Positions 1 through 64,000 of a DNA stretch of 64,000 nt are shown piece by piece (positions within the stretch are counted from its first letter, which is position 1; every line of letters begins with the position of its first letter). Under the pieces are notes generated by a model, which was given only the letters and a program-made list of their open reading frames with translations, ran no database searches and was not told the DNA's origin. This stretch comes from Eukaryota sp. TZLM1-RC (lineage: Eukaryota; Protista; Metamonada: BaSk clade). The translations under genes were made by a program, and so were the position numbers. The stretch covers positions 248,001 to 312,000 of the forward strand of contig JAUPSS010000012.1 of NCBI GenBank assembly GCA_040285825.1, given 5' to 3'.

Positions 1-174
1 AAAATAACTAAAAATGGAACATCGACTAAAGAAGGAATTTGCTTCACAAATTTAGAAATTGTTACGCTTTTTTAAAATTTAAAAGTGATCAAATCCATAG
101 AATGGGTAGACATTTACAACGAGCCAAACTAAAATTAATAAAATAAATTTCATTTATTTATTATATAAAAAAAG

Positions 175-1170
175 TAACAAAACATAACGAAACAAACTAA
201 AACACATAAGAAACAAAATTCTCCACGCCAACTCTTGATGAATCCTTATAAAGTTTGGACATCATTAAACTCAAGTACTTGGGAACACTTCTGTACAAGG
301 CGAAAATGATACGATTCTTCCATAAATTCCCTGCAAAATTCTTACCACTTGAACGGCATAAATTACCAAAATCATTGATAAAATTCAAGGCGGACTGTCC
401 AATGTTGCCAGAAATCGAAAAGGCAAAAGGAACAAACGAAAACTTCGAGTAAATATTCTTATTTAAATCATTTAATATCTCAGTATATTTATCTCTTTTA
501 CGATCTTCAGCCTTGTTTAAATGACCATTAGCACTAAGTAAAACATCATCACGATAAACAAAAGCAAAGGGATCAACTGTAGTAAAATCAACAACAACTT
601 GAGAGGAATCCACAAAAGGAGCAATTATATCACCTCGACGTGAATTAAACAGATTATTATCGCTATAATGCTTCAACAACGGTTCTACTTTGCAACTGAA
701 ATTGTAACACTTGAACATCTCATATGTGACATCACGAACCGCATTATGAAGAACCGACCGATATTGAAGAAATTTCTTACAACTACCAATATGACGGAAA
801 TTGGCAGTAGGTTTTTCATTACAAATACAAACAGAATTATTCAAAAGACCACTTGGATACAGCCCCAATCTCAACCGCATGTTGTGTTTCCAAGCTTCAT
901 TTGTTAAGTGAAGACCAAATGGCCTTGGTTGTTGAGATATTGAACTAGTGCAGCTCTGGATTTCTGATAAAAAGGCAGCAAAGACGAGATTATTAATCTT
1001 AGTCACACTAAGTCGTTTAGAAAAATCCAGGTCTTCAAAATCATTTAAAACAGACTTCTGTAATTTCACAACAGCAAGATGAAGATTGGTAAAAGATCTC
1101 GAAGGTACAGAAGGCAAACATGAAGGAAAACACTTATTCCACACATCAACATGTAGTTCCTGCACCATGT
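175..1170 (-). mobile_element. 5'-truncated CRE-like non-LTR retrotransposon (family D), RLE endonuclease C-terminal part
   Basis: ORF 197..1168 has a CxC..HxxxC knuckle (CICNE..HIGSC), HNAVRD, EP, RRGD..VVVD and K.RDKY motifs typical of RLE domains. Homologous copies lie at ~39.8, 40.8, 50.7 and 52.7 kb. Confidence 0.85.
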
Positions 1171-1528
1171 TAAAATTGTAAAATTAATCAAATATATTAT
1201 ATAATATTAAATCTACACTTCGTTAGTAATGGTTAAAGAAAACTAATACAATGCACGGATTCTTGCTTTAAAAGCAAAAAACACCATCAACAACTATCGC
1301 CACGTCATCACACGTAGCAAAAAAGACCATCAATGGTGATTCATTCACAAAGGCAAGTGTTCATTTTGCAGTATTCAAAAAGAGTTCATTATGGAGATCT
1401 GAAAATGGAAATTGGCTCAACCCAGGAAAAGTCACTTGCAGCTCTTTCTTCATTCACACAACCAAGATGAACAAAATTCAAAACAAAAATTCTAAAAATA
1501 ATTTACTTATAAACAAATGAATACACAA

Positions 1529-2437
1529 CTAAGCATAATGATCAGTAAGACCACTCCGAACTATCTTAAAAGCCAAATTATCAGAAATATACAGATTATT
1601 TTCCAGTGTTACCGTTAGGTTCAACTGGAACTGAATTCTAAAACCTTCGCCTTCAGTAGACGTACACACGAATAATTTTGGGAACAACAAAAATAAAGGA
1701 ATTTCAACTTTTTTGGGGGGATCATCATGAGCTATTTGAATGTTCATGATTTCAGTTGATTCTCTCATTCTATCCACCCCAGTACCAACAGTTTCCACTC
1801 TCAATAGCTGAGCTTCTATACTCTTGATTGAAGTGTCACAGCGATCAATGCGAAGAAATCCAGATAAAGGTTTGCAAATATCACAAACACCCTTGTCTAA
1901 CTGGCCAACAATAGAAAAGTCAGGTAGGGAATTAATAGCATCAGTGGAGCTTTTTTTGAGCGAATCACGACTTAAAGTAAAGGAGAGAGGTTTTTGGTCA
2001 ACTGGTACTTCTGGTGTGGGGTTGAAAACAAAGAATTCAACAGACTTCTCGAGAGATTTCGCGAAGAGTCCTCCTTGTATGTGGACAGTGGCTAAGTAGT
2101 TGACAGAGACATAAACACCTGAGTAGGATTCATAGAGAGTCTGTCCGTCAATGGGGTCGAGGGAAAATTGGAAGGGAAACTCAGTCTTGCCCTCGGGTAG
2201 TTTTTCTTGATATTGTAGAGGTATTTCTAGGTCAAGGATTTTCTTGGAGGATGATGAAGACAGGCTGTCCATGCTACCGTCTTTGGATGAATGTAAATTG
2301 AGAACTCCTTCTGCTTTGATAGTAATGCCCATGTGCTTGCGCTTGGACTCACAATCAATGATGACGGTACCATCCACAACATCGCCTGGACAAAAGGTAC
2401 CTGATTTATTATTGAAATTAATACTAATGGTAGGCAT
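1529..2437 (-). CDS. VPS26C: VPS26C/DSCR3 (retriever subunit, arrestin fold)
   Basis: LPEGKTEFPFQF, LYESYSGVYVSVNY, IKSIEAQLLRVET and ESTEIMNIQIAHDD match the DSCR3/VPS26C pattern; 302 aa. Confidence 0.9.
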   Translation of the reverse strand: MPTISINFNNKSGTFCPGDVVDGTVIIDCESKRKHMGITIKAEGVLNLHSSKDGSMDSLSSSSSKKILDLEIPLQYQEKLPEGKTEFPFQFSLDPIDGQTLYESYSGVYVSVNYLATVHIQGGLFAKSLEKSVEFFVFNPTPEVPVDQKPLSFTLSRDSLKKSSTDAINSLPDFSIVGQLDKGVCDICKPLSGFLRIDRCDTSIKSIEAQLLRVETVGTGVDRMRESTEIMNIQIAHDDPPKKVEIPLFLLFPKLFVCTSTEGEGFRIQFQLNLTVTLENNLYISDNLAFKIVRSGLTDHYA

Positions 2438-2630
2438 TCGTTAGATCTGACAAGGGTCAGTAACTGTAGCAACGGGAAAGCTTGAGGCTGAAGGAATACA
2501 AACTCCACTTTTGAAAAGACAATCTCAATACAAAAGACAATTTCAACGCCTTATGGTGGAACATTGTCATTGGATTACCATATTGGTGTAAAGGACACTT
2601 ATTTCCTTGTTATAGACGATATCTATAAGA

Positions 2631-3182
2631 ATGAGTCAACTGGACTATTCACGCTTCCATGTCATTACAGGAGATCTAAACATGTCATCGCAATGCGAAT
2701 CTCCATTTGACAGTATTATGAACAGAATCTCCCAGGTGTTTCCATCTCCACAACCTGAGGATGATGATATCTCGCTGGTTTCAGAACCTATTTTGTCGAT
2801 CGGATCGCCTAGGTCGTTTTTGTGCTCACCCAAGGCTTCAAGACCCAGCAAAGATCCAGCAAACGTTCCTATAACACGAGATGCCACCTCATGTTCGAAG
2901 GGATCTCAACCTCATCTTACTGGACCGTTTTCCAGCCCTCGTTCTAACCGTGCCGTTGAAAAAGACGCTGTCCGTCTTCGATGGCGAAAACGTCAAATTG
3001 ATTTTGGCAAAGCTACTTCAGGATATGCAAACTATGTCAACCTTGTTCCACGATCTCAGCGTGGTCCTAATCATCCAAAGACTCCTCCTCTTGATTTGAA
3101 GATCTCCAAAAAGAAATGGGGCTATCTGTGCAACCAATGGAGAAAGGCGCTTCATTTATATGATAATGTGTCTGAGCAGTAA
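2631..3182 (+). CDS. SLBP: Histone mRNA stem-loop binding protein
   Basis: C-terminal RKRQIDFGKATSGYANY..VPRSQR..HPKTP..SKKKW...QWRKALHLYD is the SLBP RNA-binding domain. Divergently transcribed from VPS26C. Confidence 0.9.
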   Translation: MSQLDYSRFHVITGDLNMSSQCESPFDSIMNRISQVFPSPQPEDDDISLVSEPILSIGSPRSFLCSPKASRPSKDPANVPITRDATSCSKGSQPHLTGPFSSPRSNRAVEKDAVRLRWRKRQIDFGKATSGYANYVNLVPRSQRGPNHPKTPPLDLKISKKKWGYLCNQWRKALHLYDNVSEQ

Positions 3183-3800
3183 CTTTTTATTAGAGTTTTT
3201 CAATTCTAATGTGTAAATGAAAATAAATCAATGAAATCATCATTGTTGTGTTTTACAATTGAACTTTATTGTTGATTATTTTTTCACGTAATATTTTTTT
3301 ACTCAATCGAAATTGTTAACAACAAAAATTTTGTTGATTATGTTAATGCTAACTTAACATTGTTTGAGATTTTTGTGAATGACTTTCCGGAGTTCCTTAA
3401 ATTCCTATAACTTTACAAGTTTCCTCATCATATGAACAACTACGAAAATCCAAAAATGAGTATTTTACAATACACTTATTTTTGCACCAAAATTGCATCG
3501 CATTTGCTGCTATTAATGTCGCAAAAACAAAAGCACTACTAAAATCACCGCCACCAATTTTACGACTGATGATCAAAAATGTTTTTCCTGAAGCTCATTT
3601 TCTCAACAAGCTGAAGAAAGAAATTGTGAAATCCATAGAATTATTGTCTGCAAGAGTCTGTTTACAATTGATTGCCACCCCATAACTCTATATAGAAATA
3701 AACTAATAATTTCAATAGACTGAACACAATTGTTGAGAAAAAATAATAATTTGATTTACAGACAACACTTTATGGAAGTAGCTTCACATATACAATGAAT

Positions 3801-5033
3801 TTACAATCGTCTTTTTAGAATCTTTCTACTCAGATATCCTCCACTTTTTCTCCTAATTCTTGTAGAAACAGTGGCTTTGAAATTATGGAACAATCCAAAT
3901 GCAAAACCAAACCTTTCCACTTTAGAAACATTCTGCTTTGATGGGACAAAAGACATGTCTCTTAGTTTAAGTGCCTTGTACACCATTGCATACTTTTGCT
4001 TAACATGAAAATCACTACTGTCAAGATCGACTGCCCTGGCAACAAGTTTCTGAACCCTCTTGCTAAAACCAAAACTATCCTCACCTTCTTCCGCTTCTTG
4101 GGTTGGCAGTATAGTGAGTTCCCACTGCACAAACGGAAGAACAAGTAACCATAGTATGTTAATGGAAACTGGTGACGTTAGATGGTCAGTATTGATCACA
4201 CTATGAAAGGCATTTTGGACCTTAATCCCAACTGGTTTGATGGGCACATTTAGAGAAAACATAAACTTGTTGAATGAAAGTAAACTCACTTTACCATCTT
4301 TGATTAATTGTACATCAGAGAAACACACTTGTAAGAGCCCCCTCGGGAAAGAGTGCTATCGGAGAAGTAGAATTGGAAGCCAGATGCTCGTGAACAGCAT
4401 CATGAAGAATGTGGCGACTACACTTGGGTTGTATATAGAGGGGATTGAAGTAACTCTGGGATTAACAACAAAATACAAGTAACACTCACAGTAACGAACT
4501 TGCGACTAAGCACAAACTTTGAGTAAAACTATGGTAAACTTTGAGGGAAAAAATGGTATATAGTACCTTTGGGACAATTAAGGATAGTTTCTGATCAAAA
4601 GCTAGTGCAAGAGCTAGAGCATCTGCTTCACAAACTGGAGTTAATTGGTGGGGCGACAAAACACACTGTGATTAGCAACAATAATCTTGAAAGGATCATC
4701 GTTTAGGAGCTCTTTGTTCTTGATGGACACCCTTACACCTAACACAAAACACCAAAAGCAAAAGAATTGATGTTCTAAACGAAGTAGTCGTGATAGATCA
4801 AACAATAAAACAGTCGATAAGAGAATGAACAACACCCGAAACAGACAAAGAGCTGCACCAAAAGGAAAGTAAAAGAGGAAAATCAAATGCTTGTAGCTTA
4901 ACGGACGTCTAAATCGAGTGTGATAAAACAGGCTTTCAGGAAACAAAGATATTTCAAAAGCATCAGTATGAGCACCAACATGTGGTTGTGTTGTGCTTCC
5001 TCTCCGTGAGAGTGAAGGTCTTCGGACAGTCAT
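3801..5033 (-). CDS. AUP1-like lysophospholipid acyltransferase-family protein, 5 exons (introns 4635-4666, 4529-4566, 4456-4489, 4298-4328)
   Basis: Splicing four GT-AG introns joins ORFs 4641..5066 and 3801..4328 into one frame. The product has an N-terminal membrane segment (FYFPFGAALCLFR), HxxxxD (NHICEAD) and LFPEGALTNGKVSLLSF. No CUE domain is evident. Confidence 0.8.
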
Positions 5034-5124
5034 TCGAAAGAGGTTAATTTCCAGAAGATTCAACAAGATTCAAAAGCAAAATTAATTCTTGATGACCCCA
5101 ATATTGACAGTACGCGCTACAACA

Positions 5125-5500
5125 GAGCTTCTATAGGTCTGACAAGAGGTGATCTGGTTGTTCCCGGCTTAAATGGTAGTTTTACTATTTTAGACGCCAT
5201 GTCCATTGACCCTTGTAATACTATTAACGAACATTTCATTAACTCGGATGTAAATAATCCTCTTCTTGCAGGTGAAAAACATAGAATTGCTAAATATGCG
5301 CAACCCATTTCCTCATTTCCTCGATTAATGAAAATTAATTTATGTCCCTTTGTTTTTTCTTTTCTTGGATCTTTAGGTAAGGTTGCTATGGCTTTCCTGG
5401 AGGATTTTGTTGTAGTTGTGAAGGAAAGAACTGGAAGAATTTTCAATCGTGTTTACTGGCAAAACAGGATTGTATTTTCTATTTTTAAGGGAATGTTAAA
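5125..5500 (+). mobile_element. CRE-like retrotransposon fragment (family A, RLE)
   Basis: RGDLVVPGLNGSFTILDAMSIDPC...WQNRIVFSIFKGML matches the C-terminus of ORF 35350..37851. Confidence 0.8.
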
Positions 5501-5604
5501 CTATTTTCTGATTCACTCTCTTCTTTTAGGAAATTTTCTGAATCTTTAGCAATTAATTGCTTTGAAGAAGGGGAGGCAGATTTTTTAGACCAGATTTTAG
5601 ACCA

Positions 5605-7708
5605 ATGTACCAACATCGCAAGTCTTCGCTTGCAGAGTCATTTCCACCATCTTTTGAGATTGATGCAGAAGAAAACCACGACTCTCTTTTAAGCGATGAT
5701 ATTGATAGCGATGAATCTATCAGCACAGCAAATGCGGCAATGACCCACCATGATAAATACCTCTCTGACCTCAAAGCGGTAGATGAAAGGGATGAAACAG
5801 AATCAACTCCCGGTATAGGACCTTACACTTCCTACCGACGTATTGTCATTCTCCCGGAGGATCAACCACTGACCCCTGAAGTGCAGGAGGCCTGTTCTCT
5901 CATCCATTCTCTCCTCCGCACCAGAGAACGCTATGTATACTCTGCCCCTTCATTCCCCCACACCTATCGCACCGACAAGCCTCCTGATATGGTGTTCTCT
6001 CTTATGCGAAACCTTCCTGAAGCTGTTGATGTCTCATTCTCCAGCACAAAGGGTATTTTCTCTGCTTCAATTACTTCTGAGGCATACACCTCCCCTCCCC
6101 TCCTTGAAGAGTATTTCTCTGATCTACACGCCTTGATGAGACTTGTTGGCTATGGTCCACTCAAAACCCTGGCCTACAGAAGACTTCAGTTCTTGGAAAC
6201 CAAATTCCACCTATACAGACTACTCAATGATGCTGATGAAAAAGCTGCTCAAAAAGAAGTTTGTTTGGTTTAAATACTCATTCTAGGTTCCGTATCGAGA
6301 CTTGTACAATGTTCGCAAGGTTGATAACCATATTCATGCATCAGCTGCTATGTCACACAGGTTCTTACTTCAATTTATGAAGGAAAAAATTGTTCACGAA
6401 CCTGATGAAATTGTGGCAGTGCATAATGGAAAAAAACTAACTCTAACAGAGGTGTTTGACGAGCTGAATATTTCGCCCACTGAGCTTTCTGTGGACGTGC
6501 TTGATGTACAAGCAGATCAGCATTTGTTCCATAGGTTTGATAGGTTCAACCAAAAGTACAATCCGTGTGGTCAGACAATGCTCAGGGAGATTTTCTTGAA
6601 GACTAACAACCACATAAATGGAAGGTACTTTGCTGAAATTCTTAAAAAGTACATCTTCTCACTTGAAGATCAAAAATACCAATCAGCAGAACTTCGACTT
6701 TCCATTTACGGAAAGGACCCAATGGAATGGGATCTGTTGGCCAGATGGTTCTTAGAATATGAAATGCAGTATAATCGAACTGTCAGATGGCTTATTCAAA
6801 TTCCTAGACTTTACTCCGTTTACAAGGAAGGCGGATTTATAGAAACCTTCTCTGACATGCTTTCCAACATTTTTCAACCCCTATTTGAGGTTACACAAAA
6901 CCCTAGCACACACCCTCATTTGCATTATTTCTTGCAATCGGTAGTTGGTTTTGATTCTGTTGATGATGAAAGCAAACCAGAAAGGAAGTTTTTTAGAAAG
7001 TTACCCCATCCTGATGATTGGGATTCAGCTGTTGATCCACCTTTTTCCTACTACATCTACTACATTTACGCTAATATTCACACTTTGAATTCCTTTAGGC
7101 ATTCCCGTGGTATGAATGTCTTTGCTTTTCGACCTCATGCTGGGGAAGCTGGTGATATAGAGCACTGTGCTGCTGCTTATATGTGTGCAAATAGTATTAA
7201 TCATGGAATCCAGTTGAGAAAAACACCAGTTTTGCAGTATTTGTTCTACCTCACTCAAATTGGAATGTCTGTTTCGCCATTGTCCAATAATTCACTGTTC
7301 TTGGATTATCACCGAAATCCCTTCCCAAACTTTTTCAAGACTGGGTTGAATGTTACCCTCTCTACTGATGACCCACTTCAATTCCATTTCACTCAAGAAC
7401 CTCTTACCGAAGAGTACTCCATTGCTGCACAGGTATGGAAGCTTTCAAGTGCCGATCTCTGTGAAATTGCTTGGAGATCTGTGCTAATTTCTGGTTTTGA
7501 TCATGAAACTAAGTCGGAGTGGCTGGGACCGAACTATTCCAAGCAACATGATGATGAAGATAGTATTCGCTTTACCAATGTTCCGAGAATTAGATCGGCA
7601 TTTAGGTCGGATTTATTGAAAAATGAGCAAGAGTTTATAGAAAAGGGGAGGAGGTTTGGTATTGATGGTAAAGATGACACACCGTTGGCTCCTACATCCA
7701 GGGTTTGA
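5605..7708 (+). CDS. AMPD: AMP deaminase, 2 exons (intron 6259-6286)
   Basis: YNVRKVDNHIH, FRPHAGEAG and LSTDDPLQFH motifs. A 28-nt GTTTGT..TAG intron joins the two ORFs in frame (QKE|VPYRDLYNVRK). Confidence 0.95.
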
Positions 7709-8756
7709 GATGGTGGTATTTGTAGATATTTTTTGTTTTCGGAATAAAACTATTTATGTGGTTTGTAATTCATGCAACAATTATATTAAATTTGTTGTGT
7801 TATCTACTTATTGTCTGAATGTAACATTTATGTTGTGTAAACATTTTTATCACTGCTGGTGTGTGTGAATTAGCATGCTTTACAGTTAGACAAGAAGAAA
7901 AAAATTACCATATTTTCTTGAATTTATAAACTTTTGTTTTTAAGAACAATGACAATTACATTTGAATAAACAACAATGTTCAATAAATAAACCTAACTTG
8001 ACACTCAACTGTGCGAAGAAATTGCCGAAAATGTGTATAGCGAAAATAATGGTAAAAGAATTTCCTAGAAAGTTAAGTACTTGCATTTTATATCTGCTCA
8101 CCACCAATTCTCATTATTGGATATATGGAAATCTTAATCAACAATAACTAAGAGTTTAATTAGTTTATCAAAATTGTATTAATTGGTGACATCCATGGAG
8201 ATGGAATTTGATGTTGATTGTTTGCCAATATTGTAAAAAAATTTATTATTTCCTAATTAAGATACATCTCAGGATTTATAGCACTCACCATGAACACATC
8301 CTTAACTTTCTATTAGAGTGTTTGACTAGCTTAATAGCCACTTTGTGAGTGTAACCAGCATCACCTTGCGAATTTTACTTTGAATTTTACTTTGCGAAAA
8401 CTGGGGGAAATATATTTACCAAAAGGATACAAAGCCTTCTGTTGCAGTTGATATAAAAGAAGCTGTGGATCTTTGTCACATTATATTGATTTCTGATTCG
8501 GTTATAATACGGATTCGGTTGTGTTTGTATGGCCCCAAAGATGACGACCAATAGCTTAGTTTAGACAGCGGGACGAGAAGATTATGAAGTTCCGAATAGA
8601 AGTGCTACCACAGATGTGTAAGAGATTAGAAGTGAAATGCAGCACATGCTTGAGATCGAGTATCCTGTTGAGTAACAGCTGATGGAGAGTATTGATGTTT
8701 GAAGGAATTTCAGTGGTCAGCCACCAAAATCCCTTTTTTGACTTCTTTCCCTTAAA

Positions 8757-9246
8757 ATGTCTTCTGAACAAGAACGTCAACAAAACCGCAACGAGAAGAA
8801 GTGCAGAAAGGCTCTGAGCAAGCTTAACTTACGACCCGTGTCAGAAATGTCACGTGTCGTCATGAAACACGGTAAGGACGTATGTTCGATCTTTCCTCTT
8901 ATCGAAGTACCTCCTTGTGTTTGAAAACTGTGACGTTTTCAAGTATCCCGACTCCGACACATATGTCATTTTTGGTGCCCCACAAGTCCAGGATCTCAAC
9001 GCTCAACGTAGATTACAGACCGCCGAGCAGTACAAAAAGCCAGAAGCTGCTCCAGAAGAAGAAGACAAAGAAAAGAAGCCAGTGGAAGAAACCGGCCCCG
9101 AAGAAGAAGTTGATGTGGGCGATCTCGACCCTGCTGATGTCCAAACAGTTATGGATCAAACCCAGAAGAGTAAGGCTGAGTGTGTTGCTGCCCTAAAAGA
9201 ACATAACGGAGATTTAGTTGATGCCATCATGGCTTTAAGTTCATAG
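8757..9246 (+). CDS. NACA: Nascent polypeptide-associated complex alpha subunit, 2 exons (intron 8880-8907)
   Basis: MSSEQERQQNRNEKKCRKALSKLNL..|..DVFKYPDSDTYVIFG and a C-terminal UBA-like domain (ALKEHNGDLVDAIMAL); the 28-nt intron restores the frame. Confidence 0.92.
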
Positions 9247-10121
9247 AGCATGGTATGACGTTTTGTCTTACCACATCATTAAAGTCTTAGTTATCTTTGT
9301 TGCTATCTCGACTATTTATGAAGTTGCTGTTTTACATCTGCACAACACCGATTCACCTATTAACACATCTGATATCCACATGACACTGTCCCTTTATAAG
9401 ATTTACCAATTTGTTCTATCATAGCTTTGTATAAAATGAAATGAGTACAATGGAACTTTCTATGATACAAACTAACACAGGGTTAGATCTCTTTACATAG
9501 TGATTTGAATTAAAAACAACTTTTGGTCAATTTTTTTTGTATAAATATTGTTTATAGTTTGCAGTATAATCAATGTCGCACATTTGTGCTTAAGTCAAGG
9601 ATAATACATTTTCGCTTGTATTCAATTACATACCTAGTACGCCCTATACCCTATACCTGCCTCGGGCCACGAGTTTGATTATCTTCTATAGAAAGAAAAT
9701 GCAAATAAAATCTATTTCTTCATTTTACAATGCCTTCAAAAATCTGTATTTTGGTATTTTTTAAAGCCTTTAACGGTTTTAATACGTATTTCGTAGCCAC
9801 TTATAAGACTTTTCCAAGTGGCTTTGCTAAGAAAGACAACAAGTCAAAAGAATCCCCTATCCTAAGAGACCCTACCCTGACACAAGGTAGCTTTTTACGC
9901 AACACCAAAACGCCGTCTCAGTCCGATCTTTACTGTTTTGGATGCTCATCCAGTTTTCTGAACAACAACACTTCTCGCTTAGTTGTCGCTGTAGTTGTTG
10001 GTGTTGTTCTACAACAAATCGAGTATTTTGGTGTGTGACGTATTGTTGAATTTTTTTACCTGCCTGTTAGAAGTGATAGGACTGTATCTGATTTTTTCTT
10101 TGTTGTTTTTTTAAACGAATA

Positions 10122-10185
10122 ATGCGTGTATTGAGGATATTGAGTTCTAGTTTTGTTTAATGTTTTTTAACGTTGGAAAATAAAT
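10122..10185 (+). mobile_element. 3'-terminal stub of CRE-like family C
   Basis: ATGCGTGTATTGAGGATATTGAGTTCTAG plus a short UTR with AATAAA; matches the 3' ends of the copies at 13421 and 40755. Confidence 0.75.
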
Positions 10186-10909
10186 TTTAGTTGTAAATTT
10201 TTTTTAAATTACACAAATTTTCAATACATCGTAAAAATTAGAAACAATATGAAAAACAAGGAAAAATGAAAAAAAATAAAGAAGGGAAGTCCATTTTTTC
10301 CCTCTGTCGACCATGCTGAAGAACCTCATCACCAACCGATCAATGCCAATTAACGGAGAGGTCTTGTCTTTGGTGAGCAATGGGGTCCAGTTCTTCCAAA
10401 AACAGTTGCTGATGATGTTGATGATTAACTTGTTCAAGAGCTTGTTGAAATCATTCATTTCAACTCAAAAACAGCTGTCCTTGCAGAAGAGTTTTACGAA
10501 TGGTTACACAAAGACACGATAATGTCAATAAGCTTTTTTAGTAATAAAACATTGAATCTGAGCAGAGGTTTAAATTTAGATTGAATTCAATTTTACGTGT
10601 TGATGGCTTTCAAACATAAGCAAAAATTGCTTTAAATGATACCGTAGTTGAAGATTATGGTAATAATTGGAGTGATGATTTTTCCAAAGCTTATTCAGAT
10701 AAAAGTTCAAAATATTCAATTTTAAGAAAAATAAATTGAAGTAACCAAATTGTTCCTTTGGTGTTGGTGGATGGTATCAAATAGATACTCCCCAATTTTT
10801 AAAAAAGGTAAATCCTATCAAAAACGATACTCTTACATTTACCCAATGGGTTGGTTGAGTTTCTGCCAGCATCCAATAATTTAAAATAACAATTATAGAT
10901 TAACTTTAA

Positions 10910-12374
10910 ATGTTCGCTCCTCCTACTCTTCGTTCCCGCTCTTCAACTCCCAGCAAAAGGAGATCTTCTACTCCAACTCGTCTTCATCAGGGAACTTCTT
11001 CTATACTCTCTGCTATAACTTCTACTCCCCGTTCAGCATCTCGTCCTTCTTCTGCATGCTCTCGCAGCTCATCTCGTAATGGTAAAATCATAGGCCGTGT
11101 TTCTACCAACACTGCTACAGAAATGGATGTTCTTGACATGTCCATCGATGACATTGAAGCAATTGAACAAGCAGAAAGAAAAGCAGCAGAGGGTCAACGT
11201 CGTGCTAAACTACGTTTAAAACTACGTCAAATGAAGCAACGTCAAGAAGATGAAGAAGCAGCAGAACTCGAACGTATACAAAAGGTTTATTTCACATTAT
11301 CTATATCTCATTTCAGGAGGAGTTTCGCCACCGTCGGGCTAAGAAAGTAGCATCTGTGTTGGTGACTGAAGGTATGTGTTTCTATTTTTAGTAACATCAG
11401 GACTTATTAATTCAACCCCTGATTTAGTGGTATCCCCAACAGATACTGAACAGAAAGTCCTCGCCGAATGGGATAAATTGCTTCATAAACGTGCCAGTTC
11501 CACTCCTCGATCCAGATCTCCACCACAAGAAGATGAACAAGTCCACATACCAAAGGTTATGAAGGATCCCATCCCTGCTGAAGCTAGAGGAACACCAAGG
11601 AAAATGCCATCCACAGTTGAAGAGAAGAAGCCTGTTATAGAAAGGAAACCGAGACCACCGTCAGTTGGCCGTCGTTCCACCACTGCTTCTCGTAATTCCC
11701 TTTCAAATCAACCACCAAGAACACCAACCCATCCACCTACCACTCCTCGACGTACGCCTTCTCGTCCTTCATCTGCCTCTCGATCTACTCTTTCTGAACG
11801 TTCCAAGATCACTGCGCCTTCGTCTACATCATCATCCAGACCTGTTTCAGCTACCAGAAAGCGACCAGTAGAAACAGTTTGTTTTTATCATTTTTTTAAT
11901 TTTCTCTCACCTCAGACAACCCCTGTTACACAAACCTCAACAAAACGCCCTTCTCGGCCTTCAAGTGCGACTACTAGACCTTTTGAGTCTGATACTCTCA
12001 AGTCTGTACTCAACAATGTTCCTCTTGAATTCACTGTTCCTCGTTCTCCCGTACAACTGTCTGATTTACAAAGCTCCATGGAGGATACCCCCGCTCGTTC
12101 CCATGACATTGATGATCCCGCAAAAAGGCTACGAGAATCTAAAAAGAAGTATGGTCGCTTATCAGTCAATTATGCCAAGAAAATGGAACAGAAAAAGAAG
12201 CAAAAGTCTCCACAAACTTCTGAATTATTAGATAATCTTAAGAGTAGCCGGCTACGTATTAATGATTATTTTAACAATACGCAATCCTCATACTCTCCTC
12301 TTACGGAAAGAATCAAGAATGTTGCAGAAAAGGAAGGTATTTTTGAACTTTCTGATAGTGATGGGGACTTGTAA
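10910..12374 (+). CDS. Uncharacterised S/T/P/R-rich protein with a coiled coil, 4 exons (introns 11285-11316, 11372-11400, 11877-11915)
   Basis: Two ORFs are joined by short GT-AG introns that keep the frame; the third intron is in frame (39 nt). RPSSA repeats. Confidence 0.7.
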
Positions 12375-12552
12375 TTTATTTTGTTTATGTTTGAATTTGC
12401 AGATTTTATTAATTCTATATTCTATAAAGATAGAAAAAATCAATTTATATTATTACAACATCATCAAGCTGTTGTTCTAATTCTAAATAAATACAACTTT
12501 CACAAAAACAATGTCTACACAGTGTAACATATACATGTTAATCACGATACCG

Positions 12553-12870
12553 CTATGATTCATCTTCATTCAGATCAAGTTCTTCCTCTTCATCATCAAC
12601 TGCGTTCTCAAGTGTATCGGTAACTTGGGGCAGGACCTTGAGTAGCTCTGTGTATTGATCCCATGTCAAAGAGATCCCTTTACTGCCTGCCTTTTCCTCA
12701 CCTGTTGTTCGATCTTTGTAGTATTCTCGTATGTCAACGAGCAAAGAGCCTCTGAAGGAACGGACTTTAACCTTTCTTTTTGATGAAATGTCCCATGATC
12801 CATACTCGCGATCATCAGAAGTTTTAGTCTTCTTAGTACTGGCAGAAGAAGTCGAACGTCGTGGAGGCAT
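12553..12870 (-). CDS. SUB1: Transcriptional coactivator PC4/Sub1
   Basis: KVKVRSFRGSLLVDIREYY..GEEKAGSKGISLTWDQY is the PC4 ssDNA-binding domain; ATG at 12870. Confidence 0.9.
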   Translation of the reverse strand: MPPRRSTSSASTKKTKTSDDREYGSWDISSKRKVKVRSFRGSLLVDIREYYKDRTTGEEKAGSKGISLTWDQYTELLKVLPQVTDTLENAVDDEEEELDLNEDES

Positions 12871-13384
12871 CAGATTGTCAGGCACTAATGTCTAAGAGTA
12901 AAACCTATTGAGACTACTGTAAGATGATTGTGATTTGCAACTCTGGTACTTAATTTCAAATTCGCAACACCCACCAGTTAACAACCACCTCATCTCACGC
13001 CTCCCCGTCAATGTCATACACCTTCGATTTTCTTCTATCCCATGACAATCTTCCTTCTGTACGTAATGCACTCAATTCCAAGGAAAACTCTCAAGCATCG
13101 GTTCTCACGTAACTCAGATATCACGCGAGCGCCTATTGTCGCCCCATAACAGTTGAGATATTGGTTTTTCCATCCTTGAGGTTTCAAACTGTACTATCTT
13201 TTTGTTTTGTTTTCTTTGTTTGCAGTTTCATTTATACTGCACATTGTGTTTGATCCATGATCCTCTACTATCTAGAGGTCCCAATAAAACATTCTGTTTC
13301 CACTTTTAATATATTTACATATTACATTATTCAAAAATATTTATTGTGTTGAATAGTCATTGTATCAACATTTTTTACTGCAAA

Positions 13385-14450
13385 TATTTTTATTTTCAAC
13401 GATAACAAAACGTTAAAAAACTAGAACTCAATATCCTCAATACACGCATCAACATCATCAAATCTCTTAAGTGAGCGATTTTCATACTCTAATCCCAATT
13501 GTAACAGTGCTTTGGTTATGATTTCTGGAATTGCTTTAAGTATACTAAAAACAATTCTATTGTGCCAGAAATTAAAGTCCAATTCTTTTCTGCTCTTTCT
13601 TTTATGAAACATCAGAAACCTTCGAAAAAATTAATGCCAGACATTCCAATGTTACCAAAAAGAGAAACAGCAAACGGAACCAGCTGATACTTTACATGCT
13701 CAACACGTCTTAGCTGAGATAAGGGTTCGTTGTACTTTTTGATTTTGCTCTTTTCAGCAAAGCAAAGAGGAGTTTCATCCTTTTTAGCAAAATCAATTGC
13801 TGAATCCTTACAAACATCAACAGTGACAACATCAACAACTTTGATCACACTATTAGACCCAGGTGTAATTAAATCAGCACGGCGTTTCCCAAAAGTATTT
13901 TCATCTTCATTTTCAGGTGACAACTTACGCACAAGAGGTTCAACAAAAGCTTCAATGAAAGCCTTTTGCACATAGCGTACAGTTGGTCTCTAACAGCATC
14001 GTGAACAACTGAGCGATATGTAATATTAAATTTGCAATCAAATAAATGATTCAGATTGATAAGCTGACCACAACGACAAGTCAAATCATTTGGCTAACTG
14101 CACGGCCAAAGAATAAACCTCATTCCTAAGACAGTTGTCCATTGATGGTCATTTAACAAAATACCGTAAACTTTTGGAATTTGGGAACTGAGACAACTTG
14201 AGCTACTTTCCTTAAGATCAATTAAAAAGTTAGCAAAAATGGGATTCTTGTCCTTAGCCAAGCTAAGACGTACATCAAAATCCAAGTTTTCAAAAACTTT
14301 AAGTATTTTGTTCTACTATTTGGCGTATGTAAATCTGAAAGAAATCAAACTTCTGCGTGGAATTTGTTGAATATCGGTAGGACAGCATTTGCACCATATT
14401 TGAGGAGAGAGGCATGCGAATTCATTATACAAAGACACCAAATAAGCAAC
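13385..14450 (-). mobile_element. Degenerate 5'-truncated CRE-like element (family C)
   Basis: Frameshifted ORF pieces with CRCG..HLFDC, HDAVRD, EPL, RRAD, WHNRIVF, ending in EDIEF. Confidence 0.85.
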
Positions 14451-14489
14451 TGGTTACTGGGCAGAAACAAATTTTTGTGAGTTCCACCG

Positions 14490-15020
14490 ATTTTAATATC
14501 TCCTCTGACATTCAACGTGCTTGATATGATGGAACTGAACTAATAATCGATGTTGTACCACTATATCTCCGTGGAAAAGCAGTTTTAATTCTGACTTTAA
14601 ACATTTACTTAAAGTTGCAGAACATTCCAGGAAATCAAAATACGAAATTCTTCTTCAACGTCTCAATCGAACAAGAAGTAGAAACATTAAATTTGTTCCA
14701 ATTGCTATATCAATTTTTGGTACCATTGGAAGGGAAGGTCTTTATTTTTTAGATCATTTAGGAAAACTTCTCAAAGAAGGTGGTCGCACATTTGATATTT
14801 TGATTTGGAAGAACAGAATCGTATTTTCGTTACTCAAAGCTCTTCCTCGTTATATTAACCGCATTTTGAATAACATTACGGAGTTTTATAACAATCAGGT
14901 TGCTATACAAGTGAATTGCGAAAATCTCCCGTCATTTAATTGATGGGGTAGGAGTAGGTAAAAGCATTAGTTAAGGTTTGTTGTTGAGTTGTAAAATGTG
15001 ACTGTTCCAGAAATAAAATT
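14490..15020 (+). mobile_element. Degenerate CRE-like element (family E)
   Basis: DGTELIIDV..WKNRIVFSLLKALPRYIN is readable in fragments; similar to 20470-21150. Confidence 0.7.
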
Positions 15021-15259
15021 TATTTCTCCTCTGTCGGTACTGTTGATGATCCAGATATTTTTATCCATTTATTTCCACATGAACTTTCAATGTTGTTTAC
15101 TTTTGATAATTGTTTAAATAATTATCAACCACCTTAGACTGGTTTCACCTTATATCCAAAAATAATTAAAGTTAACTTCAATAAAAATTACCAAATTTAG
15201 TTCGTGACCAAAACGTTCAAACAGTTTTTGCGGAGATTGCGGTTAATATTTTTTTATTA

Positions 15260-15405
15260 AATTTATTAAACAACTTATAAATCAACATTTAAATAATCCA
15301 TCTCTCCCAAAACAAAACAACTAGATACAACTCTCTCAGAGTGAGATCCAAGAGAAAGCAAAGCATCAGAAACCATCTTCAACATCGCCTCAATAATGGA
15401 AAACC
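15260..15405 (-). mobile_element. 3' stub of CRE-like family A
   Basis: Nucleotide match to 35350-35480 (MLKMVSDALLSLGS..MDYLNVDL). Confidence 0.8.
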
Positions 15406-15679
15406 ACTGGTTAAGATAGACAAAATTATATGAAAGAATATTTATTGCTCAAATTGTAGTACTTGAATTGCTTTTTCAAACATGAGGAACCAGTGATGTT
15501 TTCCAAAGAAGTTTTTGAAACCACTTTATGGGTGGTCAAAATATTGAACAAAAAAGATTGTCATTTAAAATCAGATGAGAGCAAGTCTTGATGTCAATGA
15601 TTTTCTTCGACAGATATATACGAAAATTAAAGGTAAACTAGGCCAAAATGCTCGAACTTTGAGACTTATAATGGCTAAT

Positions 15680-18098
15680 ATTTATTTTTATTCAAACAAA
15701 ATTGTAAATAACTAAAAATCAATCTCCTCAAACTCCACATCTACTATTGAAAACTTACCTACAGCATTTTCTTCATAAAATTTGCCTAGTGATAACAACA
15801 AGCTAGAAACAAGGCTATACATTCCCTTAAAAATAGACACTACAATTCTGTTCTGACAGCAATCAGAATTATGATAGACAGCAAGCAGATCAAGATTTTG
15901 TAGAAGAAATCTTGGTTCAATGATAGTCGTCCCATTAGTTATGAGTTAATTTAATTAAGTGTGCAAATTCAATAAATTAAAGTTTTGCCAAAAGGTTCGG
16001 TCAAATATTCTTCCAGTATTATATATTTGACAATAAATGAGAAATTGTCCAAAAAAGATAACGCAGTTTTACCCAAGGTTTCAAATAAATAGTAGCAAAA
16101 GGACAAAGAAGATATTGAGTATGTGAGTTGGAATTCAGATTATTGATTTTTTCTGTGTACTTTATAATTTTCGCTTCTTCGACTCTACGTAGAGGTGAAT
16201 TATAAGACTGTGCCAGTTTTTCATTTGAGCTGTTTGATACATCAGTAGATCTGATATCAATAATGATCATTGATCCATCAGGTCCGGGAACTAGCACATC
16301 ACCACGGCTGTCACCAAATGAATTTCTGTCAGATTCATCAACCGGACTTGAAAGCAAAGGTTCTAAAAAAGATTCAATCTTGTAGGACTTAAACATACAA
16401 TATAGCTGATCACGAACTACATCATGCACTTTTGATCTCAAAGTAGTAAAACGATTACATTTAAATAAATGGCTTAGAGTGACAGTCTTTCCACAGTTAC
16501 AAATTAATCCATGAGGAAGATTATCAGGCCAATTAAAAGATCGAAAACGCATAGAAAATAAAAAGCAAGACCCATTGAGAAACAAACCATAATTTCTTGG
16601 TACTTGGTTATTTAAACAAATAAAAAATATATTAAGAATTATCACAAACATCCAGTAAAAATTTTGCAAAGGCGGGATTTGTGTGCTTAGCCATGCCAAG
16701 ACGTTCTTCATAATCTTAGCCTTCAAATATTACTGTCAGTTTTTGTTGAAGTTTCTTTACACAATACCTTAAATTCACTAAATTTCGTGGAGGAATCTCT
16801 TGAACTGAGTCGCAAAAACATTGACACCAAATTTCTGGTTCAATTTTATTAATGGCAACATCAAGGTCATACAAATATTTTGAAAATGATGGACTAAGCA
16901 AATGAATATCTTCAGGAAAACGATGGAGAAATTCAAAGATAATTTGTTTTCCACCACCAACAAAAGCTGCTTGACAAAGAATTGAAGATTTGGCAAAGCC
17001 AACACCTCCAAATTGTGAAGAAGAGAACAAGTGAGCTCGAATTAGCTTACGATTCGCTTCTAATAGGGAAGCAAAGAAAGTTGCACGAAGTTGATTAAAT
17101 GATCGGCAGAAATCGATAAACAATGAAGGTGCTGTCGACTTCAATAAGTGAGTAATTTTCCGGAGTAACAGATTTTTAAAATAAAAAATTTGATAATTAT
17201 TTCAATTTCTAATTCAGAAATAAATTGAAGCTCAGTGCCAAGTTTTGCAACAATTTCGTTAAGATTTTTAGTAATTTCATCAACATTTCCTAACGAACAT
17301 CCTAGAAAACGAAAAACATCTGGTGAATAATTGGTAAAAGGAATTCTACAATTATTAATTATAAACTCTTGGAAATCATTACCAATTAATGAACATTTTA
17401 TAGGATTCAAGTGAACCATTGAATCAAATTTTGATTCACCATTGTTACTTTTTGTAACCAATGATTTCATATTGTTCAGCAATTTGATTTGAAGCTTTTT
17501 GGACAACATCAAAAGGACCAATAAGGGAGATGCCATCCATGTAACCCACAATTTTGAGAGAAGGGTATTTTTCATTAATGACAATCAATGATTATTGGAC
17601 TGCTATGCAAAATAATAATGGATTTGAAGGATCCCTGTGTTTTACATCTGATGAAGACTTGAGAGAAAATACATCATATACTAATTCACTGGGTCTATCG
17701 TAAAACAAATAGAATCAACTTGATAGTTCAAGGAAATGTTTTTGAATTACTTCGTAAATTGCTTTTCTTTTTACACTATTAAAAGTGTTGCTAAAATCTA
17801 AATTGAAAATAAAATTGATTCCATGGGAGTTCAAGAACAAGTCTGGTGTCAGAGCAGCGACTGAAGCTCCATCAATCGTTTGAATCCCAAATTGCATTGG
17901 AGACAAAAATTTGCCAGCCTTTTTAACAATTCTATTAAATATAACTGAGGCAAACAAACGAGATAGAGATTCAACAGGTTTTACTAAAGCAATTAGACGT
18001 GCAGCAGTAAGCTCAGGAGGAGGAACGACTTTCAATGAAACCATTTGTTGAAAATATAAAGCTAAATCATCTGCAATTTCAGGTTTCTCATTGCAGGC
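15680..18098 (-). mobile_element. Degenerate CRE-like element (family B): RT plus RLE with many frameshifts, interrupted by a nested insert at ~15856-15981
   Basis: ARLIALVKP, LDFSNTFNSV, a decayed QG(D)P motif, MD motif, CNCG..HLFKC and RGDV, ending in EEIDF*. Colinear with ORF 35350..37851. Confidence 0.88.
15856..15981 (+). repeat. Short dispersed repeat (family G, 3' stub of a non-LTR element), nested in family B
   Basis: GACAGCAAGCAGATCAAGATTTTGTAGAAGAAATCTTGGTTCAATGA...CAATAAA; also found at ~35.2, 39.2 and 56.2 kb. Confidence 0.8.
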
Positions 18099-19044
18099 GA
18101 TATGGTGAAACCTATTTTATGAATGTTTGAACATGAACTAAATAGTATTCGAACTGTTGACTTCAACAGTATCAGTATCATCCTTAAAAAATTTGTTAAT
18201 GTTATATGTAATCCACTAAAAATTCAAAAAGTTGTTGAGGAAGATGTTGTTCAAGAGCTTGAGAATGAACAAGAGGAGTCAAACAAAGAAGTTGAAAAAT
18301 GGAACTCATTACTCATGGATTGACAGGCCACTGATGTGATTGCATTATCAGAGATTTTATCAATTTCAATCAGAGACAGACTATTATATCAGAAAATTCT
18401 GTTAAAGACGTTAACAACATATTCCCTTTGAAAAAATTCAACAGTGCACTTTTAAACTAAGCCAAACATCATTTAAAGCATCAATTGTTGGCGAGGTACA
18501 ATTCAATGAAATCATTGTTCATCCAATTTGCAACAGAATGCAAAAGTGTAAATGATATGCTTCAGCAAATGACTTCAAGTTGACCACCCCTAAATCCAAA
18601 GAGAAAGTCAAAGAATAATCAGTCAAATAGGACAAAGGTAAGGGAAATTTCTTACCAAATAAGTCAATCATATTGAGTCCACAGGAATCAATATGACTGA
18701 AGCAGAAAGAAAATAATGTGAAAAATTCAAACCAATAAGATGTGCATGGAAAAAATAAAGAAAAATTGAAAAAAACTAAAAACTAAGAATCCAAAAAAAA
18801 AGCATTTAATGAAAAAAAGACAAACTAATTATTGATTCCTACACTGCTGATAGAAAAAACATTGAACTTCAAACAGAGAAGTTGAGAGAAACGGAAACAA
18901 ATTACTTGAACTCGATCATTTTTAGGATTGAGAGCAGTGAATAATCCTTCAAAAATGAGGTTATAAAATAAAATAAAGGTGAAGAGGAAATCATTAAATC
19001 TCTTCCCAATTTCATTCCAAGAATTGAATTTACCATTTACGCAA

Positions 19045-19642
19045 GCCGAGGTATATATAAATAAATAAGAGAATGAGGCCGTTTGGGTTAACCGATTATA
19101 AGCAAAGTTGAAGGCTGATGCTCAACATATTGTAATAAGTTTTGGTGATTGGGACGCTGAGATAAACCAAAAAGGTAAATACCTCATAACCAGAGGTTAT
19201 GGGCTAAGAAGAATTGTGTGAAAGGCTGGCATACAAATATACTTGGTAGACGAGTATCGTACCAGTAAAAGATGTGTTGCTCGTGTTGAGGATCATCGCA
19301 AAGGTAATACCAAATGTGATGTAAAGGTCAAAGAATAAATACCTATAAAAGATTCCAACATAAGCAGAAGATGTTAAAGAATGACTTACGAGTGGCTAAA
19401 AAACAGTATCATGAAGTTGATCCTATTCAAAATCTTGAAAACAAAATTCAAGATCTTTAACACAATTGGAATCTAAAAAAAGTGGTGGTGTCAAACTAGC
19501 CCCATGCCAAGGACTGCTACACTGTCAAAACAGTGAATGTGGCGTCTATTGGGAAAGGTATGTTAGCAGTACTCTAATCATGTTCAGGATTACATACTCT
19601 CGTATTCATGATAATTGTAGACCAATGGTATTGTAGCAGTAA
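19045..19642 (+). pseudogene. Decayed Fanzor1 (TnpB-like RNA-guided endonuclease), C-terminal half
   Basis: Frame 1 reads YINK*ENEAVWVNRL*AKLKADAQHIVISFGDW..KGKYLITRGYGLRRIV*KAGIQIYLVDEYRTSKRC. Frame 2 reads CQGLLHCQNSECGVYWERYVSSTLIMFRI..RPMVL*. These match the GDW, RuvC-II (VDEYRTS..C), Zn-finger and RuvC-III (W.RD....N) motifs of Fanzor1. Confidence 0.85.
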
Positions 19643-19770
19643 GTGTGGGAATGAATGTTAAGAGTATTGGAATTTCCAATAAATAAATAAATAAATCTTA
19701 ATTCCAATTTGGAATTAAGATTTATTAGCACACGAATCCACGGAATTGATACATTTTTTGAGTCACCAAC

Positions 19771-20340
19771 ATGCACTCCATTTCTTTACTGATAGCGGGG
19801 GATGCTAGTACAGGCAAGACATCTATTCTACACACCTTCTTGAACGGCGAATTTCCTACATCTTCTGTTGCGACGATTGGTGTGAACTACCTTACTCGTA
19901 ATGTGACAATAAATGATTCATCCATCTCCCTTAAGCTCTACGACAGCTCTGGTCAGGACAGGTATCGCAGTCTCACCATGAGTTCCTTCCGTCAAGTTCA
20001 ATCCGTAGTTTTTGTTTTTGATGTCACCAGCCGAGCCAGTTTTGAATCTCTTCAAACTTGGATCACTGACGCCATGAACTACTGTCCAGAAGACTTTATT
20101 GGAGTAATTGTTGGCAACAAGACAGACCTTCAACAACACAGACAAGTAGAGACAATTCAAGCTGAAAAGTTTGCTGAACAGTTCAACATGGCGTACATTG
20201 AGACTTCGGCAAAGAAGAATCAGCGCATTTCTGAAGTTTTTGAAACTATTGCGAGCCAGTACCTGGAGAATGGTGTTTTCGACAATACACCTGAGTCTAA
20301 CGTAGAGTTGAGTAGTACGAGGACCAGATGTGGTTGTTGA
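19771..20340 (+). CDS. Rab-family small GTPase (divergent)
   Basis: GDASTGKTS, YDSSGQDRYRSL, GNKTDL, ETSAK and a C-terminal CGC prenylation motif. Confidence 0.92.
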   Translation: MHSISLLIAGDASTGKTSILHTFLNGEFPTSSVATIGVNYLTRNVTINDSSISLKLYDSSGQDRYRSLTMSSFRQVQSVVFVFDVTSRASFESLQTWITDAMNYCPEDFIGVIVGNKTDLQQHRQVETIQAEKFAEQFNMAYIETSAKKNQRISEVFETIASQYLENGVFDNTPESNVELSSTRTRCGC

Positions 20341-20469
20341 TTTTCTTAGTGTTATTGTTTAGTTATTGTACATTTCAGTTTTAAAGGGTTTTTTGGTTTT
20401 TTTATGCTTTAGTCTTTTTAGGAAAAGTATACTTCTGTTATTGAGAATTTGTGTTGTATTACCTTTTTT

Positions 20470-21150
20470 CAGATATTCGATTTTTGACAATCATGCGAAT
20501 CAGACTTAATCTACCTCCTCCTCAATGCTCATCAAATATGAAATGTAAATGTGGTGCTCATGCTTCTTTTGATCACCTTATTTCCTGCTGTAAATCACTC
20601 AAAAAAGATCAATTATCCTGGATAATTACGAACTGCATTGTGGATAATTTATCCACAATGCAGTTCGTGATTGTATTGATGATCTTCTAAAATGTGCTCA
20701 TCATGCAATTCGTTTGAAACCTCTGTTTGATGAATCAAATTTCAGTTTGAGCCAAAAACGAGGTGATATTCAATGCGTTGGTATGATGGAACTGAACTAA
20801 TTATCGATTGTACTACCGTATCTCCACCGAAAAGGCGTTCCAATTCCGACATTTAACATTTACTCAAAGTTACTGAGCTTTCCAAGAAATCTTTGGGAAA
20901 ACTTCTGACTGAAAGCGGTACATTTGATTTTTTGATTTGAAAGAACAGAATTGTATTTTCGTAACTGAAAATATTCCTCGTTATATTAACTCCATTTTGA
21001 ATAACATTACGGAGTTTTATAACAAGCGAATTCTTATTCAAGTAAATAGCGAAAGCCTCCCGTCATTCAATTGATGGGGTTTTTAGTAGGTAAAAGCATT
21101 AGTTGAGGTTTTTGGTTAAGTTTTAAAATGTGCCTGTTCCAGCAATACTT
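20470..21150 (+). mobile_element. Degenerate CRE-like element (family E)
   Basis: MRIRLNL..CKCG..HLISCC, HNAVRD, KRGDI and KNRIVF; the 3' part is nearly identical to 14520-15010. Confidence 0.78.
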
Positions 21151-21628
21151 TTTTTATTAATTAAGAAATTATCTAAATCATGGGAAACGAGATAGATTAA
21201 CCAATTACCTGCAAAATTTAAGTACTTTCAAATTCAATATTATATTCATCTTCAGCAAGATGGGTCACAGTAGAGGTTATTTATACCACCAACAATATTG
21301 TTTAGTCCACAGTTGATATGAAAGTCACAACTGCAAACAATTCGTTCTTGTGAACACTACGAGCAATCTCCTGGTTCTGAAAACGGTACCTCTAGATGCA
21401 ACAACAAACTTAAATAATGACCGTAGGACTTACGTTAATACCTCAACGTTTGTGGATAAACCACGGCGACAGTATTGATATGGCAACGAAAATGGATTCG
21501 ATTGGAAATCGATTTATGAGAATTTAGATTTGACCCATTCATCAATTTTGATTGAACAATTGATTGACAGTAACTGACAATGGTTAAGACTGACGAGAAC
21601 AAAAATAGATTAACGGTTATTTTCGATA

Positions 21629-22373
21629 ATGTCCAACTTGAGGTAAGTTCTTCAATTGTTGAACACAGGAGGAAATGGTGCAGGGGTATTGTTATCGTGC
21701 TAATCATTGTTGCTATTGGGGTCTTTTTCACAAACAATACTCGCCCACGCCTTTATACACGATTCCAGGTCTCCGAAGATTGGATTACTGGTGATGGAAT
21801 ACTAGTAACAGAGACTTTTTCAGTCGACATTATCAATCGACTGATGTACGAATAACTACAGCATGATGGTGAGATAATTCAACTGTGGTACAATTCGGAA
21901 GATGGAGAAACATTTTACATCAATATCAATGATCAAAACGGTACATGTTATCGGTGGACCTCACCCAAACGGTCAGTATCACTTGACATAATGTTCTCCT
22001 ACTTCCTACCCACGGCTGATGCAGAAAGAAGCGACAGCCAAATCTATGCTGATCTTCAAGATTGGTGTCAAGTTTACACATCAACTAGGAAAGCAGATAT
22101 CCCTTTCTTCCAGCATAACCAACTGACCTTCTTTTGGTGTGTCAAAGACAGATTTGTACACTCTCTATCAATCCACTCACCCACACTTATCAACACTTCA
22201 TTGTTTTACAATCACATGTATGAAATTACTCTTACACTGATCACAGAGCATTGAGCAGGACTGATCAACGGTTTGCATACCACAGAATTTGCCACAACGT
22301 AATCCACCTGGAAGATGAACCACGTTTCCCGTACATGAACACACTACTTGACCGCGAAAGATTCAAAGTTTGA
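21629..22373 (+). pseudogene. Ependymin-like membrane-anchored protein, paralog of 46713..47478, with an in-frame TAA at 21853 (introns 21643-21668, 22218-22246)
   Basis: YFLPTADAERSDS..CQVY..WCVKDRFVH aligns with YALPTDDAEKKDS..CDVY..WCVADRFVH. Both intron positions are shared with the paralog; one premature stop. Confidence 0.75.
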
Positions 22374-23367
22374 AATGATTTAACCACCAAAAAGGTCCCT
22401 TTAGCCAATGTCGGCGATTTTGGGTCAAAGATTTAAAAGTTTTAACCTTTGGTATACAAGATAACGATGATGTCAACTTTTCTTTGATCCTACTGGCAGC
22501 AAGAAGACCACTTTCTCAGTACTTCTGACCACTATCCAATGTTGAATAACCTTAATAATGTACCTGAACAATATGGTGATATACTACTGTTATTTGGAAG
22601 TCATTGCTGTATTTGCTTCAATTCAAAAGTTAATTGAATTGGTTTTATAAATACCGGGCAAAATTCCTCGAACAGAATGTTGTGTGGATTTACAACATTA
22701 GTGTGGGATTAAGATAGTTCGAATAGCTTGGACAGTAATTAATAATTAATATTATTAATTAATTAGATGTGGACATAGAATAGATTGTTTTTGAATGCAA
22801 TTGGTGTAAATACTATCAATAATGTCATAATTATCAACAACTCTTGTTTTTTTTCTTGGATTTTCTGTTGTTTTTGCTACAATAATTTTGAATAATGAGT
22901 GACAAACCAAAAACAGATAGTAGAAAAAGTTCAATAAATAATAAATAGGAATGTGGATCCAAACTGAAATCAATTAAGGTAATATTTAAATATTCAAAAT
23001 ATTTTTCCATCACAAAAAGGTATATTTGAATAAACAAATACAATTTATTTGAAGAAAAATGTCTTTGTATAATGATTGGCTTGTGAATGGAAAGATAAAT
23101 AAACCTAAAATAAATGAAAAAATAAATTAAATTAATTAATTATATTAACATTTTGAATTTGGTGAAGGAAGATCTTTTGTCGTTGTCTCAATTTGATTTA
23201 TTTATTGTGTTGTAACTGAATTTTGGTTTGGAAGATTGTTGAAACTTTGATATAATGTCTTTTAAAAGTTTTTACTTAGCCTCTATTTCAACTTTATAAA
23301 AAAGCCATCCAATTTTAATGAGAAATGGGTAAACAAAAAACCAAAAAAAAGTTAAATTACAGAGTAT

Positions 23368-24357
23368 TTATTCAATTACAAGATCCATTGCCACATAACC
23401 AAAACTTCCAAAACCAGCAAGTAAATGACCAAGTTTTGTTAACCAATACAGTAAGTTACCAGGAGGCAGATCAAGTTTCGAGTCACGCTCAGCCCGGGTC
23501 AATTCAACCTCATTCTCGTAATCACCTTCCCAAGTAACTGTAGACTCTACAGTAGGGTCTACAGTAGAATCGTCAAGAACAAACTCTTCGTCATCAGAGT
23601 CATCATCATTGACTTCTAAAGACTTCAACGATGCTGATTTATAAATAAATGTGGTAAAAACGTAATATGAAAATCTTAAAAACACCAATACAAATACTGC
23701 CAAACTAAGAGAAAAAGCAATGAATTTGGGTTGTAACTGATTCCTCACAACAAGATCAGGAAGTAACACCATGGTGATTCTCTCGAGTACTTCTAAAACC
23801 TTGGTGCATGGATAGCAAGATTCAAAAGGTGTGAACAGTAGAATTCTAAAGAAAAACAAACTCAATGATGAGATAAAGCTTGCTAGATAAGTTATTTGCA
23901 ACGGGGCTTGGGAACGGATGATGTAAATTACCAAGAAGAAAAGATGAGGAAGGATGAAGAACAGAGTAAGCGAACGTACAGAAGAGCATGAGAGTAGGAT
24001 GGAATAGCGGTAGATAAAGGAGAGAGTTAGGAGCAGTAGTTTGAAGAGGTCAGACTGAGAGGCGTAGAAGAGAGAGGTGATGAGTGTGGTGATTATAAGA
24101 ATGGACGTGTAAAAGAAGCGGATAGAAGAAGGGACATCAGAAGCATGGTCAGTAGGAACAGCCCACATAGAGAGTAGAACACCAGAGGAGAGAAGATTGA
24201 GCGTGTAGAGACATGCATGGCGAATGAAGTTCTTACTTCGACTTAATGGAAGGGAATAGAAAAGACCAACAACTACAAACTGTAACAAGGTGGCTGTCAC
24301 CATGCCATTTGCAGAGAGTAGGAAACTACCATGGTTGGGAAAGAAGTCGTCAAGCAT
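23368..24357 (-). CDS. Uncharacterised multi-pass membrane protein
   Basis: 329-aa ATG-initiated ORF with about 7 hydrophobic segments and an acidic C-terminal region. Confidence 0.65.
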   Translation of the reverse strand: MLDDFFPNHGSFLLSANGMVTATLLQFVVVGLFYSLPLSRSKNFIRHACLYTLNLLSSGVLLSMWAVPTDHASDVPSSIRFFYTSILIITTLITSLFYASQSDLFKLLLLTLSFIYRYSILLSCSSVRSLTLFFILPHLFFLVIYIIRSQAPLQITYLASFISSLSLFFFRILLFTPFESCYPCTKVLEVLERITMVLLPDLVVRNQLQPKFIAFSLSLAVFVLVFLRFSYYVFTTFIYKSASLKSLEVNDDDSDDEEFVLDDSTVDPTVESTVTWEGDYENEVELTRAERDSKLDLPPGNLLYWLTKLGHLLAGFGSFGYVAMDLVIE

Positions 24358-24414
24358 GTGGACCGTTATTAATGATTGGAAAAGTATTCAAAAAGTTTTT
24401 GCTTAATTTAACAG

Positions 24415-24755
24415 ATTTATTTAATATAAAGAATTTATAAATCAACATCTAAATAATCCATCGCTCCCAAAACACAACAAGTAGATGCAACTCTCTCATA
24501 ATAAGATCCAAGAGAAAGCAGAGCATCAGAAAACATCTTCAACATCGCCTTAAAAATAGAAAACACAATTCTATTTTGCCAAAACAATTTGTTCAAATTT
24601 CGATTGGTTCTTTTCTTTACAATCATTTCAAAATCTGCCAAAAAAACGTAAAACGGAGGGGGTCAGTGATCCAAATAGAGAAAATACAAATGGATACAAA
24701 TTGTATTTTGTATGCTGTTGGGTAGACAATTTGGGCAAATGTTCACTGTATTTTT
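24415..24755 (-). mobile_element. CRE-like family A 3' fragment
   Basis: DFEMIVKKRTNRN..WQNRIVFSIFK..MDYLDVDL; nucleotide match to 35350-35670. Confidence 0.85.
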
Positions 24756-24832
24756 TTAGCTGATTTAATTTATTCCAACGAGAAACTAAAAAAAGTTAAA
24801 TCCTAAATTTAAATTTTTTAAACTAAATAATC

Positions 24833-25390
24833 TTATTCCAAATCAGCCAAAAAGTATTGACTGGAACTTTTTGCTTCATAAAAGCGACCAAGAAATGATA
24901 TATCAGAAGATAATAAGGGCACAACACCTTTATAAATTGAAAATACAATTCTGTTCTGCCAAAACGTTTTGTCAAAAATTCTTCCTGTACGTTGTTTCAC
25001 AATTTCAATAAAATCAGCCATGAAAGATAAAGCATGTGGTCCAAGCGTGTCATGTAGGGAAAAAGCCAATGGACAAAGGAATTAATGAGTATGCGATTCA
25101 GCATTCAAGGATATCAACTTTGCTCTACATTTATCAACTTTAGAAATTTCGGCAACAGACTGCAAATTCCTGTCTTTTGACTGAGCCAACGGTATAAAAG
25201 AATTATTACACACATCAGTCGATCTCACATCAGTAATGATAGTCGTCCCTTCATGAGCTTCAAGCATTAAATCACCTCTATTTCGACCAATAGAATTCAA
25301 AGTATCTTTTCCTATTTTCAGGTAATGTTGAAGTTTGCTTCTGGTGCAATACCTTCTCTCGGATTTCACTATGACAGAGTTGCATCCAGT
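24833..25390 (-). mobile_element. CRE-like family B2 3' fragment
   Basis: RGDLML..ITDVRSTDVC and RTGRIFDKTFWQNRIVFSIYKG. Confidence 0.8.
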
Positions 25391-26318
25391 ATTTTGTAAG
25401 GAAAGATGAATTATTTAAATGTTCATTTATAGAGATATATAGAATAACGCTATATGCATCAATCATATCAGTGATCATCATTTATCATTGATGTTGTACA
25501 ATTACAAATTGATGTGGGAGATGCGAAAATGATTGCTTATAATATAACAAAGGACTATTGTTTAGCCGGTATTTCTATCAGGATACCCCTATCTTTGGCT
25601 GTGTAATATTATATATATCTGTGTAATATCATCGTCTTTCTTAAAAACTGACTATTGGGTGACATATTGTAGGGTAGTGTGGCGAATAGTCATCAAAAGA
25701 CACAATCAGAACAACAGAGAAAACGAGTTAAGGAAAGAATGCGGCTATGACCTTGTATTGTTGAGTGAGAGTGGGACTGACCCAATATGCAACATGAGTC
25801 TGACGTAACATGAAAACAATTGTTGAAATAAGAAGCCAACTCGGCCGACAAGACACAGAAGAGTAGAATCTTCCATAGTAATTCCACAAGGGAAAGACTA
25901 CACGTCAAAGAACTGTGTCTTGCCACAAGTCATCATCACTGGCCTTGGTGTTGTCTATTTTTGAAAAGACAAACGAAAGAATACACTATAGAAATGATCC
26001 TGATAGAGTATAATCGTTATAAGATAATGGAGGAGTTGATTCAATTAGTACTGACACAAAAATTCGCGTTGCACTGAGCGTGGAAAAAATTCATTTCATT
26101 TTATTGAATTCGATATTACTGAACAGGGAATGACAACTTTCACAAAAACGCATCAACATTGATAGAATCAAGATGTTCAATCACCATTACACTTAGATCA
26201 AATTAAATGTAATTTTCTCCGTCAGCTTTAATCTTGTGATTTTCAGAATTGATTTCTTTTTATTAACATTAAGTGAAATACAGCAGTCTTATTGTTCTTA
26301 TATAAATAACATGACCAC

Positions 26319-26891
26319 CTACACACTTCTACTCATTTCATTCGGTAAAACAGTGATGTATCTATTCTGATTCATCCATCGTAAAAACAATTTTGCAAAA
26401 AATGTTATACCATATACACTTAAACCAAAAAATACAGAGAGTTCAAAGATGATCAAAATAACAGCACTGAGGGGAGCTGTCCGTAACTCAAAAGGTATAT
26501 CTATCGAACCAATGATGACCAGAAGTGTGTATATCAAAAATGCCATTGAGATTGATGTACTCATAAAGATTCCAATAATCTTGCCAATTTCACCTTGTTG
26601 TAATCTCATTTTTTTCCATTGGCAAATTGGTAGAGGTCTAGAAGCAACTCTAAACGGAGTATTGCAAAGTTCACAATCTTGAGAACCACTGTATCCATGC
26701 CAAGCACTCAGACAGTCAATATGGAGAAATTGAAGACTTCCTTTGCATTGACATAGAGCAAATAAGGGGCCTTCTGGCATACGACATATACGGCAAAATG
26801 GTGCATCATCCTCATCTGGTGATTGTACAGAAGATTGTTGTGTCGGTGAATGGGGATCTGATTTGGGTTGTTCTATTTCATATTGGGACAT
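26319..26891 (-). CDS. MARCH-type (RING-CH) membrane E3 ubiquitin ligase
   Basis: CRIC..CQCKGSLQFLHIDCLSAW..CELC followed by two TM segments. Confidence 0.9.
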   Translation of the reverse strand: MSQYEIEQPKSDPHSPTQQSSVQSPDEDDAPFCRICRMPEGPLFALCQCKGSLQFLHIDCLSAWHGYSGSQDCELCNTPFRVASRPLPICQWKKMRLQQGEIGKIIGIFMSTSISMAFLIYTLLVIIGSIDIPFELRTAPLSAVILIIFELSVFFGLSVYGITFFAKLFLRWMNQNRYITVLPNEMSRSV

Positions 26892-27003
26892 TGTGGAGAA
26901 GTGTCATATGCGAGGTTTCCCTATGTTTTACGAGAGCAGACATCTTGTCTGGAAAGATGTCCTTGATTGAGTTTGATGATACATCACGCCTCTCATATTT
27001 ACC

Positions 27004-27738
27004 ATGTTTTTGTTGATAACAGTGCTGTGTTTTGCAGTTCCTGTGATCACCCTCAACACATCGGTCTGTAATTTGATCTTACCACGTGGGTTGTCAAAGG
27101 AACTTCGTCGAAAAAGTTATCATCTCCTAGGTGCTATTTACCCTATTATACACCTGCACCTAATTAACATATACGGTGAGAATCAACATTCCCGATTTGT
27201 CATGATAAAAATAATGAATGGAGCCATGTTGTTGAATGTTGGCTTTGAAACCTTTCGACTACTTAGTCCGAATTTCAATGTCTATTTTTTAGAAAAGATG
27301 TCATCCACACGGCGACGCTATGAAATCCATAGTGTTACTGGAAATTTTTGGTACACTTATTCCTCCTTAGTATGTGTCTTGTTCTTTCCTGCCAGATTCA
27401 CTATATTATCCCAGTTCAACTATGTCATAGGGGATACTGCTGCTAGTATTGCGGGCAAGGTATCGAGGAGGCCTTACAACATTCTCCATGGAAAATCCCT
27501 TCAAGGAACGCTTACAGCACTGTTGATAACCTTTGCATATTCCATTGGCTTTTTTACATTGTTTCTACACAAAGAGTTGAGAAAAGACATTGTAGTTATA
27601 AGTATGGTCGCGTCATTCAGCACAACTGTTGCGGAGGTAATTGCTTCAAGTGAGAGATTGAACGATAACTTCTTGATGCCAATTTTAGGCTCCTTGATTC
27701 CTTGGTTTGTACACACTGTTTTCAGTTTAGATATCTAA
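27004..27738 (+). CDS. CTP-dependent lipid kinase (DGK1/phytol/dolichol kinase-like)
   Basis: ELRRKSYHL, GDTAASIAGK, GKSLQGT, LNDNFLMP; multi-TM. Head-to-head with the MARCH gene (112 bp gap). Confidence 0.85.
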   Translation: MFLLITVLCFAVPVITLNTSVCNLILPRGLSKELRRKSYHLLGAIYPIIHLHLINIYGENQHSRFVMIKIMNGAMLLNVGFETFRLLSPNFNVYFLEKMSSTRRRYEIHSVTGNFWYTYSSLVCVLFFPARFTILSQFNYVIGDTAASIAGKVSRRPYNILHGKSLQGTLTALLITFAYSIGFFTLFLHKELRKDIVVISMVASFSTTVAEVIASSERLNDNFLMPILGSLIPWFVHTVFSLDI

Positions 27739-27789
27739 CAATTTAATTTTATAATTTCTCTTTTTAATGTATATTAACATATTAATTTT

Positions 27790-28490
27790 ATATTTCAAAA
27801 AACTACACATCAACAAAAAACTCTATATCTTCATTTCTCAAATCAGCCAACAATTATCGATTGGAAGCTGCTCTCTCATCAAACCGTTCAAGAGATAATA
27901 AAGCAGAAGATAATAGGGGACAACATCTGTAAAAATTGAAAATACAATTATATTCTGCCAAAAAACTTGAGTTTTGTTCCTTTCAATTTTTACTGTTCAA
28001 TGAATAGAAATAGAAACATCAACTAAACATTTATAAACATTTGTAAACATTTGTACATTCGAAAATGGTGAAGTTCCCATTTAAACCAGGAACAACCAAA
28101 TTACCTGTTTTGAGGCCCATAAAAGCTCTATTGTAACGATTACTATCACTATTGGGGTCTTTGAGAATTCATTTAGACAACAATGTTTCCAAATAGGAAC
28201 AACTCGATCTGATTTGCACATGACACAATTTGGTTTTTGACATTATTATGTCCTTTGGTTCTAAATGTAATGAAATGTTCACTGTTTAAAAGATGAGTAA
28301 ACAAAAGTGATTTTCCACATTTACATGTTAAATGATTTGGCAAGTTCTTTGGATAAAACAAACAACGAAAACGCATGTTCAAAAGCCAATTATTGTCCTT
28401 TAAACGAAGTCCATGAACAGAGGGAATTTGGGAAAGTAAAACTGTTACAAATTCTTTGAACAATTTCCAAAAGCAGAATTTTTAGTTTTA
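27790..28490 (-). mobile_element. Degenerate CRE-like fragments (B/B2-like)
   Basis: QIPSVHGL..NMRFR..CKCGK..HLL at 28173-28463; a WQN(R)IVFSIF..LAD..EDIEF-type end at 27820-27965. Confidence 0.75.
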
Positions 28491-28879
28491 CAAATTAAAA
28501 TCAATTGGATCCAACCGTTGATGAATTAAAATTCTTTGACAAATCTTCTTTTTCGGTTTTACAATTTAATCCTATAAACGAACAGAGACCAATCCAAGTC
28601 TTACTTCATAATGCGTGCTTTCCATACAAGATCGTGTTGGAGCTTTCTTAAGCAAAAACGAAGATAAAGGAGTGAGTGATTATGATACAATATGGAACGG
28701 GAAAACTGAACCTCTGATACCTAAACCGAAACTGAATTAAAACCGTTCTGTACTGGTACAATTGAGAAAGAGCGAAACTGATTTATTTTCAACACAGCAA
28801 ATGGTTTCCAAAATCGTGTTTGCAATTTTTGGGAGAGTCTACCAGAAAAGTTGAAATTTTCGCAAAAAATTGTTCTTAA

Positions 28880-29869
28880 ATGCAGTTCAATCTACAGCCA
28901 CTTTACACACTAGGCCCATCAATACGAGGTTCATCCAATGCTGGCCACTTTGTATTAACATATGAAGATGAATCTTCAATTGACGAGGGCAGTCCAATTG
29001 TTGCTATAAGTGATAGTCCTATTGATACTACCAAAGCCTTCTACGCTGAAGTTGAAATAATCAGTATCGGACAGTGCTTTGAATATGCTGGTGCGATTGG
29101 TGTTGGACCTCGAAACTATCCCCCTGATTGTCTCCCAGGATGGGAAGAAGGTTCTGTAGCTTATCATTGTGATAATGGTGAAGTTCATGATGGTTGCTGC
29201 ACAGAACCTTCTGATGATTACCCCATTGCACAACCTGGGGATACCGTTGGTCTCCTTTTGTGGCAACAACAGGTCTACTTTACACATAATGGTGTCCTAC
29301 TCAATGTAAATAATCCGTTCTCTTGTCCTCAAGACCCATGTCATCTGATGGTTGGTTTGATTGAACTAGGTGAGTCACTCATTGTGAAATTACAGTCACC
29401 ATTTAGTGGAAGCCCAGAGGCATTGCTTTCAACTATCAGTGGTCCATTAAAATCAGCCTCCTTGATGTTTCCCTTTGCTTTTTCCATGAAACCTGAGAAC
29501 TTTAGGGCTTTCATGACTGAAGGGTCAGAAAATGACGATTTCGAATGTCCAGTTTGCTTAGACATTGTTCATGATGCCGTTGAGACTGAATGTTGCCGTA
29601 CACTTTTTTGCCAAGGGTGCATTCACATGGATAAATGTCCATATTGCCGATCCTTACTCAAATCCAAACCTGAACATTCGATAAGGAGAATTGTTGCTGG
29701 TCTTGCTACTACTTGTTCACTTTGTAATTACAAAACAACAAGAGGAACATTTCCTGTGCATTTTGAAGAATGTCCAAGCCGAAAACGGAGTTGCTGCTTG
29801 TGTTCCCAATTTGTTAGTGATTCTGAAATGGAAATCCATTTGATGAAACAGCATCCTGAAATGCTGTAG
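28880..29869 (+). CDS. SPRY-domain RING-finger protein with a TRAF/SIAH-like Zn finger
   Basis: FYAEVEI..LPGWEEGSVAYHCDNG..GDTVGL..FTHNG (SPRY); CPVCLD..CC..FCQGC..CPYCR (RING); C-terminal CxxC..H..C. Confidence 0.85.
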   Translation: MQFNLQPLYTLGPSIRGSSNAGHFVLTYEDESSIDEGSPIVAISDSPIDTTKAFYAEVEIISIGQCFEYAGAIGVGPRNYPPDCLPGWEEGSVAYHCDNGEVHDGCCTEPSDDYPIAQPGDTVGLLLWQQQVYFTHNGVLLNVNNPFSCPQDPCHLMVGLIELGESLIVKLQSPFSGSPEALLSTISGPLKSASLMFPFAFSMKPENFRAFMTEGSENDDFECPVCLDIVHDAVETECCRTLFCQGCIHMDKCPYCRSLLKSKPEHSIRRIVAGLATTCSLCNYKTTRGTFPVHFEECPSRKRSCCLCSQFVSDSEMEIHLMKQHPEML

Positions 29870-29974
29870 GCACCTACATAAATTTAAAAAAAATCAGCTG
29901 ATAGTGAGGTGAAGTTAGTTTTTGTTTTATTAAGATTCGGTATTTTTTGTTTGTATAAATTTCTTTAATAGTTT

Positions 29975-30207
29975 ATTGTTCATTTAGTACATCCAAGATA
30001 TCAATGATCCAATGAATGAATCCTTTTTATTCAGTTGTTTTACAACTGCAAGATTGTTCATTTAGTACATCCAAGATATCAATGATCCAATGAATGAATC
30101 CTTTTTATTCAGTTGTTTTACAACTGCAAGATTGTTCATTTAGTACATCCAAGATATCAATGATCCAATGAATGAATCCTTTTTATTCAGTTGTTTTACA
30201 ACTGCAA
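29975..30207. repeat. Perfect tandem repeat, 3 x 78 bp
   Basis: Units start at 29975, 30053 and 30131 (ATTGTTCATTTAGTACATCC...CAACTGCAAG). Confidence 0.97.
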
Positions 30208-30715
30208 TATTTGAACGAAATACCCAATTGCTACATATAGACTAAGAGATAATGATATCTACCCTTTAGAAATTCATCATGATGGTAAGAAAGCTGATGT
30301 TGGTTTCTTGTACAGTAGATCTAGATTTTATGGATGATGACGTGATCAGTTAAATGACGAGTTGTAAACTCAGAAGAATTTGCCCAATGATCATTCATTT
30401 TACAGGACTCTCAAATTAAACCCTTGTATATGTTGAGCGGTTGTAACATTGATTAGATACAACAACCATAGATGCCATTGTCAATGTCTTTTCCTTGTTG
30501 TCATCAAGTAAACCAACTAATTAAAGTGTTGACGGACACATAGATGTTGATAATTTCATGACAAAATTCTCTTTTTTCCACAATTGCCTGGAAAAGAATC
30601 CTGTCTATACAAGGTACATGACAAAAAAGATAACGAGGGTTGATGTATTGAATTTATGAATACAAAAAACAAAACAATAAAAACAAATACAAATTTATAG
30701 ACACATCAAACAAAG

Positions 30716-33700
30716 CTAGTCAAAGCCAAATCCCCCAGTGAATTGACGGTTAAACTGCTCGTCACTATTTTCAAAAATATCATCCCCACCTCCTAAATCA
30801 TTCAGTTTAGCTTCCGTTGCTTCCTTGAACTTCGTTAATTCATTAATTTTATCAGACATGGTTTTGGTAACTCTAATCATAAAGGGCATTACGTTATCAA
30901 ACAGCTTATGTTCCCAGGCCAACTGCAAGACAAAATCTGGTGGTAAATAGTCAAAACAGTGATGAAGAGCAGTGGATAAGTGGTCCAAATGATGATTTTC
31001 CACAAAGAATCTAACCAAATTTTGACAAATAGTAGAATTTTGAGAAGTAGCAGCAGTGGAAATGCACTTTTCAAAATTTTCATCTAGTTTTAACAACTCA
31101 ATAGCTTCATCAAAACGCCTGATTTTGGAAAAAACAAAAGCTGAAAGAGTTCTGAATTCGCCAATTTCTGAATCCTGAAGCCTCCGAGCAAGTGATAATA
31201 AATCAATTTTAGCAAAGTTTTCGACTGTGTTCTGTACAGCCTCGTAATCACCTTCCGAAATATACAAGTCAATCAAAGCTTGATTGATTGCATCATCATC
31301 TTCATCCTGAACGTAAACAAGCCAACCCTTGACAGTTTCAAGTTGATTGTAGTCTTTGATTAAGGAGATAACCCTGGCCTTGTCGATTCTAGGCAGAGCA
31401 CAGAGTAAATCAGACAAATTGTCAATTGAATTATCCAAATAATGCTGAACTGCCTTGTAATATAGCTCAACATTAGCTGACTTTGCGAGAAAATCTTTGA
31501 ACGTTATGTGCTCAAATGCTGATTGATGAGTCATCATGACTTCACAAGCTGATTCAAATTCCTCTTCTTGCTTATAAATCACAACAACTTCAGACCACAA
31601 TTCGTTATCCTTACAGGCCGTCAGTAGCCTGTGTGAATGAAATCTACCAGCAAAAATCTTAATATGTTCCATTAGCTTTGAAGGCCTATGTTCAGCATAC
31701 AACTCACCCAGGACGGTAAAAATCCCTACATGGGCTTTGTTGAGGCCGCTTGCTGTTTCTAGCAGCTGAATCACCTCTTCTGCAGCATCATTTTGTACGT
31801 ACTTTTCAACAAGAGGGTCAAGTTCCTCAGGATGTGAGATGATATTGAGAGCAGCTGACTGGGCCAACTTAAACTCACCCTTGTCAATACATGCATGACA
31901 AACTTCCTTGTAAATCTGTACAGAATTGGCCTTTCTGGCAGCATCCACAGCAGCTGTGAATTCACCAAGTTTAATAAGTGTTTTGGCAAGTTTAGCGTGC
32001 TGATTGATCGTTGAAAAGATAAGTTTACAAGCATCAAACAGATCTTCATCAAACAGACGATCTCCAACGTCAATCCATTTCACGTTCGAACTAGAACTAG
32101 AAAGCAAATCATCTAATTCTATAAGAGATTCAGTGACACCGAGACAAAATGCATATTCAGAATCAATAAAAGAATCCTTGTATTGTTGCCTCGCCATTTT
32201 GAGGAAGGGTAACAATTGTCCATAACAACCAAATTCTTGAGCTGCCTTGATGACTTCACTAGCTCTGGAACCATCGTTAGCCTTGATGAGAGTCTCAATC
32301 GCCTTTTCAATTTGTCCATTTTCTAATAAATAATAACCCAATTTAGCAAAAACAGCAGGATCCCCCGTTCTTTCAGCAAATTCAGTCGCTTGCTCCAAAG
32401 AATCCATATAATCTAACAAAACCGAAACTGCTAAGGAGTTCTCCTCGTGTTTCTTGTAAATCATAAATGCTTCGTCATATAACCCAGTCTTGATTGCTAT
32501 CGTGGCAATATCCTTGGCATCGTAGTTGTCCAATCGCTTAACATACTCAGCAACCCTTTCATTATCAGTCTTGATGGCGGTAAGAATTAAAAGATTCTGC
32601 AACCCGGTGATGTTAGAGAAAGGGCCTCCTTTTTGAAGAACGATCTTTTCAAGAAGTTCAATCAAATATTCAGGAAGATCGGCCTTCATAAAAGCTCTTA
32701 CAGCCACAGAAACTTCATCCTGATCTTCAGTGTTGGGAACGACGGTGTTAACAATAGTAGAAACTAGACGTTCTCTCTGAGTATTATCCTCAGACAACAC
32801 CATTGCCCAAAGTGATTCCTCTTGACGGGACACGACGTACAGAGCAAAGGGTTTCATTAGGTCGTGGTGGTTGGCAAGGTAGAGGAGATGGTCGTCACAG
32901 TAACCCTTCCTGTAGGCCTCAAATGCCAGCTTTGGATCACGATTTTCAGCAAATTCACCTACAACCAGAGGGTCATAATGATGATTGTTTCTTAAAAAGT
33001 CAATAGCTGAAGTGTTATTGAGAATATAAATCTTGGCGAGCGCGGTGTGCACTTCAGAAAGAGTGTTACCCTGCGAAACGCAGCTTTCCAAAAAGGGAAG
33101 GAGGATTTTCAACCTATTCGCTGATTCGGCAGCTTCAATCAAATCAATCAGTTGCTGATCTTCATTGATGACAGTCAAAAGGTGATTAATCACATCATCA
33201 TTGTTATGACTCATATTCAACAAAGATTTAATGACAAAAGGTGTAGCATTCTGATTAATCTCAAAGCAATACTGCTTTACTAAATCAATTTTTCCATGAT
33301 TGACTGCTGATTCGATCACACGTGTCATGCTCTCGTCATTATTTTCAAAATGTTGTAATGCCAAATGATACAAACCATGAGATTCACAGAGCTTTGCGAC
33401 AGCTGCACTATCATAGTGAGACAAAAGACCTTTGGATAGGATCTTTTCCACGACTGTAATGTTACCAGCGGCAAAGTTGGCCTCAATTAATCTGGTTTGA
33501 AGTGGTTCTTCTTCAGGTTTGTTTTCCAAGACATCTAAAACGTAATCAGTTGCGTGGCGGTCAAGACTTTCCTTGAAAAAAGCATCAGCAATGTCGAGAC
33601 AGTCATCTATAGTTGGAGTGGGGGTTTGATTGGAGCTAGTTTTAGCCAGATTCAGAGCCTTATCAGGGTCGTTTTTGATTAGAGGGATGATTAAACTGGG

Positions 33701-35134
33701 GTAATCAGGTAGGAACCCCGTCCTTTGGCTATACTGGAAAATCTTATCAAACAATTCCAGGGAGATGAACGTCTTAACGACCTTTTCGTGAGCTTGTGCT
33801 TTGAGGTAGAACGCCAAACCAAGCTTAGAATCATGATGGTAGAGGAAATCGCCCAATTCTTCAGTAGGGGTAACTTTTTCCTCACGAAGATATTTTTCAA
33901 GGATCTGCAGCTTACTCTGCTTCACTAATATTTTGATAAGTTCAAAGCTCTCGACTTGGTTTAATCTCGTATTGTTTTCTATTAAGTGATGGAAATATAA
34001 TAACAATAAAGGTGGTTTTCCCGGTGAACTTGGGTAGTTTTTGAACAATTCAAGCGTTTCAGAGGTTCGAGAAGTGGTTGAAGCTAAGGAAATTGCTGAC
34101 GTCATCATTCCTTTATCAAGACAAGATTTGATGAGAGATGACGTGTCAGCTGTAATGAGGGAAACGACACCTAAAGATGACGTGGCAATGATGCCTTGAC
34201 CTCCGTTGACTTCTTGGCTGACTGTTGAAGAAAAAAGAGTTCCATTTGTTTCAATTTTATCAATAGTTTCTCCATTAGAAATATCAATCAGATAACAGAA
34301 AGTTTTGGTAATGACGTAAGCTAATGTTGAGGACACCGTGTGCACAGCAATTGGAAAATCTCCACTATTGTCAAGCATGATTTCTACAGAAGTCTTATTG
34401 ACCTCTGTTGACCCGAGAGGAATTGCATTGAATTTGAAAGAAGATTCGTGACTGACAACAAAGCAAAAGATTGGAATTGTGTTACTATTTTTAGAAACAG
34501 ACGTGAAACTTGCTGCTGAACCTTCTAGGTTTTGAGTTGCCCCTTTTGCTTGGGAAAACAACTGCAACCTGCCAATCATGTTACGTGATGCATCCTGAGT
34601 CATTCCAGAGACACACAGCCATTGTAGGTCATGTGAAGCAGAATAGTTGAGTATCTGAACAGACTTCATTGGCTCAGAGAGTTCAAACACTTTCTGAGGT
34701 TCAGAAGAGGAAAGCGAGAGATGGTAGACAGAGGATGACGTGATGACAGCCAAGACTTCGGTTGAAATCCATTTGATGTAGGAAATAGGTGCAGGGAGTT
34801 TGGCGGAATGGACACGTTGACCTTTGGCGAGGTTATACACTTGGAGGGCAGTGTCAGCTGAGGTGAGGGTTGAGGTAAAGTAAGGAAACAAACCCTTGAG
34901 GGCAATGATTTTGTCAGAAGGATGCATACGGACCATTTCAGCACCCATTTTGTGGCGTTCAAGTTCTGGTTCGGAGGAGCGAAGGTCTAGGATAGAGACA
35001 GTTTTGACACCATCTATTTCTTCTCGTTGAGTCAAAAAGTAGGGGGAGTCGAGGGAGGTGGTAGAGAACTTTATATTGGAAGGGTTGAGACCCAATGTGG
35101 ACAATGTGACGACATTGTCAAGAGCAAGAACCAT
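30716..35134 (-). CDS. CLTC: Clathrin heavy chain, divergent and shortened (probable in-frame intron 34858-34893)
   Basis: N-terminal propeller (MHPSDKIIALK, GRLQLFS, DFPIA), TEELGD, NRLKILLPFLE, VHTALAKIYI, LQNLLILTAIK, AHVGIFT and a trimerisation region (VLQLAW..VMPFMI). Confidence 0.95.
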   Translation of the reverse strand: MVLALDNVVTLSTLGLNPSNIKFSTTSLDSPYFLTQREEIDGVKTVSILDLRSSEPELERHKMGAEMVRMHPSDKIIALKGLFPYFTSTLTSADTALQVYNLAKGQRVHSAKLPAPISYIKWISTEVLAVITSSSVYHLSLSSSEPQKVFELSEPMKSVQILNYSASHDLQWLCVSGMTQDASRNMIGRLQLFSQAKGATQNLEGSAASFTSVSKNSNTIPIFCFVVSHESSFKFNAIPLGSTEVNKTSVEIMLDNSGDFPIAVHTVSSTLAYVITKTFCYLIDISNGETIDKIETNGTLFSSTVSQEVNGGQGIIATSSLGVVSLITADTSSLIKSCLDKGMMTSAISLASTTSRTSETLELFKNYPSSPGKPPLLLLYFHHLIENNTRLNQVESFELIKILVKQSKLQILEKYLREEKVTPTEELGDFLYHHDSKLGLAFYLKAQAHEKVVKTFISLELFDKIFQYSQRTGFLPDYPSLIIPLIKNDPDKALNLAKTSSNQTPTPTIDDCLDIADAFFKESLDRHATDYVLDVLENKPEEEPLQTRLIEANFAAGNITVVEKILSKGLLSHYDSAAVAKLCESHGLYHLALQHFENNDESMTRVIESAVNHGKIDLVKQYCFEINQNATPFVIKSLLNMSHNNDDVINHLLTVINEDQQLIDLIEAAESANRLKILLPFLESCVSQGNTLSEVHTALAKIYILNNTSAIDFLRNNHHYDPLVVGEFAENRDPKLAFEAYRKGYCDDHLLYLANHHDLMKPFALYVVSRQEESLWAMVLSEDNTQRERLVSTIVNTVVPNTEDQDEVSVAVRAFMKADLPEYLIELLEKIVLQKGGPFSNITGLQNLLILTAIKTDNERVAEYVKRLDNYDAKDIATIAIKTGLYDEAFMIYKKHEENSLAVSVLLDYMDSLEQATEFAERTGDPAVFAKLGYYLLENGQIEKAIETLIKANDGSRASEVIKAAQEFGCYGQLLPFLKMARQQYKDSFIDSEYAFCLGVTESLIELDDLLSSSSSNVKWIDVGDRLFDEDLFDACKLIFSTINQHAKLAKTLIKLGEFTAAVDAARKANSVQIYKEVCHACIDKGEFKLAQSAALNIISHPEELDPLVEKYVQNDAAEEVIQLLETASGLNKAHVGIFTVLGELYAEHRPSKLMEHIKIFAGRFHSHRLLTACKDNELWSEVVVIYKQEEEFESACEVMMTHQSAFEHITFKDFLAKSANVELYYKAVQHYLDNSIDNLSDLLCALPRIDKARVISLIKDYNQLETVKGWLVYVQDEDDDAINQALIDLYISEGDYEAVQNTVENFAKIDLLSLARRLQDSEIGEFRTLSAFVFSKIRRFDEAIELLKLDENFEKCISTAATSQNSTICQNLVRFFVENHHLDHLSTALHHCFDYLPPDFVLQLAWEHKLFDNVMPFMIRVTKTMSDKINELTKFKEATEAKLNDLGGGDDIFENSDEQFNRQFTGGFGFD

Positions 35135-35184
35135 TATAGATATTGTCTAAATCAAGATGAAGAGAATTGATTTGCAATTTCAAT

Positions 35185-35320
35185 TCTCTTTTTCAATCGA
35201 ATTAGAGAAGCTTTAGCCAGACACCAAGCAGATCAAGATTTTGTGGAAGAAATCTTGGTTCAATGATTTTCGTCTCAATAGTTATGACTTTATCTTGTTA
35301 AGTGTGTAAGTGTAATAAAT
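35185..35320 (+). repeat. Family G 3' stub
   Basis: Encodes NRIREALARHQADQDFVEEILVQ* followed by a UTR with AATAAA; tail-to-tail with the family A element. Confidence 0.8.
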
Positions 35321-35334
35321 TTTTTTTAAAATTG

Positions 35335-37870
35335 AATTTTATTCTAAACCTATAAATCAACATCTAAAAAATCCATCTCTCCCAAAACAAAAACACTAGA
35401 TGCAACTCTCTCATAGTGAGATCCAAGAGAAAGCAAAGCATCAGAAACCATCTTCAACATCCCCTTAAAAATAGAAAACACAATTCTATTTTGCCAAAAC
35501 AATCTGTTGAAATTTCTGCCAGTTCTTCTCTTTACAATCATTTCAAAATCATCCAAAAAACGTAAAGCAGTTGGTGCAAGTGAACCAAAAAGGGAAAATA
35601 CAAATGGATACAAATTGTATTTTGCATGCTGTAGACTGGCCAATTTGGACAAAGGTTCATTGTATTTTTTGAATTTAAAATTTTCAGCATTTGAAAGGGG
35701 ATTATGAATTTCAGAATTAACAAGCCTTTCATTTGAGGCACTACAAGGATCAACAGACATTACATCCAATAAAATGAAGCTTCCATCTAATCCAGGTAAT
35801 ATGACATCACCTCTATTATTCTTATGAAAATCATTTTCAGCATCAAACAGATTTGACAACAAAGGTTCCAAGAAGGATTCAATTCTATGAGATTTACACA
35901 TACAATATAACTGGTCTCTTACAGCATCATGAACCTTGCTTCTAAAAGTAATAAAATGTTTACAATTTAACAAATGAGTAGTTGTAATTTCTCGAGAACA
36001 TTTACAAATTAAATTATGAGGTAAATTATCAGGCCAGATAAAGGAACGAAATCTCATATTCAGAGTCCAAGCAGAATCGGATAAGAGAGTACCATAAACT
36101 TGTGGAATTGTTGTTACTAAGGCGGAAGAAGTACTGTCACACATACCTTGTAAAAGATTTGCAAAAGCGGGATTCTTTTTCTTGGCCAAGCCAAGTCTAA
36201 CATCAAAATCCAAGCTTTCAAAAATCTTTGACAATTTTTGTTGAAGCTTTTTACAGCAAAACTGTAAATTAAATAGAGATCGGTTTGGAATTTCTTGAAT
36301 TGATTGAGGAAAACATTTGGTCCAAATTTGTGGCGGTAATTTTTCAAGTTCACAAGATAACTCATACAAATAGGGACTACAATTGGGGACTAACAGATGA
36401 GAATCATCAGGAAATCTACGAGAAATTTCATAAATAAAATATTTGCCACCACCCAAGAATGCTGATTGACACAAAATTGAAGATTTAGTAAAACCAATAC
36501 CACCCAAATTTGCTGAAGAAAATAAATGGCTTTTCAACATTTCTGGTTCTACATCCAATAAATCAGCAAAAAATTCTGTTCTCAATGAATTAAAAGAACG
36601 ACAAATATCTAATGCTATGGAAGGAGCACAAGATCTCAAAATGTGGGTTATTCTCCCAGTGTAGCAAATTTTAAGCATGAAAAATTTAATATGCTTTTCT
36701 ATATCTAAAGAAGAAATTGAATCAAGTTCAATTTTCATTTTTTCCAAAATAACTTGCAATTCATTCTGAATTTGAGGCACATTTCCTAACCAACAACCAA
36801 GGAACTTAAAAGCATCACTACAAAAATTAGTAAAAGGGACAATAGAATCGTTTATCACGAGGTCTTGAGCAGAAGAGCCAATCAGAAGGCATTTGCTGGC
36901 ATTAAGATGAAGCCCAATATTTTCGTATGAATCGGCAATTTCTTGAGCAACCAATTCTAGTAAATCAAATGAACCAATCAAGGATATATCATCCATATAA
37001 GCAACTATTTTTATAGAAGGGTATTTTTGCTTAATGATATTTAAAGTTTTGTGAATAGCTAAACAAAACAATAATGGGCCTAAAGGGTCACCTTGCTTCA
37101 CACCAGAAGATGATTTAAGAGCAAATGAATTAAAAATTAAATCTGATTCTTTACCATAAAAATGGTAGAAAAAACTCGATAGCTCAGGAAAATCAGATTT
37201 AATAACTTCAAAAATTGCTTCTCGCTTTACAGAATTAAAAGCATTTTTAAAGTCGAGATTAAAAATAAAATTATTTTCCTCTGCATTAAAAAAGGTATCA
37301 GAGGCAATAGCAGCAACAGAAGCACCATCAATTGTTTTGATTCCAAATTGATGAGGATTCAAAAATGTAGAAGCTTTGTCTTTGACACGATCGAAGACAT
37401 CTGATGCTAGCAAACGAGAAAGAGATTCACCAACAGCAATTGGGCGTATTCCATCAGGTTTGATTCCGTTTCCAGGCTTTACTAAAGCAATCAGACGTGC
37501 TGCGAGTAATTCAAATGGAGGATTAATTTTCAAAACAATCAATTGTTGAAAATAGTGGGCTAGATCATCAGCAATTTCGGGAGCACTGGAACACGCTATT
37601 TTTAACAGATCAAAAGAAATTCCAGATGGGCCTGCTGCTTTCCCCTTTGGCAATTTTTGAATAGCTTTAAGAACTTCAATTGCAGTAATAGGATTTTCAA
37701 TCCAAATAGGACACACTTCAGGCTTGCTGCACTTGAAATTTTCTTGAGGATGCAACTTTTGAAGTTTTTCAAGGGTATCAGAGTTTGCATCAGCCAAAGA
37801 AGAGGAAAACAAAGACTGCTTTGCGGCACCATAACGACCACGTAAGCACAATTTACGGCAAATTTTTGAT
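35335..37870 (-). mobile_element. CRE-clade non-LTR retrotransposon (family A) with an uninterrupted 833-aa RT plus RLE frame; 5' end probably truncated
   Basis: RT motifs KAAGPSGI, GIRPIAVGE, LDFKNAFNSV, GVKQGDPLGPLLF, YMDD and FLGC. RLE motifs CKC..HLLNC, HDAVRD, EP, RGD..LLDV and KFKKY. No ATG at the ORF start; very short 3' UTR with AATAAA. Confidence 0.95.
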
Positions 37871-38639
37871 TTTACAATTTTCTATTTCCAAATTTTTTCT
37901 TAAAACAATTTTTGTTTTTTCTAGCAAAATATTTCCAGAAGAATGAAATATTCCACTTATTATTTTTCAATTCAGAAGTAAAATTTCTCATTTCCATTGA
38001 GAAGGGGATTGTGCTGGCGGGACTTATTTCTACTGGGATCCGGATCGGGGGTCTTACGGTATCAAGTGTAATAAAAGTTAAATCATGTTGTTGTACAACA
38101 AACCAGTTTGATATGAAAATGAAATAAACAATATGAAAATAAAGTATCTTCTTAAAACTGAGTTCAATTAACCTTTTCGAAATTGTTAATTATGAAGTTT
38201 AGTAATTGAATAACATCTATCCGGTAGATTTTCAAGACCGACAAGTTGAACCTAAATTTGGAATATCACAACACAGAACAGTACCCCCGAAATTCAATTA
38301 CCTGTGATAAAGTTGCAAGAGAAGAAAGCCAAATTCATCATCCAAGTCATTATGGATGACCACAGGTAAATAGTGTCAAAATGAAAGTGGATTCATTATT
38401 TGGTATTTGGAAAACAAACACATGGTATGAAATCGAAGTTAATTCCTAGAAGAATCGGTTCCAGAAACAGGTTGAAAATATGAATTATACCCGTTCAACC
38501 TTTTTGTTTTACTCTTCAGGTTTAAGTTAAGCAAAATTCACAGCATCATAGTCGATCAACCAATGAGAAATAAATAAAAAAATAAATTTAATTTATGATG
38601 CAAAATTCAAAAATTTTGAACCAAAAACATAAATGTAAA

Positions 38640-39170
38640 CTATACAAAACTGTTTATTATCCATTGACCAGTCTTTCGCGCGGTCACTAAACAAATTAGA
38701 AACAGGTAATGGAAACTCCCCAAAGAACTTTTCCAAATCTGTGAACCAACCATCTTCCCCGTCAGTTCTAAACTTCTCAACAAAGCCACTGTCTTTGAGA
38801 ACGCACCTGGCTGATTCCTTAGAAAAAATAAGGGGAATTTGGGCAACTTCGTCAGATATGGAACCAACCTTCGTAAAGGAACTGGATCAGATGTAGTGGC
38901 AATAACCAAACTCGATGACCCATTGGTGGCTCTTTTCGAATACAAGTTGTTTATTCTGGTAAAAATATCCCTAGAAAAGACTTCACCAACTCTCATATGA
39001 CCCATTATATCCTTTACATCATTAAGAATTACTACTAAAAATGGTGACTTGTAGACGTTCAGAAAGGCAGTAGCAATAGCTTGAGATTTCCTTGAATCAG
39101 AGTAGTGGTCAAGGTCGCTGATGAACAAATATTTGATAAAACAATGAAAAGATTTGATATCCTTTATGAT
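38640..39170 (-). pseudogene. Fragment of an NSF/Sec18-like D2 AAA domain
   Basis: SDSRKSQAIATAFLNVYKSPFLVVILNDVKDIMGHMRVGEVFSRDI..LVIATTSD resembles the NSF D2 segment (K..A....F.DAYKS...VVVDDIE.L......G..FSN..LIIGTTS). No ATG, Walker A, D1 or N domain. Confidence 0.65.
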
Positions 39171-39171
39171 G

Positions 39172-39350
39172 TTCTCGAATTCAATTTGCCATAATTTTTA
39201 AATTGCCTCCGTTTTTTAATCGAATAAGAGAAGCTTGAGCGAGACAGCAAGCTGATCAAGATTCAGTAGAAGAAATTTTCATTCCATGAATTTCTCCCCA
39301 TTACTTATGAGTTTATTGTGTTATTTGTGAAAGTTCAATGAAATATAAAT
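39172..39350 (+). repeat. Family G 3' stub (longest copy)
   Basis: SRIQFAII..KLPPFFNRIREA*ARQQADQDSVEEIFIP*, i.e. the RIxF terminal helix shared by the CRE-like ORFs. Confidence 0.7.
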
Positions 39351-39739
39351 TAATTGGAGCCTCGTATTTTTTTCAAAATGAACACACCCGTTCCACTATC
39401 AGGACAATGTGTAGGTAGATAGCTTGGGTTATTTGTCAACATCAAAGGTCCAGATAAGAATTGGTCTCTCTAATACTGAAACAATATTTTTGAGAATTTC
39501 ATGATGAAGAAATTCTTTTTACTCTTAACCAAAATTCAGACAAACTATTACTGAACCCAAAAACAAAACAAGTTGCTGTAATGATTTATTCCTTGATTGA
39601 TTATATCAGGTTCAAAACCAAAGTTTTGATCATAAAGTGTCCTGAAAGTATTAATATATTTTTAAATACTAGCATGTAAACATAATTTTTCAACTTTTTT
39701 CTTTATTTTATCACTAATCAAAATTTTATATTTCACGGA

Positions 39740-39995
39740 AAAACAACACAAAACAAAACAAACTAAAACACATAAGATACAAAATTCTCCACACCAACAT
39801 TCGAAGAATCCTTCTTAAGCTTAGACAAAATAACTTTAAATACTTGGGAACACTTCTTTACAAAGCAAAAATGATACGATTCTTCCATAAATACCCAAAA
39901 AAATTCTTACCACTTGCACGACAAAGATTATCAAAATCATTAAAAAAATTAAGGCAGACTGAATCAATATTACCAAAAATCGAGAAGGCAAAAGA
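39740..39995 (-). mobile_element. CRE-like family D 3' fragment
   Basis: Matches 175-430 (ENFVSYVF end). Confidence 0.85.
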
Positions 39996-40795
39996 AATGT
40001 TTCATTTCCCAGATTCCGAATGTATATAGTTTATTATTAAATGATCATCAATGGGCAACTGCCTTCAGGATGAGGTGTGTTCTGTGGCCATGTGGTGTGC
40101 CAAATGATTTGATTTGTCGTTGTGGTCAGCTCATCAATCTCAATCATTTATTGAATTGCAAATTTAATATTACATATCACTCAGTTGTTCAAGATGCTGT
40201 TAGAGACCAACTATACGCTATGTGCAAAAGTAATCACATTGAAGCTTTTGTTGAACCACTTGTGCGAAGGTTGTCATCTGAAAGTGAAGATGAAAATACC
40301 TATGTGAAACGACGTGCTGATTTAATTACCCCTCTGACTGATGGTGTGATTAATATTCTTGATGCTATCACTGCTGATGTTTGTAAAGACTCAGCAATTG
40401 ATTTTGCTTAAAAAGATGAAACTCCACCTTGCTTTGCCGAAAAGAGTAAAATCAAAAAGTACAATGAACTCTTATCTCAGCTAGGATGTGTTGAGCATGT
40501 CAAGTATCAGCTGGTTCCATTTGCTATTTCTCCTTTTCGTAACATGGAATTGAAGGTTTCAGAAGTTGAATAAAAGAAAGAGCAGGAAAAGAATTGAACT
40601 TCAATTTCTGGCACAATAGAATTGTTTTCAGTATTCTTAAAGCAATTCCAGAAATGTTGACCAAAGCACTGTTACAATTAGGAATAGAGTATGAAAATCG
40701 TGCGCTTAAAAGATTTGATGATGTTGATGCGTGTATTGAGGATATTGAGTTCTAAATTTTTTGTTTAATGTGTTGTTAGTGTTGAAAATAAATTT
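39996..40795 (+). mobile_element. CRE-like family C 3' fragment
   Basis: CRCGQLINLNHLLNCK..DAVRD..RRADL..EDIEF; inverted homolog of 13421-14190. Confidence 0.88.
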
Positions 40796-40814
40796 CATAT
40801 CTCAAATAAAAAAA

Positions 40815-42440
40815 ACTGCGAGCAAAGGTTCTTATTCAAATCATTTAATATCTCAGTATTTTTGTTTCGTTTACGAGCCAGTCTTCTTTAAGTGACCATT
40901 AGAACTAATTAAGACACCATCACGATCAATAAAAGCGAAGGGATCAACAATAGTAAAATCAACAACAACTTGAGAGGAATCCACAAAAGGAGCAACTAAA
41001 TCACAACGACGAGAATCAAACAAATTATTATCGCCATAATGCTTCAACAACGGTTCTACTTTGCAACTGAAAATTGTAACACTTAAACAATTCATGTGTC
41101 CCATCACGAACAGCATTATGAAAAACTGACCGATATTGAAAAAACTTCTTACAACTCACAATATACAGGAAATTGGCATCCGGTTTTTCGTTGCAAATCC
41201 AAGCAGAATTATCCAAAAATCCACTTGAACACAGCCTAATCTCAAACGCTTATTTTGTTTCCAAGTTTTATTTGTTTGGTGGAGACCAAATAGCATTGGT
41301 TGCTGAGAAATAAAGCTAGGGCAATTTTGAATGTCTGACAAGAAGGCAGCAAAGACGGGATTATTAATCTTAGTCACACTACGTTAAGTCGTTTAGAAAA
41401 ATCCAGGCCTTCAAAACCATTTAAAACAGACTTTTGTTATTTCACACCAGCAAGATGAAAATTTGTCACAGATCTCGAAGGAACAGAAGGCAAACTTGAA
41501 GAAAAACACTTATTTCACACATGTTTAGGTAATCCATGCACCTTATTTTCAAGAGACTTCAATAACAAATGTGATTCGCTTAATAAATAAAACCGAAGTT
41601 TCCACTCAAAAAGAAAATTTTTCATACCACCAATAAAAGCACTGTTGCATTAACATTTTGCTTTGAAATACAAACTCCAGCAAACTTGAGACTAAAAAAC
41701 GTGTGATAAGAAATATTGAAGCAATGGACAACTTTTCACCAAATTACCCCAAAAATGGGATCTGAAAGAATTAAATTGACGTGCAAAATCATGTGAAATT
41801 GTAGGGGATAAGGAACGGAGAAGGCGATTAATTTCTGATCCAAAACACACATTCAGGACCAAAGACGCTGAATGCTTGTATTTTTAACTCTTGAATAGCC
41901 AAAAGCTGCTCTTCAATTTTTTCCAAAATACCAGTCAAAATCGATTTGATTTCTTTACTGTTTTCAAAATAAGAGCCAAGGAAACAAATTGCATCTGCTT
42001 GATAATCAATAAATTTGATGAAAGTCTTTATAAATGCTGTCTCAACAGTCTGAGCACCAATAATGAAACATTTGGGCAATTTGATATCTAACCCATTTTG
42101 TTCGCACAAAGTAACGAAATGTTACAATTCGTGCTGTAAAAGGGACACAGCAGCGATAAGTGACAAATGATCTGCATCACCACATAAATGAATGTCAGGA
42201 AAATCCATCTTAAATTTTGATAAAACTGATTGAAGTGCTAAGCAAAAGAAAAATGGGCGCAAAGGGTCTCCATGCTTGACACCTTTTGGTGAAGGAATGT
42301 CCTCAAAATTAAAAATCAGGTTAGAAGGCGATACTTACATCAATTTAACATATCGCAATAGAGAGGGAAAATGAAGTTCAAGTTCTCGCAAATTGTTTAA
42401 GCAAAAAACAGACCTGAAAGCATTTTGAAATCAATATTCA
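40815..42440 (-). mobile_element. Degenerate CRE-like family D copy (RT plus RLE fragments)
   Basis: GVKHGDPL.PFFF near 42250-42285; the RLE part matches 460-1150; lacks its 3' end. Confidence 0.85.
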
Positions 42441-42499
42441 ATAATAATCAACTTATATTTTTATTTTTTTTATTTTTTTATTTGTTTTATTTGTTTTCG

Positions 42500-43420
42500 C
42501 AATTCCTGTTGGGAGTCATTCCAATGTAATTGCACAACTGCGAAGAAAAATCCATTGAGTCTTCTGCACTTGAATCAAAACTTCCAGAGAGAAGCAGCAA
42601 ACAATTCATTAATTATAGAATTATTTATGTGACCCTTACGCTTCTGAATTGTAGCTTTTTTTCTATTTCGTAAAAATTAAAATCTAATTACAATAATCTG
42701 AATTAGATAATTTGTTACAGGGATGCACAATAGTAAAGTGGAATTCCATTTAGTGACGAATAGGACAATGTCCAATACAGAAAATTGGATCTTCTGTTAT
42801 GGTGAAAAAATTCATTGCTCTTGCCCAACAACAATCACAAAGGCTATTATTAAGCATTGATCGATGATCTAAATATTTGAAACAACTAAAGACCTGGCGA
42901 AAATTAGTATTTGTGCGAAATTGACAATACAATTTGTACCATACAAAGAGTCAAAAATCCACCAACACAATCTCGTCCTAATATTGATAACTCATTCATA
43001 ATTTCTGATTTTGAAGCCATGTTTCTTAAATAAGGGTAATTTTGTGATAAATGAAGACAATGAAACATCACAAATGTATTGTAAAGGTGTTGAAAAAGCA
43101 AGATGAAGAATTTCAGTTTTAAAATAATTTTAATTTATTTTCAAAACCACAGACTAAAGATTAATATCATCAAAACAAGTTTCACACCATCAAACCACAC
43201 AGCAGCAATGTTTTCGTCATGTGTAGACAGACATCAAAGCTTTCAAAATCATTTTAGGAATTGATTTGAAAATAGTCAAGACAATACGATTTAACCACAA
43301 ACGACGATCAAAACGCTTATTCATTCTTCTTTTTACAAGGTTTTCAAGATCATCACTTAAATTTATGGCAGTTTTTCCACGACGACCTTTTAACGATATA
43401 GCAATTGGCAAATTTGGTAA
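42500..43420 (-). mobile_element. Two old CRE-like fragments (42500-43100; 43130-43420)
   Basis: FSCFKYLDHRSMLNNSLCD..EDP; PIAISLKGRRG..WLNRIVLTIFKSIP..DDINL*. Confidence 0.65.
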
Positions 43421-43786
43421 TCTACAGGGCGAAGACCTCCCCCCTATTTATGAAGAATCAACAACTATTCAATGATGGTAATTCTTTTAACAGGGACCTT
43501 CTCACACACATAATTCAATGTACACATACTTAGTTAAAAAGTGCATCTGTAACAGTATTTTACAAAAACGTGAAATATAATTAACCATAATTTTAAGAAA
43601 AAAGAGGCTATAAAAAAGAAAAGAAGAGTAATTTTCTGCATCTTTTCTAATTTTGAACGTAGTCACCCTCTCCATAGATTCATAAATTACCTATATATAT
43701 TGTTGAACTTTTATAAATCAACCTTCAATTCACTCTGTTTGTATAATCGTTTAGCACCAATCTTTCAAAGGTCAAGACAGTAATGT

Positions 43787-43858
43787 GCCTCGGTGGTCTA
43801 GGGGTATGATTCTCGCTTAGGGTGCGAGAGGTCCCGGGTTCAAATCCCGGCCGAGGCC
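43787..43858 (+). tRNA. tRNA-Pro (anticodon AGG)
   Basis: Acceptor stem GCCTCGG/CCGAGGC, anticodon arm CTCGC-TTAGGGT-GCGAG, T arm CCGGG-TTCAAAT-CCCGG, followed by a TTTTT Pol III terminator. Confidence 0.97.
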
Positions 43859-44049
43859 TTTTTGATCAGTTCAAGTCAGAAGATGTTATATCAGTTGTTG
43901 GACGATTGGAGAAGATAAAAAATATTATTAGTTTGATGAAATAAAAAATCAACCATTCGTATACATCATTGAATGAACCAAGTGCCAAGATTTCGATGTT
44001 TCTGGATGAGGGATGACCCTCATATTCAATGTTTTGTTTGACCTGAATC

Positions 44050-44580
44050 CCCATAGTTTAAGCTGTAAATGTGGTAAAAGTGTCACTCCAACACATTTAC
44101 GCTGTAATCATTTTATCACTTTTAAATCAAAATTACATGATGAATAATGCGATGAATTGGTAGATGTTGAGGTCAGCTATACATTTGTTTGAAATGGCTC
44201 AGATAAAAACCTTGCACTCTCTTAACATTCATCTTTACATAGAGCCGAATGGAACTAATAATTTAGATATATTGAAAAGATCAATAAGATCAAAATTCAA
44301 TTTCAAACATTTTATTTGTCTTTTTGTCTTCTCCTCATTTGGAATCTTGGGTAACAGCAACATCCTTTCTAAACAATGTCTCTACAATTGTCATAACTAG
44401 AATTGAAAGAATATTTGACCAAGCTTTGAGGGAAAATAGAAATGTATTTCCTTTTTAAAAGAGATGTACAGCCTTATTTTTAGCTCATTGGCATCACAAA
44501 CAAGATTTTATCAATCAAAAGATGTAGGTAAGTGTTCAATTGTAGCTGTAGAGTTTGAAGCAATAAATTTTCAGTGTTTT
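44050..44580 (+). mobile_element. Highly degenerate CRE-like family B fragment
   Basis: CKCGKSVT..CNHFITFKSKLHD and a terminal VGKCSIVAVEFEAINF like the 15712 end. Confidence 0.65.
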
Positions 44581-46712
44581 AACTATGGAATATGATGAAA
44601 GGCATAACGTTCAAAAAATGAATGATCTGTGACTATAGAGAGCATTGTGTATTTCATCCCAGTGTCTTTACAATGTTTAAGTTGGTCATTTGATCAGAGA
44701 AACAACATTCTATAATGTTATTTTTGTGCTGTGTGACGATAAGTCTAGTACATTTTATATGTAAGACTTCACTAGTGATGGCTTATGAGGGCCGGATATT
44801 TTAAATAAATATCTCTTTATTTTTGTTAGTCTTTGACTGACTCAGCATTAATAATCCTAATCAAACTGATAGTGGCCCATATTTTGGTTAATATTCGTGA
44901 TGCAGACTCTATAAAGTTTTTTCAAACATTCTTCCAGTTATTTGGACAGGACCCATTTACTATCAGTACCATTACTCTCAATACCTATAAAATTTCGGTC
45001 AATATTAAAAATTCAAGAATTCAGCTTGCAGTTTTTTATTTCTCCACAACCATTTCCTGACAAAATGAGTCAAAGCTCTCAAAAACAAGACCACTGACCA
45101 TCACTCCATCTCGTTAATGCTCACCAAAGTGCAAAACATAGTTGAATTGAACACTTGATCAGTTGAATTATGCAGTACTAATGACTTGAATGAATTGATA
45201 TGTAGATTTCGGAATTTGAATTTTTGTTATGGTTCAGTATTCATTACTTTTTTTGTTATGGTAATGATGTTTGTATTGTTAATTCTAACTAAATAACATC
45301 AACTCACAAACAGTTCTCCACTGACAACAAAGAAACACAAATTCATTTTTGTTGCAACCAGAGCTGTTATTTCAACAAACCCAACATGAAGTTTCTTTAT
45401 GTGAAACCAAACACATTCGAATAAAGCCATTGTGATTGATACCTCCAGTGGTGGCTCAAGACACGACGGGATCTCTTTACAAGTACATTCATAATGACCA
45501 AACAAGTCATACTTGCAGATGATGTCCACCATTAACTAGATCATGAAACAGTTGTGGTGATGATGCAATAAAGTTATGAAAAGATATGATACATCTTTCT
45601 TAGCTGTCACCTTAATTGGAGAAAAGTGTATGTTGAGATCAAACTTTGAAATTTGTACACAAAAATTCCAAAAATTTGAGAAGCTCTTATCCACCCACTG
45701 TTCCGCATTCTTCTAACTTTCAAATACCATGTTCTATATCAATGGTTCTCCCAAAGGACAACACGACACTTTGATACCCTATCTCATTATTACTACTGGC
45801 TTTGAATTTCCAATGCAGCTTGGTCACCTCAAACTGATCACTCAAAATACTGTCTAGAACTATTGTTACAACCTTCCCTACTACCTCCTCTTCAACAGTC
45901 TCCTTTCCTCCCCGCTCACGTGATATCACGTTAACATGATGATGACGTGATGATTTCTGATTAAAGAGCCTCTCTATTTTGACTACAAATGACTCTAGCA
46001 GTTGATTGAAGCAAATTAAGTGACTGATATCCCTCCAGCTACTATCCTTACCAAAGAAGGGCCACATGCAGCCTGCACTAGATCGGCCGATCGATTGGAA
46101 CTCTAGTAGGACAAACAATAAAGTTGAAATTGACTCAAACATGATAGTGTTTAGCATGGTTAATGACGTCACGAATGTTATGGTCGTAATTCGTGACGGT
46201 ACAAGTTCTGTCCCCACCATCCTCAGCATCTGTGGTACTCTCCGCAAAACTGATAGACGTGATTCATCAGCTACAGAGAAAACAATAGAAGCAGCAGATG
46301 AACAATTTTGTAGAATAGATCGAACATGAAAGAGGATAGTGTTGATTTTGAACATGAGCACCAAGATATACCAATTTCGCAAATTGTATAAAAAACGCAT
46401 CAAAATGAACATAGACATGCTCTAAATGTGTTCCTGTTGCGCAAGGGCATTGTGGTTGGAGAAAGAGAGATCAGAGGTACTCTAATGAAAACAGTCAAAA
46501 ACCAATGGTATTCAACCCACTGATGAAAAACAGGAATGAAGTTGGAAAAGATTCTGGCGGTGATGGCACCATTATGAGTCTGATTCAGTAACCAAGCCTC
46601 ACTACATTATCACAAGTAGTGAATGCGAAAGTTGAGAAGCATTGTATAACTATTCAATCAAATGATTACATGACCGTTTTTCGACTTTGTTTTCTCATTA
46701 TTTTGACTTCTC

Positions 46713-47478
46713 ATGCCTTTGTCGTTTGTTTATCACTTTCTCCTCTGATCCCAGTAAGAACGCCTTGATCGGAATCATTGCCGGTGGTGGTGTAGCTGCT
46801 ACTGCAACTGTTGTTGTTGTTGTCCTGGTTGTCTTTAGTGGACCTCATGAACAGTTCGAATACACTCCCGTTGGCCTTGAAGGCAAGGAGGACCCCGTTT
46901 CCTTAGATGTTGCCAATAAAGTTATTTATGGCAGTGATAACGATGGTATGCTAGGACCTGTGGACTTTTGGTTTTATGATGGCAAAATGATCATGAAACC
47001 TGATGGTGATGACACCTGTGCCCGTTTTTCTGATGAAGATCTCAAATCAGTGATGGAATTTTCTATCGACTATGCTTTGCCCACTGATGATGCTGAAAAG
47101 AAAGACTCCAAGAAGGTCGGTGACGTTGAATGTGACGTTTACGAAGTCATTGATGAAGTCGAGCTTGTAGGTGAGAAGTTCAAATTCTTTAAATCATGGT
47201 GTGTTGCAGATAGATTCGTGCATGAAGAACTCTCTCACCTTGTGGATGATCCCGATAACAAAGAGGAATATGTTTATGTTGACCATGAGTTTGTCGCCTC
47301 TACTTTTATCTCTTACCCTAGATCTTTGAGCAAGAATGACGATCGTTTTGACCCTGACAACAAGTGTAAGAAATACGAAGATATTGAGGAAACTGGTGCT
47401 ACCATGTTTTCTACCAGAGCTTTGGCTCTTAAGAAGAAAATGGTTGCTAAGTTTGCCAAGGTCGTCAAGTCTGCTTAA
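46713..47478 (+). CDS. Ependymin-like signal-anchored protein (introns 46724-46754, 47289-47321)
   Basis: The spliced start gives MPLSKNALIGIIAGGG..VVVVVLVVF. The pattern C..LP.DA....VGDVECDVY..WCV..FDPDNKC resembles ependymin-related proteins (family call tentative). Confidence 0.75.
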
Positions 47479-48699
47479 TTGATTTGATTTTAAATAATTT
47501 TTGTTTTATAAAGTGTAAATTTTCATCTTGTTTGGAAATGGTATTTAGCTTTATATTAATTGACAAAACAATCAGGACATTTGTGCACCTTGGCATATGT
47601 CAAAACTACAAAGTTGTGATCTCAATAACCGTCCTATGCCTCTTAGTTACCTCAACCATCCGGCAATGATGCTTTCCAAACATGTTTTGCTTATGTTATG
47701 TCTATCTAAAATCAATACCAGAGACTCATACTTTTACTGTTGTCGAGATATTTTAAATACTACTCAGACATAGGGTGCTCGTAGAATACTCCACATAATT
47801 TTGATTACATTGTGAAACTTGATTTCATCTATCTGATAATTTGTGAAGTCACATTTACAAATTGTTTACGTTTCTAAATTTGAATGCGTTACCAGTTTAA
47901 CAAAATAGAAAAGGTACAAGAATACCACGACTCGAAACTACTAGTATATTATGGTGTAAATTCTGCATAAAATTTGATTATCAAGTTTATTACAATGATG
48001 CAATTGCTGGGACTTTGCCAGATATGCAGTCAAATTCCTTGGAGAACCAGCGTGTAGCAGAAATACGTCTAAGAAGTTTGACTAGTTGTCACCTTTGTTT
48101 GATATAAATATAACTCGGCAGTCTGTCAACTGTTGTACTGTGGACAATTAGTCTAGTATAGACTTCACTAATGATAACCTCTATAAGGGCCAGTGAATAA
48201 AATTTATACCATAGAATTTACACCATAATATACTAGTAGTTTCGAGTCTTGGTATTCTTGTACCTTTTCTATTTTGTTAAACTGGTAACGCATTCAAATT
48301 TAGAAACGTAAACAATTTGTAAATGTGACTTCACAAATTATCAGATAGATGAAATCAAGTTTCACAATGTAATCAAAATTATGTGGAGTATTCTACGAGC
48401 ACCCTATGTCTGAGTAGTATTTAAAATATCTCGACAACAGCAAAAGTATGAGTCTCTGGTATTGATTTTAGATAGACATAACATAAGCAAAACATGTTTG
48501 GAAAGCATCATTGCCGGATGGTTGAGGTAACTAAGAGGCATAGGACGGTTATTGAGATCACAACTTTGTAGTTTTGACATATGCCAAGGTGCACAAATGT
48601 CCTGATTGTTTTGTCAATTAATATAAAGCTAAATACCATTTCCAAACAAGATGAAAATTTACACTTTATAAAACAAAAAATTATTTAAAATCAAATCAA

Positions 48700-49465
48700 T
48701 TAAGCAGACTTGACGACCTTGGCAAACTTAGCAACCATTTTCTTCTTAAGAGCCAAAGCTCTGGTAGAAAACATGGTAGCACCAGTTTCCTCAATATCTT
48801 CGTATTTCTTACACTTGTTGTCAGGGTCAAAACGATCGTCATTCTTGCTCAAAGATCTAGGGTAAGAGATAAAAGTAGAGGCGACAAACTCATGGTCAAC
48901 ATAAACATATTCCTCTTTGTTATCGGGATCATCCACAAGGTGAGAGAGTTCTTCATGCACGAATCTATCTGCAACACACCATGATTTAAAGAATTTGAAC
49001 TTCTCACCTACAAGCTCGACTTCATCAATGACTTCGTAAACGTCACATTCAACGTCACCGACCTTCTTGGAATCTTTCTTTTCAGCATCATCAGTGGGCA
49101 AAGCATAGTCGATAGAAAATTCCATCACTGATTTGAGATCTTCATCGGAAAAACGGGCACAGGTGTCATCACCATCAGGTTTCATGATCATTTTGCCATC
49201 ATAAAACCAAAAGTCCACAGGTCCTAGCATACCATCGTTATCACTGCCATAAATAACTTTATTGGCAACATCTAAGGAAACGGGGTCCTCCTTGCCTTCA
49301 AGGCCAACGGGAGTGTATTCGAACTGTTCATGAGGTCCACTAAAGACAACCAGGACAACAACAACAACAGTTGCAGTAGCAGCTACACCACCACCGGCAA
49401 TGATTCCGATCAAGGCGTTCTTACTGGGATCAGAGGAGAAAGTGATAAACAAACGACAAAGGCAT
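48700..49465 (-). CDS. Second copy of the ependymin-like gene, identical protein
   Basis: Mirror copy in the right arm of the inverted duplication. Confidence 0.75.
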
Positions 49466-50689
49466 GAGAAGTCAAAATAATGAGAAAACAAAGTCGAAAA
49501 ACGGTCATGTAATCATTTGATTGAATAGTTATACAATGCTTCTCAACTTTCGCATTCACTACTTGTGATAATGTAGTGAGGCTTGGTTACTGAATCAGAC
49601 TCATAATGGTGCCATCACCGCCAGAATCTTTTCCAACTTCATTCCTGTTTTTCATCAGTGGGTTGAATACCATTGGTTTTTGACTGTTTTCATTAGAGTA
49701 CCTCTGATCTCTCTTTCTCCAACCACAATGCCCTTGCGCAACAGGAACACATTTAGAGCATGTCTATGTTCATTTTGATGCGTTTTTTATACAATTTGCG
49801 AAATTGGTATATCTTGGTGCTCATGTTCAAAATCAACACTATCCTCTTTCATGATCGATCTATTCTACAAAATTGTTCATCTGCTGCTTCTATTGTTTTC
49901 TCTGTAGCTGATGAATCACATCTATCAGTTTTGCGGAGAGTACCACAGATGCTGAGGATGGTGGGGACAGAACTTGTACCGTCACGAATTACGACCATAA
50001 CATTCGTGACGTCATTAACCATGCTAATCACTGTCATGTTTGAGTCAATTTCAACTTTATTGTTTGTCCTACTAGAGTTCCAATCGATCGGCCGATCTAG
50101 TGCAGGCTGCATGTGGCCCTTCTTTGGTAAGGATAGTAGCTGGAAGAGATATCAGTCACTTAATTTGCTTCAATCAACTGCTAGAGTCATTTGTAGTCAA
50201 AATAGAGAGGCTCTTTAATCAGAAATCATCACGTCATCATCATGTTAACGTGATATCACGTGAGCGGGGAGGAAAGGAGACTGTTGAAGAGGAGGCAGTA
50301 GGTAAGGTTGTAACAATAGTTCTAGACAGTATTTTGAGTGATCAGTTTGAGGTGACCAAGCTGCATTGGAAATTCAAAGCCAGTAGTAATAATGAGATAG
50401 GGTATCAAAGTGTCGTGTTGTCCTTTGGGAGAACCATTGATATAGGTCATGGTATTTGAAAGTTAGAAGAATGCGGAACAGTGGGTGGATAAGAGCTTCT
50501 CAAATTTTTGGAATTTTTGTGTACAAATTTCAAAGTTTGATCTCAACATACACTTTCAACATGTGCTTTGTTTGAATATTCATCTTCATTTGTAAACAGT
50601 AACATTTTGCCAGTCTGTGAATAAGTCTACTTCTATTTGTACACATGTGGATGGCAGGTGCGAAAATTAAATAAATTCAATAAACTAAG

Positions 50690-51535
50690 ACTTAGGGTGA
50701 CTAAGATTAATAATCCCGTCTTTGCTGCCTTCTTGTCAGACATTCAAAATTGCACTAGTTTTATTTCTCAGCAACCAAGGCTATTTGGTCTTCACCAAGC
50801 AAATGAAGCTTGGAAACAAAACATGCGTTTGATGTTCAAGTGGACTTTTGGATAATTCTGCTTGTTTTTGCAAGGAAAAACCGTCTGGCAATTTCCTGTA
50901 TATTGTGAGTTGTTAGAAGTTTCTTCAATATCGGTCAGTTCTTTATAATGCTGCTCGTTATGTGACATATGAATTGTTTAAGTGTTACAATTTCAGGTGC
51001 AAAGTAGAACCGTTGTTGAAGCATTATAGCGATAATAATTTGTTTGATTCTCGTCGTGGTGATTTAATTGCTCCTTTTGTGGATTCCTCTCAAGTTGTTG
51101 TTGATTTTAGTACTGTTGATCCCTTTGCTTCAATTTATCGTGATAATGTCTTAGTTAGCTCTAATTGGCCACTGGTACAGGGCTGAGGCTCGTAAATGAA
51201 ACAAATATGCTGAGTTCTTGAATGATTTAAATAACAACCTTTGCTCGAAGTTCTCTATTGTCCCTTTTGCCTTCCCGGTTTTTGGTAATTTTGGTCACTC
51301 TGGTTTGAATTTCTTTAATGATTTTGATAATCCTTGTCTTGGAAGTGGTAAGAATTTTTCTGGGTATTTATGGATGAATCGTATCATTTTTGCTTTGTAT
51401 AGAAGTGTTCAAAAGTATTTAAATTTAATGATGTCTAAGCTTTACAAGGATTCTTCAAGAGTTGGTGTTCAGAATTTTGTTTCTTATGTGTTTTAATTTG
51501 TTTTGTTTTGTTTGGGGATTACGTGGAAAATAGAA
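50690..51535 (+). mobile_element. CRE-like family D 3' fragment
   Basis: KINNPVFAAFLSDIQ..EPLLKHYSDNNLFDSRRGD..NFVSYVF. Confidence 0.88.
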
Positions 51536-51682
51536 TCAATTAAGAATTCCATAAATTAAATAGCAATTACATTTTGTGTATACAAGCCAAAAGGTCCCAA
51601 CCTCCTCATCTACACCATTAACAAAAGCCTTTAATAAATTCTTTTTATTCCATATTTACAACCAAACAAAACTTGAAATTCT

Positions 51683-52420
51683 CTAAAATGGTTCATTTAC
51701 AAAAACCGATCGATCGGGGTGATGGCCGTAATCATACACCAACTGTCCTTCTACAGCAGGGGTAACAGCTGGATAGAACGTATCATGAACACATTCTGCG
51801 GGTTGCACCACAACTGTTTCTTGAGTAGTGGTGCCATAGGTATCGGCATCTACTGCAAAAGGTTCCAATGGATCGGATGGTCGCTTGCCAACCATACACA
51901 GAATAGAAATGCCAAACATCCAGACAATAAAGAAGAGAGGAGTCAGCAACCACACGTTCTGGAAAAGATAGAAGAGGGAAAGTGAAACCAGAGAGAAATA
52001 CACAGAAAGACAGAACAAAACAAAAAACCCCTTCTTGCCAACAGGACCAAAGAAAGCTGCCCAGTGAGCAACCACACCTATCATCCATGCAGCTGCAGGT
52101 ATTAAAGCCCATGGAAATGGGGACGTAAAATAGTTGGTTATCATGAGCATGGCAACAACAATGATATATGTCCCCGTGTGACATACCAGTGCACGATAAC
52201 CAGTTCGAAATATCACTTTACAAACAAAGTGACAGTAAATACCAATTCCCCATCCTAGCAGAGGATATATGAACCAAGGAAATTGTGACTGAGACACAAT
52301 GAAGAGAAAATAAAAGGCAGCTTGGACTACCACATATGTGAAAAGATGAGCATTAAAAGGGAGCCATGATGCGTTTGTGTATGGAGTAAGGCCCGCAGGA
52401 TCAGCAGGATCAGTCATCAT
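51683..52420 (-). CDS. Membrane protein with tandem 2TM-type repeats
   Basis: FNAHLFTYVVV..PWFIYPLLGWGIGIYCH and CHTGTYIIV..PWALIPAAAWMIGVVAH are two 2TM (PF13239-like) units; first ATG at 52420. Confidence 0.75.
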   Translation of the reverse strand: MMTDPADPAGLTPYTNASWLPFNAHLFTYVVVQAAFYFLFIVSQSQFPWFIYPLLGWGIGIYCHFVCKVIFRTGYRALVCHTGTYIIVVAMLMITNYFTSPFPWALIPAAAWMIGVVAHWAAFFGPVGKKGFFVLFCLSVYFSLVSLSLFYLFQNVWLLTPLFFIVWMFGISILCMVGKRPSDPLEPFAVDADTYGTTTQETVVVQPAECVHDTFYPAVTPAVEGQLVYDYGHHPDRSVFVNEPF

Positions 52421-52639
52421 CAATAACTTTAGATTACTGGACTGTCTCAATTGCCACAATTCCGATTGGTCATGGTGATTACTGAATTTCCAAGTTAATG
52501 AATGAATTCAACATCATAACAAGTTTATTGATACCCCTCCTTTTGTTGAATTGGTTGACCAAACACTTACCAGGAATAGGTCACGCTACAGCAATGTTGA
52601 AATTTTGTAAAGTATCACTAGTATTTGACATTTTTGTTT

Positions 52640-53395
52640 ATTAATTTATTTATTTTCTACGAAGAAACAAAACAGAACAAAACAAATTAAAACACATAAG
52701 AAACAAAATTTTCCACGCCAACTCTTGATGAATCCTTGTAAAGCTTAGACATCATTAAATTTAAATACTTTTGAACACTTCTATACAAAGCAAAAATGAG
52801 ACGATTCTTCCATAAATACCCTGCAAAATTCTTACCACTTGCACGACAAAGATTATCAAAATCATTAAAGAAATTCAAACCAGAGTGACCAAAATTACCA
52901 AAAACCGGGAAGGCAAAAGGAACAGTAGAGAACATCTAGCAAAGGATGTTATTTAAATCATTCAAGAACTCAGCATATTTGTTTCATTTACGAGCCTCAG
53001 CCCTGTACAAGTGGCCAATAGAGCTAACTAAGACATCATCACGATAAATTGAAGCAAAGGGATCAACAGTACTAAAATCAACAACAACTTGAGAGGAATC
53101 CACAAAAGGAGCAATTAAATCACAACGACGAGAATCAAACAAATTATTATCGCTATAATGCTTCAACAAGGGTTATACTATGCAACTGAAATTGTAACGC
53201 TTAAACATTTTATATGTCACATCACGAACAACATTATGAAGAACTGTCCTTTATTGAAGAAACTTCCTACAACTCACAATTTGGAGGAAATTGGCAGACG
53301 GTCTTTCGTTGCAAAACAAGCAGAATTATCCAAAAGTCCACTTGGATACAATCCTAATCTCAAACGCATATTTTGTTTCCAAGTGTCATTTGTTA
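52640..53395 (-). mobile_element. CRE-like family D 3' fragment
   Basis: Near-identical inverted homolog of 50800-51535. Confidence 0.88.
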
Positions 53396-53807
53396 AGCTT
53401 CATTTTGTTTATTTTTTAATATTTAAAATTTCGCTAAAATTTCTCCACACGTTCACTAAATATTTATTTCAACTTGTATTTATTTAACGAAAATTACTAA
53501 ATGCTGTTGATGAATCATTGGAGAACATTGTTCAACAACTATTGTTTTGTAATTCATTCTACGTTTTTGATCTCAATTGGTCTAAAGCAATATCTTGTGG
53601 CTCTTCCCACACACTTCTGTTGAGAACATAGTGTTTAAAACGAACCGAAATGTGTGTAACTAAGGTTTTGTCAAAAAATTAAAAATAATAAAACAGAGTT
53701 CAATGATTTATATACAAATGCAAGATAAAGAAACAACATTTCACCTGAAACAAAACACACAAAAATATCAAAAAAGAAACAATTACAAAAATCACTAGAT
53801 ATTAGTT

Positions 53808-55463
53808 TCAACTATGCAATTCTAAATGTGGTGTGCCTTGAATCTCCCTTCCCACCAACTTCCGAATAATCCTACGCGAATCATTAAACCTTGATTTTAA
53901 ATCATACACCAAGAACCTAAATATCAGCATTGGTGATTCCTGACTTCCTTTTTGGACATAAACTGATAGGTATTTTGGTTCAAAAACATTGAGAGTTGAG
54001 GTAAAAATAATGTGAGTTAAAGTTAGATCCCCAATTGATTCTTGGGAGACTGAACAATTAAATCCTCGATTTTGCTTATAAAGACAAGTCGAAGTGGCAC
54101 CTTCTAGTGAAACATAAACCGCTGTAACATCTTGTTTGAAACGGAAATGGAAAGGTATTCTGGTCTGTGGTGGTAATACAAACGACTGGGGGGCAATTAC
54201 ATCAAGCGCATTGAGGGCGAACAATCTTTTCGGAAATGGAATGAAACAAGAGGATGTCTTCTTTACAACGAAATGCAAAAGAGCAACAGACAGAGGCTCT
54301 TCGTAAGGTCTACGTCCAGTCATCAATATCCAGTATGAACCTGGTTTCACGAAGCGAAGACTGGCTCGACAATCAGTGTGAAGATGGAAATCATCATTGG
54401 AATCATTAAGATCATCAGAAACAACCACCTTGTGCTTCTTTAGCACAATAAAGTCCAAGTCACCACATGGGAAGAACTCCGGACAAACATCAGATGGTGC
54501 AGAGAGTAATTGGTATGAAAATGTGGCAAAAGAAAATTCAACGCTACTATCAAAACAAGTAAAATCAAAGTCCACGTGGCCATTGCTGTCAACATAGACT
54601 TCAGATGACTGGCATTCCTTGGCGTACTCCACCCTTAATAAAGTACTTCCAGGGAAAAGAACAGTTGTTGTAAACACATCAGAGGGAAGTTCTTCTTCAA
54701 CTGGTTGATACAATGTAGCAAAAACATCATGAGAAAAGATATAAGAACGCCAAGAAAAACAACTTGATGCTGGTGGTAAAGCCTCTACTACTGTTTTGCC
54801 AAGCTTTTTCACCATTCCAGAAACGACATCAATATACAAAGTGTGGTTATAATTCTTAAAAAACACCTTGACTATGGGGATAACACATGACATATTCAGT
54901 TCATCTTTTTGTTTGGTATGGAATTGTTCATTATTATGTGTTGTGCGGCAGACTACATCAATAGTTTCACAAGTTACCTTCTTAAAACATCGACTGGTTA
55001 GATATTTGAGTAGAGCACAGAGTCCGTATCTATTGGCTTGGCGGTGTTCAAAAACTTCAGATGGAAGTGTACGGCCTTCTGGGAGGACCTCGTTTGATAC
55101 AGATGATAACAATATCTTGCTAGAATCAGTGGGGCACTTGGATTTGATGAGATTGTTGATCGATAGAGTGTGGCTTTTGGATTCACAGAAACTAATGTTG
55201 TGGGATATCCATTCCAGTATTAGGTAGAGTGTTGTGAGGGGGGTGAATGAACCATGGCAGGAGTCCAGACTTTTCGGCTTAGCAATCAGTCGGGACACGA
55301 GATCTTGCAGTGAAGACGGGTTAACAGAGTGGATTTGTGAATCACTCACAATCTTGGTGGACATCAGCAGAAATGGAAAATAGTCCTCGCGAGTGAGTAT
55401 GCAAGAGCACCTACATGACCGGTTCGGCCTGCCTAGACAGAGTCCACAAAGCTTGGGGATCAT
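53808..55463 (-). CDS. Transglutaminase-like (KY/Hillarin/Cyk3-type) protein, probably catalytically inactive; alternative start 55364
   Basis: LILEWISHNISF..PSEVFEHRQANRYGLCALLKYL..C..I..YIDV..YIF resembles the KY-type fold, followed by beta-rich domains; the catalytic Cys is not evident. Confidence 0.55.
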   Translation of the reverse strand: MIPKLCGLCLGRPNRSCRCSCILTREDYFPFLLMSTKIVSDSQIHSVNPSSLQDLVSRLIAKPKSLDSCHGSFTPLTTLYLILEWISHNISFCESKSHTLSINNLIKSKCPTDSSKILLSSVSNEVLPEGRTLPSEVFEHRQANRYGLCALLKYLTSRCFKKVTCETIDVVCRTTHNNEQFHTKQKDELNMSCVIPIVKVFFKNYNHTLYIDVVSGMVKKLGKTVVEALPPASSCFSWRSYIFSHDVFATLYQPVEEELPSDVFTTTVLFPGSTLLRVEYAKECQSSEVYVDSNGHVDFDFTCFDSSVEFSFATFSYQLLSAPSDVCPEFFPCGDLDFIVLKKHKVVVSDDLNDSNDDFHLHTDCRASLRFVKPGSYWILMTGRRPYEEPLSVALLHFVVKKTSSCFIPFPKRLFALNALDVIAPQSFVLPPQTRIPFHFRFKQDVTAVYVSLEGATSTCLYKQNRGFNCSVSQESIGDLTLTHIIFTSTLNVFEPKYLSVYVQKGSQESPMLIFRFLVYDLKSRFNDSRRIIRKLVGREIQGTPHLELHS

Positions 55464-56199
55464 GATGGTTGGGTGGTTTCCTACAAATGGAGTGAATTTT
55501 TATTGATTCCAAAAATAGATTGGCAGGTTAACTCTCCAATATATCGGAAATTTCTTCTCAAAAGAATTGTTGATGGCAGGACTGTTTTGGTGAAATATCA
55601 ATGTTTTCAATACAGTCTCATTCTTGTTTTTCCGTTGACCCATTTTTTCGAAGCTCTAAAATTACAGAAATACAATATTTACCAATTTAAATGGATTACT
55701 TATCCTAACAAAAACAGTTCAATATTTGAAGCTTACGAAAGGCTAAAAAGTTGTACAAAAAAGTTCGATACTTTGTAAGAATTTACCCTTTATAATATTA
55801 ATTTGAAGTTTTCCAAGCTATATTTTAATTGTCCAAGGCAAAAATACAATTAACAACAAGTTATTATTGAGATAGCAACAAATACTTTTTGACATAGTAA
55901 TAAAAGAACCGAAGCTGAGCCTGAACCTTGAATGTAGGTTCGAAACCTAAAGCGAACCGAACCATAAACATGCCTAGTTGCAAGACACCAACGTTAGGAT
56001 TATCACCGGTTTTGCTTCCAATGTCTGCTTGTCCCACACCTGGCTTCTCCAACAGCCATAAAGATATGCCTTCTACTCAGCATGGTCTAACAGGCTAACC
56101 CTGTAGTAACGAATTATGATGTTCACCGTGTAATAATTCAATTGTTTGTACAAGGTTAGGAAAACTGATTATATGGACGATTGTATTGAATAGTTGATA

Positions 56200-56315
56200 G
56201 CTTTAGCTTTAGCTAGACAGCAAGCAGATCAAGATTTTGTAGAGGAAATCTTGGTTCAATGAATTTAGTCCCATTAGTTATGAGTTAATTTAATTAAGTG
56301 TGCAAATTCAATAAA
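56200..56315 (+). repeat. Family G 3' stub
   Basis: Almost identical to 15873-15976. Confidence 0.8.
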
Positions 56316-56366
56316 TATTTAAATTATGTAAAAAAAATAGTTGATAGAAATACATTTTCTTTTATA

Positions 56367-57044
56367 TTACATGTTACCCTCAAAATTGTTCTTGTACATA
56401 CAATCAATCCATAACACAGTTGTGAACAACCAAATTGTTTGTTTAAATTTCCACATATAAGCTTTTTGAACAGTTTCTTCATTTGGGAGACCTTCTGATG
56501 GTAGTATTGTATTCAAAATACTTTCATCAGCATGCATACTGCCAACCGTGTTCAATTGTATTGACTTAAACATACACATCAAAGAATAATGTAGAGCTAT
56601 TGGACACACTAGCACTTCTCTACTACGCCTTACGTGAGGTTTCTGAGGAGTATCATCACCACAGCGAGTTGCTTCACTTTGATATTCCACTTGACTTTGT
56701 TCATGTTCTTGCTCTTCAGTTCTGTGTAAACCATCATAAGTTGAACCAGTCTCAAATACAACACATGGAACTTCAACCAAAACGGGATCAATATGTGGCA
56801 AAATCGACAACCCAAAAGATGGACCAAGACAATTGGATTTACATGATGCAGTAATGTTGTATCGTTCATAAGAATCCACTTCAATGACCCAGTGTGGCTT
56901 GCTGTCCGTCAAAACAGTCAGTTGCAGGGACGACAGTTTTGTTTCAACAATGATGTCCAAAGTCGTGCAGCTAAGAGGGCAAACTTTAACAACCACAAAA
57001 GTTGCAAAAGAAACACGAACGAGCAGTAGAAGTATCAAAAACAT
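56367..57044 (-). CDS. Uncharacterised protein with a signal peptide
   Basis: 225-aa ATG ORF starting MFLILLLLVRVSFA; no recognisable domain. Confidence 0.45.
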   Translation of the reverse strand: MFLILLLLVRVSFATFVVVKVCPLSCTTLDIIVETKLSSLQLTVLTDSKPHWVIEVDSYERYNITASCKSNCLGPSFGLSILPHIDPVLVEVPCVVFETGSTYDGLHRTEEQEHEQSQVEYQSEATRCGDDTPQKPHVRRSREVLVCPIALHYSLMCMFKSIQLNTVGSMHADESILNTILPSEGLPNEETVQKAYMWKFKQTIWLFTTVLWIDCMYKNNFEGNM

Positions 57045-57954
57045 TATGTTTGCTGGAACGCAGGGAAAAGGTTTTCAAAACTTCATTTGTGAGGTGCCAA
57101 TTATGTGAATCACCATTTCCATTCCCAGCTAATTCCCAAAATGCCTTTTACATCATCTCTTCTCATGACACGGACTTGTTAACTGTTAATGAAGTCTCCA
57201 ACCCTTCTTCCTCCCTTGTTTATATTACAGTGCTCAATTCCGCACCATTCAACTTCTCCTTGCAGCGATGAAGGTAAATCTATACATTCAAAGAGTCTAT
57301 GATTTACGTCTTTACAACGTTAGGGATGTTGAACAAGTACAGAAACCCTGAGATACGAACACAGTTTTGAACAATAATTTTGGTTTATTGAATATTATTA
57401 AAAGATGTACTACATCTCGTTAGAATCTGAATAGATTAAATAAAAAACATAAACTGTATTTGTTTTCAATATCATTAATCATTAATTCTATTGTGGAGCA
57501 TAAAAGCGTCCTCAGCATTTAAACGACTGTCCAAAATTCGCCTGATCACTGAAGCCAACATATCTCGCTGACTAGTGACACCAACAATTGTGCCAAGATT
57601 GTGGTCGATAAAGAATTAAGCAAGAATAGACTAACTATACTGTGAAACATCTCCTTTGATCTCTTTCAATCTTGTGGAGCCAAATGTGGAAAATATATGA
57701 AATAATCTCAATCTAATGGTCCTGAGTCAGGACTTCTGATCATCATGATTACTATCATCAAATTGTAGTCGACGTGACGCAAAAAAGACGTCGTACTGAA
57801 AACCTTCTTCAGGAAAAGAAGGTGAAGAAAAGAAGAACTCATCGTGAAGACCAGGAAGATCGGATGAAGTTCTTGCACCAAGAATCTGGGTAAAAGAAAA
57901 TGCAATTTTAATCGAATTTGTTTTTTTCCATAATTTATTTGCACAACTTAATTT

Positions 57955-58090
57955 TTATTTATTCCAATAAAAAACAAACTATACGACAAGGTTAAAATTC
58001 TATGTCTTCATAACCCAAATCAGCCAAGAAGAATTGACTGGAGGTTTTTCTTTCATAAACCTGTCCAAGAGATAACAAAGCTGAAGATAA
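57955..58090 (-). mobile_element. CRE-like family B2 3' stub
   Basis: LSSALLSLGQVYE..SSQFFLADLGYEDIEF* followed by AATAAA. Confidence 0.7.
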
Positions 58091-58127
58091 TAATTAATTT
58101 GTATTGATGCGAAAGATAAAGGTGACT

Positions 58128-58347
58128 TGTCATAATGCTCAAATATAAATTTTTATGAGCACTGTGAAGGAAGGTCTTATTGAAATACAAGAAAATTGTG
58201 CATTGTGACTATGCTTAGAACAAAATCAGTGGCAACAAAATTCTGAAAGTGGGCTCAAGTAATGAAAGTGTTGCCTAAAGTCTATTGTAGTAAAGAAAAC
58301 TCTGATTTATTTTCTATTCATATTATATAAACCTTAGGACGCCAACA
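58128..58347 (-). repeat. Candidate 3' LTR (220 bp) of the Gypsy element
   Basis: On the minus strand a polypurine tract GGAAAAGGGAAGAAG (58351-58365) is followed by TGTTGG...TGACA. No second LTR in the window to confirm it. Confidence 0.5.
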
Positions 58348-58421
58348 CTGCTTCTTCCCTTTTTCCAAATAAATCAGCTTATATGAATATGAAACAAAAC
58401 TATAAACAAATAACGAAATTA

Positions 58422-61400
58422 CTATAAACAATCCATATAAACTAAGAATTGGCTTCGCTTCCTAATTCTATTACTACGTCTAGGCCTCTTAAAGGGTGTA
58501 GACTCATTGGAAGTACCTTGACGTCGACTAGTGGTACGTTTTCCAATTTTCTTGTTATCCTTACTAAATAACTGATAAGCTTCTGAATGTTTAACCGAAT
58601 GGAGAGACTCTTCTGTTGTCTCACCGCAAAACAATAGAACAGCACAGAAACTACCAGAATCAGAGTTATATTCTGAGAGGATTGTCTCAATAACATGTTT
58701 TTCAGCATCGCCTGCTGCGACTGCTTTGAGGAACTCAATGTCCTGTTGATTTTCTGCGTTATAGATTTTACAATTTTTCATGGCAGCTTTCAATTCTGTG
58801 CCAGTAGTAAGATTCTTCAATGATAAAGTGGATTTGAAAGGAAGGTCAATAACTAAAAATGGTCCATTCCAAGATCCATACAATTTATTATTTTGTTTGG
58901 TTTTACGTAAGACGTAATCACCAATATTGAAAATTATAAAACACGAATTAGTATTATCTACTGAAGATGGAGTATTAAATGTTTGGTGACGCTCTGCTTC
59001 TTCCCTTTTCTCTTGTAGACGAGTGTTTTTCATTTTTATGTCATCCAATTAAGCGATATTAGTTTCAAATTTGGATAAATTTCCTAATATATTGGCAGAA
59101 TCTGTTCTTGGACTAATCGAAGAACCAAACATAAGTTTGTAGGGGGTAAAACCAGTTTTTCTGCTTTTAGTAGAATTTATTAATAGTTGGGATATGGGTA
59201 CATAAGTAGATCAATTTCCATAATCATTAAAATTTATTAATAATTTTCTCAAGCATTGTAGAACGTCTCTATGTTTTCGTTCTACAAGTACATTACTTTC
59301 AGAGTAGTGGGGTATTGAGTTACACATCTCAATAGCTAATCTATTACACACTATCTTAAAGGTCTCATTGGCGAACTTAGGACCATTATCACTATGAATT
59401 AACATAGGTATGCCAAAAATTGCGCAAACGTTCCAAATTAAAGCGTCTGCGGTCTCTAAGGCATTGAGTTCCTTTAGAGGAACTAAAATTGAATATCCAG
59501 TAAAAGAATCTGCAAATACTAACAAGTATTTATAAATATCACTATCAGTATTCAGAGGCCCAATTGTGTCGACATTTAATCTAGCAAAAGGACGATCTGC
59601 CCAAAGGGAACCTGTGGAAGGTGTTTTTGAATTTTTAACTGAAGCCGTTTTTTGACAAGTTGGGCAACTTTTGACATGATTTATTAGGTCTTTTCTCATA
59701 TTAGGCCAGTAGAAGTCACTTTTGGATAGTTTGTGTAAACTATCGTTTTTGCTGGGGTGGCCAGATTGAACTAAACTATGTATTATTAATAGTGCCTGTT
59801 TTCTGAAGCTCTTTGGAATTAAAATTTTGTTTTTACTATTTTTCCAAATTTGGATATTATCATCTAGAATTGCATTTTCAAATAAAGGGTCATTGTTGTT
59901 TTTGGCTATTTGTTGTTTAGATCTTATCTTAGAGAACTAAGAAGAAAAAATAGGTAGGTCTTGGTGTCTACTCAAGGATGAAATTAATGCGACCTCCGAA
60001 TCAGAAACATTGTCTAGTGGAGGTATCTCGTAATTCGAAAGTAAAGTGTCAGATATATTTCTACTACAAATTGAAGGAGTTTCCTCGCTTTGATCCAAAT
60101 CAATATTCCTCGATAGCATATCTGCCCGATGGTTGTCTCCACCAGGTTCGTGGACTATATCAAAGTCGAATTCAGATAGTATCGGCAGCCATCTCTTTAC
60201 AATTCTATTTTTTCTGGGACTGTAGCCAGGAATGCAATGTTTTTGTGATCAGCGAAAATTGTTAAATGTCTAGTCAACAAGTAGCTGTCTGAACAACTTT
60301 CAGTTAAAATCACAAGTATTGCATATAATTCTTTTTGAAAAGTAGACCATTTTCTTTGTGTTTCTGTAAGTAATCTACAATAGAATGACAAAGGTTTTAC
60401 TTTCCCTTTACTCAGCGGGGTTCCTGCAGGGGAATAGGGTTCAATTTCTTGCCAAATTAAGGCTCCTACTGTTACATTTGAAGCATCAGTACTTATTAAT
60501 ACTCGCTTGCCCGGAGCTGGTAATTCAATGGGCATGTGGTTTACTATTTTATCGTTGATTTGTTTAAGATAATCGTAATGCTCATTGGTCCATTTGATAG
60601 TTCTAGGTTTTCCTTATATTAACTCGTTAATTGGAGCCATTAATTCAGAAATTCCGGGAAGCCAATCTCTTATATAATTTATCGATCCAACCAAGGAGCG
60701 AACCTCTTTCACTGTTTTTGGTCTGGGTATTTTCATAAGGGCTTCGATCTTTTTCTTGCTGATGAACCTAGTCTTGTTGTAAAAGGTGCTTCCTAATATG
60801 TCAATGGGGTGTTTGGCTGTGACGAATTTACATTTTTGTAAACCAATGTTTACCCGTCTTTTTCTGGCGCATTCGAGGACTCTTTGTAGTCGTTTGTAGA
60901 ATTCATCAAATGAAGTGCCGACTATTATAATGTCGTCTTATGTATATGAAAACGCCGTCTATTTGGAAAATTTCCATCATTACATTTTGAAATACTGATG
61001 GGATATTCTTTAAGCCGAAGCAAGCTCTTTTAAACATAATGGACCTTCCAGGTATTGACATTGATATTTTTTCAATATCTTTTTCTGCTACATTCATTTG
61101 CCAGAAAGTTTTTGGTAAATCAAGTATGGCAATGTAGTCAGCTCTGCTTAAAAATTCTAATATGTCACTAATCCGCGGTAAATTAGGTTCGACAGAAATT
61201 GTATGGGCATGAACACCATCTTTACCACTAAAGTCACCAGTTCATCTAGGTTTTCTATCATCTGGGTAGATAACAAGGACAATAAAAGAGATGAATATAT
61301 AATTCGTTTCAACTGCACAACCCATTTCTATCAATTCGTCGAATATTTTGTTGGCTATTTCTAATTTGCTTGGGTTTAACCGTCTAGCAGATTTGTATAC

Positions 61401-62030
61401 AATAGCGTTTTTATCGCGAAATGGGATTGTAAGAGGACTACAATCAAAACCTTTTTTGTTTGAAGTTTCACTAAAAACATCGCAGAAAATTTTCAGTAGA
61501 CTCGTTAATTTTAATTTATTTTAACTATCATCTTATTTTATCTCACATCCAGATCTTGTCAATTGCTCCTCAAAATCAAAAGGACTTGGTGATGGGTTAT
61601 CTAAGTTTCCAATCCAATGTTGAGCGATTCTTGAGTCGAATTGTGATTCTGCATTCAACAAAGTGCGGTGTTTTTTGTCTAATCTAATGGAAAGACTATC
61701 ATCCGTCTGAAGCCCCAAGAGTTTTTAACATGTCTGTCCCTATTAGTAATTTGTTCGAACCCGGGATTATGGGAAGGGTATGTCTGTAATGAACTTGTTG
61801 CGCAATACTTCCTACGTTGAACGACGGAATACCAGTTGCACTCCCAAGCGATTTTGTGGATACGTTATTAGCTGGTAAAAACTGAATAGTATCCTTGCCA
61901 TTGATTGACATATGGCATTGTTCAGCTAAATCTGCAGTAATAACTGAACAAAACGTAGCCGAATCTATAGTCGCAATCATTTTAATATCATTTATTGATA
62001 TTTCCAGTCTTAGAAATGGAGAACACTGGG
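58422..62030 (-). mobile_element. Degenerate Ty3/Gypsy LTR retrotransposon pol (PR-RT-RH-INT, chromodomain-like tail)
   Basis: Protease ATIDSA; RT FGLKNIP..YI(DD); RNase H STDAS..KELYAI; integrase CPTCQ, VDTIGP, HSDNG, VER and W.GPF. Many frameshifts and stops. Confidence 0.92.
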
Positions 62031-64000
62031 ACCTGATGCGCAGACGTTCCATGTCAAAGCATTTGCTACTTCTAAGGCATTAAGTTCTTTTAAAGGTACA
62101 AGTATTGTATACCTTGTAAATGAATCGACGAAAACTAGTAAATATTTATTATCGTTGTTGTCTTTATTGAGTGGTCCAATTGTATCCACGTTTAATCTTG
62201 CGAAAGGGCGATTAGCCCACAGGGAACCAGTTGAGGGAGTCTTTGATTGCTTTACTGGTGCTGTTTTTTGGCAAGTAGGACAACGTTCTATATGCTTGAT
62301 GAGATCTTTTCTCATATTTGGCCAGTAGAAATCGCTCTTGGAAAGTTTATGAAGACTTTCGTTTTTGCTAGGGTGGCCTGATTGGGTTAAACCGTGTATT
62401 AAGTTGAGTGCCGTTTTTCTTAGTTTGATCGGGATTATCATTTTATTATTATTATTTAACCAGATTTCTGTGTTTTTGCATAGTGTAGCGTTTTTGAATA
62501 ATGGATCATTATTGCTTATGGCTAGTTGTTGCTCAGATCTAACTTTTGAGAGCCAATTTGAAAAAATGGGCAAATCTGGGTGCTTTGCTAATTCCAAAAT
62601 GTGGATTGGATTTGGATCTTCATAATCAGAATCGTCATCAGGGGGTGGTATTTCGCCGTGCCAAAAGGGATCATGTGGGTAGTTGATGTGATTTATTTCC
62701 GGATTTTCTAAATTTGTGTCTATGATTCTTGACATCATGTCAGCCCAGTGATTGTCTTCTCCTTTTTCGTGTACGATATCAAAGTCAAATTCTGATAAGA
62801 TAGGTAACCATCTTTTGACGATTCTGTTCTTTTCAGGAGCCGTGGCGAGGAATGCAATATTCCGGTGATCTGTGAAAATAGTCAGATGTCTAGTAATGAG
62901 AAAGCTTTCCAGATGACTTTCTGTTAGTATTAATAGTATCGCATACAATTCTTTTTGTAAAGTAGACCAACGCTTTTGAGTATCGGTTAAAATCCTACTA
63001 TAAAAGGAAATTGGTGTTACTTTCCTATCTTTTAATGCAGTTCCAATGGGTGCATAAGGTGCTATTTCTTGCCAAATGACTCCTCCTACTGCGATGTCAG
63101 ATGCATCGGTGCTAATCAGAATGCGTTTGTCTGGTGAAGGTAATTCCAGAGGCATGTGATTAATAATCAGTTGTTTTATTTGATCTAATAGATGATCGTG
63201 TTTGGCTTACCAATTTACACGACGTTGTTTGTGCTTACTTAGCTCATTTATGGGTGCTATTAGTTGTGAAATATTTGGGAGCCAATCTCTTATGAAATTG
63301 ACTGAGCCAACTAATGACCGTACTTCCTTGATAGTTTTTGGAGCAGGGATGTTTATTTAAGCATCTACTCGTTTTTTGCTAATTTTTCGTTGTTTGAATT
63401 GGAAAGTGCTGCCTAAAATGTCAATTGGTTGTTTGTCAGTAACGAATTTACATTTTCTCAATCCAATGTTGACACTTCTACTCCTTGCGCATTGCAGTAT
63501 CCTCTGTATTCTGTCAAAGAATTCTTGAAGGGTTGATCCTAATATGATTATATCGTCGATGTAAATAAATACTCCTTCTATTTGAAAAATTTCCATCATT
63601 ACATTTTGAAAAATCGCTGGGATATTCTTTAGTCCGAAGCATGCCCTTTTAAACATAATAGATCTGCCAGGAATAGAGATAGATGTCTTTTCAACATCTT
63701 CGTCGGCTACTTTCATTTGCCAAAAAGCTTTTGGGAGATCCAAAGTGGCAATAAAGTTGGCCTGACTCAGAAATTCCAAAACATCTGAAATTAATGGTAA
63801 GTTAGACTCCACCGGAATTGTGTGAGCGTTAACTCCATCTTTACCACTGAAATCGCCCGTCAATCTAGGTTTTCGATCATCAGGGTATATCACCAATACT
63901 ATTGGGGAACTGAACTTGTAGTTCGATTCAATTGCATAGCCCATTTCAATCAATTCATCAAAAATCTGATTGGCTATTTGTAATTTCTTTGGGTTGAGGC
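62031..64000 (-). mobile_element. Second, better-preserved Ty3/Gypsy pol (RT-RH-partial INT); runs off the window
   Basis: LDLPKAFWQ, FGLKNIPAIFQ, YIDD, STDASD, TDHRN, H..GH..CPTC and VDTIGP; the integrase is cut at NVCA. Confidence 0.93.

Follow-up and report, generated by a model that had tools for sequence, protein, structure and literature searches.

The window, by which we mean the whole 64-kb stretch of DNA analysed here (assembly GCA_040285825.1), carries apparently intact genes for a Vps26-like protein, an AMP deaminase and a Rab-type GTPase, copies of a LINE-like element and, between one of these copies and the Rab gene, a remnant that we assign to Fanzor1 (Table 1). The remnant corresponds to the C-terminal ~190 codons of a gene read on the plus strand (19048-19633, from frame translation of the window), and over these 590 nt its reading frame meets four in-frame stops and shifts twice. 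In frame 1 (19048-19335), EVYINK is followed by a TAA (19066-68), ENEAVWVNRL, another TAA (19099-101) and then HIVISFGDW...GYGLRRIV, after which a TGA (19219-21) precedes KAGIQIYLVDEYRTSKRC and a third TAA (19336-38) closes the frame. Frame 2 is open at 19439-19633, contains CQGLLHCQNSECGVYWERYVSSTLIM and NCRPMVL, and ends with a TAG (19634-36) about five codons short of the C-terminal end of the relatives described below. A frameshift-aware alignment places the two frameshifts at about 19336 and about 19449, on either side of segment 2.

The first segment holds the helix preceding RuvC-II, the FGDW strand, the KG...G.GLR linker, the VDEYRTSKRC motif and the start of a zinc ribbon; in the third, HCQNSEC forms the second pair of the zinc ribbon and NCRP is the C-terminal motif. 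The pattern [DE][EP]x(1-2)TS[KQR]xC occurs a single time in the six-frame translation of the entire 64 kb. Frame translation reproduced, at the same coordinates, all the motifs that an earlier note on this DNA had quoted in order from 19045-19642. That note had also remarked that the gene was absent from the list of open reading frames; the stop-free pieces are ORFs of only 31-56 aa, and the remnant is therefore missing from a listing with a floor of 60 aa.

Table 1. Positions of the genes, repeats and Fanzor1-related features of the window
Feature	Position	Strand	Remarks
Vps26-like protein, apparently intact	1529-2437	-	
AMP deaminase, split over two adjacent ORFs, apparently intact	5605-7708	+	E 2e-217, larger ORF
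LINE-like reverse-transcriptase (RT) copy, 5'-truncated, decayed	16336-18101	-	~65% identical to full-length RT ORF
Remnant, segment 1	19048-19335	+	frame 1; profile positions 444-544 of 602
Piece 1, match to A1 profile	19102-19218	+	profile positions 466-497, E 7.9e-4
Gly codon of FGDW	19144-19146	+	canonical RuvC-II glutamate position; near-invariant F-G-D-W column of family
Piece 2, match to A1 profile	19222-19335	+	profile positions 500-524, E 7.4e-7
GAG, relocated catalytic Glu in VDEY, intact	19252-19254	+	invariant column E520 of A1
First zinc-ribbon pair	19273-19284	+	invariant columns C527, C530 of A1; CAAC in P0001
Remnant, segment 2	19338-19448	+	frame 0; Lys/Glu-rich insert separating the two zinc-ribbon halves
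Piece 3, match to A1 profile	19439-19633	+	profile positions 540-587, E 9e-9
Remnant, segment 3	19451-19633	+	frame 2; HCQNSEC, eroded RuvC-III, NCRP motif
TAT (Tyr) replacing RuvC-III catalytic Asp	19559-19561	+	invariant column D559 of A1
Rab-type GTPase gene, apparently intact	19771-20340	+	Ras family, E 4e-49; downstream of remnant
Full-length LINE-like RT ORF, 833 aa	35350-37851	-	RVT_1, E 4.5e-22

About 950 bp of A-rich sequence separates the decayed LINE-like copy from the remnant, and short fragments of the 3' end of the LINE-like element lie at 15249-15404, 24416-24564 and 25307-25431. Direct repeats of ~80-84% identity (14506-15015 and 20764-21147) flank the LINE-like copy, the remnant and the Rab gene together, and a pair of inverted repeats with 84.5% identity is found at 13389-14195 and 39998-40792. 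By its Rab protein the window maps to contig JAUPSS010000012.1 of the assembly. The GC content of the window is 35.7%; S. litria has 35.8% and strain GEMRC 36.9% according to the Skoliomonas genome paper, which puts repeats at 48-55%. This GC content, and an accession number adjacent to that of the Skoliomonas sp. RCL assembly, suggest that the DNA may belong to a second Skoliomonas sequenced within one project. Between the remnant and the Rab gene lies a perfect 18-bp palindrome (19690-19726, arms AATAAATCTTAATTCCAA / TTGGAATTAAGATTTATT, 1 nt apart), which is unique in the window, lies 45 nt ahead of the Rab start codon and contrasts in its perfection with the decayed remnant alongside. This palindrome, unrelated to a guide RNA, drives the fold z-score of -2.8 obtained for 19500-19770. 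In the 3' flank of the remnant we recognised no transposon end, target-adjacent motif or guide-RNA scaffold, an Rfam scan of 18000-20500 gave only sub-threshold chance matches, and comparison of this flank with those of the copies from Skoliomonas sp. RCL showed no similarity outside the coding part. A candidate second remnant on the minus strand near 22080-22200 (VLISVGEW ... KKGISAFLVD) was rejected, as the family profile has no match there.

Relationship of the remnant to Fanzor1

Fanzor1 is a eukaryotic, transposon-borne family of RNA-guided DNA nucleases. For database searches the stop-free pieces of the remnant were queried separately, and in profile tests they were also read through, with X at the breaks. 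Plain phmmer searches of each piece against PDB sequences gave no match to a Fanzor or TnpB, the NCBIfam scan gave no match to any model, neither of the two yielding a direct significant match to TnpB or Cas12f, and a search among viral contigs with a piece of the remnant found no relative. A word-index search with the third piece gave no candidate, as its length filter would lead one to expect, and has no bearing on full-length relatives. The second piece does match the Pfam family PF07282 (Cas12f1-like_TNB, E 0.0073). In the ESM Atlas, the language-model neighbours of the second and third pieces, queried separately, are fragment clusters from giant viruses and Mucoromycota (zygomycetes), several of which carry PF07282; we treat this neighbourhood as a lead only.

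The third piece, searched with phmmer against 1.84 billion representatives, returned two proteins, P0001 (366 aa, E 3.3e-8) and P0002 (114 aa, E 5e-4). P0001 exceeds the Pfam threshold for the TNB domain and shows the motif order of the remnant, with VIGFGDW, FLVDEYRTSKQCAAC, a long Lys/Glu-rich stretch, HCQNSECSIYWNRD and ENCRP. Used as a query in turn, it retrieved 20 relatives of 270-640 aa, mostly with PF26935 and PF07282, and the alignment A1 of P0001 and these relatives (P0001-P0021, 602 positions) served as family profile. This profile matches SpuFz1, the Fanzor1 of Spizellomyces punctatus, over nearly its full length (8GKH, E 1.7e-82), as well as PpFz1 from Parasitella parasitica (9CF0, E 8.8e-77) and GtFz1 from Guillardia theta (9CER, E 1.6e-48), and the family of the remnant is therefore Fanzor1; LaTranC, at about 5e-4, was the sole nuclease matched besides the Fanzor1 structures. 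In SpuFz1 the motifs TDG, IDPN, GDW, LLDEYKTS..C..C, HGLL.C, WNRD and RP all align with those of the profile. Since the single pieces match neither a solved Fanzor nor an NCBIfam model, the link of the remnant to Fanzor1 passes through this profile of intermediates.

The remnant itself spans roughly positions 444-588 of the 602 in the profile. Of the 2,690 segments without stops in the six-frame translation of the window, its three pieces score best and are colinear, the fourth-ranked segment reaching only E 0.49, and reading 19048-19362 through, each stop being replaced by X, gives 60.4 bits (E 4.2e-20). The check that the earlier note had called for, a profile search with the stitched peptide, thus came out in favour of its assignment to the C-terminal half of Fanzor1. 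As a guard against circularity the profile was rebuilt without P0001, P0002 and P0003: the pieces still ranked as the top three of 2,690 (E 1.7e-6, 9.6e-5 and 8.9e-3), with E 4.6e-17 for the read-through. Tblastn of P0001 against the window gave two further colinear matches, for its residues 178-264 (E 1.3e-14) and 319-361 (E 1.1e-11, 51% identity).

Catalytic site, zinc ribbon and lesions

The RuvC-II glutamate named by the earlier note is present in the remnant, at a place that differs from the canonical one. The canonical position is occupied by the Gly of FGDW, and the catalytic Glu is the relocated one of VDEY, 36 residues further on. A rearranged site with Gly or Pro at the canonical RuvC-II position and a substitute Glu about 45 residues downstream has been described for Fanzors, canonical TnpB having Glu where the remnant and the Fanzors have Gly (PMC10530073). 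The FGDW Gly and the VDEY Glu of the remnant are this rearranged site. Prokaryotic TnpB (the OMEGA nuclease of IS200/IS605) and Cas12f share with the remnant the TNB zinc ribbon (PF07282) and the RuvC architecture. With both homology to Fanzor1 and the rearranged RuvC-II found, the remnant is a member of Fanzor1 by descent.

The other elements of the active site are lost or eroded. RuvC-III reads WERYVSSTLIM against a consensus of WNRDVNGATNI: reading of the sequence and the A1 column agree with the earlier note that a TAT codon stands in place of the catalytic Asp, and the conserved N557, N561 and N565 are replaced by Glu, Ser and Ile. In the zinc ribbon, the first Cys of the first pair is retained (TGT, 19273-75) and the second has become Arg (CGT, 19282-84), which leaves three of the four ligands and an incomplete four-Cys ribbon. 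Among the invariant residues of A1, the remnant keeps the Asp-Glu of VDEY, an Arg, a Thr, the first Cys and a Gly; further on, the two Cys of the second pair, the NRD Arg and the RP-motif Pro are kept as well. Two of the stops, those at 19099-101 and 19219-21, face Lys and Lys/Arg of the relatives within conserved blocks, and we therefore regard them as point nonsense mutations.

RuvC-I and the whole N-terminal two thirds, comprising the WED/REC half, are absent from the window, in line with the earlier note. Neither the A1 profile nor tblastn with P0001 matched profile positions 1-443 anywhere in the window, a motif search found no RuvC-I motif (IDPG/IDPN) near the remnant on the plus strand, and beyond the upstream LINE-like copy there was no profile or motif match to the N-terminal half. 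The damage even exceeds that listed when the copy was first called dead, with four stops, two frameshifts, the change of the RuvC-III Asp to Tyr and the loss of three Asn, and the change of a zinc Cys to Arg. Without RuvC-I, the RuvC-III Asp, a four-Cys ribbon or an open frame, the remnant cannot be a functional Fanzor1 nuclease; SpuFz1 is a proven RNA-guided nuclease, and in the remnant two of the three catalytic residues are lacking. We conclude that 19048-19636 (+) is very probably a non-functional, 5'-truncated fragment of a Fanzor1 pseudogene.

Relatives in Skoliomonas sp. RCL

Skoliomonads are a little-studied lineage of free-living anaerobic metamonads from soda lakes. P0001 (RCL1_007715) and P0003 (RCL1_008286) are annotated as hypothetical proteins of Eukaryota sp. 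TZLM3-RCL (GCA_040285805.1), which is Skoliomonas sp. RCL, a metamonad of the BaSk clade (Skoliomonas genome paper), and all skoliomonad proteins returned by searches of the protein collection with the P0001 family come from this genome. They resemble the remnant in the order and spacing of their motifs, in a long Lys/Glu-rich insert and in identical HCQNSEC and NCRP motifs. Unlike the remnant, they possess GIDPN (RuvC-I), WNRD (RuvC-III) and all four Cys, whereas the remnant is truncated and broken and belongs to another genome (GCA_040285825.1).

The frameshift-aware alignment lays 19072-19633 on residues 178-361 of P0001, with 184 aligned residues and equal length. Among all relatives, a long insert between the halves of the zinc ribbon occurs only in the remnant, P0001 and P0003; the linker between the halves measures about 35 aa in SpuFz1 versus about 76 aa in the subfamily of the remnant. 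The unusual length of this segment, already remarked upon in the earlier note, is thus real, and given the equal length with P0001 and the sharing of the insert with P0001 and P0003 it represents a lineage-specific insert in the protein. An intron or foreign DNA at this place was rejected, as the same insert is found in P0001 and P0003. On the profile columns the remnant is 41-43% identical to P0001 and P0003, versus 29-37% to the others. This closeness to the RCL proteins, together with the common insert, places the remnant and its source gene in a skoliomonad-specific subfamily of Fanzor1, distinguished by a Lys/Glu-rich insert of ~40-50 residues in the TNB domain.

The RCL genome contains Fanzor1 copies at L001:4146-7132 and L004:8315-11291, each of ~3.0 kb and with 92% DNA identity to each other, whose mutual homology stops 31 nt past the stop codon. 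GIDPN (RuvC-I) is encoded directly upstream of the annotated start of P0001. Each copy consists of three open segments with two frame breaks at similar places. Between the copies, the three segments have dN/dS values of 0.33, 0.31 and 0.21, dS being about 0.17, and this range of 0.21-0.33 implies purifying selection after the duplication; it also suggests that the breaks may be introns, perhaps micro-introns. This pattern indicates that the Fanzor1 family has, as judged from substitution patterns, been under selection recently in Skoliomonas sp. RCL. The earlier proposal that the lineage carries or carried a Fanzor family is borne out by the remnant, which is Fanzor1; as regards intact copies, it is borne out for Skoliomonas sp. 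RCL, by the apparently intact, selected copies there.

The L001 copy follows a PolB-exonuclease ORF at a distance of 8 nt, and one of the RCL copies has a hAT-like fragment nearby. The RCL genome also encodes proteins in which the proofreading exonuclease of family-B DNA polymerases (PF03104) is fused to a Fanzor1-like C-terminal half (L004:15858-19511; P0022, P0023 and P0024). These fusions measure 1,046-1,217 aa, match the Fanzor1 profile with E 4.5e-58 and have NRN instead of xRD as their RuvC-III motif. Their clusters comprise 30, 19 and 14 member sequences, which indicates a multi-copy family in Skoliomonas sp. RCL.

Alternative readings, history and significance

Every motif of the remnant is short, and the single pieces match nothing in the PDB or NCBIfam, as might be expected of chance resemblances in AT-rich non-coding DNA. 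Three independent pieces nevertheless outscore all the others of the 2,690 segments and are correctly ordered and spaced, and the read-through value (E 4e-20) as well as the tblastn values (E 1e-14 and 1e-11) contradict such a coincidence, which we consider negligibly probable. A true homolog could in turn descend from another branch of the TnpB superfamily, be it Fanzor2/IS607-type, a giant-virus TnpB or a prokaryotic TnpB introduced by contamination or recent transfer. The PF07282 match would fit this equally well, the TNB domain being generic and common to the whole superfamily, and the Atlas neighbours of the pieces are mainly giant-virus fragment clusters. Yet the family profile matches Fanzor1 structures at E 1e-82 to 1e-48 and LaTranC only at about 5e-4, the genes most closely related to the remnant are nuclear and come from Mb-scale contigs of a sister eukaryote, and the remnant has a LINE-like element on one side and a eukaryotic Rab gene on the other, in DNA of uniform composition. 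An origin outside Fanzor1 is therefore very improbable.

We hold it to be just as improbable that the locus is a live gene whose stops and frame changes are spliced out as micro-introns or read under an unusual genetic code. In the RCL copies the two similarly placed frame breaks, as possible introns, lend this idea some plausibility, but excising the stops at 19099-101 and 19219-21 would remove conserved residues from the remnant. An unusual code is opposed by the fact that both TAA and TGA act as breaks, and that many ORFs, one of them of 1,472 aa, are open when read in the standard code. Splicing could not repair the substitutions of the catalytic Asp, of three conserved Asn and of one zinc Cys, and RuvC-I is absent from the window. 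A decayed fragment of a Fanzor1 gene thus stays our preferred reading.

How the intact parent may have worked we infer from its homology to SpuFz1 and to the Fanzors tested in PMC10530073. It would have possessed a single RuvC nuclease composed of the RuvC-I Asp, the relocated Glu of VDEY and the RuvC-III Asp; the 3' end of the transposon-borne gene itself would have given rise to the guide RNA, and the nuclease would have cut matching DNA beside a short target-adjacent motif. The copy seen here first lost the N-terminal two thirds, including RuvC-I, by truncation, and later drift brought the four nonsense codons and the two frameshifts and cost it the RuvC-III Asp with the neighbouring Asn and one zinc ligand. 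The remnant can encode no nuclease and, as far as can be seen, no guide RNA.

Fanzor1 is a widespread and described family, for which PMC10530073 counts 3,655 unique sequences from eukaryotes and viruses. Where the earlier note had envisaged an undescribed RNA-guided system, intact copies would rather be new members of Fanzor1 than a system of an undescribed kind. What is new here is a host lineage for a known family, and the lineage-specific insert is the sole structural novelty; a literature search returned no paper pairing Fanzor with Metamonada. We put forward tentatively, as a possibility to which we give slightly less than even weight, that skoliomonads harbour a living, lineage-specific Fanzor1 subfamily whose TNB domain has an additional, helical insert of ~40-50 residues, and that intact, active copies of it exist in both genomes. 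If this is true, the remnant marks for the first time a host lineage not reported before and a structural variant of Fanzor1.

In terms of annotation, the identification accounts for an otherwise anonymous 600-bp stretch upstream of the Rab GTPase gene. The dead fragment itself is without function, and its value is that of a marker for the residence of Fanzor1 in skoliomonads. The RCL copies would widen the known host range of Fanzor1 and, with their unusual zinc-ribbon insert, are candidates for testing as compact genome-editing nucleases.
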